DNA of 64,000 bases from an uncultured delta proteobacterium (GCA_963775425.1 CAVZJB010000005.1:224001-288000), one strand, 5' to 3'; counted from the first letter of the stretch, positions 1 through 64,000 are shown. The notes: generated from the sequence alone by a model not told the origin. Numbers and translations are program-made.

Positions 1-198
1 CGGCGCGCCGTGCCGCGGGACGTCGGCGCACAGCCAATCCACGAAGAGGTCGGCGTCGCGCAGGAGCGCGGGCCCCTCGAGCGCGAGCAGCGGCAGGTCC
101 TCGTCGGGCACCTGGGTCCCGGCGTGGGGCACGCTGACGACGAGCGGGCCGAGCTCGTCGGGTTCTGCGGGGAGGATCTCGAAGGTCGCCATGGTCAT
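1..198 (-). CDS. N-formylglutamate amidohydrolase family protein (runs off window edge)
   Basis: Not in the ORF track. Manual translation from ATG 198 gives [31 protein letters not shown]...RDADLFVDWL, with the PHAG and DxDxxVD motifs. ATGA overlap with the upstream gene's stop. Confidence 0.8.
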   Translation of the reverse strand, partial: MTMATFEILPAEPDELGPLVVSVPHAGTQVPDEDLPLLALEGPALLRDADLFVDWLCADVPRHGAP

Positions 199-1094
199 CG
201 CATGCGTACCGCCGGGTTTTCGCCCGAAGGCGCGCCCTTGTCATCGTAGAGATAGAAACCCTTGCCCGTCTTTTTGCCGAGGTGCCCCATCTGCACGAGC
301 CGCTTGAGGATCCGGGGGGGCCGGAAGCGCTCACCGAGCTCCGCGTGCATCCCGTTGGCGATGGCGAGCCGCACGTCGAGACCGACCAGATCGCCGAGGG
401 CGAGGGGACCCATGGGGTGGCCGTAGCCGAGCTTCATGGCGGTGTCGATGTCGGCGACGCCGGCGACGCCCTCCTCGAGCATGCGCGCGGCCTCGAGCCC
501 GAGGGACACGCCGAGCCGCGAGGTGGCGAAGCCCGGGGCGTCGTTGGCGACGATGACGGTCTTGCCGATGCGCTCCGCGAGCGCGCGCGCGCGCTCGAGC
601 GTGGCGTCGGACGTCAGCGCGCCCTTCACGATCTCGAGGAGCTTCATGATGTGCACGGGGTTGAAGAAGTGAAGCCCCACGACGTCCTCGGGCCGCCTGG
701 TGGCCGCGGCGATCTCGGTGATCGACAGCGACGACGTGTTGGACGCGAGGAGCGCGCCGTCTTTCATGCGCCGGTCGGCGTCGGCGAACAGCTCGCGCTT
801 GAGGCCCATGTCCTCGGGGATGGCCTCGACGAGGAGGTCCGCCGTCGCCAGCGCGTCCCGCGACGCGTCGCCCTTCAAGTGGCCGAGCGCCTGGTCGCGC
901 GCGGACGCGGCGAGCTTGCCCTTGTGCACGCCGGCCTCGAGGTTCTGCTTGATGCGCTCGAGGCCGCGCTCGACGAATTCCGGTTTGACGTCGACGAGCG
1001 TGACGTCGATGCCGGCGACGGCGAGCACGTGGGCGATGCCGTGGCCCATGGTGCCCGCGCCGACGACGACGGCCTCTTCGATCTTGTCGCTCAT
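195..1094 (-). CDS. 3-hydroxyacyl-CoA (3-hydroxybutyryl-CoA) dehydrogenase
   Basis: [21 protein letters not shown] Rossmann motif; [36 protein letters not shown] 1094 overlaps the thiolase stop. Confidence 0.95.
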
Positions 1095-2290
1095 GGCCGC
1101 TCCACGATGACGGCGACGCCCTGGCCCACGCCGACGCACAGCGTGGCGAGGCCGACGGCGAGGTCCTTGTCCTCGAGCACGTGCAGGAGCGTGGTGAGGA
1201 TGCGCGCCCCCGAGCAGCCGAGCGGGTGGCCGAGGGCGATGGCGCCGCCGCGCACGTTGACGACGTCCTCTTGCAGGTCGAGCTTGCGCATGCACGCCAG
1301 CGACTGCGCCGCGAAGGCCTCGTTGAGCTCGACGGCCTCGAGATCCTTGATGGTCATGTCGGCGCGCTGGAGCGCCTTTTCGGTGGCGGGCACCGGGCCG
1401 TAGCCCATGGTCCGCGGCGACACTCCCGCCGAGGCCGCCGCCTTGATGACCGCCCGGATCTTCAGGCCGTGGGCGTCGGCGAAGGCGCGGGAGGTGACGA
1501 CGAGCGCGGCGGCGCCGTCGTTGAGCGACGACGCGTTGCCGGCGGTGACGCTGCCGCCCTGGCGAAACGCGGGCTTGAGCTTCTCGAGCGCGGCGAGGTT
1601 GGTGTCCGCGCGGGGACCCTCGTCGACGGAGACGGTGATCTCCGGACCCTTCCTTTGCGGGATGGCGACCGGCACGATCTCGCGGGCGAAGTCCTTCTCG
1701 CTGGCGACGGCGAGCTGGTGGGAGCGCAGGGCGAACGCGTCCTGGTCGGCGCGCGACACGCCCATCTCCTCGACGATGTTCTCCGCCGTCTCGCCCATCT
1801 GCTCGAGGGGAAACAGCCGCTCCATCTTCGGGTTGGGGAAGCGCCACCCGAGCGCCGTGTCGAACACCGCGGGCGCCCCCGTGGGGAAGCCGGCCGCCGG
1901 CTTCATCATGCTCCAGGGCGCGCGGGTCATGCTCTCGACGCCGCCGGCGACGCAGACCTCGGCGTCCCCGACCTTGATCATCCGCGCGGCCTGGACGACC
2001 GCTTCGAGGCCGGAGGCGCACAGCCGGTTGAGCGTCACTCCCGGCACGTGCTCCGGCAGGCCCGCCAAGAGCGACGCCATGCGGGCGACGTTGCGGTTGT
2101 CTTCGCCCGCCTGGTTGGCGCAGCCGGCGAAGACCTCGTCGACGACGGCGCCGTCGACGCGGGCGCGCCCGACGGCCTCCTTGACCACGAGGGCCAAGAG
2201 GTCGTCGGGGCGGACGGCGGAGAGCGCCCCGCGCAGCTTCCCGATGGGGGTGCGACAGGCGCTCACGATCACGGCATCGCGGTCGGTCAT
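1091..2290 (-). CDS. Thiolase (acetyl-CoA C-acyltransferase, PaaJ/PcaF-like)
   Basis: [44 protein letters not shown]. Start may be 2299. Confidence 0.95.
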
Positions 2291-2373
2291 GGGCTCCATC
2301 CCTAGATCCTCGGTTAGGCTCTTGGTTGTCCCCCTGCGCCGCGGTGCGCAAGGTGGGTTGAAGGACACGCCGC

Positions 2374-3507
2374 TTGAATCCCTGGGTCCAGCGCTTTCTC
2401 ATCTCCTTTGCCGCGGGCGCCGCCACGTCCGGGGTCGTCGCGGGCACGGCCAAGAAGCCGCACCGCCTGAAAAAGCGCAAGAAGAAGCGGAAGAAGGACG
2501 GCACCCTCAAGGAGGAGCCCGTCTCCGTCGGGGCGATCGCCCTGAAGGACGCCCGGCTCCCCGAGGAGCGCGGGCTCACCGCCGGGGAGTGGCGCGACGC
2601 CGTCGTCGCACGCGGCAGGAGCGTCGCCGGCGTCTTCAAGCGAACGAAAAAGCCCGAGCCGTCGTCGTCGTCGTCGTCGCGGGAGCCCGACGAGGTGCAG
2701 AGCCGCGACGGCGCCCCGGTCTCGACCAAGAACAAGCGGCGCAAGCGCCGCGGGCGCGGCAAGAAGCGGCCTCAGGCGACCCTGTGGGACTCGGCCAAGG
2801 AGTCCTTCAAGCAGACCGTCAAGGAGACGGTGAAGGAAGAGGTCAAGCAGACGGCCGTCGGCGGCGCGTTCGAGAAGCTCAAGACCGTCGGCGCCAAGGT
2901 GAAGGAGGGCGCCAACACCGCCCTCGAAAACGCACAGAAGGCCGCCAAGAACGTCAAGCTCGACGAGAAGCTCAAGGACGCGCGGAGCGCCATCGAGGCC
3001 GCCGTCGCCGTCGCCCAGGGCGACGATCGCGAGCGCGCCGACGCGCGCGACGCGCTGCCCGGCACCGGATCGGCGGAGGGCGAGCCGCCCGAGGCCGCCG
3101 CCGGCGAGGGCGAGGCGCCCCCGACGTCGACGACGGGAGACGCCACGAGCGAGGCGGGCGACAACGTCGGCGAGGTCGCCAAGCGCGTCGTCGACGCGGT
3201 CGGCACCTGGCTCGAGGGACCCGGCGCGCCCCGCGCGTCCAGGCGCGTCCGGCCCGCCGTCCGGCACGCCGTCCGGCCCGCCGGAGGCGGCGACGTCGTC
3301 GAGGCCAAGGACGCCTCGTCCGCGCCCGTGACGCCCGGCGCCGCGCAGCCTCACCCCGCGCCGGGAGTCGGCGCGGCTGACGACGCGGGTGACGACGGCG
3401 GCGGCGGCGCGGGTGACGACGGCGGCGGCGGCGCGGGTGACGGCGGCGGCGGCGGCGCGGGTGACGACGGCGGCGGCGCGGGCGGCGGCGACAAAGCCGC
3501 GGAGTAG
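2374..3507 (+). CDS. Hypothetical low-complexity protein (hydrophobic N-terminus, basic patches, Gly/Asp-rich tail)
   Basis: 377-aa ORF with GC-rich third positions; KKRKKKRKK and [12 protein letters not shown] patches; helical K/E/A-rich segment; TTG start. Confidence 0.65.
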
Positions 3508-3890
3508 CGCGAGGCCGTCCCTCGACGAGGCTCGACGCCGACCCGGGTGAGCACCGCTTCGGCGGCGAGGGCGAAGCCGACGCCGGCGCCGATGCCGAGC
3601 GCGTCGTAGGCGAGGTCGCCGAACGACGGGGTGCCGAAGCCGGCCAGGTCGAGCGACTCCTTGCCGAGGGACACGGCAGCGCCCGCAGCGGCGCCGGCGA
3701 CGACGCGGGCCCACAGCGGCGCGTCGAGGGCGCCGGCCGCGGCCCACGCGCCGCCGGTGACGGCGACGTTCGCCGCGAAGTGCTCGAGCTTGTCGGTGCC
3801 CGAGATGTCGTCGAGGCCGCGGACGCGTTGCAGTTGGGCGGGCGCGGAGGACGCGATGACGAGGGCCACTGCGATGAGCGAACAGGCCAT
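3351..3890 (-). CDS. YfiM/DUF2279-like membrane or exported protein
   Basis: Signal-like N-terminus; DKLEHF...SLGKESLD...SFGDLAYDALG fits the family pattern DKxxHF...GKExxD...DLxxD. Confidence 0.65.
   Translation of the reverse strand: MACSLIAVALVIASSAPAQLQRVRGLDDISGTDKLEHFAANVAVTGGAWAAAGALDAPLWARVVAGAAAGAAVSLGKESLDLAGFGTPSFGDLAYDALGIGAGVGFALAAEAVLTRVGVEPRRGTASRYSAALSPPPAPPPSSPAPPPPPSPAPPPPSSPAPPPPSSPASSAAPTPGAG
3385..3480. repeat. 24-bp tandem repeat GCGGGTGACGACGGCGGCGGCGGC, about 4 copies
   Basis: Copies start at 3385, 3409, 3433 (one variant codon) and 3457 (shortened). Confidence 0.9.
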
Positions 3891-3948
3891 GGCAGGACGC
3901 TACCGCCGCAAACTGTCGCGGCGCGAACCGCCCGGCTATGGTCGAGGC

Positions 3949-5499
3949 ATGAGCGCCGCGGAGGAGGCAGGGCAGGCATCCGTCGTCACCCGCGTCTTCC
4001 CGCAAGCGTTCGGCCGCTACGTGCTCCTGCATCCGCTCGCCCGAGGGGGGATGGGCGCGGTCTTCCTCGCCAAGTACGCGGGCAACGCCGCGGCGTTCGA
4101 GCGCTTCTGCGTCATCAAGACCCTGCAGCGCCAGCTCACGGAGGACCCGGAGGCCGTGCGCCGCTTCTTCGACGAGCTCAAGGTCGTCGCCCAGCTCAAC
4201 CACAGGAACATCTGCTCCATCTTCGACGCCGGCGCCGTCGACGGCCGCTGCTACTTCGCCATGGACCACGTCGCCGGCGTCGACCTGCAGGCGCTCACCG
4301 AGCGATGCAGGCGAAACGGCGCGCCGCTGCAGCCCGCGCTCATCGTGCACATCATCGGGGAGGTGCTCGAGGCGCTCGGCTACGCCCACCGCCTCATCGA
4401 CGGCGTCACCGGGCGCCCCCTGGGCATCGTTCATCGCGACATCTCACCGCACAACGTGCTCGTGAGCTTCGAGGGAGAGGTCAAGCTCATCGACTTCGGC
4501 CTCGTCGTGTCGCGTTTGAAGACCAACCGCACGCAGCCCGACGTGGTGGTCGGCAAGGTCGCGTACATGTCGCCCGAGCACGCGTCCGGCAATCCCGTCG
4601 ATGCGCGCGCGGATCAGTACTCGGCCGCCGTCGTCGCCGCCGAGCTGTTCACCAACAGTGAGTTCTACGCCGACGTCCCCAGCCAACAGGCCATGTGGGC
4701 GCGCGCGGCCATGGGCGGTCACCGCCCACCCGGCTTCGCCGCGCTCGACCCCGCGCTGCGCGCCATCCTCGACCGCGCGTTGCAACCGAGCGCCGACAAT
4801 CGCTTCGACTCGTGCGAGGACCTGCGCGACGCCCTCGACGGGTGGGCCGCGCGCGCCGGGCTCCACGCGACGCCGCGCGCCCTCCGGGAGCTCGCGCGCA
4901 CCCACTTCGGCGCCGAGGCCGACGAGCGCCGCCTCCTCCTCGCGAGCTTCTCGGACATCAGCGCCGCCCCCGAGCGCGCGCCGGCGACCGCGGTCGCCCC
5001 CGCCGCGCTGCCGACGTTCACGAGCCCGCCGCTCACGCCGATGGCGCTCGCGTCGCCGTCGCCGCCGCGGAGGCCTTCGGCCCTCGAGGCGCCGACGGTG
5101 CTCGCGATCGAGGAGCCGCGCCGGCGGGCCCCCGACAGCGCGCCTGTCGTCATCGGCGTCGAGCAGGTGGCGCGCATGCAGGAGGCGCCGCCGCACCAGC
5201 GGGCCGTCGCGGGGGGCGGCTTCGAGGCCGCCCTGCGCGCGCTGCCGAAAGCGAGCGCGGGCGCCACCGAGGTCGTCGTGCGCGCGCCCGTCGACGACAC
5301 CGGCGAGTATCGGCCCGTTCCCCCGGTGCCGGTGATCGAGCGCGGCCGCTCCCTGCGGTCGCCGAACGAGCGCGGCCGCTCCGCCGCCGTCGGCGTCATC
5401 GCGCTCGTCGTCGTCCTCGCCGCATGCGCGCTGATCGCGGGCCAACGCCTCGGCTATGTCGACTTCCCCGCGCTCGCGTCGCTGGTCGGCCGTCCGTAG
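3949..5499 (+). CDS. Ser/Thr protein kinase with Pro-rich linker and C-terminal TM helix
   Basis: LARGGMGAVF, VIK, HRDISPHN, DFG, GKVAYMSPE; hydrophobic C-terminus. Confidence 0.95.
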   Translation: MSAAEEAGQASVVTRVFPQAFGRYVLLHPLARGGMGAVFLAKYAGNAAAFERFCVIKTLQRQLTEDPEAVRRFFDELKVVAQLNHRNICSIFDAGAVDGRCYFAMDHVAGVDLQALTERCRRNGAPLQPALIVHIIGEVLEALGYAHRLIDGVTGRPLGIVHRDISPHNVLVSFEGEVKLIDFGLVVSRLKTNRTQPDVVVGKVAYMSPEHASGNPVDARADQYSAAVVAAELFTNSEFYADVPSQQAMWARAAMGGHRPPGFAALDPALRAILDRALQPSADNRFDSCEDLRDALDGWAARAGLHATPRALRELARTHFGAEADERRLLLASFSDISAAPERAPATAVAPAALPTFTSPPLTPMALASPSPPRRPSALEAPTVLAIEEPRRRAPDSAPVVIGVEQVARMQEAPPHQRAVAGGGFEAALRALPKASAGATEVVVRAPVDDTGEYRPVPPVPVIERGRSLRSPNERGRSAAVGVIALVVVLAACALIAGQRLGYVDFPALASLVGRP

Positions 5500-5502
5500 A
5501 CG

Positions 5503-6426
5503 TCAGGCGCCCGGCGGCAACAAGGACGCGAGCGCCGCGTGCACCTGGCGGATGCTCTGCGGGCGATCGGCGGGGGACTTCTTGAGACACGCGAGCACGA
5601 GCGCGTCGAGCGCCGGCGGCACCGCGTCGAGGTCGGCGGGCCGCTGGCGGCTCGGTGCGGAGGCCTCGACGGTGGCGATGGCCCGCAGGAGCTTCTGCGT
5701 CGAGGCCTCGTCGAACGGCAGGCGGCCGGTGAGCGCCTCGTACAGGAGCACGCCGAGGCCGTAGACGTCGGCGCGGTTGTCGAGGTCGGCGGTGCCGAGG
5801 AGCTGCTCGGGCGCCATGTAGCCGGGGGTGCCGAGCTGGCGGCCGAGGGCGGTCTGGTGGCGCCGGTCGAGCGAGTTGTCGAGGAGCTTGGCGACGCCGA
5901 AGTCGAGCACCTTGACGAGCTCGCCGCCGTCGCGCCGCGCGAGGAAGACGTTCTCCGGCTTGAGGTCTCGGTGCACGAGCGCGGCGTCGTGGACGGCCGC
6001 GAGCGCGCTGGCGACGGCGACGGCGACGCCGACCGCGCGCGCGACGGACAGCGGGCCCTCCTCGTCGAGGGCTTCGGCGAGCGTACGTCCCTCGAGCAGC
6101 TCCATCACGAAGCCCGGCGGCCACGGCGGCGCGTCCACGAAGTCGGCGACGGCGACGACGTTCACGTGGGCGAGGCTGGCGATGGCGTCGGCCTCGAGGA
6201 AGAAGCGGCTGACGACGTCGGCGTCGAAGGCGTAGCGCGCACGCAGCACCTTCATCGCGAACACCTGGCCCGAGCCGACGTGCTCCACGCGGTACACCCA
6301 GCCCATCCCACCGGACGCGATCTGCTCGACGACCTTGTAGCCGCCGACGACGTCACCGGCGCGCGGCTTGTTCGCGTTGTTGCCGGTGGAGTCGCCCGAC
6401 GGTGTGGAGAGTCGCCTGCGGCGCAT
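5503..6426 (-). CDS. Ser/Thr protein kinase (kinase domain only)
   Basis: IASGGMGWVY, AMK, HRDLKPEN, DFG, GTPGYMAPE. Confidence 0.95.
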   Translation of the reverse strand: MRRRRLSTPSGDSTGNNANKPRAGDVVGGYKVVEQIASGGMGWVYRVEHVGSGQVFAMKVLRARYAFDADVVSRFFLEADAIASLAHVNVVAVADFVDAPPWPPGFVMELLEGRTLAEALDEEGPLSVARAVGVAVAVASALAAVHDAALVHRDLKPENVFLARRDGGELVKVLDFGVAKLLDNSLDRRHQTALGRQLGTPGYMAPEQLLGTADLDNRADVYGLGVLLYEALTGRLPFDEASTQKLLRAIATVEASAPSRQRPADLDAVPPALDALVLACLKKSPADRPQSIRQVHAALASLLPPGA

Positions 6427-6499
6427 CAACGCTCCGCTCGAACGCGGTCCCGGCGGCGCGGGCGTCTCGTCGGGAGCATTGGCGTACTATACCTTCCAC

Positions 6500-8254
6500 G
6501 TGGAGAAACCGGTCCTCGGCCTCGACTTCGGCACCACCAAGATGATCGCTGCCTGGATCGGCGCCGACGGCAAGGTGGTCTTTGCCGCGGGCGACGAAGG
6601 GGTGAGCGAGATCCCTTCGGTGGCGTCGTACCAGGGCACGCGCGGCTCCACCGTGCTCGGCACGGAGGCGCGAAAGCTCTTCTCCATCGATCCCAAGCGC
6701 ACGGTGGTGGGCGTGAAGCGCTTCCTCGGACGGCGCTTCCAGTCGGACTTCGTCGGCCGCAGCCGGCAGCAGTTCTTCTACCCGCTCGTCGAGGGACCGG
6801 GCGGGCTCACCGCCGTCGAGCAGCGCGGCGAGATCATCCCGCTCGAGAGGGTGGCGGCGCGGCTGGTGGGACAGATCGTCGAGCACGCCAACGCCGGCCT
6901 CGGCGTGCCCTTCGAGCAGTGCGTGGTCGCGTGCCCCGCGCACTTCACGCAGCGGCAGCGGCGCGCGCTGAAGGAGGTGGTGGAGTCGTGTGGCCTCGAG
7001 GTCGTCGCCATGATCCTCGAGCCCACCGCCGCGGCGCTCACGCTCCCGGACCCCGACCGCGAGCGCACGCTGCTCGTGTACGACCTCGGCGGCGGCACGT
7101 TCGACACCACGGTTTTGCGCGTGGAGTCAGGCGTGGTGCGCGTGCTCGCCACCGGCGGCGACGCGCTCCTCGGTGGTTTCGAGCTCGATCAGAAGATCGC
7201 CGCCGAGCTCATCGACATCTTCAAGCGGGACCACGGCGTCGACCTGCGCGACAACCCTCTCGCGATGCACACCCTCGTCGACGCGGTGGAGGCGGCCAAG
7301 ATCGCGCTCACCACCGCCGACAGCGCGCCGCTCTCCGTCACGCTCGTGGACCAAAAGCGCGGCTTGATCACGCTCGAACGCACGCTCACGCGCGGCGAGT
7401 TGGACGCGTTCGTGGCGCCGCTCGTGGAAAAGACCATCGGCATCGCCCAGGACGCGTTGAAGCAAGCGGGCCTCACGCCGGCGGAGCTCGACGACGTGCT
7501 CGTCGTCGGCAGCCAGACGCGCATGCCCTACATCCAAAAGCGCGTCACCGAGGCCTTCGGCAAGACGCCCAACCCGTCCGTGGATCCCACCCGCTGTGTC
7601 GCGGTGGGGGCCGCCGTCCTCGGGGGCGCCGAACAGATGCTCTTCGACGCGCTCGCGATGCCCATCTGCCTGATGTCGCCCGGGGCCGCGCCCCTCGAGC
7701 TGCTCCCCAAGAACACCCGCGTGCCCGCGACGCTCGCAAACGAGCTCGAGCGGCCGCCGGGGCCGCTCCTCGGCGTCGTCTATGAGGCCACCGACGTCGC
7801 CGCCATCGACCGCGACGTCCTCGGCCGCCTGGTGCTCCCCGCCGACTGGCACGCCACCCACCCCGGCCCGTACACGCTCGAGGTGCGGTGCACCGCCGCC
7901 TTCGATCTGTCCTTCGCCGTGTCCGCCGGCGGCGAGCGCGTCGCGCTGTCGCTCGATGATCCCGCGCGCCCGGCGTCGCCGGCGCCGTCGGCCGAGCGCG
8001 CGTGCGACCTCGCTTGCATGGTGCGCACGTCCGCCGGCGGCGCCCCGGTGCCCATGAAGGCCGTGCGCGTCGGCCCCACCGCCATGGCGCTCGAGGGACG
8101 CGCGCTGCCCGCCGGCCCCGTCGAGGTCTCCGTGCGCCGCGGCCGCGACATCCACGTCGTCCGCGGCACGGTCGACGCCGCCAACGCCCGGGCGGTGCGC
8201 CTGCAGCCGGGCGACGCTCTCACCAGGCTCCTCGCGTCGCTGCCTCCGGCGTAG
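6500..8254 (+). CDS. Hsp70/DnaK-family paralog with reduced substrate-binding domain and extra C-terminal beta domain
   Basis: GLDFGTT, VKRFLG, PAHFTQRQR, EPTAAAL, VYDLGGGTFD, GSQTRMP, VAVGAA. GTG 6500 chosen to avoid overlap with the divergent kinase. Confidence 0.9.
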   Translation: MEKPVLGLDFGTTKMIAAWIGADGKVVFAAGDEGVSEIPSVASYQGTRGSTVLGTEARKLFSIDPKRTVVGVKRFLGRRFQSDFVGRSRQQFFYPLVEGPGGLTAVEQRGEIIPLERVAARLVGQIVEHANAGLGVPFEQCVVACPAHFTQRQRRALKEVVESCGLEVVAMILEPTAAALTLPDPDRERTLLVYDLGGGTFDTTVLRVESGVVRVLATGGDALLGGFELDQKIAAELIDIFKRDHGVDLRDNPLAMHTLVDAVEAAKIALTTADSAPLSVTLVDQKRGLITLERTLTRGELDAFVAPLVEKTIGIAQDALKQAGLTPAELDDVLVVGSQTRMPYIQKRVTEAFGKTPNPSVDPTRCVAVGAAVLGGAEQMLFDALAMPICLMSPGAAPLELLPKNTRVPATLANELERPPGPLLGVVYEATDVAAIDRDVLGRLVLPADWHATHPGPYTLEVRCTAAFDLSFAVSAGGERVALSLDDPARPASPAPSAERACDLACMVRTSAGGAPVPMKAVRVGPTAMALEGRALPAGPVEVSVRRGRDIHVVRGTVDAANARAVRLQPGDALTRLLASLPPA

Positions 8255-8276
8255 GGCTGCGGAGGGGGGGGCGCGC

Positions 8277-8798
8277 TCAGCGCACGGCGGCGGAGCTTCG
8301 GACGTCGCGGACGACCAGCGTGTTGGTGCGCTCGTCGACGGTGACCGTCCCCCGCGGCGACAACAGCGCCTTCACCTTGTCGGCCATCTCCCTGGCCGGC
8401 GTGTAGTTGCAGGGGATGAGGCGCGTGACGAGCGGACCGGAGCGCTCGCGCCGGGCGGCGAGGTCGAGGGCGCGCTCCTCGGCGGCGTCGAGCGCGGCCT
8501 GGGGGGCGATGAAGATGATGTCGCCGTCCCTCTGCGAGCCGAAGCCCTTGGTGCGCAGGATGACCTCGAGGGCCTGGTCCCACGGCACGTCCGCGAGCTT
8601 GATGGTGACCTTGCCCTTGATGTCGTCGCCGAACACGATGTTCTTGCCGCTGACGTCGCCGATGAGCCGCAGGACGTTGCCGATGTCCGCGTTTTGCAGG
8701 TCGATGGTGATCTTCTTGCCCGTATAGCGGTGCCCCGGCGGCCTGGCCGTGGCGGCGAGCGAGAGCGACAGGGCGACCGCGATGAGCCAGAAGCGCAT
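8277..8798 (-). CDS. Stand-alone secretin N-terminal (STN/N0 + N1) protein, PilQ-like, no barrel domain
   Basis: Signal peptide, then YTGKKITIDLQNADIGNVLRLI...VPWDQAL...LLSPRGTVTVDERTNTLVVRD, then stop. Confidence 0.85.
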   Translation of the reverse strand: MRFWLIAVALSLSLAATARPPGHRYTGKKITIDLQNADIGNVLRLIGDVSGKNIVFGDDIKGKVTIKLADVPWDQALEVILRTKGFGSQRDGDIIFIAPQAALDAAEERALDLAARRERSGPLVTRLIPCNYTPAREMADKVKALLSPRGTVTVDERTNTLVVRDVRSSAAVR

Positions 8799-8830
8799 GT
8801 CCACCTCCGGCGGCCGCCGCCCCTGGGCCG

Positions 8831-9292
8831 CTACCCCTGGGTTCGGGCCGTGAACGCGAAGAGCATCGCCGGTCCGCCGCGGTGGGGGACGGCGACGAAG
8901 ATGGTGCCGCCGTTGGGCACCGCGACGAGGGTGTCGAATTTCAAGGCGCTGATGGACAGCTGGAAGCGCAGCTTGCCGCCCGCCTGTTTGCCGTGGGCGG
9001 CCACCTGGAGGAAGCGCCGGCCGCCCTTGTGGCCCTTGGGCTGCGGGATCTCCAGGGAGACGCGCTCCCCGGGGCGGATGGCGGTGGTCTGCGCGTCGAG
9101 GAGCTTGAGCTCCTTGAAGGGGAGCGCCTTGAGGTCCTTGGCGAACGCGCGCAGCCGCGGGTCCACGTGCTGCGAGGCGCCGCCGGGGCCGGGGACGCCC
9201 TCGATGACGCGCAGCTCGACGAGGTAGCGCTCGGAGGGGGCGTCGGCGGGCGCGTGCAGGGACATCACGGCGGTGAGGGCCAGGAGAATCAC
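8831..9292 (-). CDS. Exported beta-rich protein, possible miniature secretin-like domain
   Basis: Signal peptide; YLVELRVIE ... FDTLVAVPNGGTIFV ... MLFAFTAR; starts 1 bp after the anti-sigma stop. Confidence 0.7.
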   Translation of the reverse strand: MILLALTAVMSLHAPADAPSERYLVELRVIEGVPGPGGASQHVDPRLRAFAKDLKALPFKELKLLDAQTTAIRPGERVSLEIPQPKGHKGGRRFLQVAAHGKQAGGKLRFQLSISALKFDTLVAVPNGGTIFVAVPHRGGPAMLFAFTARTQG

Positions 9293-9293
9293 G

Positions 9294-10445
9294 TCAGGTC
9301 CCCTGCTCGTCGTCGGCGTCCACCCAGATGACGGTGATGTTGGAGCTCTCCGTGGAGAACACCACCGTGGTGTCGGTGGCGTCGATGGCCTCGACGTCGG
9401 CGGAGTTGTCGGCGAGCACCGGCAGGTCCGTGTTGGGGACGGCGGTGGGCGCCTCGGCGAGCACCTCGGGCGCCAGCTCGCGCACCAGCTCGTCGGTGGT
9501 GGCCTCGCGCGTGGCCACGGTGTCGCCGCCCTTCTCGCTCACGCCCGAGGGGCCGCGCACGACGAAGAACAGCGCGGCGGCGCCGGCGGCGAACGCGAGC
9601 GGCGCGCGGGCGGGGGCGAAGGCGCGCCACAGCCGCGACAACAGCGGCTCCGCGGGGGCCATGGCGCGGTCCGCGCCTCCGCCCCGGGCGGCGAGCCCCT
9701 GGCTCTGCAGGGCTTCGACGGCCTGGACGGCGGCGGCGCCGGCCTTGGCCGCGGCCTGCGCGAACGCCGGGCTGTCGACGGCGGCGCGCAGGGCCTCGCC
9801 GACGTGCGCCGTCGACGCGAGCGCGAGCAGCTCGCCCGCTTCGTCGTGGCGCGCGAGCAGCCCGTCGAGCTCCGCGGACTCCGCCGGCGTGAGCGCGGCG
9901 TCGATGTCGGCGGAGGCGAGGACGAAGAGCCGCTCGCGGGCGGCCACCTGGGCCGCCACCTGATCCGGCAGCGCCGCGAGGCCGTCGACGACGGAGCCGA
10001 TGTGGGCGACGGCGCGCGCGGCGCTCTGCACCGCCTCCGTCGATGCAACGAAGCCCGCCAGGGCGGGGGCCAGGGCGGGCTTGTGCTGCAGGATGGTGTC
10101 GAGGTGGTCGCGGCCGGCGCCGTCGAGCGCGTCGTCGACGAAGAGGTTGGCGAGCTCGAGGACGCCCGCCTCGGTGGCCGGGATCTGCGCGGGGGCCGTG
10201 GCGCCGAGGATGGAGGCCGTGAGGTCTTCGGCCTCGTCCGCCGTCAGCGAGGCGGGCGACAGCGGGCTGTCGAGGCGGGCGGCGCTCATGGCCTCGAAGG
10301 CCTGGAGGAGGGCCGGGTCTTGGCTCAGTGCGTCAAGAACGGCGGGCTCATCGTCGGCCGGCAGCTCGCCGTCGAGGTACGCGCTGAGCATCATCAGCAG
10401 CGCCTCCCGCTCGAGCTTCTTTTCGACCTTGCCGGCCATGTCCAT
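9294..10445 (-). CDS. Transmembrane anti-sigma factor (zinc-free ASD-like repeats)
   Basis: LSAYLDGEL motif; TM LAFAAGAAALFFVV; directly downstream of the ECF sigma. Confidence 0.8.
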   Translation of the reverse strand: MDMAGKVEKKLEREALLMMLSAYLDGELPADDEPAVLDALSQDPALLQAFEAMSAARLDSPLSPASLTADEAEDLTASILGATAPAQIPATEAGVLELANLFVDDALDGAGRDHLDTILQHKPALAPALAGFVASTEAVQSAARAVAHIGSVVDGLAALPDQVAAQVAARERLFVLASADIDAALTPAESAELDGLLARHDEAGELLALASTAHVGEALRAAVDSPAFAQAAAKAGAAAVQAVEALQSQGLAARGGGADRAMAPAEPLLSRLWRAFAPARAPLAFAAGAAALFFVVRGPSGVSEKGGDTVATREATTDELVRELAPEVLAEAPTAVPNTDLPVLADNSADVEAIDATDTTVVFSTESSNITVIWVDADDEQGT

Positions 10446-10460
10446 GTTCTCCCGGGCTCG

Positions 10461-11258
10461 TCAGGAATGACGTTTCTTCTCGCCGCCTTCTTCATCCGCG
10501 CCCGCGGGATCCCCGGCCCCGCCCTTGCGGCTCGTGGGGGCGCCCGCGCCGTCGTCCGGCAGCCCCAAAAACGGCCGCAGCAAGCGCTGCATGTTCTTTC
10601 GGGCGTGGAACAGGCGGCTCATGACGGTTCCCCGTGGAATTCCCAGCGTATCGGCGATCTCCTCGTACGACATCCCCTCCACCTCCCGGAGCAGGAGGAT
10701 GGACTTGTGGTCCTCCGACAAACCGGCGAGCGCACGGCCGATCTCCGCCCCGAGCTCCTTGTCGGCCGCGGTCTTCAGGGGGTTTGCGCCCCCCAGCCGG
10801 CCGGTGATGTCGGCGTCGGCGTACAAGGAGTCGTCGCCGGTGAGGGCGTCGTCGAGATCGACCTTCCTGCGGCGGGCGTCCGCGCGCTTCTTGTCGATGC
10901 AGAGGTTGACGCAGATCCGGTACAGCCACGTCGAGAACGCGGCGTTGCCTTCGAACTCGCCGAGCTTCTTGTGGGCCTTGATGAAGGCGTCCTGCACGAC
11001 GTCCATGGCGTCGTCGCGGTCGCGCAGCATGCCGTACGCGACGGCGAACAGCCGCGACTGGTGCAGCTCCACGAGCCTCTTGAACGCGGCCGCGTCGCCG
11101 GCGCGGGCCTTGTCCACCAGCTCCTGGTCGCGCGCGCGATCTTTGGCCCGGGCCTCGCCCTCGGTCTTGCTCCTGGCGCGCGCCCGCTCCAGGGCGTCCC
11201 GGGCGCGCCGCACCTGGCCCTCGCCTGCCTCCGGATCGACCTTCCGCGCCACGGTCAT
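10461..11258 (-). CDS. ECF RNA polymerase sigma factor
   Basis: DAMDVVQDAFIKA, AFSTWLYRICVNLCID, LREVEGMSYEEIA..LGIPRGTVMSRLFHAR. Confidence 0.95.
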   Translation of the reverse strand: MTVARKVDPEAGEGQVRRARDALERARARSKTEGEARAKDRARDQELVDKARAGDAAAFKRLVELHQSRLFAVAYGMLRDRDDAMDVVQDAFIKAHKKLGEFEGNAAFSTWLYRICVNLCIDKKRADARRRKVDLDDALTGDDSLYADADITGRLGGANPLKTAADKELGAEIGRALAGLSEDHKSILLLREVEGMSYEEIADTLGIPRGTVMSRLFHARKNMQRLLRPFLGLPDDGAGAPTSRKGGAGDPAGADEEGGEKKRHS

Positions 11259-11357
11259 CGGTACGTCCAACCCCTGAGCACGCCCTTGTGACGATCCGCG
11301 GGTGCGAACCAACCACGCCCGCAATATGACACGATTCACACGAGAGAGCCCGCCCGA

Positions 11358-14300
11358 ATGGCCGACGCCCAACAGACCGCCCAGACGCCGCCGCCCGCGC
11401 CGCGCCCCCCGCCGCGCGGGATCGAACCGGTGGCGCCGGCGCGCTTTGACGACGTGCTGCGCAGCGCGCGCCTGCGCCTCGGCGCGCTCGCCGTCCTCGA
11501 GCTCCTCCTCGCGGGCGCCGCCGGCGTGGCCGCCGGCCTCGTCGTCGCCGCCGTCGTCGTCGGGGTCGCGCCGTACTCCACGGCGCTCCGCGTCCTCCTC
11601 GTGGCGCTGTTGCCCGCGGGCTTCCTCGCGGCGGCGGCGGCAGTGCTCGCGCGGCGCGTGTGGCCGCTCAAGCACGACCTCGTCGTCGGCGCCGCCCTCG
11701 AGGCGTCGCTGCGCCGGCGCGGCGCCGAGCTCGGCGACATGGTGCGCGGCGCCGTGGAGCTGCGCGACGCCGCGCAGGACGGAGCGCGCGGCCGCTCCCG
11801 CGCCCTGTGCGAGGCGCATGTCGCGGCCACCACCGCCCGCGTCGTCGACGGCGGCGGCCTGCGCTCCTTGCCCGGCGTCGCGCTCGAGCGCGCGGTCCCC
11901 ACGCTCGCGTGCGCCGGCGTCGTCGGCTTCGTGCTGCTCGCGTGGATCATCGCGTTTTCGGCGTCATGGCAGTCGCGCTTCGACAAGCTGTTCTCCGACG
12001 CCGGCCGCGAGCGCGCCCTCGAGGAGCGTGCCGCGTCGCTCTTGCCGCTGGTCACCGACCTCAAGCTCACGCTGCGCTTCCCCGCGTACATGCAGGAAAA
12101 CGACGAGGTCATCCCGGGCTCTTCCGGCGACGTCACCGCCCCGCGCGGCACCGAGGTCGTCGTCGAGGGCCGCGCGGACCGCGCGCTCGAGAAGGCGAGC
12201 GTGCTCGTCGGCGACGAGGAGCTGCAGGCCAAGGTGAACGGCGCCGATCTCGTGGCGCGCTTCGTCGTGAACGAGAGCACCACCTATCGCTTCCGGATCG
12301 ACGGCGCGCGCGGCGGCGCCGAGCTCGATCCGGTGGCGCACAAGATCGCCGTCACGCCGGACACCGCGCCCGTGGTGACGCTCGAGGAGCCGGGCGAGGA
12401 CCGCACCGTGAAGCTCGAGGACACCGTCCCGCTCGCCTTCTCGGCGAAGGACGACGTCGGCGTCACCAGGTTCCGCGTGGTGGTGAAGCGGCAGGGGAGC
12501 GCGCTCGAGCCGTACACCGATGACCTGATGGAGGTGCCCGGCGGGCTGCGCGAGGCGCACGGCACCGGCAAGCTCAAGATCGAGGACACCGGCGCGCGCC
12601 CCGGCGACAAGCTCTCCGTCTACATCGAGGCCGTCGACAACGACGCCATCAGCGGCCCCAAGGCCGGCCGCTCGGCCACGCGCGTGCTCACGGTGTTCTC
12701 CGCGCTCGAGCAGCACCGCGCCATGATCGCCCGCCTCGACGACGTGGAGTCGCGCATGGTGGACTCGCTCGGCGACGAGCTGGAGGCGCCCCTCGCGGAG
12801 CTCTCCGCGGACGTCGCTGAGCAGAAGCAGGCCGTGGACAAGCACCAGCAGATCGCCGTGCGCCACCAGGCGATGCAGAAGGCCCTCGACGACGCCGTGC
12901 TCGCCTTGTCGCAGGACGAGATGGCGGTGGTCTCCATGCGGCGCGCGCTCGCCAACATGAAGCTCAAGGTGGGCCGCGCCGTCGACCACAAGGCCCGCGC
13001 GCTCTCGGAGCTCGCGTTCAAGACGCGCGCGAGCGTGCCCGCGAACAAGGGCGTGCGCGCGCGCCTGGCGTTCGCGCAGAAGGGGCTCGTCGAGCGGCTC
13101 GAGCAGGACGTGCTCTATCTCGACGACCTGCTGCAGCGCGAGCGCATCGCCGAGGCGCGTCAGGTGGCCCAGGACCTCAAGCGCGCGCAGGAAGACCTGA
13201 AGGCGCTCGTCGACCAGTTCAAGAAGTCCGGCGACGACGCCACGCGCCGCGCGCTGCTCCAGCAAATCCAGGAGATGCGCGCGCAGATGGAGAAGCTCCT
13301 CGAGCGGCTGGCCGAGCTGCAGCACGAGGTGCCCGACGAGTACCTGAACAGCGAGGCCTTCCCCGACGAAAAGATGCTGAGCAACGCCTCCGACATCGAC
13401 AAGCTCATCGAGGAGGGCAAGCTCGACGACGCGGCCAAGAAGCTCGAGGAGATGCTCAAGGCCACGCAGAAGCTCGTCGACAACCTCGACAAGGACGCGG
13501 ACCAATACGGCGGCGACGAGTACAAGGAGCTGCGCGACAAGATGCAGCGCTTCAGCGACGATCTGCAGGCGCTGCAAGAGGGCCAGCAGCAGAACCTCGC
13601 GCAGAGCCAGGCGCTCATGGACCGCGCCAAGCGGCAGGCGGAGGAGCGGCTGAAGGGCAAGCTCGACAAGGCGCTCGCCGAGGTGAAGAAGAAGGTGGAG
13701 GCCGCCGAGAAGAAGCTCGACGGGATCGATCGCGACTCGCTGTTCTTGAACGAGAGCGAGGACGCGCTGTTCGCCAAGGCGCGCATCGACGACCTCAAGC
13801 GCGCGCTCGAGAGCAAGGACCTCGAGGACGCCACCGGCGCGGCCGAGGAGGCGGAGGCGGCGGCGGAGTCGGCGCAGCGCAGCGTGGCGGATCGCGCGCG
13901 CGGGCGCTTCGGCCAGAAGGACAAGGCCACCGCCGCCGCGCGCGACGACCTCGACGAGGCGCACCAGGACCTCGACGAGGCCAGGCGCGCGCTCCAGGAT
14001 CTCCTGCCCAATCCGTCGAGCCTCCTCGACAAAAACGAGCGGCGGAAGCTCCAGAAGGGCGCCGACCTCGAGCAGCAATTGCGCGAAAACGCGGAGAAGC
14101 TCGGCAAGCTCATGGACGAGATCGGCAAGCAGGCGCCGGTGTTCGGCCCCGGCCACAAAAAGCACGTCGACTCCGCCCGGCGCTCCATGGAGCGCGCGGC
14201 GCGGCAGATGCGTGGGCAGGACTTGCGCAGCGCGCGGTCGTCGGAGCGGGCGGCGCTCCGCGAGCTCGGACAGTTGCAGAAGGACCTCGACCAGATGGGG

Positions 14301-14537
14301 CAGGGCCAGGGCGGCTCGGGCATCCCCATGCCGCTGCCGAACGGCGGCGCGCCCGGCGCCGACGACGGCGAGGGCAACGGTCGGCGCGCCTCCACCGAGG
14401 AGGTCAAGATCCCCGACGGCAGCGAGTTCAAGGTCCCCGACGCCTACCGGAAGGACATCCTCGACGCCATGCGCGAGGGCGCGCCCAAGTCGTGGGCGCA
14501 GGAAGTGAAGCGCTACTACGAGAGGCTGATCAAGTGA
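11358..14537 (+). CDS. DUF4175-like membrane-anchored coiled-coil protein
   Basis: N-terminal TM helices, Ig-like region (AKDDVGV...EAVDND), long heptad region, C-terminal YRKDILDAMRE...VKRYYERL. Confidence 0.75.
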   Translation: MADAQQTAQTPPPAPRPPPRGIEPVAPARFDDVLRSARLRLGALAVLELLLAGAAGVAAGLVVAAVVVGVAPYSTALRVLLVALLPAGFLAAAAAVLARRVWPLKHDLVVGAALEASLRRRGAELGDMVRGAVELRDAAQDGARGRSRALCEAHVAATTARVVDGGGLRSLPGVALERAVPTLACAGVVGFVLLAWIIAFSASWQSRFDKLFSDAGRERALEERAASLLPLVTDLKLTLRFPAYMQENDEVIPGSSGDVTAPRGTEVVVEGRADRALEKASVLVGDEELQAKVNGADLVARFVVNESTTYRFRIDGARGGAELDPVAHKIAVTPDTAPVVTLEEPGEDRTVKLEDTVPLAFSAKDDVGVTRFRVVVKRQGSALEPYTDDLMEVPGGLREAHGTGKLKIEDTGARPGDKLSVYIEAVDNDAISGPKAGRSATRVLTVFSALEQHRAMIARLDDVESRMVDSLGDELEAPLAELSADVAEQKQAVDKHQQIAVRHQAMQKALDDAVLALSQDEMAVVSMRRALANMKLKVGRAVDHKARALSELAFKTRASVPANKGVRARLAFAQKGLVERLEQDVLYLDDLLQRERIAEARQVAQDLKRAQEDLKALVDQFKKSGDDATRRALLQQIQEMRAQMEKLLERLAELQHEVPDEYLNSEAFPDEKMLSNASDIDKLIEEGKLDDAAKKLEEMLKATQKLVDNLDKDADQYGGDEYKELRDKMQRFSDDLQALQEGQQQNLAQSQALMDRAKRQAEERLKGKLDKALAEVKKKVEAAEKKLDGIDRDSLFLNESEDALFAKARIDDLKRALESKDLEDATGAAEEAEAAAESAQRSVADRARGRFGQKDKATAAARDDLDEAHQDLDEARRALQDLLPNPSSLLDKNERRKLQKGADLEQQLRENAEKLGKLMDEIGKQAPVFGPGHKKHVDSARRSMERAARQMRGQDLRSARSSERAALRELGQLQKDLDQMGQGQGGSGIPMPLPNGGAPGADDGEGNGRRASTEEVKIPDGSEFKVPDAYRKDILDAMREGAPKSWAQEVKRYYERLIK

Positions 14538-16591
14538 CGGCGCGGTCCTCGCCGACGACGTGGCGCGTGCCCCTCCGGCGCGCGGCGGGTCTCGCGCCGG
14601 CGTGCGTCGCGCTCGCGCTCCTGGTGGACGCCGCGCCTGCGTCGGCGGGGAGCGACGACGTCGCCGCGCAGATCCGCGAGGCCAACCAGGCGCTCGACGA
14701 CTGGCAGCTCGACAAGGCCGCCGCCATCGCGGAGAAGCTCGACCACGATCTGCCCGACGTGCCGCCGGTGCAGGCGGTGCTCGGCAGCGTGCGCTTCCAC
14801 CAGGGGGACTACGAGGGCGCCGTGCGCCTGCTGCGCCGCGCCGCCGAGAGCGGGCAGGAGCCGCAGCTCCTCGCGCTGGCGGAGAGCACGCTCGAGGAGA
14901 CCAAGGGCGGCGTGACCTCGCAGAGCGCACACTTCATCATCCGCACGCCCGCGGGCAAGGACGAGGTGCTCCAACCCATCGCGCTGTGGGCGCTCGAGAA
15001 GGCGTGGGCGGCGACGACGGCGGCGTTCGACTACCAGCCGCGCCACAAGATCATGGTGGACGTGCTCCAGGACGCCACCGGCCTCGCCCACGTCTCCACC
15101 CTCACGGAGAAGGAGATCGAGACGTCGGGGACCATCGCGCTGTGCAAGTTCAACCGGCTGATGATCACGTCGCCCAAGGCCCTCGCGCGCGGCTACGCGT
15201 GGCTCGACACGCTGTCGCACGAATTCACGCACCTCGTGATCAGCGAGAAGAGCCACAACACCGTGCCCATCTGGCTGCACGAGGGCCTCGCCAAGTACAA
15301 CGAGACCCGTTGGCGCGGCGCGCCCGGCCTCGCCCTCGAGGCCGCCGGGGAGAACCTCCTCGCGGGCGCGTTCAAGAAGAACAAGCTCATCACGTTCGAG
15401 CAGATGCACCCCTCGATGGCCAAGCTGCCGTCGCAGGAGGACGCCGCGCTCGCGTTCGCGGAGGTGTTCACCGTCATCGAGCAGCTCGACAAGGAGCACC
15501 CCGGCGCGCAAAACGTCATCCTCGACGCGCTCCGCGACGGCGCCACCATGGACGAGGCGCTGGAAAAGGGCGTCGGCACCGACCTCGCGGGGCTCCAGCG
15601 CGCGTGGAAGCAGTACCTCAAGCGGCGCCCGTTCAAGATCGTGCCGGGGGCAGAGCCCCGCAAGCTCACCTTCGTGAAGAACGCCCGCCGCGGCGGCGCT
15701 CCCGCCGAGGAGCAGGAGGACGCCGCCGCCCTCGACGAGGCGCACTCCCGCGTGGTGCGGCAGATGGTTCGCCTCGGGAACCTGTTGCGCGGGAAGCGGC
15801 GGCTGAAGGCGGCCTCGGTGGAGTACGAAAAGGCCGTCGCGCAGGCGGGCGTGCGCAGCCCGGTGCTGCACAACCGGCTCGCCGGCGTCTACATCGAGCT
15901 CGGCGACCTCGAAGCCGCGCGCCGCGTGCTCGGCGACGTCGCCGGCGTCTTCCCCGACGACCCGCAGACGCAGGTGCTGCTCGGCCGGCTCGCGCTGCGC
16001 GGCAAGGACTGGGCGAAGGCCAAGGAGCACTACGAGCGCGCCACGTGGGAGGAGCCGTTCAACCCGGAGATCCACGTCGCGCTGTTCGAGGTCGGCAAGG
16101 AGACGCACGACGATGGCCTCGTGGCGCGCGAGACGCGCGCGGTGCAATTGCTCGCGGGCGCCGCGCGCACGTCGTCGACGGTGCCGGCGCACGCGGCGGA
16201 GGGGCAGCGCTTCGGCGTGCTCGAGCTGCGCGCGGAGCCCTGGGGACGCGTGCTGCTCGACGGCGTGGACACGGGCATCACCACGCCGCTCCTCGACTAC
16301 CGCGTGAAGCCCGGCCGCCACCGCATCCGCGTGGTCGATCCCGTCGGGGGCCGCGAGGCGGGCCGCGAGGTGGAGATCGTCGAGGGGAAGACCGAGCGCG
16401 TCTCTTTGACCCTCGAGGTGCTGACGCCGGAGCAGCGCAAGGAGCTCGCCGACGCCGAGAAGGCGTTCCTCACGCCCGCGCTCCCCGCGCCCTCGCGCCC
16501 GCAGCCGCCGCCGGCGTCGCCGGCGCACGAGCCGGCGCCGTGGGACGATGACGACGACGACGCCAGCGGCTTTGGCCTCGCCCCGCCCTAG
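14534..16591 (+). CDS. Peptidase MA-like zinc metalloprotease with TPR and PEGA-like domains
   Basis: HEFTH and WLHEGLA gluzincin motifs; TPR-like helices; PWGRVLLDG...GITTPL; GTGA overlap with the upstream gene. Confidence 0.8.
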   Translation: MTARSSPTTWRVPLRRAAGLAPACVALALLVDAAPASAGSDDVAAQIREANQALDDWQLDKAAAIAEKLDHDLPDVPPVQAVLGSVRFHQGDYEGAVRLLRRAAESGQEPQLLALAESTLEETKGGVTSQSAHFIIRTPAGKDEVLQPIALWALEKAWAATTAAFDYQPRHKIMVDVLQDATGLAHVSTLTEKEIETSGTIALCKFNRLMITSPKALARGYAWLDTLSHEFTHLVISEKSHNTVPIWLHEGLAKYNETRWRGAPGLALEAAGENLLAGAFKKNKLITFEQMHPSMAKLPSQEDAALAFAEVFTVIEQLDKEHPGAQNVILDALRDGATMDEALEKGVGTDLAGLQRAWKQYLKRRPFKIVPGAEPRKLTFVKNARRGGAPAEEQEDAAALDEAHSRVVRQMVRLGNLLRGKRRLKAASVEYEKAVAQAGVRSPVLHNRLAGVYIELGDLEAARRVLGDVAGVFPDDPQTQVLLGRLALRGKDWAKAKEHYERATWEEPFNPEIHVALFEVGKETHDDGLVARETRAVQLLAGAARTSSTVPAHAAEGQRFGVLELRAEPWGRVLLDGVDTGITTPLLDYRVKPGRHRIRVVDPVGGREAGREVEIVEGKTERVSLTLEVLTPEQRKELADAEKAFLTPALPAPSRPQPPPASPAHEPAPWDDDDDDASGFGLAPP

Positions 16592-16829
16592 AGAAGTGAT
16601 CCGCACAGCGGAACAGGGGGCAGTGCCGGCACGCGCGGTGGTCCCGCCGCCGGTGCGCTGACACCGAGACGTCGAAGCGGAAGATGGAGCGGTGTCGCTG
16701 TGGCGACTTCGCAGCGGTGTGGAGGGCTCTCGTGCGGAACAGCGGACGTCGACAGGCGACCCGGCCGACCACGCCGCCGCGGGCCCGAACCCGCTTTGCG
16801 CGCCCGCGCCGCTCGGGCACACTGCCTCG

Positions 16830-18875
<2,046 letters not shown>

Positions 18876-18920
18876 CGACGCGCGCCGCCGCTGACCGGGC
18901 CGGTCGAACACGCGATCTCC

Positions 18921-18984
18921 CGTAGGGCGGCGGCTTGTCCGCCGCATCGAAGCATCGAAGCGCGGGACAAGCCCGCGCCCTACG
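18921..18984. repeat. REP doublet (REPIN-like): two inverted GTAG-headed palindromes
   Basis: GTAGG-GCGGCGG-CTTGT-CCGCCGC on plus; GTAGG-GCGCGGG-CTTGT-CCCGCGC on minus. Confidence 0.7.
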
Positions 18985-19006
18985 CGCCGCCGGACGCTTC
19001 GGTGGC

Positions 19007-19038
19007 AGAAAAAGAAAGCCCCGCGTTTCCGCGGGGCT
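19007..19038 (-). terminator. Rho-independent terminator after tRNA-Glu
   Basis: Minus strand AGCCCCGCG-GAAA-CGCGGGGCT followed by TTCTTTTTCT. Confidence 0.85.
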
Positions 19039-19048
19039 GTCCCAGCCT

Positions 19049-19124
19049 TGGTGACCCCAGGGGGAATCGAACCCCCGTCTGCAACGTGAGAGGCTGCCGT
19101 CCTGGACCGCTAGACGATGGGGCC
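19049..19124 (-). tRNA. tRNA-Glu (anticodon CTC)
   Basis: GGCCCCATCGTCTAGCGGTCCAGGACGGCAGCCTCTCACGTTGCAGACGGGGGTTCGATTCCCCCTGGGGTCACCA; cloverleaf, GTTCGA T-loop, encoded CCA. Confidence 0.95.
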
Positions 19125-19249
19125 ACGCCTCACGTGGGGCATACCGGTAGTCGGCGTCACGGGGCCTGTCAACGGTCGTTGCCGCCGAAGCGTCCGCCAC
19201 GTCGCGGGGCGGGCGTTGCCGGCGCCGGTTGGTCCCGGTAGCCGAGGGG

Positions 19250-19939
19250 ATGGGCCACAGCGTCGCCGTCGTCGCCATCCAGCTCGCCGCTCTCCTCGGC
19301 TTCGCGGCCTTCGACCTGCGCGAGCGCGCCGGGCTCGACCGCCGCCCGGTCCGCTATCCCCTGTGGGCGGCGCTGACGCTCGGCGCCTTCGCCGCCACCG
19401 TCGTCGTCGGCCGCCTCGCGTTCTATGCGGTCAACTGGCGGTTGTATGCGCACGACCCCGCGGCGCTGCTCGCCGTGGGGCGCGGGGGCAGCGTCGTCAT
19501 CGCCGGCGAGCTGGGCGCCGTCTTGTTCTTCTTCGCCTTCACGCGCGCCACGCGCATGCCGCGCTGGGCCACGCTCGACACGCTCGCGCGGTGCCTGACG
19601 CTCGCCTGGGCGGCGCAGCTCGGCGTGGAGTGCGTCGCGGGTCGGCTGCCGGCCGCCGCGGCCGTCGACGCGCTCTTCTACGCGGGCCTCTTCGGCCTCC
19701 TCGTCGCGTTCAAGCCCCACGTGCGCATCGAGGGCTTCGCGTTCCTCGGCTTTGGGGTCGCCGGCTGCACCAAGCGGTTCGTGACGGACGCGGTGCTCCC
19801 GCCGGCGTCGGGCGGGCACATCGGGCCGTTCTCCACGCAGCAGGTCGTCGCCCTCACGCTCATCGGCGTCGCCGCGCTGCTCGCCCTGGCTCGGGCGCGG
19901 TGCGCCCGGGGACCAGCCTGCGGCCTCCGGGCTCGCTAG
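19250..19939 (+). CDS. Lgt-like integral membrane protein (degenerate prolipoprotein diacylglyceryl transferase)
   Basis: GRLAFYAVNWRLYAHDPAALLAVGRGG, LDTLA, KRFVTD and STQQVVA follow the Lgt layout; HGG and GRxGN motifs absent. Confidence 0.6.
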   Translation: MGHSVAVVAIQLAALLGFAAFDLRERAGLDRRPVRYPLWAALTLGAFAATVVVGRLAFYAVNWRLYAHDPAALLAVGRGGSVVIAGELGAVLFFFAFTRATRMPRWATLDTLARCLTLAWAAQLGVECVAGRLPAAAAVDALFYAGLFGLLVAFKPHVRIEGFAFLGFGVAGCTKRFVTDAVLPPASGGHIGPFSTQQVVALTLIGVAALLALARARCARGPACGLRAR

Positions 19940-19949
19940 GACATTCGGC

Positions 19950-20528
19950 ATGACCCTCCTCAAGATCGCCACCCTCGGGGAACCCGTGCTGCGGGAGCGG
20001 GCGCGGGAGCTCGGGCTCGAGGAGCTCAAGAGCGATCGCTGGCAGACGTTCATCGACGACCTCGTCGAGACCATGCGCGACGCCGACGGCGCCGGCCTCG
20101 CGGCGCCGCAGGTCTTCCAACCGGTGCGCATCGCGTGCATCGAGGTGCGCGGGAACAACCCGCGCTACCCGTACAAGCCGAAGATCCCGCTCACCGTCGT
20201 CGTGAACCCTGTCATCACGCCCATCGGCGGCGAGGCGTTCGACAACTACGAGGGCTGTCTGTCCGTGCCCGATCTCCGCGGCATGGTGAAGCGGCACGCG
20301 CACGTGCGCGTGCAATACCTCGACCGCGAGGGCGAGCCCCACGACGTCACCGTCGCCGGCGTCACCGCCGGGACGTGGCAGCACGAGTGCGATCACCTCG
20401 ACGGCACCATCTTCCTCGACCGCGTCACCGACCCCTCGACGTTGTCCACGTGGAAGAACTGGGAGCGCCACCACAAGGCGCGCTTCGTCGAGGAGATCAC
20501 CAAGGTCGTCGAGCGGTATGGCTCGTGA
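19950..20528 (+). CDS. def: Peptide deformylase
   Basis: GAGLAAPQ, EGCLS, QHECDHLDG. Confidence 0.97.
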   Translation: MTLLKIATLGEPVLRERARELGLEELKSDRWQTFIDDLVETMRDADGAGLAAPQVFQPVRIACIEVRGNNPRYPYKPKIPLTVVVNPVITPIGGEAFDNYEGCLSVPDLRGMVKRHAHVRVQYLDREGEPHDVTVAGVTAGTWQHECDHLDGTIFLDRVTDPSTLSTWKNWERHHKARFVEEITKVVERYGS

Positions 20529-20641
20529 CGCTGGCCCCGACCTGACAGCGCGCCCGGGACCTGGCAGCCGCCGATTCTGACATCGGTGGGGGTGTGACGG
20601 GGCTCATCCGCGCGGGGCGTCGCGCGCACTAACCCCGCGGG

Positions 20642-21484
20642 ATGGTCGCTTCCGTTCGCCTCGAGCTCGACCGGGTCCTCGAAAAGCGCGCCCGCGCCCG
20701 CCGTTGGCGAAACGACGGCGGCCGCGTCGCCTACGGCGTCACCGCCCACGACGGCGTCGAGATCGCGTGGCTCGATGCCGGCGGCATGCGCTACCGCGTC
20801 GGCGGCCTCGACGTCGAGCTCGGCGCCGGCGCCGTGATGGTGGTGCCGAGCGGCCTCGAGCACCAAAGCGAGTTCCTCCCCGCCATGCGCGGCGGCTCGC
20901 TCCACGTCGACGACGCCGTCGTCGCCGAGGCCGCCGACGCCGCCGGTGCCCGCCCCCCGCGCGCGGCGTGTCTCGTCGACGACGGCGCCGACGTGCGCGC
21001 GCTCGGCGCCATGCTCGTCGCCGAGATGGCCAAGGACAGCGCCGACGCGCGCTTGTGCGCGGGCGCGCTCGTCGACGCCCTCGCCGTCAAGGTCGTCCGC
21101 GGCCTCCCGCCCGTGCCCGCGTCCGTTCGCGACCCGCGCGTGCGCGCGGCCGTCGACGTCATCCGCGCCCGCTTCGCCGAGCCCATCGACGTCGACGACA
21201 TCGCCGCGGCCTGCGGCACCAGCCGCTTCCACCTGAGCCGCCTGTTCAAGGCCGCCACCGGCGCGAGCCCCTACCGCTTCCTCATCGACGTGCGCCTCGA
21301 GGAGAGCGCGCGGCTCCTGCGGCGCGGACGCAGCGTCACCGACGCCGCGCTGTCGTCGGGGTTCTCGGACCTGTCGCGCTTCGCCCGCATGTTTTCGCGC
21401 CGCTACGGCTGCTTGCCCAAGGCGTACGCGAGCACGGTGTCGACGTCGGCGTCGTCGACGGCGCCGCTGTTGTCGACGTCATAG
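20642..21484 (+). CDS. AraC-family transcriptional regulator
   Basis: Cupin-like N-terminus; SRFHLSRLFK...SVTDAALSSGFSDLSRFARMFSRRYG. Confidence 0.92.
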   Translation: MVASVRLELDRVLEKRARARRWRNDGGRVAYGVTAHDGVEIAWLDAGGMRYRVGGLDVELGAGAVMVVPSGLEHQSEFLPAMRGGSLHVDDAVVAEAADAAGARPPRAACLVDDGADVRALGAMLVAEMAKDSADARLCAGALVDALAVKVVRGLPPVPASVRDPRVRAAVDVIRARFAEPIDVDDIAAACGTSRFHLSRLFKAATGASPYRFLIDVRLEESARLLRRGRSVTDAALSSGFSDLSRFARMFSRRYGCLPKAYASTVSTSASSTAPLLSTS

Positions 21485-23193
21485 AGCGGGTCGTACGAGC
21501 CGTCCTGGCGGCGCTGGTCCGGGATGCGCGCGCCGCTCCTGAGCGCCACCTCCATGAGGTCCACGGCGTCGACGCGGCCGTCGAGCGATACGTCGCCGGC
21601 GAGCGCGGGTGCCACGGTGCGCACCAGGGTCCATCGCGGATCCACCTCGACGAGGACGGTGTCCGCGCCGAGCTTGGCGGCGCCCGCGTGCGCGGCGTCG
21701 GCGCTCAGCACGGCCTCGGTGACGGTGCCGTCGGCGGCCACGGCGCGCACCGGGACGTCGACGTCGTAGTCGCCCTCGACGTCGATACAGAGCGTCTCGC
21801 CGTCGAAGCCGGCGCGCAGCGTGGGCCAGCCGGGCGCGCGCAGCCATTGGTCGAGGAACGTCGAGACGTCGCCGCCGCCGGCGTCGTCGATCTCCTCGGC
21901 GAGCGCGTCGACCGTGAGCTGCCCGGGGCCGCGGTCGACGAGCGCGCGCAGCGCGGCCGTGAAGACGTCGGCGCCGACCTTCTCTTCGAGGCTGCGCAGC
22001 ACCGTGGACCCCTTGTGGTAGGTGACGAGCACGTACGCGTCGGGGTCGTTGGCGGCGTCGAGGATGGCGAGGTCGGCGTCGCCGATCTGGGTCATGTACC
22101 AGACCGCGTTCATGCGCGTGCCCGCGGTGCGCACGTCGTCGTCGTCGACCCCGAGGGCGCGCCAGGCGCTGTACTCCGCGAACGCCTCCTGCAGGAAGCC
22201 GCCCTCGTCCGGGTTCGCCGCGGTGGTCATGCCGCCCCACCAAGAGTGCGCGAGCTCGTGCGCGGCGCCCTGCTCGACGATGAAGTCGAACTGGGGCCAG
22301 GTGACGAAGTCACCGAGGAAGATGTCGCCGAGCAGGCCCATGCCGCCGAACGGGTAGCGCCCGCTGACGGGGAGGTAGTGGATCTCGTCGACCGCGAGGG
22401 GGCCGTACATCTCCTCGTAGCGCGGCAGCACGCGCGCGCCGGTCTCGGCCACGCGCTGCATGACGTCGTGCGAGTCGCCGCCCTGGGCGTCGGCGGGGAC
22501 CCCGGCGACGACGCGCTTGCCGTCGCCGGCGGTGGTGGACACCGTGTCGACGTCGCGCGCGAACACGCCGAGCAGCTCGGTGTCCACCGCGATGTCGAAG
22601 CGCGACCGCGACGAGCCGTCGTCGAGGACGGCGCTGTCGACGGCGGCGCCCTGGCCGGCGGCGACGAACATGCCTGCGGGGGCGTGCACGGTGACGGAGC
22701 CGGAGAACGGGTCGCTGGCGAGGAGCGAGATCAGGTACCAGGCGGCGCCCGGCTCGTCGGGGAGGAGCACGACCTCGTCACCGTGGAAGGTGCAGGCGTC
22801 GAGCCCCGGTTGGACCCGGGACGCGCACGAGGGCGCCCCGTCCAGCACGAGGTGGACGTCGACGTCGGCGCCGCCGTCCGGGACGACGCCGTCGGCGGGC
22901 GTGAGCCACTGCACGAGGCCCGGGTACTGCGGCTCGTCCTCGAGGGTCGCGGGTTGGCCGCCGACCTCGACGTCGACGGCGGGCGCGACGAGCGCGTAGA
23001 TGGGCAGCGGCCCGTCGAGGTGCACGCGGGCGTCGACCTCGACGTGCAGTGTGTCTCCCGTGAGGTCGACGGCGATGTCCTGCGACAGGACATCGGAGGC
23101 GGCGCGGGCCGAAGGGGCGGACACGAGGGCGCAGGCGAGGGCGGCCGCGCAGCCGAGGCCGGCTGCGGAGGGACGGCGGGCGGGGGCGATCAT
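21403..23193 (-). CDS. Secreted M1-family aminopeptidase with C-terminal dockerin-like domain
   Basis: Signal peptide; GGMG (GAMEN position), HELAHSWWG, QEAFAEY, YHKG; C-terminal GDVSLDGRVDAVDL...DVDNSGAVDDADV. Confidence 0.85.
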   Translation of the reverse strand: MIAPARRPSAAGLGCAAALACALVSAPSARAASDVLSQDIAVDLTGDTLHVEVDARVHLDGPLPIYALVAPAVDVEVGGQPATLEDEPQYPGLVQWLTPADGVVPDGGADVDVHLVLDGAPSCASRVQPGLDACTFHGDEVVLLPDEPGAAWYLISLLASDPFSGSVTVHAPAGMFVAAGQGAAVDSAVLDDGSSRSRFDIAVDTELLGVFARDVDTVSTTAGDGKRVVAGVPADAQGGDSHDVMQRVAETGARVLPRYEEMYGPLAVDEIHYLPVSGRYPFGGMGLLGDIFLGDFVTWPQFDFIVEQGAAHELAHSWWGGMTTAANPDEGGFLQEAFAEYSAWRALGVDDDDVRTAGTRMNAVWYMTQIGDADLAILDAANDPDAYVLVTYHKGSTVLRSLEEKVGADVFTAALRALVDRGPGQLTVDALAEEIDDAGGGDVSTFLDQWLRAPGWPTLRAGFDGETLCIDVEGDYDVDVPVRAVAADGTVTEAVLSADAAHAGAAKLGADTVLVEVDPRWTLVRTVAPALAGDVSLDGRVDAVDLMEVALRSGARIPDQRRQDGSYDPLYDVDNSGAVDDADVDTVLAYALGKQP

Positions 23194-23789
23194 CGGGACA
23201 CCTCGAGCGTGAGCGTGCCGCCGGCGGCGGCGAGGGGGACGAAGGCGCCGTCGGCGGTGCGGGCCAGGGCGTCGACGAGCTCCACGCGGGACGCGCCGGC
23301 GTCGACGCCGTGGACCTCGACGGTGGCGAGGTCGCCGTCGGCCACCGCCGACTGCACCGCGCTCGTATGCGAGCCCCCGAGGGCGACGTCCGCGCCGTCC
23401 ACGTGGGCGAGCGTGCGCGCGTCGTCGCCGAGGAACGCGGTGGCGGCGGCGTCGTCGACGGCGACGAGGGCGGGGTCGACGCGGAGGTGGGCGGACACGC
23501 CGAGAACCTCGCCGAGGCCGTGCGCGCGGACGTGCAGCGTGGCCCGGCCGCCCTCGACGTCGGCGGCCACGGTGAGGGCGGGGCCGGCGCCGGCGCCGTC
23601 GGCGGCGAAGCCGGGTGGGCCGGCGCAGGCGGCGACGAGCACGAGCACGAGCCCGAGCGCGAGCACGGGGGCGCAGGTCCATCGCAGCGCGGACGGCGTC
23701 GTCGACGAGAGCGGCGCGCCGGGCGCGCGGGGCGAGCCCGCACCGCCGAGGGCTGCGCAGGGGGAGGGGGAGGAGGTCGGGGTGTGCAT
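23190..23789 (-). CDS. Cohesin-like lipoprotein
   Basis: Lipobox VAAC; LHVRAHGLGEVLGVSAHLRVDPALV...AFLG...DGDLATVEV...GGTLTL; ATGA overlap with the peptidase. Confidence 0.6.
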   Translation of the reverse strand: MHTPTSSPSPCAALGGAGSPRAPGAPLSSTTPSALRWTCAPVLALGLVLVLVAACAGPPGFAADGAGAGPALTVAADVEGGRATLHVRAHGLGEVLGVSAHLRVDPALVAVDDAAATAFLGDDARTLAHVDGADVALGGSHTSAVQSAVADGDLATVEVHGVDAGASRVELVDALARTADGAFVPLAAAGGTLTLEVSR

Positions 23790-23916
23790 GCCGCCGGTCT
23801 CGCAGCCCGGGCGGTTCCGGGCTCGGCGATCCGTGCGCGATCGACAGGCGATTCGTGCGCGCCGGCCTTCGACGCCACATCGTTGGCCCCGCGCGGCGGA
23901 GGCGCTACGAGGGCTC

Positions 23917-25512
23917 GTGGCCACCAAGAGCGAGACCGGAGAGGTCGAGGTCATGCTCGGCCTCGACGAGGCCGACGACGCCGACGCGCTCCGCACGAAG
24001 GCCGCCAAGGCCCTCGGGCTGCCGCCGTCGGCGGTGCCGTTGGCGCGCGTGGTGCGCAAGGCCATCGACGCCCGCCGGGGCGGCGTGCGCTTCCGCGTCG
24101 TCCTCTCGCTCGCGCCCGCGCCCGACCCGTCCACGCTCGGCCGCCCCTGGCCCCGCGAGGTGAACAAGTCCGCGCGCGTCGTCGTCGTCGGCGACGGCCC
24201 CGCCGGCCTGTTTTGCGCCTACGAGCTCGCGCGCCGCGGCGTGGCCTCGGTGGTCCTCGATCGCGGCAAGGGCGTGCAGCCGCGCCGCGTGGACTTGAAG
24301 GGCCTGAACCGGCGCGGCGTCGTCGACGAGGACAGCAACTATTGCTTCGGCGAGGGCGGCGCGGGCACCTACAGCGACGGCAAGCTCTACACGCGCAGCA
24401 CCAAGCGCGGCGACGTGCGCGACGTCCTCGAGACGCTCGCGCTCCACGGCGCCCCCGTCGACATCCTCACCGACGCCCGGCCGCACATCGGCTCCAACCT
24501 CCTGCCCAAGGTCGTCACCGCGCTGCGCGAGCGCCTCGAGGGCTGCGGCGTCGAGGTGCGCTTCGAAAAGCGCGTCACCGGGCTCGTGCTCGACGGCGCT
24601 CCTCCCGACGCCCGCGTCCGCGCCGTGCGCTGCGCCGACGGCGACGAGCTCCCTTGCGACGCCGTGGTCCTCGCCACCGGCCACTCCGCGCGCGACGTCT
24701 ACCGCATGCTGCACGCGCAGGGCGTCCGCCTCGAGGCCAAGCCCCTGGCCATGGGCGTGCGCATCGAGCACCCGCAGCCGCTCATCGACGAGATCCAGTA
24801 CGGCGCCGCCGCCGGCCACGCGAAGCTCCCGAGCGCGGCGTACCGCCTGGCGCACACCGTCGACGAGCGCGGCGTGTTCTCGTTCTGCATGTGCCCCGGC
24901 GGCTTCGTCGTCCCCGCGGCCACCGACAAGACCGGCCTGGTGGTGAACGGCATGAGCCTCAAGCGGCGCGACTCCCCGTTCGCAAACTCGGGGCTCGTGG
25001 TGGCGGTTGAGCTCGAAGACGCGGCGCGCGCCGGCCACGCAGGACCGTTCGCGCTCGAAGAGGTCCAGCGCGCGCTCGAAGAGGCCGCGCTCGCGGCCGG
25101 CGGAGGCGCGCTCAAGGCGCCCGCGGTACGCGCCACGGACTTCGTCGCCGGCCGCGGCTCGTCGACGCTGCCGAGGACCTCGTACCAGCCGGGCATCGTC
25201 CCCGGCGACGTCGCCGCCGTCCTCGACGCCGCCGGCGTCGCGCTCGCGGACAAGCTGCGCGGAGCGCTCACCGCGTTCGACCGGCGCATGCGCGGGTTTC
25301 TCACCGAGGACGCGGTGCTCGTCGGCGTGGAGACCCGCACGAGCGCGCCGGTGCGCATCCCGCGCGACGACGACACGCTCGAGTCCGTCGACGTGCGTGG
25401 CCTCTATCCGGCGGGAGAGGGCGCCGGCTACGCCGGCGGCATCGTCAGCGCCGCCCTCGACGGCGTCCGCATCGCGAGGGCGATCGCCGCCGGCGGGGCG
25501 CGCTCGCCCTGA
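23917..25512 (+). CDS. FAD-dependent oxidoreductase (COG2509-like)
   Basis: VVVGDGPAGLF, FGEGGAGTYSDGKL, SFCMCPGG, ETRTSAPVRI, GEGAGYAGGIVSAALDG. Confidence 0.92.
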   Translation: MATKSETGEVEVMLGLDEADDADALRTKAAKALGLPPSAVPLARVVRKAIDARRGGVRFRVVLSLAPAPDPSTLGRPWPREVNKSARVVVVGDGPAGLFCAYELARRGVASVVLDRGKGVQPRRVDLKGLNRRGVVDEDSNYCFGEGGAGTYSDGKLYTRSTKRGDVRDVLETLALHGAPVDILTDARPHIGSNLLPKVVTALRERLEGCGVEVRFEKRVTGLVLDGAPPDARVRAVRCADGDELPCDAVVLATGHSARDVYRMLHAQGVRLEAKPLAMGVRIEHPQPLIDEIQYGAAAGHAKLPSAAYRLAHTVDERGVFSFCMCPGGFVVPAATDKTGLVVNGMSLKRRDSPFANSGLVVAVELEDAARAGHAGPFALEEVQRALEEAALAAGGGALKAPAVRATDFVAGRGSSTLPRTSYQPGIVPGDVAAVLDAAGVALADKLRGALTAFDRRMRGFLTEDAVLVGVETRTSAPVRIPRDDDTLESVDVRGLYPAGEGAGYAGGIVSAALDGVRIARAIAAGGARSP

Positions 25513-25522
25513 GCGCCGCGGG

Positions 25523-26263
25523 TCAGACCCTGAGGGTGTCGACGTCGTCGATGGCTTTGTCGAGCACCGCGCGCAGCGACCGCAACGCCGCGTTGGGGTC
25601 GCGCCCCGGGGAGAGGAGCACGGAGGTGGCGCAGCCCCAGACGTCGCCGGAGACGCGCAGGACGGTCTTCATGTCGTCGCCGCCGTCGCGCCCCCTGAGC
25701 GCGAGCAAGGAGAACAGCGGCGAGCGCAACCTCTTCACCATGCGCGTGAGGGGGGCGATCAGCGTCGGCCCGGCGAGGCCCTCGCCGGCGACGATCCTGC
25801 GCAGCTCCACCCGGAGCTCGCGCAGCTCCTGCTCGATGCGCAGGCGGATGTGCTCGTCGATGATGACGAGGCCGGCGAACGGATCGGAGCCGTGCAGCAC
25901 GGCGTGGCAACGGCGGATGTCGTCGTAGAGCACCGGGAAGACGTCGGCGGAGCGCGGCACCTCGCCGGCCACCACGATGAGCGCCTGCACGCGCGCCGCG
26001 GCCCGCGCGATGCGCAGGGCGGGGCCGACGCTCTCGAGGATCTCCGGCGTGTCCTCGCGCAGCACGACGATGATGTCGACGTTGCTCACGCGCGAGTCGT
26101 ACCCGCCGCGCACGATGCTCCCGAAGGCGATCACAGACTCGAGCGAGTCCCCGAGCGTCTTTCGCAGCGACGCGATCAGCTCCTCGACGCGCGTGCGCAC
26201 CATGATGGGCATCATCGCGAGGACGGTGGCGGCGGGGACGGCCTTCTTGATGGGAGCGTTCAT
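25523..26263 (-). CDS. Nucleotidyltransferase-domain (pol beta-like) protein
   Basis: SVIAFGSIVRG...SNVDIIVVL; DVFPV; LHGSDPF; LRIEQELR. Confidence 0.75.
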   Translation of the reverse strand: MNAPIKKAVPAATVLAMMPIMVRTRVEELIASLRKTLGDSLESVIAFGSIVRGGYDSRVSNVDIIVVLREDTPEILESVGPALRIARAAARVQALIVVAGEVPRSADVFPVLYDDIRRCHAVLHGSDPFAGLVIIDEHIRLRIEQELRELRVELRRIVAGEGLAGPTLIAPLTRMVKRLRSPLFSLLALRGRDGGDDMKTVLRVSGDVWGCATSVLLSPGRDPNAALRSLRAVLDKAIDDVDTLRV

Positions 26264-27123
26264 CAGGTCTGCACCGGTGCCTCGGGGAGCAGCAGCCCGC
26301 CGAGCGGCAAGAGGGAGGAGGGCAGGGGCGAGCGCCGAAGCAGGCGGCGTCCTCGCAGCGCGACGGCCAGCGCGACGTCCTCCGGCGCCGTGCGCGCGCC
26401 CGCGGCGACGTCCTCGGTGAGCGCGACGGTGTGCTCTTCGAGCCAGTGGCGGTACGCGCGCAGCGTGCGGCCTTCGCGGCCCGCGACCAGGGCGGCGCCG
26501 AGGAGCGCGACGGGGCCCACGACGAGGAACACGAGCTCGGCGAAGGGACGGAGCTGCTCGGCGAGCGCGTGGCCCGCGCCGAACAGGAAGATGGCGCCGG
26601 CGAACGCGACGAACACGGCGACCGACCCTGCCCGCGCGAGGCCGCCGCGGCGCAGCCCCGCGCGCGCGAGCGCCTCGTCGTAGTGGCCGTCGAGCGCGAC
26701 GCGTGCCGCGGCGCGGACCGCGGCTTGTGAGGCGGCGCGCGCGTCGAAGGTCTGCGGCAGGCGGCTCAGCTCGTCGTGGAGCGGGCGCAGCGGCGGTTGC
26801 GGCGCGGCGTCGGCGAAGACACGGAACACCGGTCGTGGATCACCGGCGGCGCGCGGCGCCTCGACGAGCCACCCCTCGGCCACCGCGCCGGCCAGCAGAG
26901 CCTGGCGCAGGCGCGCCGGCGAGCGCGCCCACGAAAACAGCAGGATCTCGTCGAGCGCCGGCAGCACGCCGATGCGCAGCGGAGACGGGCGCTGCGGGTC
27001 TCCCTCGAGCATGTCGCCGACGGCGACCTGCAGGCTCACAGCGCCGAGCAGCGCGAACAGCCAAAGCACGGCGTACAAGAGCGCGAACATCGACGAATTG
27101 AAGGGCCAGACGTCGAAGTCCAT
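26263..27123 (-). CDS. Hypothetical membrane protein (TIGR04222-like layout)
   Basis: N-terminal FALLY TM, two central TMs, RTLRAYRHWL; stop overlaps the next start. Confidence 0.55.
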   Translation of the reverse strand: MDFDVWPFNSSMFALLYAVLWLFALLGAVSLQVAVGDMLEGDPQRPSPLRIGVLPALDEILLFSWARSPARLRQALLAGAVAEGWLVEAPRAAGDPRPVFRVFADAAPQPPLRPLHDELSRLPQTFDARAASQAAVRAAARVALDGHYDEALARAGLRRGGLARAGSVAVFVAFAGAIFLFGAGHALAEQLRPFAELVFLVVGPVALLGAALVAGREGRTLRAYRHWLEEHTVALTEDVAAGARTAPEDVALAVALRGRRLLRRSPLPSSLLPLGGLLLPEAPVQT

Positions 27124-27130
27124 GTCGCGC

Positions 27131-28480
27131 TCAGCCGAAGCTGATGGTCTGCTGGCCCGGAGGGAGGATCTTGACCGGCTGGATGGCCATCACCTTCATG
27201 AACACTCGCAGAAGGAACGGGTCGAACTTGTACTGCATGTCGCTCATCATCAACGTGAGCGCGACCTCGGGGCCGTACGCTTCGCGGAACGGGCGCGCCG
27301 ACGTGAGCGCGTCGTAGCACGCGGCGACGTTGATGATGCTGCCGTACACGCCGAGCTCGACCTTGGGCAACATGAGCTTCACGTTGCCGTCCTTGTCCTT
27401 CATGGGCACCGAGTAGTCGACCTTGGACTCGTAGGCCGCGATGATCCGCTTGGTCATCTGGATGTCGAGGCTTCGGCCCTTGAGGAGCGTCTTCACGGTG
27501 TGCAGCGGGAAGAGATCGATCTTCCTGCGCTCGTCTTTGGAGAGCTGGCGGCGCTTGTTGAGGATGCTCGAGTCGATCTCGGCCATGCCGATGTCGTGAA
27601 AGAGCCCCGCCATGCCGAGCTCGTGCATCTGGCCGCGGTTCATGCCCAGCTCCTGGCCGAACACGATGCAGATGAGCATGGTGTTGACGGAGTGGAACAG
27701 GAGGTACTCCTCCACCGAGCGCGACGTCGTCATGCCGAGGAAGTGAGAGCGCTGCTCGCTGGCGATGTCGACGAAGTCCTGCACCAGGCGCTGGGCCGGC
27801 TGCATGGACGGGAGCTGGCCGCCGCTCTGCAGGCGCTCGATGAACTTGCGCATGTAATAGACGCTGCGCGCGTACACCGTGAGCGCGTACTTCTTGCGAT
27901 CGACCTTGCGCTCGGCCTCGATGGCCGCGTCCTCCATCTTGTCGAGTTGGTCGCGGATGCGCGCGAACTTGCCGACCTTGATGTTGAGGAGCTTGCGGCC
28001 CTGGACGCCGTCTTCCTCGGCGCCCTTGTCGTTTTGCGGCGAGAAGATCCAGATGAAGTCCTTGAGCTCCTGGATCTGTACGGGGCGGTTGACGTTGAAG
28101 CCGCCGACGTCGCGGCCCTTGAACTCGTCGGTGAGGAAGCGGACGTTGTCGAGCGACGCGAAGTCGAGCGCGAGCTGCTTGCTGTTGACGTACACCGACG
28201 TGCCGTTGGCCTGGAGCTGGAACGTGCCGTCCACGGCGACGATGGTGTTGATGGCGTTTCGCAGCGCTTCGAAGGGCTGGACGAAGATGTCGTTGTCCGG
28301 GTCGTACATCTTCACGTTGCGCACGAGCATGTACAGGGTGGAGATGGCCTGGCGGCCGAGCTGCTGGAGCTTGGCCTCGCGCCCGCGGGTCACGGGCGGC
28401 GCCGCCTTCTTCAGATCGAGCTGCCCGATGGCCGCGCCGCGCGCACCCTTGTCACTCGGGGGGGCCTTGCCGGTGGTCAT
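27131..28480 (-). CDS. Degenerate HD-GYP-like protein
   Basis: HSVNT, AGLFHDIG, CYDALTSARPFR, KFDP; no HHE or GYP motif. Confidence 0.85.
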   Translation of the reverse strand: MTTGKAPPSDKGARGAAIGQLDLKKAAPPVTRGREAKLQQLGRQAISTLYMLVRNVKMYDPDNDIFVQPFEALRNAINTIVAVDGTFQLQANGTSVYVNSKQLALDFASLDNVRFLTDEFKGRDVGGFNVNRPVQIQELKDFIWIFSPQNDKGAEEDGVQGRKLLNIKVGKFARIRDQLDKMEDAAIEAERKVDRKKYALTVYARSVYYMRKFIERLQSGGQLPSMQPAQRLVQDFVDIASEQRSHFLGMTTSRSVEEYLLFHSVNTMLICIVFGQELGMNRGQMHELGMAGLFHDIGMAEIDSSILNKRRQLSKDERRKIDLFPLHTVKTLLKGRSLDIQMTKRIIAAYESKVDYSVPMKDKDGNVKLMLPKVELGVYGSIINVAACYDALTSARPFREAYGPEVALTLMMSDMQYKFDPFLLRVFMKVMAIQPVKILPPGQQTISFG

Positions 28481-30237
28481 GTCCCGAGCAACCGCGCTTT
28501 GACGTTGATGGCCGCGGCGCGGGCGGTCTCCATCACGTCCTTGCTCTGCCGCTTGGGATCCTGCGCCACCGCCGCGAGCATCTGCAGGCCGGGGATGGAC
28601 GGCGACGACTCGAGGCCGCCGATGGCGAGGAGCTTCATGTCGTCGACCTTCTTCTTGGCGAGGAACCCGCTCTTCTGCTCGAAGATGTCACGAATGAAGG
28701 CTTCGGTCTGCGACGAGCGCACCTGCACGAGCGCGGTGAACATCGCCTTCTTCTCGGGGTCGGAGAGCCGGTCGAACGACTCCGCACGGACGATGTCGAC
28801 GAGGAGCTGGCCCGCGGTCTCCGGCGGGAAGTTGGGCAGCATGCGCGCCGCCTGTGAGCGCATCTGCGCGTCGGGGTGTTGGGTGAGGACCTTGGCGATG
28901 TACTCGAAGCACTCGTCGGTGCCGTTCCGGCCGATGACGGCGAGGGTCTCGAGGCGGAGGATGGCGTTCGGGTGCTCGAGCACCTGCGCGAAGATGGCGA
29001 ACTTCTCGGGCGGGTTGATCTTGTCGATGACGTAGATCATGTCCTTGACGAGGTTCGACGACGGGTGCGCGAGCCGCGTGGCGAACGTGTCGACGTAGGC
29101 GGCGCCGAGGTCGGCGAGCACGTCGCAGACGAGGCGCCGGTTGGGCAGGAGCTGAAGCGTCTCCAGCATGTCGATGAGCGGCGGGATGGCGTCCACGCCG
29201 AGGGACTGCAGGTAGCGGCGGATGCCGTCGGCGTCCTTGGCGATGCCGGCGTTCAGGATCTGGCCGATGGCCTGCACGCGTTGGCTCTCGCCCATGCGGC
29301 CGATGAAGCGCAGCTCGCAGCGCTGGATCATGTCGCGCGACGACGACTTGGACGCCTTCTGCGCCGAGACCTTGAAGCGCGCGCGGATCTGGTCGATGGC
29401 GGTGAAGTTCTCGGAGAGGATGAGCGCGTCGAGCAACTGCACGAACGCCTCGGCGACGTCCTCGAAATTCTCTTCGGTGGTGTCGAGCTCGAGGAGCTGG
29501 AACAGCACCACCACCATCTTGGAGAGGTGGCGGGAGTCCTCGCGGCTGATCACCTGCTGGATGCGGGCCTTGTCACCAGGGGTGGCCGTGGCGCCCTGGA
29601 TGACGGCGCCGCGCATCTGGTCGACGTCGTCGAGCTGGAGGTCGAGGTCGTCGGAGCTGACGCGGGCGAAGCGCAGGTAGTCGTCGGAGTTGGATTGCAG
29701 TTGGCGGTAGAGGTACGCGACGACCTTCTCGACCTCGACCTCGACCTCTTCGATGTCCTCCTCGGCGAGGACCTTGAAGCCCTCGACGACGACGTACTCG
29801 ATGTACTCGAGCTCGGCCTTCCACAACTGCGTGATGATGTCCTCGCGGTTCTTCCGCTGGTCGTCCATGGCGCCCATGCACAACAGGAAGAACCGCTGGA
29901 TCTCCTCGGACGTGATGCCGTTTTTGAAGATCAGCAGGCGGATGCCCGCCTGCCACAGCGGATAGATGAGGTTGTTCTCGCGGCTGTCGTCTTCGAAGAT
30001 GACGTGCTGGCCGAGCTTGTAGGCGACGGGATCGACCTTGAGCGAGATCATGTTGTGCTGCGCGAGCAGGTCTTGCAGCGCCGTCATGAACGGCTCGAGG
30101 TACTCGCCGTAGCGGTCGACGTTGTGGCGGTACAGCGAGATCTGCTTGAGCGACTTGCGGAGCTTCTCGAACGCCGGGCGCGCCTCCTCGGCGAGGCGCG
30201 CGTTCTTCTCGAGCTGTGCTGCCGCCGCGTCAGCCAT
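28477..30237 (-). CDS. HEAT-repeat protein
   Basis: LAHPSSNLVKD, LEHPNAILRLETL, HPDAQMRSQAAR; ATGA overlap with the HD protein. Confidence 0.8.
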   Translation of the reverse strand: MADAAAAQLEKNARLAEEARPAFEKLRKSLKQISLYRHNVDRYGEYLEPFMTALQDLLAQHNMISLKVDPVAYKLGQHVIFEDDSRENNLIYPLWQAGIRLLIFKNGITSEEIQRFFLLCMGAMDDQRKNREDIITQLWKAELEYIEYVVVEGFKVLAEEDIEEVEVEVEKVVAYLYRQLQSNSDDYLRFARVSSDDLDLQLDDVDQMRGAVIQGATATPGDKARIQQVISREDSRHLSKMVVVLFQLLELDTTEENFEDVAEAFVQLLDALILSENFTAIDQIRARFKVSAQKASKSSSRDMIQRCELRFIGRMGESQRVQAIGQILNAGIAKDADGIRRYLQSLGVDAIPPLIDMLETLQLLPNRRLVCDVLADLGAAYVDTFATRLAHPSSNLVKDMIYVIDKINPPEKFAIFAQVLEHPNAILRLETLAVIGRNGTDECFEYIAKVLTQHPDAQMRSQAARMLPNFPPETAGQLLVDIVRAESFDRLSDPEKKAMFTALVQVRSSQTEAFIRDIFEQKSGFLAKKKVDDMKLLAIGGLESSPSIPGLQMLAAVAQDPKRQSKDVMETARAAAINVKARLLGT

Positions 30238-30246
30238 ACCCTGTCC

Positions 30247-32643
30247 CTACCGGACGACCCTCTGTGTCAGTTTCCACGAGCCGTTCTTCTGCTGTTTGTA
30301 GACGAGATCCACGCGCAGCTCTTTTGCCTCGGGGATGGTTACCACGACCTGGTCGTGGATGTGCTCCTCGGGGTTGTCGAGATAGAGCACCTGTCTGCCC
30401 GACGGCACCTGGATGGCCTTGGGCGTCGAGAAGGTCACGCCGGTGGCGCCGACCTTCACGTTGACCCACGGGTTCGAGCGCATCTTGAGCGTGCCCGGGC
30501 GTGACGGCTGCGACGACACCGGGGCGTGCCCGCAGGTGAGCTGTCCCTCGATGACGACCGGCGTGCCCGCGACGGGCTTCACCACGCGCTCGAGGGTGGT
30601 GCAGCGGTGCGCCTCCACGCGGATCTTCACCGCCTTGCCGGGGGCGAGCATCCCGCGTCGCTCGAACGGCGTGGCGCCCCTCTCGTCGTTTTCGACGATG
30701 ACGCGGGCGCCGTTGGGCGTGACCTTGACGACGAGCGGCACCTTGGCGCGCACGTGGACGTCGCGCACCTCTCCGGCGGCGACCTCGAGCTCCTCGGTGA
30801 TGGGCGGCTGGTCCTGGAAGAGCGCCTGCACCTTCACGTGCCCGGGTGCGTGCTCGAGCGTCCCGGGCGCGACGCCGACGCTGCGACCGTCGAGGAGGAT
30901 CTCGACGCCGGGCTCGCTGTCGATCACCAGCTTCGCGGGCTTGGGGGCCGCCGCCGGGGTCGGCTTGTCGTCGTGGGCCGCGTCGCCCGCCGCGTGGGAC
31001 CGGTCGTTGGCGCCGGCGTCCGCCGCCGCCGCCGCCGCGGGCGTCGGCGCCGCGTCCGCGGTGGCGTCTCCGGTGGCGGCCCCGGCGGCCGCGGCGGGGT
31101 CCGCGTCGGCCCCGTCGTCGGCGGCGGCACCGGCGTCGATCTCGGCGTCGGCGACCCCCTCGGCCGCGCCGCCGCTGTCGTGGAGGAGCACGGCGGCGAC
31201 GGTGACGACCACGAGCAGGCCGGCGACGCCGGCGGCCGCGGCGATCGGGAAGCGCCGCGGCGGGCTGTGGCTCGGGAGGGCGGCGCCCGACGACGCCGGC
31301 AGCCGCGCCGTCATCCCGTCGAGCTCCTCCTCGCCGCTCGGCTCCGCGCGCGGGGGCTCCGGCGCCGGCGAGCGCTGCGTGGGCTCCTCCGGCGCGTCGC
31401 CGCGCGTCGGCAGGGCCTCCTCGGCGCGCATCTGCGGGCGCACGTCGCGCCCGGCGGCGTCGACGACGTCGCTGCCGCGCTTGTCGCGCTCGGCGCGGGG
31501 CGGCGGCCGCTCGCGGTTCGTGATCTCCGGGCTCGACACCGCGTCGCGCGAGCCCGTCGACGTCCGCATCACCGTCTCGGCGGAGTTCAACGACGGCGTG
31601 GCGGCGGTGGCCTCGCCCGGCGACGTGGGGCGGACGTGCCGCTCGGTGGCGATGCTCGGCCGGGAGGGGTCGACCTCGCTGCCGACGGCGAGGTCGCCGG
31701 CGTTCTGCTCGAACCAGCGCTGCATGTGCGCGCGCGGATCGCCCGGCGCCTTGCTCGCGAGCCACGCGTCGATGGCCTCGGCGAGCTCGCTGGCGGAGGA
31801 GAAGCGCTCGTCGCGCGCGCGGGCGAGCGCGCGCAGACAGATGGCGTCGAGCTCCGCGTCGAGGTCGCGGTTCACCGCCGACGGCGGCTTCACGTCCTCG
31901 CCGGTGATCTTCTGCATGATGAGCAGGTCGCTCTTGTCGCGGAACAGCCGCCGGCGCGTCAGGAGCTCGTACAGGACGATGCCGAGGGCGAAGACGTCGG
32001 TGCGGCGGTCCACGATCTCGCCGAGGCACTGCTCCGGCGACATGTAGGCGACCTTGCCTTTGATGATGCCGGTGCGCGTCTTGGTCTGCTGCGTCGACGC
32101 CTTGGCGACGCCGAAGTCCGTGACCTTCACGTCGCCCTGGCGCGACACCAGGATGTTCTGCGGCGAGATGTCTCTGTGGACGAGGTTCAGCGGCGAGCCT
32201 GTGGCCGGGTCGCTCTGCTCGTGGGCGTAGTGCAGCCCGTCGGCGGCGCGGGCGACGACGTAGGCGCACAGCTCGATGGGCAGCGGCTTTCGCTTGCGCA
32301 GGGACTGCGCGAACAGCGAGCCGAGGTGCGGCCCGTCGACGAATTCCATGGCGATGAAGTAGCTCTGGTCGACCTCGCCGAGGTTGAACACGCTGACGAT
32401 GTTCGGGTGGTTGAGGTTGGCGGCGAGCCGCGCTTCGTCGAGGAACATCTGGACGAAGTCGGGCCGCACGGCGAGCTGCGGCAGCATGCGTTTGACGACG
32501 ACGGTGCGGGTGAAGCCGCCGAACGAGTCCTGCTTCGCCAGATAGATCTCGGCCATGCCGCCAGTGGCGATCAGCCGGATCAGCTCGAACTCGCCGTAGC
32601 GCTCTCCCAGGCCCGCCCTCCTCGGTGGAGACCAACGACTCAC
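30247..32643 (-). CDS. Membrane Ser/Thr kinase with extracytoplasmic PEGA-like domains
   Basis: IATGGMAEIY, HRDISPQN, DFG, GKVAYMSPE; central TM; SEPGVEILLDG, TPNGARV...GATP, SNPWVNV. Confidence 0.95.
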   Translation of the reverse strand: MSRWSPPRRAGLGERYGEFELIRLIATGGMAEIYLAKQDSFGGFTRTVVVKRMLPQLAVRPDFVQMFLDEARLAANLNHPNIVSVFNLGEVDQSYFIAMEFVDGPHLGSLFAQSLRKRKPLPIELCAYVVARAADGLHYAHEQSDPATGSPLNLVHRDISPQNILVSRQGDVKVTDFGVAKASTQQTKTRTGIIKGKVAYMSPEQCLGEIVDRRTDVFALGIVLYELLTRRRLFRDKSDLLIMQKITGEDVKPPSAVNRDLDAELDAICLRALARARDERFSSASELAEAIDAWLASKAPGDPRAHMQRWFEQNAGDLAVGSEVDPSRPSIATERHVRPTSPGEATAATPSLNSAETVMRTSTGSRDAVSSPEITNRERPPPRAERDKRGSDVVDAAGRDVRPQMRAEEALPTRGDAPEEPTQRSPAPEPPRAEPSGEEELDGMTARLPASSGAALPSHSPPRRFPIAAAAGVAGLLVVVTVAAVLLHDSGGAAEGVADAEIDAGAAADDGADADPAAAAGAATGDATADAAPTPAAAAAADAGANDRSHAAGDAAHDDKPTPAAAPKPAKLVIDSEPGVEILLDGRSVGVAPGTLEHAPGHVKVQALFQDQPPITEELEVAAGEVRDVHVRAKVPLVVKVTPNGARVIVENDERGATPFERRGMLAPGKAVKIRVEAHRCTTLERVVKPVAGTPVVIEGQLTCGHAPVSSQPSRPGTLKMRSNPWVNVKVGATGVTFSTPKAIQVPSGRQVLYLDNPEEHIHDQVVVTIPEAKELRVDLVYKQQKNGSWKLTQRVVR

Positions 32644-32744
32644 ACTAGCGCATGCCCCGACGCTGCCGAAAGCTTCGCACCGGTGCCCCGATCTCGACGT
32701 GGACCCGACAGTGGGGTACCACCGGGGGGCAGGTAGGTGATCAC

Positions 32745-33401
32745 GTGCGTCTCTCGCCCCCGGCCGCGGTGTGTGCTTGCGCCGCCCTCGTCTTTTCGCT
32801 GGCGCGATGCTCGGGCTGCTCCCAGGAGTGCGCGGGTGACAACGCCGGCAGCGCGGGCTGCTCTTGCGGGTCCGACCAGGACTGCACCACGCGCCTCGGA
32901 AAAGTGCTCCTGTGCGTCGACGGCACGTGCGCGCAGGGCGATCCCGAGGACGCGCCCGGCGACGCCTGCGCCGCCGACGCCGACTGCGGCGGCGGCGAGG
33001 CGTGCGGCATCGACGGCATCTGTCTGCCCGCGCCCTCCTGCCAGCGCATCGACGTCGCGCTGCAGGCGCACAAAAACGGCGGCGCGCTCGGCGCCGACGT
33101 CACCGCCGCGCGGGACGACTGCGCGCACGATTGGCAGGCCGAGGTGTCCGGCGAGTCGTTCCACGTCACGTTCACCCTCGATCTCTCCGGCGACATGAAG
33201 GACTTCAGCGACCCGGGCGGCGGCGGCTGCACCGCCGGACACTGGTCCGCCGGCGATCGCGTCGGTGAGATCCTCTGCGGCGTGAACGTCTTCGCCGTCG
33301 GCCCCGCCGACGTCGTGCCGTGCTTCCTTGCCACCGGCGCGTGCGACGTGGGCACCTGCCGCGCCGTCGCCGGCGACACGGAAGTCGGGGTGTGCCGATG
33401 A
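32745..33401 (+). CDS. Cys-rich exported protein or lipoprotein
   Basis: Hydrophobic N-terminus with Cys; CGSDQDC...CVDGTC and CAADADC...CGIDGIC; start uncertain. Confidence 0.65.
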   Translation: MRLSPPAAVCACAALVFSLARCSGCSQECAGDNAGSAGCSCGSDQDCTTRLGKVLLCVDGTCAQGDPEDAPGDACAADADCGGGEACGIDGICLPAPSCQRIDVALQAHKNGGALGADVTAARDDCAHDWQAEVSGESFHVTFTLDLSGDMKDFSDPGGGGCTAGHWSAGDRVGEILCGVNVFAVGPADVVPCFLATGACDVGTCRAVAGDTEVGVCR

Positions 33402-34258
33402 GCGCCGCCGGCGCCGCGCTGGCGATCGCCGTCGCCCTGCAGGTGACGGCGCCGCCCTCGAAACCTGCGGGGGTGCCCACGGCGCTCGAGAAGTGCCGCG
33501 CGCTCGACAAGGAGTTCGACACCAAGAACATGCCCAAGCCCTGCCAGGCCGCCGCCGACGACGCCACGCTCGGCATCCCCGAGCGCGTCGAGGCGCTGCG
33601 CCGGCTCGCCTTCGCGCACATCCTGAACGGCGACGAGTCGCTCGCGGAGCCGGCGTTCTTGAAGATGCTCGTGTTCTCACCGGCGGCCGAGCTCCCCGCG
33701 GACGCGGGGCCGCGCTTTCGCGAGATCTTCGCCGCGGTGAAGAAGCGCTTCGACACCGAGGGCGCGCTCACGGTCACGTTCACGCCGCCGCCCGCGCCGC
33801 AGGACGCGGCGCCGGTCGAGCTGCAGATCGACGTCGGCGACAAGCTCGGTCGCGTGGTGGGCGCCAAGGTCAAAAGCACCGTCGAAGGCGAGGCTGCGCC
33901 GCGCGAGGACGCCCTCGTGCGCAACGAGCTGACGCCGGGACAGTTGCGCTTCACGGGCGCCGTGCCCGAGCCCCATGAGCCCGGCGCGCGGCACGTGACC
34001 TACGACGTCGAGCTCGACGGCTGGGACGGAGCCCCCATCGCGGTGCCCACGCCGGTGCACGGCGAGTTCGATCGCACCGGCGGCGTCGTCGCCGGCGCCG
34101 ACGGCGGCTTTCCGTGGGTGTGGGTCGGCGCCGGCAGCGCCGCCGGCGTCGCCGTCATCGGCGGCGTCACCGGCGGGATCATCTGGTGCTACACCGCCGG
34201 CCCGTGCCGCACGCAGGACGCGTGGGTGCGGGTGCAGATCCATCAGGGGGAGCCGTGA
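33398..34258 (+). CDS. Exported TPR-like protein with C-terminal TM
   Basis: Signal-like start; EALRRLAFAHILNG...AFLKML...PRFREIF; FPWVWVG hydrophobic tail; ATGA overlap. Confidence 0.65.
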   Translation: MSAAGAALAIAVALQVTAPPSKPAGVPTALEKCRALDKEFDTKNMPKPCQAAADDATLGIPERVEALRRLAFAHILNGDESLAEPAFLKMLVFSPAAELPADAGPRFREIFAAVKKRFDTEGALTVTFTPPPAPQDAAPVELQIDVGDKLGRVVGAKVKSTVEGEAAPREDALVRNELTPGQLRFTGAVPEPHEPGARHVTYDVELDGWDGAPIAVPTPVHGEFDRTGGVVAGADGGFPWVWVGAGSAAGVAVIGGVTGGIIWCYTAGPCRTQDAWVRVQIHQGEP

Positions 34259-34713
34259 CGCGCGCGCCCCTCGCCACCGTCGTCGTCGCGCTCGCCGCCT
34301 CCGCCGGCGGCTGCGCCGGCGCCGCGCTCGATGCCGGTCCGGTGTCGCTCGCCAGCAAGGACCAGGCGCTCCTCGACAACGCGTCCGCGCTCATCTTCTC
34401 GTTCTCCACCGCGCACACGTGCGCGGACCTCGTCGACCTGCCGCCGTCGGCCATCGGGGAGCTGCTCGCGCCCGAGGGCGCGCCGCTGCAGATCCTCGAC
34501 GCCAACGCGGCGGATCACGTGTTCGGCAAGGTGCCGCCGGACGTCCCCATCGCGTACTTCGTCCTCGCGTCGTCGCAGGCCACGGACAACCAGCGCGTCG
34601 CGTTCGACCAGTTCACCGGAACCGTGTTCGCCGTCGGCTGCCGCGACTTCTCCGCGCCGTCGGGGACGCGGCACGACCTGCCGCTCACGCTGTTCCCGGT
34701 CGGGCTGCGCTGA
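34255..34713 (+). CDS. Hypothetical lipoprotein
   Basis: Lipobox-like AGGC; overlaps both neighbours (GTGA, TGATG). Confidence 0.65.
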   Translation: MTRAPLATVVVALAASAGGCAGAALDAGPVSLASKDQALLDNASALIFSFSTAHTCADLVDLPPSAIGELLAPEGAPLQILDANAADHVFGKVPPDVPIAYFVLASSQATDNQRVAFDQFTGTVFAVGCRDFSAPSGTRHDLPLTLFPVGLR

Positions 34714-37532
34714 TGCGCGCCGGCGCGTGCACCGCCGTTCGCGTCCTCGCGAGCGCCGCGCTCGCGCTCGTCACCGCCGCCGGCGCGCGCGCGCAGATCG
34801 AGCAGCAGCCCCGACCCGACGACGCGCAGAAGCCGCCGGCGCCGCCGCCGCCGCCCACGCTCGAAAACCCGCCGGCCATCGTCGACAACCCGGGCGCCGT
34901 GTACCCGGAGGTCGCGCGAGAGGCGGGGCGCGCGGGTGACGTGGTCTTGCGCATCACCATCGACGAAGACGGGCAGGTGGAGCGCGTCGACGTCATGCAG
35001 AGCGCCGGTGACGACGAGCCGGGGCGCGCCCTCGACTGGTCGGCGATGGGCGCCGCCACCAACTTCACCTTCGCGCCCGCCACGTTCTGCTTCACCGACG
35101 TCGCCGCCGACGGCACCCAGTCGCAGCGTTGCGGCGTGCCCGGCAAGGTGGCCATCGACTACAAGACCACGTTCGCCCTCGAGGAGAAGAAGGTGGAGGT
35201 GCCGGTGGAGCCGCCGCCTTCGCCGGGCAAGGAGGTGGTGAATTACGTCGGCGTCGTGCGCGAGGCGGGGAGCAAGGACCCGCTCGAGGGCGCCGCCGTC
35301 GAGATCGAGCTCGCCGACGGCGTGTTCAAGAGCGCCACCACCGACGGCGAGGGCCGCTTCGAGCTCGCCGGCATCCCTCCCGGCGAGTGGCGCGTGAGCT
35401 TTACCCTCTCGAGCTACGAGCCGTCGTTCGTCGACGAGACCTTCAAAGAGAAAGAGCGCACCGAGACCGTGGTGTACCTCGTGCCCACGGACACCTCGAA
35501 GAACGAGACGGTGGTGCGGCGCCGGCGCGCGCAGAAGGACGTCGCCAGGATCGCGCTCACGCGCGACGAGGTGAAGAAGGTCCCCGGCACCTTCGGCGAT
35601 CCGCTGCGCGTCATCGAGAACCTCCCGGGGCTCGCGCGGGCGCCCTTCATCGGCGGCGCCCTCATCGTGCGCGGCGCCAACCCCGAGGACAGCGGCGTCT
35701 ACTTCGACGGCGTCGAGATCCCCATCCTCTACCACTTCGGTGGGCTCAAGAGCGTCATCAACGCGGAGTTCCTCGAGGACATCAACTTCTATCCGGGCGG
35801 CTTCGGCGCCTACTACGGCCGCGCCACCGCCGGCATCGTCGACGTGTCGTCGCGCAAGCTCAAGCTCCACAACTTCCGCGGCTCCGCCGACGTCAACATC
35901 ATGGACGCCGACTTCTTCTTCGCCGGCCCCGTAAAGGTGGGCGAGCTGCCCAAGGTGACGTTCGCCGTGGCCGCGCGCCGCAGCTACATCGACGGCCTCC
36001 TGCCCGTCGTGCTCGACGCCGTCATCGGGCCGTCGGGCCAGGGCATCATCGCGGCGCCCATCTACTGGGACTACCAGGCCAAGGTGGAGACGGACCCGCT
36101 CCCGGGTCAACACTTCTCGTTGTTCCTGTTCGGATCCGACGACGACCTCAAGGTCATCTCCACCGGCCTCGGCAGCCAGAACGTCAACGTCGGTTTCCAC
36201 ACCACGTTCCATCGCCTGGTGGGCGACTGGGAGTGGAAGCTCTCGCCGAACCTGCTGCACCGCTTCTCGCCGTTCGCCGGCCTCACGCGCGTTGAATTCA
36301 ACTCGGGCGCCAGCGGCGGCAGCGGCCCCAACGTCAGCGCCGCCTTCGGCATCGACACGTGGAACTGGGGCCTGCGCGACGAGCTGCAGCTCACGGTCAA
36401 CGACTCCGTCGTCCTGCGCGCGGGCCTCGACTACCTCGGCCAGACCTTCGGCGTGAGCTTCGACGTGCCGCTGCCGGTGGAGATCGGATCCTTCCCGCGC
36501 GAGTTCGCGCGCATCGAGGGCGTCAACCAGAGCTTCGAGAGCAACGGCTTCAACAACGCATCCGCGCTCTATGCCGAGGCGGAGCTGACGCCGTGGAAGG
36601 GCCTGAAGATCGTGCCCGGGGTCCGCGCGGAGACCACCATCTTCACGTTCCTGCCCAACAAGCTGCCCGACGGCACCACGTCCGACCCCGCCGACGCGCA
36701 GCTCTTTCACATCGATCCGCGGCTCACCGCGCGCTGGACGCTCTTGCCGTGGACGACGCTCAAGGGCGCGTTCGGCGTCTACCGGCAGCCGCCGGCGGGC
36801 CAGGACGTCAACCCGTCGACGGGCAACCCCGATATCCAGGAGCCGCGGGCCGTGCAGCTCATCGGTGGCGTCGAGCAGGGGCTCACCCGCGACATCCACC
36901 TCGACATGCAGCTCTACTACACCAACCGCGATCTGCTGGTGCAGAACACGAGCCAGACCAAGAACCGCAACGACGGCTCGGGCGAGGTGGACCCGCTGTT
37001 CGTCAACAACGGTGGCCGCGGCCGCACCATCGGCGCCGAGCTGCTCTTGCGCCACGAGATCACGGAGCACTTCTACGGGTGGATCGCGTACACGCTGTCG
37101 CGCACGGACGCGGACCTGAGCGAGAACCGCAACCGCTTCTTCCTCACGAGCAACGACCAGACGCACATCCTCACCATCGTCGCGCAGACCAACCTCCCCT
37201 ACGGCTTCACCCTCGGCGCCCGCTACCGCATCGTGAGCGGCGACCCGACCAACGAGCCGCTCGGCAGCGTCCACGACGTCGACACGACCAACTACCTCGA
37301 GCTCGGGACCACCTCGCGCTCCACGCGCCTGCCCACGTTCCACCAGCTCGACGTGCGCGTGGACAAGAAGCTCGTCTTCGATACCTTTTCGCTCAACGCG
37401 TACATGGACCTGCTCAACGTCTACAACCAGGCCAACGCCGAGGGGTTCCAGACGGACTATCGGTCGCGCGAGCAACAGCCGATCCCGTCTTTGCCCATCA
37501 TCCCGGTGCTCGGCATGTCGGGGGAGTTCTGA
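34713..37532 (+). CDS. TonB-dependent receptor with N-terminal TonB_C domain and carboxypeptidase-regulatory-like domain
   Basis: YPEVAREAG..GDVVLRITIDEDGQV (TonB_C); PGTFGDPLRVIENLPG, YHFGG, PGGFGAYYGRATAG (plug); C-terminal Phe. Confidence 0.92.
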   Translation: MRAGACTAVRVLASAALALVTAAGARAQIEQQPRPDDAQKPPAPPPPPTLENPPAIVDNPGAVYPEVAREAGRAGDVVLRITIDEDGQVERVDVMQSAGDDEPGRALDWSAMGAATNFTFAPATFCFTDVAADGTQSQRCGVPGKVAIDYKTTFALEEKKVEVPVEPPPSPGKEVVNYVGVVREAGSKDPLEGAAVEIELADGVFKSATTDGEGRFELAGIPPGEWRVSFTLSSYEPSFVDETFKEKERTETVVYLVPTDTSKNETVVRRRRAQKDVARIALTRDEVKKVPGTFGDPLRVIENLPGLARAPFIGGALIVRGANPEDSGVYFDGVEIPILYHFGGLKSVINAEFLEDINFYPGGFGAYYGRATAGIVDVSSRKLKLHNFRGSADVNIMDADFFFAGPVKVGELPKVTFAVAARRSYIDGLLPVVLDAVIGPSGQGIIAAPIYWDYQAKVETDPLPGQHFSLFLFGSDDDLKVISTGLGSQNVNVGFHTTFHRLVGDWEWKLSPNLLHRFSPFAGLTRVEFNSGASGGSGPNVSAAFGIDTWNWGLRDELQLTVNDSVVLRAGLDYLGQTFGVSFDVPLPVEIGSFPREFARIEGVNQSFESNGFNNASALYAEAELTPWKGLKIVPGVRAETTIFTFLPNKLPDGTTSDPADAQLFHIDPRLTARWTLLPWTTLKGAFGVYRQPPAGQDVNPSTGNPDIQEPRAVQLIGGVEQGLTRDIHLDMQLYYTNRDLLVQNTSQTKNRNDGSGEVDPLFVNNGGRGRTIGAELLLRHEITEHFYGWIAYTLSRTDADLSENRNRFFLTSNDQTHILTIVAQTNLPYGFTLGARYRIVSGDPTNEPLGSVHDVDTTNYLELGTTSRSTRLPTFHQLDVRVDKKLVFDTFSLNAYMDLLNVYNQANAEGFQTDYRSREQQPIPSLPIIPVLGMSGEF

Positions 37533-38734
37533 TGCGCGCTGTGGTTCGCCTCGCGCTCGCCGCGGCCGCCGCCGGCGTCGGGGTCGTCGTCGCCGCGGGG
37601 TGCACGAACTTCCCGCGCGAGGATCGCATCGAGGACATGCGCGTCCTCGCCATCAAGACCGAGCCCGCGGAGATCCTGTACTCGCCGCTGTTCCTCACGC
37701 CCGCGGCGCAGCGGCCGCCGGGCTTTCCCCTGCCGAGCATCGACGTCAACGTCGAGGTGTTCGCCTTCGATCCGCGCGGCGGCCACGTGAAGACCACCAC
37801 GCAGTTGTGCCCCGCCGGCGCCGGCGACAGCACGTGCCGCCTCTACGACCCCACCGCGGACCTCGCGGCGGAGCCGGCGGCGGCGCGCCCGGACATCGAG
37901 GCGCTCTTGACGCAGCAGACGGTGGAGGGCGACATCGCGTCCGACGCCACCCCCGTCGGCCGCGTCCAGCCGAGCACGTTCACGATGCACTTCTCGCCGG
38001 CCGTCATGGACTTCTTCATCCCCGACGCCAGCGACGGGACGCCTACGCCGTCCATCTTCCCGCTCCTGCCGCGCTTCGTGGTGCAGGAGGACAACACCGA
38101 CGCCGACCCGGCCACCGTCGTGAGCGAGCGCGCGTTCAAGCGCATCCCGATCTCGCTCGATCTGACGAGCGCCGACCTGCCGCCCGACGTCGTCGCCAAC
38201 CTCGCGCGTGGGCTCGGCATCGAGCTGTGCGCCGCGCCCATCCCGGACAGCGAGTTTGACAAGCAGGGGCGCGCCTCGTGCCTCGAGCGCCGCGTGCCCA
38301 ACAACAACCCCGGGTTGGTCGGCTTCCGCCTCGAGCCCGATCCGGCGAACCTGACGCCCGACACCGCCACCGACGATGTCGTGCAGCCCGACGTCGGCGT
38401 CGGCTCGGTGCTCGGCGTCAAGCCCGGCGACACCATCGCGCTGACGCCCGTGTTCACGGCGGACAGCGTGGAGCGCTACCAGGTGGTGAGCTTCGACGTC
38501 GAGACGTCCAAGATCATCCTGCTCAACCGCGTCGAGGACCTCGCGTGCAACTGGTACACGACGCGCGGGAACACGCAGGGCTCGCTCACGGCGCTGCAGT
38601 TCGGGGCCACGCTCGGCAACGTCTGGACGCTCCCGGCGGACGCCCAGCCCGGAGAGCGCGACAGCATCGTGATGGTGGTGCTCGACCAGCGCGGCGGGAC
38701 GGCCGTCGGCGAGATCACCGTCGAGTACCAGTGA
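37532..38734 (+). CDS. Receptor-associated lipoprotein
   Basis: Lipobox AAGC; IEDMRVLAIKTEPAE; C-terminal VVLDQRGG; TGATG coupling. Confidence 0.75.
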   Translation: MRAVVRLALAAAAAGVGVVVAAGCTNFPREDRIEDMRVLAIKTEPAEILYSPLFLTPAAQRPPGFPLPSIDVNVEVFAFDPRGGHVKTTTQLCPAGAGDSTCRLYDPTADLAAEPAAARPDIEALLTQQTVEGDIASDATPVGRVQPSTFTMHFSPAVMDFFIPDASDGTPTPSIFPLLPRFVVQEDNTDADPATVVSERAFKRIPISLDLTSADLPPDVVANLARGLGIELCAAPIPDSEFDKQGRASCLERRVPNNNPGLVGFRLEPDPANLTPDTATDDVVQPDVGVGSVLGVKPGDTIALTPVFTADSVERYQVVSFDVETSKIILLNRVEDLACNWYTTRGNTQGSLTALQFGATLGNVWTLPADAQPGERDSIVMVVLDQRGGTAVGEITVEYQ

Positions 38735-39468
38735 GCGCGCGCGAGCGCATCGACGTGCTCCTCGTCGAGCGTGGGCTGTGCGAGAGCCGCGCCCGCGCGC
38801 AGGCGCGCATCATGGCCGGCGACGTCGTCGTGGACGACAAGCGCGTGGACAAGGCCGGTGAGAAGGTGCTGCGCGACGCCGAGATCCGCCTGAAGGGCGA
38901 GGCCATGCCGTGGGTGTCGCGCGGGGGGCTGAAGCTCGACGCCGCGCTCGGCTGGTTCGACGTCGACGTCGACGGCGCCGTCTGCGTCGACGTCGGCGCG
39001 TCCACCGGCGGCTTCACCGACGTGCTGCTCGCTCGCGGCGCCAAGCGCGTGTACGCCGTCGACGTCGGCTACGGCCAGCTCGCCCACAAGCTGCGCACGG
39101 ACTCGCGCGTCGTGGTGCTCGAGCGCACGCACATCGCCAAGCTGCCGGCCGGCGCCCTCGTCGACGCGCCGGGCTTCGCCTGCGTCGACGTCAGCTTCAT
39201 CTCGCTCACCCAGGTGCTGCCCGTGCTCTTGCCGCACCTGTCGGAGCTTGCGCGGGTGGTGGTGCTCATCAAGCCGCAGTTCGAGGTGGGCCGGGGAAAC
39301 GTGGGCAAGGGCGGCATCGTGCGCGACGAGGCCGCGCGGCAGGCGGCCGTGGAGCGGGTGCTCGCGTGCGCCGCGACGCTCGGGCTGCGGCTCGTCGGCG
39401 TGCGCGAGAGCCCGGTCAAGGGCGCCGACGGCAACGTCGAGGTCGTCGCGGCGTTCGCGCGCGGGTGA
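38731..39468 (+). CDS. tlyA: TlyA-family rRNA 2'-O-methyltransferase
   Basis: S4 domain; VSRGGLKL, DVGASTGGFTD, DVSFISL, IKPQFE, GADGNVE. Confidence 0.95.
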   Translation: MSARERIDVLLVERGLCESRARAQARIMAGDVVVDDKRVDKAGEKVLRDAEIRLKGEAMPWVSRGGLKLDAALGWFDVDVDGAVCVDVGASTGGFTDVLLARGAKRVYAVDVGYGQLAHKLRTDSRVVVLERTHIAKLPAGALVDAPGFACVDVSFISLTQVLPVLLPHLSELARVVVLIKPQFEVGRGNVGKGGIVRDEAARQAAVERVLACAATLGLRLVGVRESPVKGADGNVEVVAAFARG

Positions 39469-39480
39469 TAGGAAGGGGCC

Positions 39481-40842
39481 GTGCGCGCGCTCATCGTCGA
39501 CACCGGCCGCAAGATCACCCCGTTCGACGAGCCGCCGCACCTCGCGTTCTACGCGGGGCGCACCGTCGGCGACGACCTGCGCGACTCGCTCGCGCGCCGC
39601 GGGATCGACGTCGTCGACGGCACCGCCGCGCACGACGCGCACGACGCGGCACCGGCCGGCGCTGGGGGCGGGCGCGGGGGCCCGGTGCTGGTGCTCGCCG
39701 ACCACACCTTCGTCTCCGACAAGTGCCTCGGCGACTTCCTCGACCGCGCCCTCGACGTGGTCGGCGGCGGCCGGGCCGCCCGCCTCGCGCTCGCGCGCAC
39801 GCCGTCCGTGGACTTCCTGCGGCCCGTCTCGAGCGCCGCCGTGGAGTCGTTCGACGACAGCGGCCCGGGCGCGCGGCCGCAAAAGGGCTGGAAGGTCGAG
39901 CTCGAGGCCAAGGAGCGCGTCGCCTACGACTGCTTCCTCGTCGCCGCCTTGCCGGCGGAGCGCGGGCCGGCGCTCCTCGAGGAGCTGCGCAAGAGCGCGG
40001 TGCGCGTGGTGGTCCCCAAGCGCGAGCTCGGCATCCCCATCCGCATGCCCACGCTGGGCGACTCGCGCGAGACGTCGTCGCTCGTGCCCATCACGTCGAC
40101 GGTGGCGGCGCACGTCGAGCACTGGGTGCACATCCTGTGGCTCAACCAGATGGCGTTCGGGATCCGTTGGATGGAGATCGCGCGCCGGGAGAAGCTCTGG
40201 ATGGCGTGGCGCGCGCTGTGCGCGTTTCCGTGGACGCCGTTTTCGCGCTTCTTCCGCTCGCTGGTGAAGAAGGGCAAGGGTGTGCGCATCCACCCGACGG
40301 CCCTCGTCGAGGCCTCCATCCTCGGCGACGGCGTCGTCATCGGCGCGCGCGCCAGCGTCAGGAACAGCGTCCTCGGGGCCGGCGTCGAGGTCGGCGACCA
40401 CGCCACGGTCCTCAGCTCCACCCTCGGCGACCGCACCTTCGTCACTCCGCGCACCTTCGTGGTGTGGGCGGCGGCGTACGCGGACGCCGTGCTCACCAAC
40501 TACAAGCTGCAGGTCTCGCTCATCGGCCGCGGGGCCTCGCTGTCGACGTGGGCCGGGCTCATCGACGCCAAGCTTCAGGGCGAGGTGGCCGTGAAGCACG
40601 ACGGCGCGCTTGTCTCCACCGAGCGCAGCTTCATCGGGAGCTGCATCGGCCACGGCGCCTTCGTCGGCGCCAAGGTGCTCATCATGCCCGGCCGCGAGAT
40701 CCCGAACGGCACCGTGATCGCCATGCGCCCCGACGAGCTCATCGTCGAGGTGCCACGGGAGCTGCCGGCGGGCGTTCCGCTGGTGCGCGACGGCGGCACG
40801 TTGGTCCCCCTCGACCGCCTGCTCCCTCCGTCCGGCGGTTGA
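39481..40842 (+). CDS. Protein with C-terminal left-handed beta-helix (hexapeptide repeats)
   Basis: IHPTALVEASILGDGVVIGARASVRNSVLGAGVEVGD; GSCIGHGAFVGA. Confidence 0.75.
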   Translation: MRALIVDTGRKITPFDEPPHLAFYAGRTVGDDLRDSLARRGIDVVDGTAAHDAHDAAPAGAGGGRGGPVLVLADHTFVSDKCLGDFLDRALDVVGGGRAARLALARTPSVDFLRPVSSAAVESFDDSGPGARPQKGWKVELEAKERVAYDCFLVAALPAERGPALLEELRKSAVRVVVPKRELGIPIRMPTLGDSRETSSLVPITSTVAAHVEHWVHILWLNQMAFGIRWMEIARREKLWMAWRALCAFPWTPFSRFFRSLVKKGKGVRIHPTALVEASILGDGVVIGARASVRNSVLGAGVEVGDHATVLSSTLGDRTFVTPRTFVVWAAAYADAVLTNYKLQVSLIGRGASLSTWAGLIDAKLQGEVAVKHDGALVSTERSFIGSCIGHGAFVGAKVLIMPGREIPNGTVIAMRPDELIVEVPRELPAGVPLVRDGGTLVPLDRLLPPSGG

Positions 40843-40907
40843 TCAGCGCGGCCGCTCCCTCCGGTCGCTGATCAAGCTGATCAGCGCGGCCGCTCCCTCC
40901 GGTCGCT
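40840..40907. repeat. Exact 30-bp direct repeat, two copies (TGATCAGCGCGGCCGCTCCCTCCGGTCGCT)
   Basis: Copies at 40840-40869 and 40878-40907; fills the gap between convergent genes. Confidence 0.9.
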
Positions 40908-40909
40908 CT

Positions 40910-42019
40910 TCAATTCGCCTCGACGAAGCGGAAGCGGTCGCCCGCCCAGTGCGGGTGCATGCGCATCTTGTCGTCGTCGGCGAGGACGCGGGCGGTGCGC
41001 CGGAGCGGGTCGAGGAGCAGCAGGCGGTCCTGCGCACCGCAGGCGGCGCGCTCGATGCGCTCGACCACGAGGATGCGGTCGTCGTGCGCGGCGAAGCGGA
41101 CCCTCTTCACGCGCGCGCCCGGCGGCAGCGGCGCGCCCGCGAAGTCCGTGCCCGGCTCCGCCGTCATCACGCGCTGCAGGGAGCCGTCGACGACCTCGAC
41201 GAGGGCGCCGGGGGGCGCGAGGTCGAGGCCGATGATCCGGTCGCCGAAGCGGCGCAGGTAGACCTGGGGCGACATTTCGAGGGGCGGCCGCCCGGGGACG
41301 AGCAGGCTGTGGCGGGTGCATTCGACGACGAAGATGCCGGCGCCGAGATCCACGGCGTGGCCGCGGGCGGGCACGTCGACGCCGAGGGGCCGCCGGCTCC
41401 CGTCGAGGCCGATGCGCATCGTGGGCCGCGCTCCGGGCGGGGACAGCCAGGCGGTGACGGCGCCCTCGACGGTGAACAGGGCGCGCGCGTCGGGCGCCGG
41501 CGGCGCCGGCGGAAGCAGCGACACCAGGTGGTGCGGCCCGACCTCGACGACGACGCCGTCGCCGGCGACGTGCAGGTCCGCGGTCTCCCCCGGGCGCAGC
41601 CGCAGGGCCGGGGCGCGCGCCGTGCGGCCGTCGGAGAACACGAGCTCCACCTCGTCGCCGCGGTCGACGGCCAGCAGGCCGTCCGCGACGCTGATGCCGC
41701 CCATCGAGGGCGTGGCGTACAGGGACGAGCGCGGGACGACGGGGACGTCGACGGCGCGGTCGCCGACGACGGCGTGGAGCATCTCCCCTTCGTGGAAAGC
41801 GAACACCCCGCGGGCGCCGGCGAGGCAGTTGGCGGTGGCGCAGCGGGGCCCGGGCTGGAGCGTCCCGTCGGCGGCGACCGAGACGACCCGCGGCTCGCCC
41901 GGCCTGCGCGAAAAGAAACGGCAATCGACCTCGGCCGCGCGCCCCTGCGCCGGCGCTTCCTTGCATGCGGCCGCCGCGAGCACGCAGGCCGCGACGAGAG
42001 CGGCCTTGACCAATCGCAT
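40910..42019 (-). CDS. Hypothetical lipoprotein (beta-rich, possibly propeller-like)
   Basis: Lipobox AAAC; 369-aa ORF divergent from tRNA-Pro. Confidence 0.65.
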   Translation of the reverse strand: MRLVKAALVAACVLAAAACKEAPAQGRAAEVDCRFFSRRPGEPRVVSVAADGTLQPGPRCATANCLAGARGVFAFHEGEMLHAVVGDRAVDVPVVPRSSLYATPSMGGISVADGLLAVDRGDEVELVFSDGRTARAPALRLRPGETADLHVAGDGVVVEVGPHHLVSLLPPAPPAPDARALFTVEGAVTAWLSPPGARPTMRIGLDGSRRPLGVDVPARGHAVDLGAGIFVVECTRHSLLVPGRPPLEMSPQVYLRRFGDRIIGLDLAPPGALVEVVDGSLQRVMTAEPGTDFAGAPLPPGARVKRVRFAAHDDRILVVERIERAACGAQDRLLLLDPLRRTARVLADDDKMRMHPHWAGDRFRFVEAN

Positions 42020-42044
42020 CGAGCGAGGCTACATCGACGCTCCC

Positions 42045-42121
42045 CGGGGTGTAGCTCAGCTTGGTAGAGCGCTTGGTTCGGGACCAAGAGGTCGTAGGTT
42101 CAAATCCTGTCACCCCGACCA
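42045..42121 (+). tRNA. tRNA-Pro (anticodon CGG)
   Basis: CGGGGTGTAGCTCAGCTTGGTAGAGCGCTTGGTTCGGGACCAAGAGGTCGTAGGTTCAAATCCTGTCACCCCGACCA. Confidence 0.97.
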
Positions 42122-42226
42122 CTCTCGTAGACGATCAGAGCCGGCGCCGTCGCCGGCTCTTTCTTCATCCACTCGTTCGTCCGCTTCTTCGGCAACGGCC
42201 GCCCGAGCTGTGCGAGGCTCCCGGCG

Positions 42227-43228
42227 ATGACGGAACCGGCAGAGACCATCGCGGACGACGAGGCTGCGCGCTTCGAGGGCTACGCCGCCGAGCTGCGCGC
42301 CATGCAGAAGCGGCGCGCGGAGCGGCGCGGGACGGTGTCGCGGGCCCTGCATGCGAAGCAGCACCTCGGCCTCGTCGGCGAGCTCACCGTCACCGCCGCG
42401 GAGGACATGAGGCGGGGCGTGTTCGCCGACGCCGGGCGCACCTACCCTGTGTACGTCCGCTACTCGAACGGCTCGGGCGACCGTCGCGCCGACGCCGCCC
42501 CGGACGCCCGCGGCGTCGCCGTAAAGCTCGTCGGTGTCGCCGGCAAGAAGATCATCCCGGGCCTCGAGGACAAAAAGACGCAGGACTTCCTCTTCATCGC
42601 CGAGCCCGCCATCGCGTTTCGCAGCCCCGACGAGTTCATGAAGTTCGCGCGCGTCGCCGACAAGGGGCCGCTCGCCCTGCTCCCCGCGCTGCTGTCGTCG
42701 TTCGGCCTCGGGCGCGGCCTTCAGGTGCTCCGTCGGCTGGCTGCCATCCCCAAGGTCGCGTCCATGGCCGCGCACCCTTTCTACACGGCGGTCCCGATCC
42801 TCTTCGGCGAGGGCGCTGCGGTGAAGCTCGCGCTCGTCCCCACCGACGCAGCCGCCGGCGACGCGTCCGGACCCGACGCGCTGCGCGACGACCTCGCGCG
42901 GCGCGTGAAGGCGGGGCCGCTCACCTACAGCATGCGCGCGCAGCGGTTCGCGGACGAGCGCAGCACGCCCGTCGAGGACGCTTCGGTGGCGTGGGCGACG
43001 CCGTTCGTGGAGATCGGCAAGCTGACGCTGCCGCGGCAGGACCCGGATTCGGAGGCCGGGCGCGCGGTGGAGGCGCTGGTGGAGTCGTTGTCTTTCGATC
43101 CGTGGCACGCCGTCGAGGCGCACCGCCCTCTCGGCGCGGTGATGCGCGCGCGGGCGGTGGCCTATCGGGAGTCCGTGCTGGCGCGGCGGGCGGCGGACGA
43201 GCCCGAGGCCGTGTTGCCCCCGGGCTGA
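42227..43228 (+). CDS. Catalase-like heme protein (short catalase-related family)
   Basis: RALHAK (distal His), VYVRYSNG, DARGVAVKL, SFDPWH, RARAVAY (proximal Tyr). Confidence 0.85.
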   Translation: MTEPAETIADDEAARFEGYAAELRAMQKRRAERRGTVSRALHAKQHLGLVGELTVTAAEDMRRGVFADAGRTYPVYVRYSNGSGDRRADAAPDARGVAVKLVGVAGKKIIPGLEDKKTQDFLFIAEPAIAFRSPDEFMKFARVADKGPLALLPALLSSFGLGRGLQVLRRLAAIPKVASMAAHPFYTAVPILFGEGAAVKLALVPTDAAAGDASGPDALRDDLARRVKAGPLTYSMRAQRFADERSTPVEDASVAWATPFVEIGKLTLPRQDPDSEAGRAVEALVESLSFDPWHAVEAHRPLGAVMRARAVAYRESVLARRAADEPEAVLPPG

Positions 43229-43280
43229 TTCCGGGCCCGGGGAGCAATGCCCGGGCAATCACCGGCGTCCGTGTGAGTGC

Positions 43281-43649
43281 CTACTTCTTCGCAGGGAAAT
43301 ACTTGGTGCCGCGCGCCTGGCCCGTGAAGCGGACCTTCTTGTCTGCGACGAGCTTCTTCATCACGCGCGACAGGGGCTTGCTGGCGACGCCCAGGCTGTC
43401 GGCGATCTGCTCGATGCGGCGTCCGCCTTCGCGCTCCACCTCACGGAGGAGGGCCTCCGGGCTCACCTTGCTGCTGCGCGCGCCCGCGCGCGCGCCGCGG
43501 CGGGCGACGGCTCCTCGTCCACCACGCGCGGAGGCGCCGCCGAGGGCGTCCGAGACCGAATCAGCGACGGCGCGCTGCAGGATGTTGGTGACGTCGGCAG
43601 CGAATGCCTCGATGCGCTGAGCGAGTTGGCGTTGAATCTGATCATTCAT
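43281..43649 (-). CDS. Small basic DNA-binding protein (C-terminal winged helix)
   Basis: Amphipathic N-helix, R/G-rich linker, IEQIADSLGV..KPLSRVMKKLVADKKVRFTGQARGTKYF; GAGG upstream. Confidence 0.75.
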   Translation of the reverse strand: MNDQIQRQLAQRIEAFAADVTNILQRAVADSVSDALGGASARGGRGAVARRGARAGARSSKVSPEALLREVEREGGRRIEQIADSLGVASKPLSRVMKKLVADKKVRFTGQARGTKYFPAKK

Positions 43650-43693
43650 CGGCCCTCAATAGCAGCGGGCCCGGTTTTTCGCAGCAAACTTTT

Positions 43694-43784
43694 CAGATTA
43701 TCGCCCTGCGGGCGATCTGGGGACTGCAACAGATGTTGCACCGAGGAACCCGAACCAACCCATGGAAAACACATGCACTTTCCA
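43694..43784. promoter_or_regulatory. Lower-GC intergenic cluster of three inverted repeats
   Basis: ATCGCCC-TGC-GGGCGAT (43700-16); TGCAACA-GA-TGTTGCA (43725-40); TGGAAA-N10-TTTCCA (43763-84). Confidence 0.5.
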
Positions 43785-44041
43785 GGACCCCGGCCCGCCG
43801 CGCAAGCGGAATCGGCCTCGAAAACGCGTGGCCCGAGGGGCCTCGGCGGGGAAGATTTGACACGGGTCGGCCAAGCGCGGCCGGCGAATGCACCTGAATT
43901 CCCCGACCCGCGTCCTGCCCGCGAGTCGCATTGTCCCCTTGGGACGCTGGGACGGCGTCGAGACGGTCCGCGCGCACCTGACGAGCGACGTCGTTCGCCG
44001 GCCTGGTCGAGTCGTGGCGCCCCGCTTGCTATGATCCGCGG

Positions 44042-44870
44042 ATGAGGCTGCGGCGCTTCGGGAGCACCGGCCGCGACGTCGCTGTCGTTGGGCAGGGCAC
44101 GTGGAACATGGAGTCCGACGTCGACGCGGCCCGCGAGGCCCTCGCGCGCGGGCTCCAACACGGCATGACCCACATCGACACCGCCGAGATGTACGGCGCG
44201 GGGGCCGTCGAGAAGATCGTCGCCGGAGCCATCCGCGGGCGGCGTGACGACGTCTTCCTCGTGTCCAAGGTGCTGCCACAAAACGCGTCCAGGAGCGGAA
44301 CCATCCGCGCCTGCGAGCAGAGCCTCGCCCGTCTCGGCACCGACCACCTCGACGTCTACCTCCTGCATTGGCGCGGCAGCCACGCGCTCGCGGAGACCGT
44401 GGCCGCGTTCGAGTCGCTCGTGGAGCAAGGGAAGATCAAGGCGTGGGGCGTGTCCAACTTCGACGTCGACGACATGGTCGAGCTCATCGGCGTCGCCGGT
44501 CCGGGCCGCTGCGCGTGCAACCAGGTGTTGATGCACCTCGAGCAGCGCTACGCCGCCGGCGCCCTCGCCGATCTCTGCCGCGCGCACGGCGTCGCGCTCG
44601 TCGCCTACAGCCCGCTCGGCAACGGATCGTTTCCCCGCGGCGAGGGGCGCGCGGTCCTCGACGACATCGCGCGCGCGCACGGCGCCGGGCCCTACGCCAC
44701 CGCGCTCGCGTACCTCGTGGAGACGGGCGCGTTCGTGATCCCCAAGGCCGCCCACCGCGACCACGTCGATGAGGACGCTGCGGCGGGCGATTCTGGTGCT
44801 CACCCCCGCCGAGCGCGCGCGGCTCGACAGGGCATTTCCCGTCCGCGGCCGCGCGCTGCCGTCCCTCTGA
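44042..44870 (+). pseudogene. Aldo/keto reductase with 1-nt frameshift near the 3' end (or sequencing error)
   Basis: GQGTW, IDTAEMYG, DVYLLHW, GVSNF, AYSPLG, IPK. Removing one T at 44791-92 restores GDLVLTPAERARLDRAFP...LPSL, stop at 44868-70. Confidence 0.8.
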
Positions 44871-44951
44871 CGACGCGCCGACGACGACCCGACGGCACCT
44901 TCCTCGGCGGCGAGCGCGTCGCAGCGCTCGTCGCCGAGGCCCCCGCCGGCG

Positions 44952-45773
44952 CTATGACTCGCCGGGCTCCGGGCTCGCGTCCGTCTCCGGCGACGCCTCG
45001 TCCTGCTTGGCGCCGCTCCCTCCCTGGCCACGCTTGGTCTCTTCGCTCTTCCCCTTCTGGCGGACACGACCTCCGCCGCGGGCGCGCCCGCCGCGACTGG
45101 CGATGGCGCGCTGTTGCTCCGGCGTCATCGCAGCGAAGCCCATGGGGTGACGGCCGCCGCGACGATACTCGCCGCGCTCGACCTCTTCGCGAGCTTCGGT
45201 GTCCCAGCGTGCGTGGCCGCCCATGCGCCCGATCTTGCTGCGCTCGTCGGGGCGACGTTCCTCTTGCGCCGCGCGTCCGCCCTTCCGGCCGATCGCGCTT
45301 CGTTCCTCGGGGCGCCGCTCCTCCTGCGCCCGTCGACCGCCGCGGCTGGCGATCTCGCGTTGCTTCTCCGGCGTCATCGCGGCGAAGCCCATCGGGCGCT
45401 TCCCGCCTCTGCGGTACTCGCCGCGCTCGACGGCCTCGCGGGCCTCTTCGTCCCAGCGTGCGCGGCCGCCCATGCGGCCGATCTCACTGCGCTCTTCAGG
45501 CGCCCGCTCCTCTTGTGCGGCGCGGCCTCCCCGCCGCCCGATCTCGCTGCGCTCTTCCGCGTTGCGTTCTTCTTGCGCCCGCCTGCCTCCCCGGCTTGCG
45601 AGCTCGCGCTGGTACTCCGGATCGATGGCGGCGAAGCCGATGGGCTTTCGTCCGCCGCGCCGAAATTCCTCGCGCGCCTCCTCCTCCTCCAACTCCGTTG
45701 TCTGTTCGGGTTTCTTGTTCTGCTCGTCGCCCCCCGAGCTGCTCGAATTCGAATGTGATTCCGTAGCGGCCAT
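44952..45773 (-). CDS. KGG-repeat general stress protein (YciG/GsiB/Con-10-like)
   Basis: Three GFAA(M/I)xPExQRxxASRGG units and several ERSxIGRxGG units. Confidence 0.9.
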   Translation of the reverse strand: MAATESHSNSSSSGGDEQNKKPEQTTELEEEEAREEFRRGGRKPIGFAAIDPEYQRELASRGGRRAQEERNAEERSEIGRRGGRAAQEERAPEERSEIGRMGGRARWDEEAREAVERGEYRRGGKRPMGFAAMTPEKQREIASRGGRRAQEERRPEERSAIGRKGGRAAQEERRPDERSKIGRMGGHARWDTEAREEVERGEYRRGGRHPMGFAAMTPEQQRAIASRGGRARGGGRVRQKGKSEETKRGQGGSGAKQDEASPETDASPEPGES

Positions 45774-45888
45774 ACCGACTCCTCGGGGGCGCCGGTCGCG
45801 TCTGTTCACTGGGCGTGCTCATCGAGGCGACCGCTTCGCACCCGTTGCTACCTTCAACGTAACGACAGAATGGTTGGAGGAACACGTC

Positions 45889-46065
45889 ATGGTGGAGAAG
45901 GTGCTTGCGCTTCACGCGCTCATGCTTGCCTTGGTCTGGGTGCCCTTCGCGGTGGCCGGCGGGCTCATCGACACATGGCACAGCGAGGGCGGCCGGCGCT
46001 TCCGCGCGCAGTTCGTTCATCCTGTGCGCACGTGGCGGCTCACGCACGCCGGAGCACCCGCATGA
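45889..46065 (+). CDS. Small single-TM protein (58 aa)
   Basis: GGAGG 8 nt before ATG; MVEKVLALHALMLALVWVPFAVAGGLIDTW... Confidence 0.55.
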   Translation: MVEKVLALHALMLALVWVPFAVAGGLIDTWHSEGGRRFRAQFVHPVRTWRLTHAGAPA

Positions 46066-47077
46066 GCACGTGATCACCGAGCTCGTGGACGAAAAGGCCC
46101 CGTCGCCGGCCCGCCTCGATGGCGGCGTCGACGACGGGGCTCGGTGCGAAAGCGCGCAACAACGCGTCGTGGCTGGTGCCCGCTTCGTGCATCCCCGAGA
46201 GGATCCCGTCGGCGACGCGCGGAGCGAAGCCGGGGCCGATGATGAGCGACGCGATCCCGGCGCCGCCGTGCAGCGCGCCGTCGGCGTCGACGGCGCTCTC
46301 GAGCGCGCGCACCGTCGACGTGCCCACGGCGATCACCGCGCCGCCGCGCGCGCGCGTGGCGGCAACGGCGCGCGCGGTCTCCTCGGGGATCTCGTAGGCC
46401 TCCGGCAGCGGCAACAAGCGGTCGAGGGCGGGATCACCGGTGGCTGACAGCCCCGCGGCCGCGGTGAGGCGCGCGATCTCGACGCCGCGCCGCCGCAGCG
46501 CGACGAGGACGCTCGTCCGCAGCGCGCGCCCCGCCGATGGCATCTCCGCAGCCCACGGCCGCGACGCGTACGGCGTCTGCACGTCGGCGAGCGTGAGCGC
46601 GTCCGCCATGTAGCTGTACTGCACGGGCGCGGCGACGGCGAAGAGCGCGCGCGCGAGCTCCGCGTCGAGCGCGAGGCGCACCAGGCGCGGCGACAGCGGC
46701 GAAACCTCCGCGACGATCGCGCTCCCGCTGGCGCCGTCGCGGGCGCGGAGCGCGTCGCCGGCGATGACGCGCGGGGGCGGCGGCCGCCGATCGGTGTCGA
46801 CGCGCCAATCGCCGGGCCCGAAGAGCACGGCGCCGTACTTGCCGTCCTTGTCATCGAGGAGGCGGGCCTCGACGTCGGTGCCGTCGGGCGCCGTGAGCAG
46901 GAGCGACGAAGGGCGCGTGGCGGCGTCGTTGACCACGAGCAGATCGCCCGGCGCGAAGAACGAAGGCAGGGCGGCGAAGGGGTGAAGCTCGATGCAGCCG
47001 GTGCCCGGCTCGACGACGAGCAAGCGATCTTCCGCGGGATCTCTGCGCGGGCCGCGCGCGGGCTGCATGGTCATCAC
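46040..47077 (-). CDS. QueA-like protein (divergent SAM:tRNA ribosyltransferase-isomerase paralog)
   Basis: GDLLVVNDAATRP, VQTPYA, AEMPSAGR, AVGTSTVRALES, HELGD. Confidence 0.85.
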   Translation of the reverse strand: MMTMQPARGPRRDPAEDRLLVVEPGTGCIELHPFAALPSFFAPGDLLVVNDAATRPSSLLLTAPDGTDVEARLLDDKDGKYGAVLFGPGDWRVDTDRRPPPPRVIAGDALRARDGASGSAIVAEVSPLSPRLVRLALDAELARALFAVAAPVQYSYMADALTLADVQTPYASRPWAAEMPSAGRALRTSVLVALRRRGVEIARLTAAAGLSATGDPALDRLLPLPEAYEIPEETARAVAATRARGGAVIAVGTSTVRALESAVDADGALHGGAGIASLIIGPGFAPRVADGILSGMHEAGTSHDALLRAFAPSPVVDAAIEAGRRRGLFVHELGDHVLMRVLRRA

Positions 47078-47793
47078 GGCAGCACCTCCGCCGCGAGCGC
47101 CCGCCTCCCCGAGGGGTACGCGCCGGCGTCATCGATGATCTTCAGGATCTTGTCGGCGACGTCGGCGGGGCGGGCGAGGGTCGCCGGGTCGGCGTCGGGG
47201 ATGGCGTCCTTGTGCATGGCGGTGTCCATCTCGCCGGGGTCGACGCTCAGGACGCGCACGCCGGAGCCGTCGAGCTCGGCGGCGAGGACGCGGGCGGCGT
47301 GGTCGACGGCGGCCTTGGCGGCGCCGTAGGGACCCCACGTGGGGTACGGCTCGACGGCGGCGTCGGAGCTGATGAACACGATGGTGCCGCGGCCGCGGAC
47401 CACCATGCCGCCGGCGAGCGCGCGCGTGAGCGAGAGCGGGCCCACGGCGTTCACGGCGAAGACGCGTCGAAGCTGCTCCTCGTCGACGTCCACGAGCGGC
47501 ACGAGCGGGACCGGTCCGAGCGTGCTCGCGTTGTGGACGACGAGGTCGACGTCGCCGGCGAGGCCCGAGGCTTCGGCGGCGATGCGCGCGGGCGCGCCGG
47601 GGGCGCCGACGTCGGCGGCGACGGCGAAGGCCTGGCCGCCCTGCGCGCGCGCCTCGGCGACGGCGCGCTCGAGCGCTTCGGCGCCGCGCGCGACGCCGAC
47701 GACGCGGACGCCGCGCCTGGCGAGGGCGACAAGGAGCGCGCGCCCGAGCCCCTGGCTCGCTCCGGTGATGAGTGCGGTCCCGATGCTGGTCAT
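47074..47793 (-). CDS. Short-chain dehydrogenase/reductase
   Basis: TGASQGLG, HNASTLG, ISS, YGAAK, VDPGEMDT; start may be 47817. Confidence 0.93.
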   Translation of the reverse strand: MTSIGTALITGASQGLGRALLVALARRGVRVVGVARGAEALERAVAEARAQGGQAFAVAADVGAPGAPARIAAEASGLAGDVDLVVHNASTLGPVPLVPLVDVDEEQLRRVFAVNAVGPLSLTRALAGGMVVRGRGTIVFISSDAAVEPYPTWGPYGAAKAAVDHAARVLAAELDGSGVRVLSVDPGEMDTAMHKDAIPDADPATLARPADVADKILKIIDDAGAYPSGRRALAAEVLP

Positions 47794-47884
47794 GTGCGGT
47801 GCTCCTCTTGCTGTCATATCGATGAGATGCGCCGCCCTCTCGTTCGTCGACAGAAGTTCTTCTATGTGAGAATCTCGACGTCAT

Positions 47885-48433
47885 ATGGACGCCGCCGCTC
47901 GCTTCCTCGCCGACAACCTGCGTCAATTGCGAATGGCGCGCGGGCTCACGCAGGCCCGCGTCGCCGAGTCCGCGGGCCTGCCGCGGCCGACGTACGCCAA
48001 CCTCGAGACCGGCGGGTCGAACCCGACGCTGTCGGTGCTCGTGCGCGTGGGGGCGGCGCTGCAGGTGAGCCTCGAGGAGCTGTTGTCGCCGCCGCGGGCG
48101 GCGGTGCGCTTCTTCCCCAAGGGCTCCCTGCCGGCGCGGGTCCGCGGCGACGTCGTCGTGCAGACGCTCCTGCCCGAGGCGCTCCCGGGCCTGCAGCTCG
48201 AACGCATGGAGCTTCGGCCCGGCGCGCGCATGAGGGGGACGCCTCACGTCGCGGGCACGCGCGAGTACCTCACCTGCGAGCGTGGCGTCGTCGAGCTCGT
48301 CGCCTCCGGCGAGGTCTTCAAGCTCGGCGAAGGCGACGCCGTCGTCTTCCGCGGCGACCAGGCCCACACGTACAAAAACGGCGGAAACGCGCGCGCCGTC
48401 GCGTACTCCGCCGTCGTGCTCGCCGCCACGTGA
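47885..48433 (+). CDS. XRE-family HTH regulator with cupin domain
   Basis: NLRQLRMARGLTQ...LETGGSNPTL; PHVAGTREYL, GDAVVFRGDQAHTYKN. Confidence 0.92.
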   Translation: MDAAARFLADNLRQLRMARGLTQARVAESAGLPRPTYANLETGGSNPTLSVLVRVGAALQVSLEELLSPPRAAVRFFPKGSLPARVRGDVVVQTLLPEALPGLQLERMELRPGARMRGTPHVAGTREYLTCERGVVELVASGEVFKLGEGDAVVFRGDQAHTYKNGGNARAVAYSAVVLAAT

Positions 48434-48455
48434 TCACGGCAGGGAGCGTCGACGC

Positions 48456-49598
48456 TCAGGGGGCGGCGACGGTTCCGGCGCGGATCGGGACGACGACGCC
48501 GTCCCCGAACGAGGGGAGGGCGCCCTCGTGGGTGGTGGTGACGAACACCTGGGCGCCGGTGTCGTCGACGGCGCGCAGCAAGCGCGCGGCCTTCTCGGGG
48601 TCGAGCTCGCCGGCGACGTCGTCGAGCAGCAGCAGCGGGCCGGTGCCGCGCGCTTCGGTGACCAGGCGCACGGCCGCGAGCTTCATCGCGAGCACCAGCG
48701 CGCGCGCCTCGCCCTGGGACGCGAGGAAACGCGCCTTGCGGTCCGCCTTGAGGAGCACGACGTCGTCGTGGTGCGGCCCCATCGCCGTCGAGCGCCGCTT
48801 GAGCTCCTGCGCGCGCGCGGCGCCGAGGGCCTCGGAGAGCGACGAAGCGAGCGCCGCTTCGTCGAGCGCGCGGGCGGCGGCGAGGGCGTCCCCGTCCGCG
48901 CGCGCCACGGCGGCGGCGCCGGAGACGGCGGGGGCGTAGGCCATGTGGGCCAGGAGCGCGTCGCCGCCGACGGCGCGGGCCTCGGCGCGGAACGCAGGCG
49001 CCCAGCGGGCGACGGCGACGGCGCGGGCCCTGGTCAAAGCGGCGGCGGCGGCGCAGAAGGGAGCGTCGTAGCTCTCGAGCAATTCCTCGTCGACGACGGG
49101 CGCCTTGAGCACGCGGTTTCGCCGCTCGAGCGCCTCCTCGAAGCGGCGGGCGACGACGGCGAACGCCGGGTCCAGCGAGTACGCGAAGCGGTCGAGGCCG
49201 CGCCGGCGCAGCTCGGGACCTCCGCGGATCATGGCGGCGTCGTCGGGCAGGAAGCTCACCACGCCGATGCGCGCCGCGACCTCGCCGACGTCGCGCACGC
49301 TCTTGCCGGCGACGCTCGCCCTGCGCCCCTTGGGCTCGACGAGGACCTCGATGGGCAGCGGGCCGTCCAGCTCGAAGCGCCCCCGCGCCACGCCGCGCTC
49401 GCGTCCGAAGCCGACGAGGTCGGCGGCGCGCTCGAGCGGCCGCAGCGGGCGCAGCGCGGCGAGCAGGTGGATGGCTTCGAGCAGGTTGGTCTTCCCCTGG
49501 CCGTTTGCGCCCACGAAGACGTTCAAGCGCCGGTGGGGCCGAAGGTCGATCTCCGCGAGGTTGCGCACGCCGTCGACGAAGAGGTGCTCGAGGTGCAT
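48456..49598 (-). CDS. recF: DNA replication and repair protein RecF
   Basis: GANGQGKTNLLEAI, GGPELRRRGLD, GPHHDD, ASQGEAR, LLLLDDVAGELD. Confidence 0.93.
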   Translation of the reverse strand: MHLEHLFVDGVRNLAEIDLRPHRRLNVFVGANGQGKTNLLEAIHLLAALRPLRPLERAADLVGFGRERGVARGRFELDGPLPIEVLVEPKGRRASVAGKSVRDVGEVAARIGVVSFLPDDAAMIRGGPELRRRGLDRFAYSLDPAFAVVARRFEEALERRNRVLKAPVVDEELLESYDAPFCAAAAALTRARAVAVARWAPAFRAEARAVGGDALLAHMAYAPAVSGAAAVARADGDALAAARALDEAALASSLSEALGAARAQELKRRSTAMGPHHDDVVLLKADRKARFLASQGEARALVLAMKLAAVRLVTEARGTGPLLLLDDVAGELDPEKAARLLRAVDDTGAQVFVTTTHEGALPSFGDGVVVPIRAGTVAAP

Positions 49599-50245
49599 CA
49601 GCGCGGCAGGGTCTTGAGCGCCGCGCGCGCCGCCTGGATGGCGCTCTCGCCCGCCCGAGCGCCGAGCTTCACGACCTCGTCGTACTTCTTGCGCGCCAGC
49701 GCGAAGTCCTGGCCGGTGCCGCCGTCGGCGTAGGCGGCGGCGACGCGCAGGATGTAGTGCGCCTTCTCGACGGGCTCCTGCACCTGCGCCGCCAGCGCGA
49801 GCAGGTGCTCGATGCGGTCCTTGTCGCACGCCATGACCTCGGCCTGCGGCGCGCCGCTCTCGCGCAGCAGGAGCGAGAGGAAGTCGAGCGCCTGCGCCGT
49901 GTGGATCGACGGTCGTACGCCGAGGGGCAGGAGCTTCTTCAATTCGAAGATCGCCTGCTTGGTCTTTTTCTGTCCGTGCAGGCACAAGGCCAGGCTCACC
50001 CGCGCCTCCGCCGACACCGCCGCCCCCCGCTCATTCGCTGCCAGCTTGAACAGCTCGATGGCGCCCACGTTGTCCTGGTGGCGGAACAGGCGGCCGAGGC
50101 CCAGGCGGTAGCGCATCTCCGCGGCGGTGGGGCCGGTGTCGTCCACCTCGAGGTACGCGAGGCGCGCCTCGTCGAGACGGTCGGGATCCCCCGCGTCTTC
50201 GGCGGCACGCACGGCACGCAGGCGGTCTTCGATGGAGTCGCTCAT
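49598..50245 (-). CDS. TPR-like all-helical hypothetical protein
   Basis: AAEMRYRLGL, AEARVSLAL helical repeats; stop overlaps the recF start. Confidence 0.65.
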   Translation of the reverse strand: MSDSIEDRLRAVRAAEDAGDPDRLDEARLAYLEVDDTGPTAAEMRYRLGLGRLFRHQDNVGAIELFKLAANERGAAVSAEARVSLALCLHGQKKTKQAIFELKKLLPLGVRPSIHTAQALDFLSLLLRESGAPQAEVMACDKDRIEHLLALAAQVQEPVEKAHYILRVAAAYADGGTGQDFALARKKYDEVVKLGARAGESAIQAARAALKTLPR

Positions 50246-50296
50246 GGTCCCAAGGCCTCTCTAGCGTATCTCGGAGTCGCAAGGTAGCTCGGGCCG

Positions 50297-53200
50297 ATGA
50301 GTCGCGTGCCCCTCGTCGTCCTCCCTCGGGAGCTCGGGCAGGTGCCGCCGCCGGAGAAGCTCATCGGGCACAAGGCGCGCGGCCTCGCCCAATTGCTCGC
50401 GCTCAAGGCGCGGGTGCCGCGCTTCGGCATCTTGACGGCCGAGGCGTTCGACGCCCACGTCGCCCAGGACGACGTCCGAAACACCATGGCGGTGGCGCAC
50501 CAAAGCGGCTTCCCCGACGAGGCCTCGCGGCTCGCCCACGGCGAAGCGATGGTGCGCGCCGTCCTGCGAAACCCGCTGCCCGTGACCGTGCGCATCGGGC
50601 TGCACGAGATCCTGGGCGCGTTCGCCGAGGAGGACCTGCTGGCCGTGCGCGCCAGCGTCGTCGGCGAGCCCCTCGAGGCGGCCGTCGTCACCGGCGCCCT
50701 CGACAGCGCGCTCGGCGTCAAGGGCAAGGAGGCCCTCGAGGACGCGGTGCTCCGCATCATCGCCCTGGCGTTCCACCCGCGCACGCTCGGGCTGCGCGAG
50801 GCCGCCGGGCTGCCCGCCGTCGGCTGCCGCATGGCCGTCGTCGTGCAGCGGATGGTGCTGTCGGAGTCGAGCGGCGTGTGCGTCTCCCTCGAGACGGGCG
50901 GGCGGGCGGCGGCCCGGCGGCCGTCGGCGCTGGTGCGCGGGTGCTGGGGCCTGGGCGGCGGCATCGGCGGCAAACATGGCAGCCCGCGCATCCCGTCGGA
51001 TCTGGTGCGGGTGGAGCGCCCCACCCTGGCCGCGGACGGGCTCGACGACGACGCCCGCGTCGAGACCGAGATCGCGCAGAAGAACGAGCAGCTCAAGCTC
51101 GACCCCGCCGGCAAGGGCGCGCGCATGCAGCCCGTGCTCGAGCACCTGAAGAAGGAGGCGTGCGTGTCGCCGGTGCAGGCGCGCATGGTCGCCCGCGAGG
51201 CGCTGAGGCTGGAGGCGGCGTTCGGCAAGCCGCAGGTGATGTCGTGGGCGTTCGCGGGGCGCCTGTTGCACGTCCTCGATGTCGAGCCGCTCCTCGTCCC
51301 GGTCGCGCGCGTCGAGTCCGATCGCCAGCGCACCTGGGACGATCGCCTGCTGCCCACCGGGCTCCTCGCGGCGGCCACGCCGCTGACCTTCTCGGTCTGG
51401 CAGCGCGCGGCCGCCCGCGGCGTCGAGCGCGCCGGCCGCATCCTCGGCGTGAAGGGCGTCATCCTCGAGGACACGCGTCCGCAGATGCCGCGCCTCGTGG
51501 GGCAGGTGAGCGGGCGCGTCTACGCCAACCTCGAGGTGCTGAGCGCGCTGCTGGACCTGCTGCCCTTCGCCGACAAGGCGCGCGCGGCGTTGGCGGCGGC
51601 GACGGGGCAGGCGGAGCTCGTGCCGCGCAAGGCGCCGCCGCCGGGGTTCTGGCAGCGGCAACGGCAGAAGCTCGACGAGGGGCGCTGGCCCGGGCAGCTC
51701 GAGAAGATCTCGGCGTCGGCCTTCGCCGACAGCGAGCGCTTCCGCGGCGAGGTGGAGGCCGTCCTCGACAAGGTGCGCGGCCTGCGCGTCGCCGCCCTCG
51801 ACCCCGACAGCCTCATCGATCTGTTCGACGAGCTCGAGGACGCGCTCAGCAAGGCGGTCGCCGCCCTGGTGCTCTCGGGCCTCGCCGCGCTGCTGTACAT
51901 GCGGGAGCTCGACGCCGCCGCCGCGGAGAGCGGGCTCAGCGAGCACGCGGGCCTCCTGAGCGACCTGCTCGGCGGCGAGGTCCCCGGCGACCTCGTCGAG
52001 CTGTCGCGCCGGGCCTACGCCATCACGGAGCTCGTGCGCCGGCGCCCGCCGCTCGAGGAGATGTTGCGCGACAACCGAGAGCACCTCGACAGCGTCGCCG
52101 TCCACCTGCTCGGGGAGCCCGACGGCCTCGACGACGACGAGCGCCGCCTCGGTGAGGAGCTGCGCGCGGTGACCACGAGCGCCGCCGCCACCTGCACCGG
52201 CGAGCTCACGCTCGAGGGGCCGCGGCTGTGGGAGCGGCCCGACGCCGTGCTCGAGATGGTGCTGCGCCTGCTGCCCGCGGGCGCGGGGCCGGACACCCTC
52301 GACGCGCTCGCGCGCAAGTCGTCGGGCGCGCGCAAGAAGGCCGAGTACGCCGTGGAGGTCGCCGGGCCGCGCATGAAGAGCGCCGTGCGCAAGCGGCTGC
52401 TGGCGTCGCTCGAGGGGGTGCGCAAGCACGGCCGCGACGCGGCGCTGTTGTGGATCCCCGCCGAGCGCGTCGTCGATCGCCTGCGCATCGTGGGCATGGC
52501 GCTCGGCGAGCGGCTCTTCGAGCACGGGCTCCTCGATCAGCCCCGCGACTTCCTCTACCTCACCACGCCGGAGCTCTCGGGCCTCGTACGCGGCACCGGC
52601 GTCGACCAGGACGGCAAGTCCATGGTGGCGGCGCGCAAGCGACAGGCGACCGTACGACCGATGGGTCTGCCCAAGCGCCTGGAGACGAGGGGCGTCGTGG
52701 CCACGTCCTTGTGGAACGACGACGAGGAGGACGAGGCGGTGGTCACCTCGCCCGGCGAGCAGAAGGAGCTGTCCGGGCGCTCCGTCGCCGCCGGCGTCGT
52801 CAACGAGCCGTCCGTGATCCTCGACATGCCGCTCGGCGCGTCCGCCCCGCCGGCGCCGCTGCCGGCTCGCGCGCCGAACGCGGCCCAGCCGCCGGCGACG
52901 CAGGCGGTGCCCGGCGGCGTCGTCGTCGTGAGCGCGCCGACGCTCGCCACCCTGCCGCTGTTGCTGGTCGCGCGCGCGGTCGTGGCCGAGCGCGGCAACA
53001 TCTGGGGCCCGGCGTCCTACGCGCTGCGCGCCTGCGGGGTCCCCACCGTCGTCGACGCGCCGCAGGCCACGGCGTTCAGCCCGGGGGAGCCGCTGCACGT
53101 CGACGGCGCCCGGGGCACGGTGAAGCGCGTGGTGAGGCTCGCCCCGGAGACCCGCCCGTCACCCCCGGCGGCCGGCGTCGACCCGGCGATCTTCGCGCGC

Positions 53201-53506
53201 GAGGCGGTGCTCTCGAACCCGCGCCTGCGCGCGCCCGCGCACCGTCCGGCGCAGCCGCTCCCCGACCTGCAGCCGCCGCCCATCGTGCGGCCCGCGCCCA
53301 CAGGCCGCATCGGTCCGTCGCCGTCGCCGCCGCCGCCGCGCGCCGTGGCCGCGCCGCCGCCCGCGCTGCCCGTCGACGACGAGAGCGGCGACTTCGTGGC
53401 GCTCACCACCGAGTTCACCGCGCCCGAGAAGCGGCTCGAAGAGATCGAGACCGAAGACGACGACGTCATCGAGTCCATCGACAGCACCGACTCCGAGCAC
53501 AAATGA
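50297..53506 (+). CDS. PEP-synthase/rifampin-phosphotransferase-like protein, catalytically degenerate
   Basis: IGHKARGL, VPRFGILT, LAVRAS, MAVVVQRMV...SGV, GLGG (ATP-grasp-like); swivel domain AVVAERGNIWGPASYALRACGVPTVV lacks the phospho-His. Confidence 0.8.
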   Translation: MSRVPLVVLPRELGQVPPPEKLIGHKARGLAQLLALKARVPRFGILTAEAFDAHVAQDDVRNTMAVAHQSGFPDEASRLAHGEAMVRAVLRNPLPVTVRIGLHEILGAFAEEDLLAVRASVVGEPLEAAVVTGALDSALGVKGKEALEDAVLRIIALAFHPRTLGLREAAGLPAVGCRMAVVVQRMVLSESSGVCVSLETGGRAAARRPSALVRGCWGLGGGIGGKHGSPRIPSDLVRVERPTLAADGLDDDARVETEIAQKNEQLKLDPAGKGARMQPVLEHLKKEACVSPVQARMVAREALRLEAAFGKPQVMSWAFAGRLLHVLDVEPLLVPVARVESDRQRTWDDRLLPTGLLAAATPLTFSVWQRAAARGVERAGRILGVKGVILEDTRPQMPRLVGQVSGRVYANLEVLSALLDLLPFADKARAALAAATGQAELVPRKAPPPGFWQRQRQKLDEGRWPGQLEKISASAFADSERFRGEVEAVLDKVRGLRVAALDPDSLIDLFDELEDALSKAVAALVLSGLAALLYMRELDAAAAESGLSEHAGLLSDLLGGEVPGDLVELSRRAYAITELVRRRPPLEEMLRDNREHLDSVAVHLLGEPDGLDDDERRLGEELRAVTTSAAATCTGELTLEGPRLWERPDAVLEMVLRLLPAGAGPDTLDALARKSSGARKKAEYAVEVAGPRMKSAVRKRLLASLEGVRKHGRDAALLWIPAERVVDRLRIVGMALGERLFEHGLLDQPRDFLYLTTPELSGLVRGTGVDQDGKSMVAARKRQATVRPMGLPKRLETRGVVATSLWNDDEEDEAVVTSPGEQKELSGRSVAAGVVNEPSVILDMPLGASAPPAPLPARAPNAAQPPATQAVPGGVVVVSAPTLATLPLLLVARAVVAERGNIWGPASYALRACGVPTVVDAPQATAFSPGEPLHVDGARGTVKRVVRLAPETRPSPPAAGVDPAIFAREAVLSNPRLRAPAHRPAQPLPDLQPPPIVRPAPTGRIGPSPSPPPPRAVAAPPPALPVDDESGDFVALTTEFTAPEKRLEEIETEDDDVIESIDSTDSEHK

Positions 53507-53522
53507 CGCGCCGCGCGCTACG

Positions 53523-56072
53523 TCACTGCGGGAAGCACGTGTTGTCGGTGGGATCGCAGAAGTAGCTCTCGGCGGTGCGGCAGTCGGCGTCGGTGTCGCA
53601 GCTCTTGAGGCACACCTGGATCTCGCCGCTCACCACCTGCAGCGCGGCGCAGATGCCGTTCGACCCGCAGTCGGTGTCGTTCTGGCAGTCCTCGGTGCAG
53701 TAGCCGCCGGTGAAACCGTCGTCGGCGGGCTCGCAGTACAGGCCGCCGCCGCACTCGTCGCTTGCGGTGCACGCGTCGCCGAGGACGCCGTCGCCGGTGC
53801 CGCCGGTCCCGTCGCCGGGGGTGAAGCCCGGGGCGACGACGAAGTCCGCGCCGGTCAGGTGATCGTCGGCCGCGACCGTGACGCGGCCGCAGTCGGCGGT
53901 GGTGCACGCGGTGTCGCCGCTCTGCTTGGGCGTGTAGATGCCGACCGCGTCGACGTCGTCGTCGTAGCTGCCGTTGTTGTTGGTGTCGACGAGGCCGACG
54001 ACGATGTACGTGCCGGGGTCGAGGTTGAAGAGCTTGTACTCGAAGCTCTGCAGCTCCGTGGTGGTGACGATGCGCGCGACCTTGAGCCCGCCGTCGCCGG
54101 CTACCTTCACGGCGCCCACGTCGACGCTGGTGAGCGCCTGGATGACGTCGCTGGTCCACACCACGCGCGCCTCCGAAGAGCCGCCGTCGAACGACGCCGT
54201 CACCGTGCACTCGCCGTTGTCGTCGGCGTCGGCGTTTCGCTCGATGCTCACGGTCGCGACGATCTGACCGTTGGCGCCGACGTTGCCGGCCCCGGAGTCG
54301 AGCGTGCAGCTGGCGCGGTCCTGGCCGCCTACGGTGAGCGTCACCGAGGTCCCCGCGTTGCCGATGTTCTTGAACACCACCGGCGACTCCGTCTGCCCCT
54401 TGCCCACGCGCACGAACGACGGGCTCGCGATGACGTGCGGCCCGTCGAGCCCGCCCTGCAGATCGAGGAGCGCCGCCGCCGCGCTCATGCGCCCGGCGCC
54501 GCAGCCGTCGGGGCAGTCGAGGTCGGGGCTGGCGGAGTCCGTCAGGATCTGCCGCACGTCTTCCTGGGTGAGCGTGGGGTCGAGGCTCTTCAGGAGCATG
54601 GCCACGCCCGCTACGTGCGGCGTGGCCATGGAGGTGCCCTGATAGAAGGTGACGAAGTCGTCGACGGTCGACAGCACGCCGTCGCCCTGGCCGTCGCCGT
54701 CGACGTCCTCGGCCTGCTCTCCGCCGGGCGCGGCGATGTCGACCTTGTTGCCGAAGTTGGAGTAGCTGGCCTTCCTCGGCGTCGGGCGGCCCGGCCCGGT
54801 GTTTCCGTGCGCGGCGACGACGATGGCGTCGGGGGCGTTGGCGGGCGTGGAGCTCGAGGCGTCCTCGTCGCTGTTGCCGGCGGCCACGACGACGATGCAG
54901 CCCGTGGCGACGGCGTCGGCCACGGCCTCGTTCATCGCCTGGCTGGTGCCTTCACCGCCGAGGGACATGTTCAGCACGTCCGCGGGCGTGGGGTTGTCGT
55001 TCACGCCGTCGACGGAGTTGCCCACGGCCCACTCGATGCCGTCGGCGATGTCGGCGAGGGAGCCGCCGCCGTCGCCGAGGACGCGCACGGGCAGAAGGCC
55101 GCCCGCCCAGGTGACGCCCGCGACCATCTGTCCGTTGTCCGTGTCGGCGCCGATGGTCCCGGCGACGTGGCTGCCGTGGAAGCTGTTGCACCCGGCACCG
55201 CACTCGTTGTCGCCGGGGTCGAAGCCGTCGTTGTCGCGGCCGTCGCCGTCGTTGGCGACGCCGGGGTCGTCGATGAGGTCGGCGCCGTGGGAGATGACGC
55301 GCGCTTGCAGGTCGGGGTGGTTGTAGAGGATGCCGGTGTCGACGACGGCGGCGACGAGGCTCGGATCGCCGACGGTGATGTCCCACGCGGCGGGCAGATC
55401 GATGGCCGCGTAGTGCCACTGCAGGGTGAAGAACTCGTCGTTGGGCTGCGCCTCGATCTGCAGGATGAGGTTCTTCTCGGCGTAGGCGAGGAACGGCGCG
55501 TCTTGCAGCGCGAGCACGGCCTCGATCGTGGCTTCGGCGTCGAGCTTCTTGCCGTAGACGTCGGTGACCTCGGCCAGGCAGCGATAGGGCGTGCCGCACA
55601 AGCGCACGTCGACGCCGAGCTGGTGTCCGAACGCGTCTTCGAGGACGCCGCGCACCGCCGCCGCCAGCTCCGCCTTGCGCGCGCGCATCGGCTCGACGGC
55701 CCGGACGATGATCTCGCCCGGGCGGAAGCGCTCGGTGGCGGTCTTCGCGCGTGCGACGCGGTTGTGATCGCTCGTGTGCGGCAGCCGCGGTCCCGCCTTG
55801 TGCACGGGGCCGTCGGGCGGCTGAACGCTCGACGTCCTCACGGCGTCGCGCATGACGTCCTTGAGCTGCGCGGCGAACGCCGGATCCAGGCGGTGCAGGC
55901 CGAACCCGGCGCCGCCGGCCTCGGGCACGGTGACGGTGCCGGTGACCTGCGCCCGGGTGGGGTCCTCGCAGTTGGGGTCGGTCTCGTAGTCGCACAGCCC
56001 GAGGCAGTCGGCGCCGGCGACGAACGGGAAGGCACACGCGACGAGAGCGAGAGGGGTGAGCGTGCGAAGCAT
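53523..56072 (-). CDS. Secreted S8 subtilisin-like protease with Cys-rich C-terminus
   Basis: VVDTG, HGSHVAG, AAGN, GTSMATPHVAG; CxxxxEC and CxxDxDC tail. Confidence 0.95.
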   Translation of the reverse strand: MLRTLTPLALVACAFPFVAGADCLGLCDYETDPNCEDPTRAQVTGTVTVPEAGGAGFGLHRLDPAFAAQLKDVMRDAVRTSSVQPPDGPVHKAGPRLPHTSDHNRVARAKTATERFRPGEIIVRAVEPMRARKAELAAAVRGVLEDAFGHQLGVDVRLCGTPYRCLAEVTDVYGKKLDAEATIEAVLALQDAPFLAYAEKNLILQIEAQPNDEFFTLQWHYAAIDLPAAWDITVGDPSLVAAVVDTGILYNHPDLQARVISHGADLIDDPGVANDGDGRDNDGFDPGDNECGAGCNSFHGSHVAGTIGADTDNGQMVAGVTWAGGLLPVRVLGDGGGSLADIADGIEWAVGNSVDGVNDNPTPADVLNMSLGGEGTSQAMNEAVADAVATGCIVVVAAGNSDEDASSSTPANAPDAIVVAAHGNTGPGRPTPRKASYSNFGNKVDIAAPGGEQAEDVDGDGQGDGVLSTVDDFVTFYQGTSMATPHVAGVAMLLKSLDPTLTQEDVRQILTDSASPDLDCPDGCGAGRMSAAAALLDLQGGLDGPHVIASPSFVRVGKGQTESPVVFKNIGNAGTSVTLTVGGQDRASCTLDSGAGNVGANGQIVATVSIERNADADDNGECTVTASFDGGSSEARVVWTSDVIQALTSVDVGAVKVAGDGGLKVARIVTTTELQSFEYKLFNLDPGTYIVVGLVDTNNNGSYDDDVDAVGIYTPKQSGDTACTTADCGRVTVAADDHLTGADFVVAPGFTPGDGTGGTGDGVLGDACTASDECGGGLYCEPADDGFTGGYCTEDCQNDTDCGSNGICAALQVVSGEIQVCLKSCDTDADCRTAESYFCDPTDNTCFPQ

Positions 56073-56162
56073 GCAGCCAATGTAGCGCACGGGTCCGGGC
56101 GGGGCCCACGTCGTCGTCGCCGGCGGCGCTCCCGTACGTGCGCGCCGTGCAACCGTACGGAG

Positions 56163-57191
56163 CTACTTTCGCTCGCGGGTGGTGCGGTCGCTGTCGATGC
56201 TGTCGACGTCGTCGAGCTCGGCGATCTCCGCGATCTCGGCGAGCGCCAGCGAGGTGAAGCGCCGGGTCTCCGGCAGCGGCGGCGGCGTGCGCACGCCCGC
56301 CTCGTCGAAGAAGCCCGAGAACAGCGGGCGGCCCTCGAACGGATCGAGCTGCGCAGGCGCGGGCGCGAAGCCCGGGGGATCGATGAGCGTGACCCCGGCC
56401 TCGTCGGCCTCGAGCACCGGAGGCAGCGCCGCCGGCGTCCCCGTGGGCGGCGTGAGCTGGGCGTTCTCGCTCTCGTCGAGGATCCGCGCGCCCTCGAGGA
56501 GCAGGAACGTGGTGTCCCGCGCGATGTTGCGCTCGTCGACGTGGCGGCCGTAGCGGATGCGGAACGCGCCGCGGCGCGCGGAGAACAGCTCGAAGAACGC
56601 GGGCTCACCGGTGTGGGCGTCCGTCCTGGCGTAGACGACGTGGCCCCGCTCCATGCCGATGGTGCCGCCGGGCGAGCCCTTGGGCCGCACCTCGACGATG
56701 GCGTCCTTGGCGCCCTGCGCCAGCGCCTGCACGATCTCGTAGACCGGCATCTCCTTGAGGGTGCCGACCACGCCGGTAGGCTCGTCGTCCTCGACCGGCG
56801 TGTCCTCGATGCACATGGGCGGCGGCACCGGCGCGAGGTCCATGGGCACCCGTTCGACGGGCGCCCGATCCATGGCTGACCCGGGCACGAGGTCGAACGC
56901 CTCGATCCCGGAGATGTCGGCCGGCAGGGCCTTCAGGACCTCGAGCTGGATGCGGGAGCCCGGGGTGACGACGACGGCGTCGTCGAGGACGCGGCAAACG
57001 GCCTCGAAGCGGTCTCCGCCCACCTGCAGGGCGATCGCGAGCTGCGCCCCTTCGACGAAGAGCTGGGGGATGTCCTTGAGGGTCCCCGCCACCCGGTGCC
57101 CCCCGGTGGTGACGGCCAGACCGCCGCGTGCATCAAGCACCTCAGCGTCGATGCGACGATCGATGGCGAGCAATCCCACAGCTCGAGTCAT
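56163..57191 (-). CDS. DUF4388 (PatA-N-like) domain protein
   Basis: GTLKEMPVYEIVQAL...GHVVYA...GEPAFFEL...GAF...LLLEGARILDE. Confidence 0.75.
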   Translation of the reverse strand: MTRAVGLLAIDRRIDAEVLDARGGLAVTTGGHRVAGTLKDIPQLFVEGAQLAIALQVGGDRFEAVCRVLDDAVVVTPGSRIQLEVLKALPADISGIEAFDLVPGSAMDRAPVERVPMDLAPVPPPMCIEDTPVEDDEPTGVVGTLKEMPVYEIVQALAQGAKDAIVEVRPKGSPGGTIGMERGHVVYARTDAHTGEPAFFELFSARRGAFRIRYGRHVDERNIARDTTFLLLEGARILDESENAQLTPPTGTPAALPPVLEADEAGVTLIDPPGFAPAPAQLDPFEGRPLFSGFFDEAGVRTPPPLPETRRFTSLALAEIAEIAELDDVDSIDSDRTTRERK

Positions 57192-57346
57192 TACCCCGTG
57201 CACACCCTCTGTCTACGCCCTTCGACCGACGTCACGATGCAGCGTCCCTCGGTCGGATGACCGACGTCACTGTTTCCTGGTGTCGGGCCCCGCGCGCGGT
57301 CGATTCGGGCCCTTGCGGCGGCCGCCCGGAGAGCTATCCGAAGCGC

Positions 57347-58678
57347 ATGAACGCCGGCGACATCGTCAACAACTGCAAGCGCTTCACGATGTACTCCTGG
57401 TCCGCGGGCGACGCCGTCGACCCCATCCCCTTCGTGCGCGGCGAGCGGGTGTGGCTCTACGACGCGGACGGCAAGCGCTACCTCGACTGGAACAGCCAGG
57501 CCATGAGCGTGCACATCGGCCACGGCAACAAGAAGGTCATCGACGCCATCGCCCGCCAGGCCCGGGAGTTGGCGTACGTCTACGCCGGCGCCGCCACCGA
57601 GGTGCGCGCGCGCCTGGGCGAGAAGCTCGCGAGCGTGATGCCGGGTGATTTGAACACCACCTTCTTCACGCTCGGCGGCGGCGAGGCCAACGAGAACGCG
57701 GTGCGGGCGGCGCGGGCGGTGACCGGGCGCAGCAAGGTGCTCGCCCGCTACCGCAGCTACCACGGCGCCGGCGCGCTCTCGATCACGCTCACCGGCGACA
57801 GCCGCCGCTGGCACAACGAGCCGGGCCCGCCCGGGATCGTGCACGTGCTCGACCCCGTGCCCTACAACTTCTCGTTCGGGGGCACCCCCGAGGAGCGCGG
57901 CGCCCACAACCTCGCGTACCTCGAGGAGGTCATCGCGATGGAGGGCGGCCACACCATCGCGGCCATGATCATCGAGACGGTGACGGGCACAAACGGCGTG
58001 CTCCCGCCGCCGGACGGCTTCTTGAGGGGGCTGCGGGCGCTTTTGCACAAGCACGGCATCCTGCTCATCTGCGACGAGGTCATGGCGGGCTTCGGGCGCA
58101 CCGGCGAGATGTTCGCGTTCCAGCACGGCCTCGGCGACGACGAGGCGCCGGACATCATCACCATGGCGAAGGGCCTGACGTCGTCGTACCTGCCGCTCGG
58201 CGGCGTCGGCCTCGGCGAGCGCGTCGCGGCCTACTTCAAAAAGAACGTCTACTGGGGCGGCCACACGTACAACGCGCACCCGATGTGCCTGGCGGCCGCG
58301 CTCGCGAACATCGAGGTCATCGAGGAGGAGGGCCTCGTCGACAACGCGAGGAAGCTCGAGCCCGTCATGCGCGCGGAGATGGCGCGGCTGAACAAGAAGC
58401 ACCCCTGCATGAAGGAGGGGCGCGCCCTCGGCCTCTTCGGGATGATCGACCTGCAAAAGAACGCGGCGGGAGAGCCCATCGCGCCGTACGGCTCGTCGTC
58501 ACCGGTGATGGCCAAGCTCTCGCGCTTCTTCCGCGACAACGGCCTGTTCACCTTCGTGAAGCACACGAACTTCACGTGCATCCCGCCGCTTTGCATCACA
58601 GAGGCCGAGCTGCACGAGGGCTTCGCCATCGTGGACCGCGGCCTCGACCTCGTCGACGCCGAGCTCGGTCTGCGGTGA
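57347..58678 (+). CDS. Class III PLP-dependent aminotransferase (omega-amino acid/taurine type)
   Basis: GKRYLD, GGEANENA, SYHG, LICDEVMAGFGRTG, DIITMAKGL, GHTY. Confidence 0.95.
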   Translation: MNAGDIVNNCKRFTMYSWSAGDAVDPIPFVRGERVWLYDADGKRYLDWNSQAMSVHIGHGNKKVIDAIARQARELAYVYAGAATEVRARLGEKLASVMPGDLNTTFFTLGGGEANENAVRAARAVTGRSKVLARYRSYHGAGALSITLTGDSRRWHNEPGPPGIVHVLDPVPYNFSFGGTPEERGAHNLAYLEEVIAMEGGHTIAAMIIETVTGTNGVLPPPDGFLRGLRALLHKHGILLICDEVMAGFGRTGEMFAFQHGLGDDEAPDIITMAKGLTSSYLPLGGVGLGERVAAYFKKNVYWGGHTYNAHPMCLAAALANIEVIEEEGLVDNARKLEPVMRAEMARLNKKHPCMKEGRALGLFGMIDLQKNAAGEPIAPYGSSSPVMAKLSRFFRDNGLFTFVKHTNFTCIPPLCITEAELHEGFAIVDRGLDLVDAELGLR

Positions 58679-58737
58679 GCGGGCCCGCGAGGGGCGAGGC
58701 TGTTGACGGCGCGGCCGGCTGCTGAGACGGTCCCGCC

Positions 58738-59235
58738 GTGCTCGCTTTGAAGGTCTTCGCGGGAGTGCTGGCGGCCGCCATCGTGGCGTTCCTCGCCGTA
58801 GGCGCGGCGCGCCCGCACCGGTGGCACGTCGAAAAGACGTTGGTGATGGCGGCGCCGCCGGAGGCGGTGTTCGCGCACGTCGGCCACCTCGAGGCGTGGC
58901 CGGCCTGGATGCCCCTCGAGGACGAGGGCTGCGCGCTCGAGGACACGCGCATCGCGTGCCCGCACAGCAAGGTGAAGATCAAGGACGCCGACCCCGCCCG
59001 CGGCGTGTGGCTCGACGAGGAGATCGGCGACGACGAGGCCACGGCCTCGTTCACCTTCGAAAAGCTCGGGCCCGCGTCCACCAAGGTGACCTGGGTCGGC
59101 GACGGCGCGCTGATGCCCGTCGTCGGCGGCTGGATGCACGGCACCGTCGAGGAGCAGATTGGGGCGCGCATGGACACGTCGCTCGGCCGGCTCCAGCGCA
59201 TCGTTGCCGGTGAAGCGCGGACGACCACGCCGTGA
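58738..59235 (+). CDS. SRPBCC (START-fold) protein
   Basis: N-terminal TM; VEKTLVMAAPPEAVF..V..L..WPAW; TKVTW; SLGRL. Confidence 0.8.
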   Translation: MLALKVFAGVLAAAIVAFLAVGAARPHRWHVEKTLVMAAPPEAVFAHVGHLEAWPAWMPLEDEGCALEDTRIACPHSKVKIKDADPARGVWLDEEIGDDEATASFTFEKLGPASTKVTWVGDGALMPVVGGWMHGTVEEQIGARMDTSLGRLQRIVAGEARTTTP

Positions 59236-60293
59236 CCGGGCGCGTCCTCGTGGTGGATGACGACGAGAGCATCCGCCAGCTCTTCGAGAGCGCGCTCAAG
59301 AAGCGCTACACGGTCCTCACCGCCGCCGACGGCGCCGAGGGCCGGGAGGCCCTGATCGCGCACGAGGACATCGTCTGCCTCGTCGCCGACCACATGATGC
59401 CCGGCATCACGGGCGTCGACCTGTGCCGTGAGGCCATGACGCTGCGCCCGAACGCCGCGCGCGTCCTGGTCACCGCGTCGGATCGCGTGGAGGACCTCGG
59501 CGACGCCATCAACCTCGGGCGCGTGCACCGCTTCGTGTCCAAGCCGGTGCGGCTCGGCGACCTCATCGAGGCGGTGGAGGACGCGGTGCGCGTCTGCAAC
59601 CTCGAGACGGAGAACGCGCGCCTCGTCGGGGAGCTCCAGCAGAAGAACCACCTCCTGCACAAGGCGCTGGCCGCGGTGCAGGAGAGCGAGCGCCGGCTCG
59701 AGCGCGAGGTCGAGGAGCGCACCCGCGAGCTCAAGATCGCCAACGCCGAGCTCGAGAAGCTCGCGCTGCGTGACGGCCTCACCGGCCTGTACAACCACCG
59801 CTTCTTCCAAGAAGCGCTCACCACGGAGCTCGCGCGCGCGGCGCGCTACGGCAACCCCGTCGGCCTCGTGTTCATCGACGTCGACCACTTCAAGAACTAC
59901 AACGACCTCTGCGGCCACCCCGCCGGCGACGAGCTCCTGCGCCAGCTCGCGCGCGTGCTCATCGCCACCGAAGACGTCCCCGAGTTCCGCTTCCGCGGGC
60001 GCCTCAGCGACATCGCCGCGCGCTACGGCGGCGAGGAGTTCGTGATCATCCTGCCCATGACGGACAAGGACGGCGCCGCCATTCGCGCCGAGCGCATCCG
60101 CGAGATGATCGCCGAGCACCCGTTTCCGCGCCGCGAGGTGCAGCCCGCAGGCTTCATCAGCGTGAGCATCGGCGTCGCCGCCTATCCGCGCGACGCCATC
60201 GACAAGGTCTCGCTCATCCAGGCCGCAGACGACGCCATGCTCCAGGCCAAGCGCACCGGCCGCAACAAGGTGATCGCGCACGCCGCACCCTGA
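59232..60293 (+). CDS. Response-regulator diguanylate cyclase (REC, coiled coil, GGDEF)
   Basis: VLVVDDD, DHMMP, KP; DGLTGLYN, DVDHFK, RLSD I-site, RYGGEEF. Confidence 0.96.
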   Translation: MTGRVLVVDDDESIRQLFESALKKRYTVLTAADGAEGREALIAHEDIVCLVADHMMPGITGVDLCREAMTLRPNAARVLVTASDRVEDLGDAINLGRVHRFVSKPVRLGDLIEAVEDAVRVCNLETENARLVGELQQKNHLLHKALAAVQESERRLEREVEERTRELKIANAELEKLALRDGLTGLYNHRFFQEALTTELARAARYGNPVGLVFIDVDHFKNYNDLCGHPAGDELLRQLARVLIATEDVPEFRFRGRLSDIAARYGGEEFVIILPMTDKDGAAIRAERIREMIAEHPFPRREVQPAGFISVSIGVAAYPRDAIDKVSLIQAADDAMLQAKRTGRNKVIAHAAP

Positions 60294-60330
60294 CGGCGGA
60301 CGCGCGCGCGTTCGTCGCTGCGCTTCCTCG

Positions 60331-60783
60331 TCAGGCGTCGGTGAGGCCGCCCATGTCGTCCACCTGCGCGCGCAGCTCGGCGTCGCCGTCGACCTCGAGG
60401 GCGATGAGCGCCTTGCCGATCCAGTCGGCGACGAGCTGGAGCTCCTGCGGGCGCTCGGCGACGCGCGTCAGGTGCTCGAGGGCGCGGCCGAGGGCCTGCA
60501 CCCCCAGCGCGAGGTGCAGCGGCGGTGTCGACGGCGGGTGCGCCGAGCTCACGCGGGCGAGGTGGGCGAGCGCCGCCTGAGCGCCGGTGCCGTCGAGCCG
60601 CGGGCCCGCGCGCGCGAGCGCCGCGGCCTCGGAGGAGCCGGCGCCGGCGAGGGCGTCGGCGAGGTGGACCCGCACGGCGCGGTCGAGCCAGAGCGCGCCG
60701 AGGCGGCGGCGCTCTTCGACCGGCGCCGCGATCACGCGGCGGGCGTGCACCTTCTGGAGGATGATCGGGTCGTAGCGGGTCAC
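60331..60783 (-). CDS. Hypothetical helical protein
   Basis: 150-aa ORF, AGAGAG before GTG; downstream of nadE on the same strand. Confidence 0.55.
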   Translation of the reverse strand: MTRYDPIILQKVHARRVIAAPVEERRRLGALWLDRAVRVHLADALAGAGSSEAAALARAGPRLDGTGAQAALAHLARVSSAHPPSTPPLHLALGVQALGRALEHLTRVAERPQELQLVADWIGKALIALEVDGDAELRAQVDDMGGLTDA

Positions 60784-60823
60784 GCTCTCTTTGCTCCTCG
60801 GGCGCCGGCGCCCGTCGGTACCG

Positions 60824-62860
60824 TCAGGGCTCGGGCTGGTAGGCGGCCACCTGCGCTACCCAGTCCGTCGGCTTCATGTCGCTCGGCATGCGCCAGTCGC
60901 CCCGCGGCGACAGCGCGACGGTGCCGACCTTGGGGCCGTCGGTGGAGCAGGAGCGCTTGAACTGGTTCCGGAAGAAACGCTCGAGGAAGAGCGTGAGCCA
61001 CCTCTTGTGCTCATCGAGGCTGTAGCGCTCGCCGAACGCGTGCAGCGCGAGGTCGAGGATGCGCCCGGGCGCGCGGCCGTTCCGCACGAAGTGGAAGAGG
61101 TAGAAGTCGTGCAGCTCGTACGGCCCGATGGCCGCCTCCGTGAGGTGCGCGATCTTGCCGTCGACGTCGGTGGGCAACAGCTCCGGCGAGATGGGCGTGT
61201 CGAGGATGGAGAAGAGCGTGGCGCGCAGCTTGTCTGGATCGCCCTTGCCCGACCAGCTCGTCGCGCGCTCGTTGGCGACCCAACGCACGACGAATTGGAT
61301 GAGCGTCTTCGGGACGCCCGCGTTCACGTCGTACATCGAGATGTGATCGCCCGAGTACGTCGCCCAGCCGAGCGCCTTCTCCGACAGGTCGCCGGTGCCG
61401 ACGACGATGCCGCCGACGTGGTTGGCCAAGGTCATCAACACCAGCGTACGCAGCCGCGCCTGCGCGTTCTCGAGCGCGATGTCGCCGAGGCGGGGGTCGG
61501 CGCGCACGGCGGCGATCATCTCCTCGGTGGTGCCGCCCTCCTTGGCCGCGGGGTGGCCGATGGCCTGCAGCACCATGTGCGCCATCTCGCCGATGGCGAT
61601 GGTGCGCAGCTCCGCCCCGAGCGCCGTCGCCAGCGCGGCGGCGTTGCCCTTGGTGACGTCGCTCGTGCCGAGGCCCGGCATGGTGACGCACACGAGGTCC
61701 GAGCGTGGCTTGCCGAGCATGTCGAGCGCTTGCGCGGACACGAGCGCCGCCTGCGTGGAGTCGAGGCCGCCGGACACGCCGAGCACGAGCTTCTGCGCCG
61801 ACGGCGGCAGCGCTTGCATGCGCGTGGCGAGCGCGTTGGTCTGGATCTCGAAGATCTCCCAGAGGCGCCGCGCCAGCGTCTGCGGGTCGCGCGGCAGGAA
61901 CGGGTGCGCGGGGACGTCGCGCACGAGGCCGCGCGGCTCGCCCGCCGAGAAGCGCACGCGCCGCGGGGTGAAGCGCTGGTCCGCGGCGTTGTCCCCGAAG
62001 CTGTTGGTGGCCCGGCGCTCGTGAAGCAGTTGCTCGAGGTCGATGTCGACGGTGACGAGCTGCGACTCGCGGGCGAAGCGCCGCGACTCGACGAGGAGGT
62101 TGCCGTTTTCGCAGACGAAGGCGTCGGCGTCGAAGGCGAGGTCCGTGGACGACTCCCCGGGGCCGGCGGCGACGTAGACGTACGCGCACTTGCCCCGATC
62201 CGACGCCGAGCGGCACAAAAGGCGGCGCAGGTCCGCCTTGCCGATGGTGAAGTTCGATGCCGAGAGGTTGCAGCACACGGTGGCGCCGGCGCTCACCTGG
62301 CGCATGGACGGCGGCACCTGCACCCAGATGTCCTCGCAGATCTCGACGCCGACGACGAGCGCGCGCAGCGGATCCGCGCAGAACACGACGTCGGTGCCGA
62401 AGGGGACCGGCTCGGTCTGCGCCCCCGGGAACGTGTCGAGCACGGCGCCGGCGGGGACCTCGGTGCCGGGACGAAACCAGCGGCGCTCCTCGAACTCGCG
62501 GTAGCTCGGCAGGTAGCTCTTGGGGACCACGCCGAGCACGCGCCCGCGCTGCACGGCGACGGCGACGTTGTACACGCCGACCGGCGTCTCCAGCGGCATC
62601 CCGACGAGCGCGAGCGGCTCGAGCGCGCGCGACTCCTCGACGAGGCGCTCGAGGGCGCCGGCGCTCGCGTCGAGGAGCGTGCGATCGAGGAACATGTCGC
62701 GCGCGGTGTACGTGGACAGGCCGAGCTCGGGGAACACCACGAGCGCGCTGCGTTGCTCGTGCGCCTGCCGCCACAGCTTGATGGTCTCGTTGGCGTTGTG
62801 CCGCGTCCCACCGACGACGCAGGCCGGCACGCCGACGCTGACCCGAGCGAAGCCCCGCAT
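60824..62860 (-). CDS. nadE: Glutamine-dependent NAD+ synthetase
   Basis: VFPEL, PKSYLPSYREFEE, EICED, GVSGGLDST, ENAQAR, GTGDLSE, ISPEL, NQFKRS, SPRGDWRMPSD. Confidence 0.97.
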   Translation of the reverse strand: MRGFARVSVGVPACVVGGTRHNANETIKLWRQAHEQRSALVVFPELGLSTYTARDMFLDRTLLDASAGALERLVEESRALEPLALVGMPLETPVGVYNVAVAVQRGRVLGVVPKSYLPSYREFEERRWFRPGTEVPAGAVLDTFPGAQTEPVPFGTDVVFCADPLRALVVGVEICEDIWVQVPPSMRQVSAGATVCCNLSASNFTIGKADLRRLLCRSASDRGKCAYVYVAAGPGESSTDLAFDADAFVCENGNLLVESRRFARESQLVTVDIDLEQLLHERRATNSFGDNAADQRFTPRRVRFSAGEPRGLVRDVPAHPFLPRDPQTLARRLWEIFEIQTNALATRMQALPPSAQKLVLGVSGGLDSTQAALVSAQALDMLGKPRSDLVCVTMPGLGTSDVTKGNAAALATALGAELRTIAIGEMAHMVLQAIGHPAAKEGGTTEEMIAAVRADPRLGDIALENAQARLRTLVLMTLANHVGGIVVGTGDLSEKALGWATYSGDHISMYDVNAGVPKTLIQFVVRWVANERATSWSGKGDPDKLRATLFSILDTPISPELLPTDVDGKIAHLTEAAIGPYELHDFYLFHFVRNGRAPGRILDLALHAFGERYSLDEHKRWLTLFLERFFRNQFKRSCSTDGPKVGTVALSPRGDWRMPSDMKPTDWVAQVAAYQPEP

Positions 62861-62930
62861 GCCGCACACCTCCGCGAGCCTTGTTACGCCCCGTGCCCTC
62901 CCCCCGCAACGCTCCCTCCGTCGTGGCGCG

Positions 62931-64000
62931 TCACGACCAGGCGCGGGCGCGCTTGAGCGTCGGCACCAGGGCCATGGTGAGGGCGCCGAGGCCGAAGAGC
63001 ACCACGCCGATCGCCAGGAGCGCACCGGCGACGGGGACCTCGAGGAGGGCGAACAGCGCCAGGAGCCCGGCGGCCATCGGGATCCACGTCGTGCGGACGG
63101 CGATGTGGGCGCGGGCGCAGACGGCGCGGGCGACGGCGGCCGCGACGAGCGGCAGGGTGAGGGCCACCGCCAGCGCGAGGAAGCCGCCGAGGAACAGCGC
63201 GAGCCACCAGCCGCCGACGACGGCGCCCGCGGCCAAAAGGAGGGCGACCCCCACCGGGGCGGCGACGACGACGGCGGCGCCCACGCCGAGGCTCGCGGCC
63301 GGCCGGGCGCGCAGCGTGCGGATGGCGCGGTGGGCGAAGCCGCGCGAGACGCCGAGCCACAAAAGGCCGAGGAGGAAGACGCCCGTCAGCCCCTGGAGCC
63401 ACCCGACGACGACCCCCGCCGGGGCCAGGCGCTGCAGCGGCGTCATCTGCTCGATCACCCGGCCGCTGACGACCGCCCCCGCGGCGCGGTGCACGCGCTC
63501 GCTGCCGGACATGCGCACGTCGCCATGGACGACGGCCTCGGGCCCGATGACGAGCCGGGCGCGGCGCCCGCCGAGGTCGGCGGCGACCACGCCGCGGCCG
63601 ACGGTGCCGTCGATCTCCAGGCGCCCGAGGCCGCCGCGCACGCCGCCGGCGACGTCGCCGTCGACGCGGGCGTTCCCCGCGACGAGCGCGTCGCCGCCCA
63701 CGTCCCCGCTGACGCTCAGCTCGGGGCCGGCGGCGGCCGCGTCTCCGCCGACGGGGCCGGCGACGGCGACGCGGGCGCCGGCGGCGCGGACGTCTCCGTC
63801 GACGAGGCCGGCGAGGGTGAGCTCGCCCCCGGCGGCGACGACGTCTCCCTCCACGTGGCCGTCGACGACGACGGAGGCGGCGACGGCCACGAGGTCGCCG
63901 GTGATCGTGCCGTGCACGACGACGCTGCGGCCGAAGGCGTAGAGGTTCCCCTCGACGACGTCGGCGTCGCCGACGACGACGGCGGCGCCGGCCCGCGTCT
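62931..64000 (-). CDS. Membrane protein with bactofilin-like beta-helix repeats (start outside window)
   Basis: Repeated V.GD...AG...V.G motifs; frame open to window end (VVEGNLYAFGRSV); several C-terminal TMs. Confidence 0.8.
   Translation of the reverse strand, partial: TRAGAAVVVGDADVVEGNLYAFGRSVVVHGTITGDLVAVAASVVVDGHVEGDVVAAGGELTLAGLVDGDVRAAGARVAVAGPVGGDAAAAGPELSVSGDVGGDALVAGNARVDGDVAGGVRGGLGRLEIDGTVGRGVVAADLGGRRARLVIGPEAVVHGDVRMSGSERVHRAAGAVVSGRVIEQMTPLQRLAPAGVVVGWLQGLTGVFLLGLLWLGVSRGFAHRAIRTLRARPAASLGVGAAVVVAAPVGVALLLAAGAVVGGWWLALFLGGFLALAVALTLPLVAAAVARAVCARAHIAVRTTWIPMAAGLLALFALLEVPVAGALLAIGVVLFGLGALTMALVPTLKRARAWS

Follow-up and report, generated by a model that had tools for sequence, protein, structure and literature searches.

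A Myxococcota ECF sigma/anti-sigma module paired with a small exported protein of predicted secretin-like fold

Pairs of an ECF sigma factor and an anti-sigma factor are among the commonest signalling devices of bacteria, and to our knowledge the signals sensed by the periplasmic ends of the anti-sigma factors are unknown for most ECF groups. Secretins such as PilQ, GspD, InvG, RcpA and phage pIV unite their N domains and their secretin domain in one polypeptide, which forms a 12–15-mer ring in the outer membrane, and the fold of RseB differs from a secretin-like one. The described arrangement closest to the locus analysed here is RpoE/RseA/RseB of the Escherichia coli type, which appears as ECF02, with a description of its genomic context, in PMC7826278. 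The likeness lies in the gene order, in which an ECF sigma factor is followed by a single-pass anti-sigma factor and an exported periplasmic protein. FecI/FecR/FecA offers another comparison, as it shares with our locus an STN-fold domain encoded beside an ECF sigma/anti-sigma pair.

We analysed 64,000 nucleotides of an uncultured delta proteobacterium (GCA_963775425.1, CAVZJB010000005.1:224001-288000; the window, hereafter). According to Pfam matches and reading of the sequence, its minus strand carries four co-directional genes, which encode the sigma factor, the anti-sigma factor, a 153-residue exported protein (p153) and a short protein with secretin N0 and N1 domains (Table 1). The four genes are separated by 15, 1 and 26 bp, with 32 bp for the last gap should N0-N1 begin at the ATG at 8798, and the GTG start codon of p153 stands one nucleotide past the anti-sigma stop. 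GC3 is 0.91–0.97 across all four genes, the same as in the neighbouring ones. An earlier sequence-only reading of this DNA had described the four genes and their spacing and had remarked on the absence of pilus and type II secretion genes from the window; both observations hold, the second for the 38 window ORFs scanned against Pfam, none of which matched such a family. In the region 8000–11600, a scan for consensus promoters gave no promoter-like site, and terminator-like matches were confined to gene interiors.

Table 1. Features of the locus, with positions counted from the first nucleotide of the window
Feature	Position	Strand	Basis or remark
Short N0-N1 protein, 175 aa (173 aa from ATG at 8798)	8277..8804	-	Pfam, PilQ identity, AF2
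p153, 153-aa exported protein of an uncharacterised family, predicted reduced secretin-domain-like fold	8831..9292	-	AF2 model and fold searches
Single-pass anti-sigma factor, 383 aa	9294..10445	-	Weak zf-HC2/RseA_N; 15 bp after sigma gene
Conserved periplasmic C-terminal tail of anti-sigma factor, residues 341-383	9297..9425	-	Alignment of 19 tails
Transmembrane segment of anti-sigma factor, residues 282-296	9558..9602	-	Hydrophobic run in translation
ECF (group 4) sigma factor, 265 aa	10461..11258	-	Pfam and TIGR02937
TGTCATATT, extended -10-like motif	11323..11331	-	About 65 bp upstream of sigma start codon
DUF4175 membrane and coiled-coil protein, 1059 aa	11358..14537	+	Pfam DUF4175, E = 2e-14; divergent to sigma gene
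Peptidase_MA_2, TPR, PEGA protein, 699 aa	14492..16591	+	Pfam; HEFTH zinc motif (HExxH, read from translation)

The sigma factor has an N-terminal extension of about 45 residues and a C-terminal tail that is acidic or Gly-rich. It matches Sigma70_r2 (E = 3.6e-18, residues 62–129), Sigma70_r4_2 (E = 5.8e-17, residues 172–223) and Sigma70_ECF (E = 6.1e-08), with neither region 3 nor region 1.2 matched in the Pfam scan, and scores 109.3 bits against the sigma70-ECF model TIGR02937, above the cut-off of 42.9. With only regions sigma-2 and sigma-4 present and the family model passed, it is an ECF (group 4) sigma factor. RpoE is among its best NCBIfam models, but the protein falls below the equivalog cut-offs of both RpoE (TIGR02939, 142.3 against 236.15 bits) and PRK11922 (154.2 against 204). 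No numbered ECF group was matched from the main text and part of the supplement of PMC7826278, a portion of the source in which a match may be missed. The same portion gives ECF210 and ECF216 as Myxococcales or Deltaproteobacteria groups; we rejected both as assignments, as the contexts described there (none for ECF210, carboxypeptidase-regulatory and EF-hand proteins for ECF216) are unlike the present one.

On its cytoplasmic side, the anti-sigma factor has an N-terminal anti-sigma helix region and a long, Ala-rich middle part; the transmembrane segment leads to a periplasmic part, which has about 87 residues in the window, against 30–60 in other families. Residues 19–52 weakly match zf-HC2 (E = 0.0034, 17.9 bits against 22.2) and, as a possible point of likeness to the RpoE system, RseA_N (E = 0.048, 14.6 bits against 24), both below the Pfam cut-off. 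Unlike zinc-binding anti-sigma factors (ZAS), the window protein lacks the H-x3-C-x2-C motif and has no Cys in residues 1–60, whereas the translations of orthologues from other families contain it. Internal repeats in the long cytoplasmic part were considered and found unsupported (z of -0.5, 2.5 and 1.5 against shuffles). In the aligned tails, upstream of which script-detected hydrophobic spans stand, a T-[VI]-I-W motif is nearly invariant, with T76 invariant and I78 and W79 present in at least 90%. The tail motif is unique in the genome, giving one match (E = 1.6e-15) among 63,302 six-frame ORFs and the next at E = 0.034. On sequence evidence, this C-terminal tail of about 40 residues is the only conserved periplasmic element of the anti-sigma factor, a difference from RseA, and its pattern reads as β-strand-forming; RseC is also missing from the present system.

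As judged from gene neighbourhoods, the conserved unit is the trio of sigma factor, anti-sigma factor and p153, which has been kept together across many Myxococcota families. In a sample of 401 Myxococcota genomes, which includes related genomes and so overstates independence, p153 was matched in 103 and the anti-sigma tail in 82, with both found in 67, p153 only in 36, the tail only in 15 and neither in 283. Wherever both were matched (67/67), the tail is directly upstream of p153 and on the same strand, its match ending between a few and about 230 bp before p153 (coordinates compared by eye), and all seven tail-only genomes that were fetched have a p153-family ORF directly downstream of the tail (E = 1e-9 to 4e-19). 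All loci whose flank extends far enough upstream have a sigma gene ahead of p153, with 2/2, 7/7, 19/19 and 5/5 loci in four sets, the last two being a distant set of 20 loci and a metagenome set of 10. The protein that always follows the anti-sigma factor is p153, not N0-N1.

Two further observations bear on the pairing of tail and p153. The tail profile was matched in none of the 67 genomes of family f19, and 22 of the 23 p153 matches in that family span only the N-terminal half of the profile, which argues that the tail and the C-terminal half of p153 diverged together. Furthermore, in P0151, a protein from a metagenome, a p153 domain is joined to a transmembrane span and an anti-sigma N-terminus of the zinc type, with its H-x3-C-x2-C motif, although the protein is represented by one sequence from one contig of 1,602 bp and is possibly an assembly artefact. 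It is the only real fused form that we found: other apparent fusions, seen as long open frames, were discarded as artefacts, because off-frames in GC-rich DNA contain few stops and each of the p153 proteins concerned has its own signal peptide. From gene order, co-occurrence, co-divergence and the one fusion, we infer a candidate contact between p153 and the tail.

p153 has a hydrophobic N-terminus, is single-copy in the genome and matches no Pfam family at E up to 0.1, Secretin (PF00263) included, and no NCBIfam family at E up to 0.01. Its homologues comprise 91 proteins of 110–215 residues and 266 representative clusters. Protein Atlas neighbours (scores 0.90–0.91) are 'hypothetical protein' clusters, most of them commonest in Myxococcota and one in Candidatus Hydrogenedentota, with no named family nearby, and a profile search of PDB sequences gave just a chance match to Mx1 (E = 0.73). 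The AF2 model is a compact monomer that is mostly β (pLDDT 88.6, pTM 0.78). A VIA search of 48,161 chains, which is independent of Foldseek, returned secretins for all of its 12 best matches, each aligning 102–125 residues, with Z-scores that run from InvG (10.8), GspD (10.0), RcpA (9.8), XcpQ (9.8), PilQ (9.6) and pIV (9.6) down to BfpB (7.4); FHA and viral glycoprotein domains follow at Z of 6.7 or lower, and no RseB structure is among the 50 best matches. The top ten Foldseek matches in the PDB are likewise all secretins, at E-values just above 1e-3 (1.3e-3 to 4.8e-3) and query-normalised TM-scores of 0.13–0.42. The likeness to RseB is one of position only: p153 has no MucB_RseB match and no sequence or fold relation to that protein.

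With hhalign, p153 and the PilQ secretin domain align at a probability of 0.3%, which becomes 5.6% (E = 0.0069, 89 columns) for the secretin core with wider alignments, a weak alignment that is nonetheless collinear with the structural one. Set against the genome's own PilQ in this collinear alignment, p153 lacks the long segment that separates the first strand from the core helix as well as the conserved C-terminal Pro-Gly-rich motif, and its 102–125 aligned residues cover about half of each secretin domain, the secretin ranges being 220–360 residues long. On the basis of the model, p153 has a secretin-domain-like fold, pared down and without significant sequence similarity to secretins, and the common fold could be convergent. 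To this extent the sequence-only reading, which had seen in p153 an exported β protein and part of a secretin, was right.

An exported, single-copy protein that resembles a ring-forming pore subunit could itself be a pore: p153 would then be no regulator but, as a co-transcribed product, would form a small secretin-like ring or pore in the outer membrane, with the sigma operon ensuring its expression. We consider this unlikely. The alignment to roughly half of the secretin range and the two missing elements speak against it, as do the compact monomer model and the strict pairing of p153 with one specific anti-sigma tail. A more specific proposal, which we rate as improbable, keeps p153 in signalling as a monomeric relic of a secretin core that would sense the assembly of secretins or other outer-membrane β-proteins. 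The anti-sigma tail, mimicking a secretin strand, would be held at rest by the free sheet edges of p153; unassembled secretin subunits or β-rich intermediates would compete for these edges, and the tail, once freed, would be open to proteolysis by the conserved MA-clan peptidase encoded nearby, turning the sigma factor on. In the lineage of the window, the operon would also deliver the truncated PilQ N0-N1 protein, which would feed back on the assembly of the pilus secretin.

That fourth protein carries a signal peptide and an STN/N0 domain, together with a long helix and an N1 domain that breaks off once three strands are complete. The protein matches STN (E = 5.4e-12), type_II_gspD_N0 (E = 2.1e-08) and Secretin_N (E = 8.8e-10, profile positions 1–49 of 69 only), and it aligns to positions 1–154 of 428 of the PilQ model TIGR02515 with 150.8 bits, below the cut-off of 284.35. 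The earlier description of a protein made only of secretin N0 and N1 domains stands, on both Pfam and Foldseek evidence, with a truncated N1; compared with complete secretins, it has no AMIN domains and no S domain. It is 59% identical to the corresponding part of the genome's own PilQ, which is encoded full-length on another contig (C16) in a 924-aa open frame, and its AF2 model (pLDDT 85.1) has PilQ (6w6m) as the best Foldseek match at E = 4.9e-12.

The short N0-N1 proteins form a family of 46 clusters, of which 31 aligned members end at the same point and keep the signal peptide, and the same truncation is found in relatives from three families. Among 41 relatives searched, they occur only in the taxonomic order of the window. 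A tree places the syntenic short forms in one clade (support 93/92), the remaining short forms in a second (82/81) and the majority of full-length PilQ proteins in a third (94/94). The gene adjoins p153 in 6 of 44 loci, namely the window, all three genomes of genus g3 and 2 of 10 metagenome loci, with 0/10 and 0/20 in the remaining sets (the 20 being the distant one), so that the adjacency is confined to the window's genus, one sister genus and two metagenome contigs. Six other genomes have it elsewhere, beside unrelated genes (GNAT, histidine kinase, ThiF, MFS). Its sequence relationships mark N0-N1 as a separately conserved, truncated PilQ paralogue that is outside the conserved trio. By analogy with the behaviour of N0 domains in known secretins, its most likely target is the secretin machinery of type IV pili, where it might, for instance, bind proteins that interact with the N0 ring of PilQ. 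Given the adjacency in two genera and two metagenome contigs, it may be functionally linked to the trio in this lineage.

Two other accounts of this gene fare worse. It could be a decaying remnant of a PilQ duplication, a functionless pseudogene fragment cut by the convergent Hsp70-like gene, as the incomplete N1 and a stop codon only 22 bp from the end of that gene would suggest. This is very improbable, being contradicted by the end point shared across the family together with its signal peptide, by a GC3 of 0.97, by clades separate from full-length PilQ and by a well-folded model. The sequence-only reading had instead taken p153 and N0-N1 for the two halves of one secretin, which would act as a sensor in the outer envelope and pass its signal through the N0/STN domain to the anti-sigma factor, as FecA does to FecR. 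Several features favour it: one protein has a secretin-like fold and the other carries N0-N1; the short protein is cut off immediately ahead of helix 2 of N1, and mature p153 starts with a strand that resembles strand 1 of the PilQ secretin domain (16 aligned residues, not significant); the two genes are neighbours in the window, in all three g3 genomes and on two metagenome contigs; and the N0 model also matches, in Foldseek, the STN domain in FpvA and that in an anti-sigma factor from Parabacteroides (E of about 3e-3 to 4e-3).

The ranges and divergence of the two families differ greatly, however, with p153 phylum-wide and without significant similarity to PilQ and N0-N1 close to it, which points to separate genes with separate histories. 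The sequence-only reading had itself proposed a survey of gene neighbourhoods and had named a lack of synteny of the N-domain gene in relatives among the findings that would speak against it; this is what most relatives show, as 38 of the 44 loci examined have no N0-N1 gene in the operon. Nor does the FecA/FecR parallel carry over: the anti-sigma factor has no FecR domain in Pfam at E up to 0.1, its periplasmic part is short and shrinks elsewhere as noted above, the 38 window ORFs scanned contain no TonB-dependent plug or barrel, and the protein that bears the STN domain is small, with just STN/N0 and a partial Secretin_N, and is not conserved with the sigma factor. As N0-N1 is a PilQ paralogue that rarely adjoins p153, we read the locus as neither a split secretin nor a FecA/FecR-type system and hold that interpretation to be quite improbable, while the secretin-like fold of p153 and the N0-N1 fragment on which it was built remain.

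The reading that we favour, at a probability of roughly 55%, is that the trio is an envelope-signalling module like RpoE/RseA/RseB with a secretin-fold accessory protein, and that N0-N1 is a separate PilQ paralogue. In such a module, p153 would take the place of RseB and pair with the anti-sigma tail in the periplasm. Its exposed sheet edges correspond to the faces through which adjacent subunits of true secretins contact one another; through strand addition, these edges would hold the tail and thereby shield the anti-sigma factor from proteolysis; an envelope signal would displace p153, and degradation of the anti-sigma factor would release the sigma factor. Regulated proteolysis is the step proposed here by comparison with the E. 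coli system. N0-N1 would have come to lie behind p153 only in the window's genus and its sister genus, with putative co-transcription with the sigma operon there.

The genes divergent to the operon may belong to the same circuit. The DUF4175 gene is also divergent to the sigma gene in L013, L015, L022–L025 and L031 and in 9 of 20 distant loci. It is followed by the gene for the 699-aa protein, which has a hydrophobic N-terminus and matches Peptidase_MA_2 (E = 1.3e-15), TPR families and PEGA (E = 4.3e-05) and which is next to DUF4175 in L013, L024 and L025 and in 9 of 20 distant loci. This pair, with its exported MA-clan zinc peptidase, is a candidate regulon of the sigma factor, or the peptidase a candidate for the cleaving protease. 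Between the divergent genes, TGTCATA[GT]T or TGACATAGT occurs in six of the eight upstream regions compared (the window, L013, L015, L022, L023 and L031) and was not seen in L024 and L025. The conserved motif looks like a housekeeping extended -10 element, and no ECF-type promoter was identified in these eight regions or in the scan of 8000–11600.

Neither the p153 family nor the short N0-N1 family was found described in the full-text literature searched, including PMC7826278 and part of its supplement. Our analysis delineates a module, found across the phylum Myxococcota, that always pairs a short anti-sigma tail with a single small exported protein, whose model presents a secretin-subunit fold at under half its size, an architecture absent from the Pfam, NCBIfam and PDB sequences searched. 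A second outcome is a distinct conserved family, made up of truncated PilQ N0-N1 proteins that stand alone. Should p153 indeed sense assembly, it would be an envelope-stress sensor of a new type, derived from a pore subunit that has been domesticated. Through both families, the ways in which myxobacteria watch over their envelope and the secretin of their pili become open to concrete tests.

The ECF sigma factor gene, an anti-sigma gene whose product ends in a conserved periplasmic stretch (the tail; residues 341-383 here) and the gene for p153, a 153-aa exported protein with a predicted secretin-like fold, form a strictly linked trio. Wherever the DNA reaches far enough upstream, p153 is preceded by an ECF sigma gene, as seen in close relatives (L013 and L015), in L022-L027 and L031, in 19 of 20 distant loci (the 20th stops 741 bp upstream) and in five metagenome loci. 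The gene between them codes for anything from about 175 to 445 aa, and its product always closes with the tail, some 40 residues containing a near-invariant T-[VI]-I-W.

We find p153 in 16 of the 41 nearest genomes and in 103 of 401 genomes sampled across Myxococcota, where it is single-copy except in G010, whose gene is split over two contig ends. The matches include complete genomes of families f10 and f19. The tail profile has a match in 82 of these 401; p153 and tail occur together in 67, p153 only in 36, tail only in 15 and neither in 283, a table that overstates independence because the genomes are kin. Wherever both were found (67/67), the tail match immediately precedes p153 in the same orientation, as judged by eye from the coordinates. 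Seven of the 15 tail-only genomes were fetched, and in each an ORF of the p153 family comes right after the tail (E 1e-9 to 4e-19). The motif is single in the window's genome, a search of 63,302 six-frame ORFs giving one match (E 1.6e-15; next 0.034). Within the sample, p153 was found in none of the 172 genomes of one family (f14). In another, f19, the tail profile matches none of 67 genomes and 22 of 23 p153 matches are limited to the N-terminal half of the profile; the tail and the C-terminal half of p153 have therefore diverged together.

Within the window, which has a GC content of about 70-79% (1-kb windows), the sequence-only reading had described four co-directional genes, and this is borne out: all lie on the minus strand, with gaps of 15, 1 and 26 bp, the last being 32 bp with the ATG at 8798 as start. 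The tight spacing of sigma, anti-sigma and p153 is compatible with translational coupling. Third-position GC is 0.91-0.97 across all four genes. At 109.3 bits the sigma factor is well over the 42.9-bit cut-off of the NCBIfam ECF superfamily model, and its best equivalog matches, PRK11922 and RpoE, are both under cut-off. The anti-sigma has a single hydrophobic span (residues 282-296) followed by about 87 periplasmic residues. The Secretin_N match of the fourth protein, a short secretin fragment referred to as N0-N1, is confined to profile positions 1-49 of 69. A Pfam scan of 38 window ORFs gave no gene for a pilus or for type II secretion, as had also been noticed from the sequence.

Positions of the four genes and of flanking features in the window
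Feature	Position	Strand	Remarks
Ser/Thr kinase gene	3631-5499	+	just upstream of Hsp70/DnaK-like gene
Ser/Thr kinase gene	5503-6429	-	just upstream of Hsp70/DnaK-like gene
Hsp70/DnaK-like gene	6368-8254	+	ATPase domain residues 49-420, E 7.8e-89; convergent on N0-N1 gene
N0-N1 gene	8277-8804	-	Pfam STN, GspD_N0, partial Secretin_N
p153	8831-9292	-	GTG start 1 nt past anti-sigma stop
Anti-sigma	9294-10445	-	weak zf-HC2 and RseA_N matches near N-terminus; start 15 bp past sigma stop
Sigma	10461-11258	-	Pfam Sigma70_r2, Sigma70_r4_2, Sigma70_ECF
TGTCATA[GT]T motif	11323-11331	-	upstream of sigma gene; resembles extended -10 element
Peptidase_MA_2/TPR/PEGA protein	14492-16591	+	HEFTH gluzincin motif, TPR repeats, C-terminal PEGA domain

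The anti-sigma of the window has a cytoplasmic part some 200 residues longer than that of orthologues at L049-L061 (whole protein 383 aa versus about 175-195 aa), and has lost the H-x3-C-x2-C zinc motif kept by distant orthologues; internal repeats in it are not supported. In P0151, a metagenomic fusion protein of 269 aa known as a single sequence on one 1,602-bp contig, a zinc-type anti-sigma N-terminus and TM span run straight into a p153 domain; the protein has neither the p153 signal peptide nor most of the tail.

p153, whose mature part is taken as residues 20-153, belongs to no Pfam or NCBIfam family, and PDB sequences include no relative of it. Its 91 homologues, of 110-215 aa, are without exception unnamed or 'hypothetical', and a search reading every protein gave 266 representative clusters at E <=1e-3, of which the best 150 are all 75-269 aa. 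The AlphaFold model, built from an alignment of 38 sequences (pLDDT 88.6, pTM 0.78), has nine strands and one helix. When it was searched against 48,161 chains by a method independent of Foldseek, the top 12 matches were all secretins (InvG, GspD, RcpA, XcpQ, Vibrio PilQ, phage pIV, ExeD, an Acidithiobacillus secretin, the type II secretion entry 8co1, PulD, Pseudomonas PilQ and BfpB; Z 10.8 to 7.4), each aligned over 102-125 residues inside the secretin domain; unrelated beta-sandwiches came next, at Z <=6.7. The Foldseek top 10 are likewise all secretins (E 1.3e-3 to 4.8e-3).

A link between p153 and secretins at the sequence level is not significant: a first hhalign run aligned the first strand only, and wider alignments gave 89 collinear columns at a non-significant E of 0.0069 (probability 5.6%), pairing the helix, the central strands and the 'GGT..V..P' strand with their counterparts in the genome's own PilQ. 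The pairing passes over a long stretch past the first strand and, at the C-terminus, the Pro-Gly-rich motif of PilQ, so that p153 is, as modelled, a secretin-core-like fold cut to less than half size, for which homology and convergence are both possible.

The N0-N1 protein is 59% identical to the corresponding part of the genome's own PilQ (contig C16) over residues 13-171. Its model (pLDDT 85.1) consists of N0, a long helix and an N1 that lacks its second helix, with Vibrio PilQ as best structural match (E 4.9e-12). Short forms constitute a separate family and fall into 46 clusters of 152-235 aa. All 31 aligned members have a hydrophobic N-terminal leader, a common N1 end point past the third strand and a short conserved tail, as do seven complete short ORFs from relatives. 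In the family alignment the truncation point is followed by RDVRGS-x-AL-x-x, the last residue being aromatic (F, Y or W) in many members, not in the window or its sister genus, g3. Such an ending is reminiscent of the C-terminal signals that PDZ proteases recognise. In a tree of 27 N0-N1 segments, four syntenic short forms make one clade (93/92), six other short forms a second (82/81) and 13 of 14 full-length PilQ segments a third (94/94); one outgroup row falls on a long branch among the full-length forms, and the tree gives no order among the three clades.

The short gene adjoins p153 in the window, in 3/3 genomes of g3 and in 2/10 metagenome loci, and in none of two further sets of 10 and 20 loci; in six other genomes it sits beside unrelated genes. 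The four genes had been read as one system, and synteny holds for sigma and p153 wherever the flank suffices; the N0-N1 gene takes part at only 6 of 44 loci, some metagenome loci duplicating genome loci. The 21 genomes of family f6 are very small (0.3-3.4 Mb) and belong to the same order as the window's 8.3-Mb genome; p153 and the tail are found in 0/21, and seven match the N0-N1 query, weakly only (E 1e-9 to 1e-15) and in long open frames.

Divergent to sigma, a DUF4175 gene and the exported peptidase_MA_2/TPR/PEGA gene recur in the window, in close relatives and in 9 of 20 distant loci. Three loci of the g4 type (L031, L073 and L080) have PEGA-like fragments close to p153, on the other strand. 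The TGTCATA[GT]T motif precedes sigma in 6 of 8 loci compared (the window, L013, L015, L022, L023 (TGACATAGT) and L031), and no ECF-type promoter motif was recognised there in the eight. The Hsp70/DnaK-like protein has about 200 residues without a Pfam match past its ATPase domain. Downstream of the N0-N1 gene in g3, in the same orientation, come genes for a radical-SAM protein, a 252-aa protein without an assigned family and a PilZ-domain protein (L015 1519-3420, minus strand; L013 6673-8587, plus strand), all missing at the corresponding window position. Downstream of p153 in other genera are unrelated VIT-VWA, Lon, large Ig-repeat protein and sulfatase genes.

Among known systems, the trio would work most like RpoE/RseA/RseB, unlike which its sigma is under the RpoE cut-off and its third protein is not an RseB-family member. 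Signalling from an STN domain to the anti-sigma, as in FecI/FecR/FecA, had been proposed from the sequence; we reject it, as the anti-sigma has no FecR domain, no TonB-dependent barrel occurs among the 38 window ORFs scanned and conservation with sigma does not extend to the STN-bearing gene. The proposal that p153 and the N0-N1 protein are separately encoded halves of one secretin fared better in part: p153 does have a secretin-like predicted fold and the N0-N1 gene is a secretin fragment. That they are halves of one protein is rejected because the two genes differ in age, range and degree of divergence. No description of the sigma/anti-sigma/p153 module was found in a full-text literature search or in the accessible parts of PMC7826278 and its supplement.

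By analogy with RseB and RseA, p153 may bind the anti-sigma tail in the periplasm and control anti-sigma proteolysis. A secretin-like subunit has free sheet edges, which are plausible docking sites for tail strands; the neighbouring MA-clan peptidase might carry out the cleavage or belong to the regulon. Since N0 binds PilP or GspC HR domains and TsaP, the more likely targets of the N0-N1 protein are partners of the PilQ N0 ring, and in the window's lineage its gene may merely have been placed under the control of the sigma operon. We thus describe an ECF module whose accessory protein represents a new family of predicted secretin-like fold and, beside it, a separate family of truncated free-standing N0-N1 proteins.
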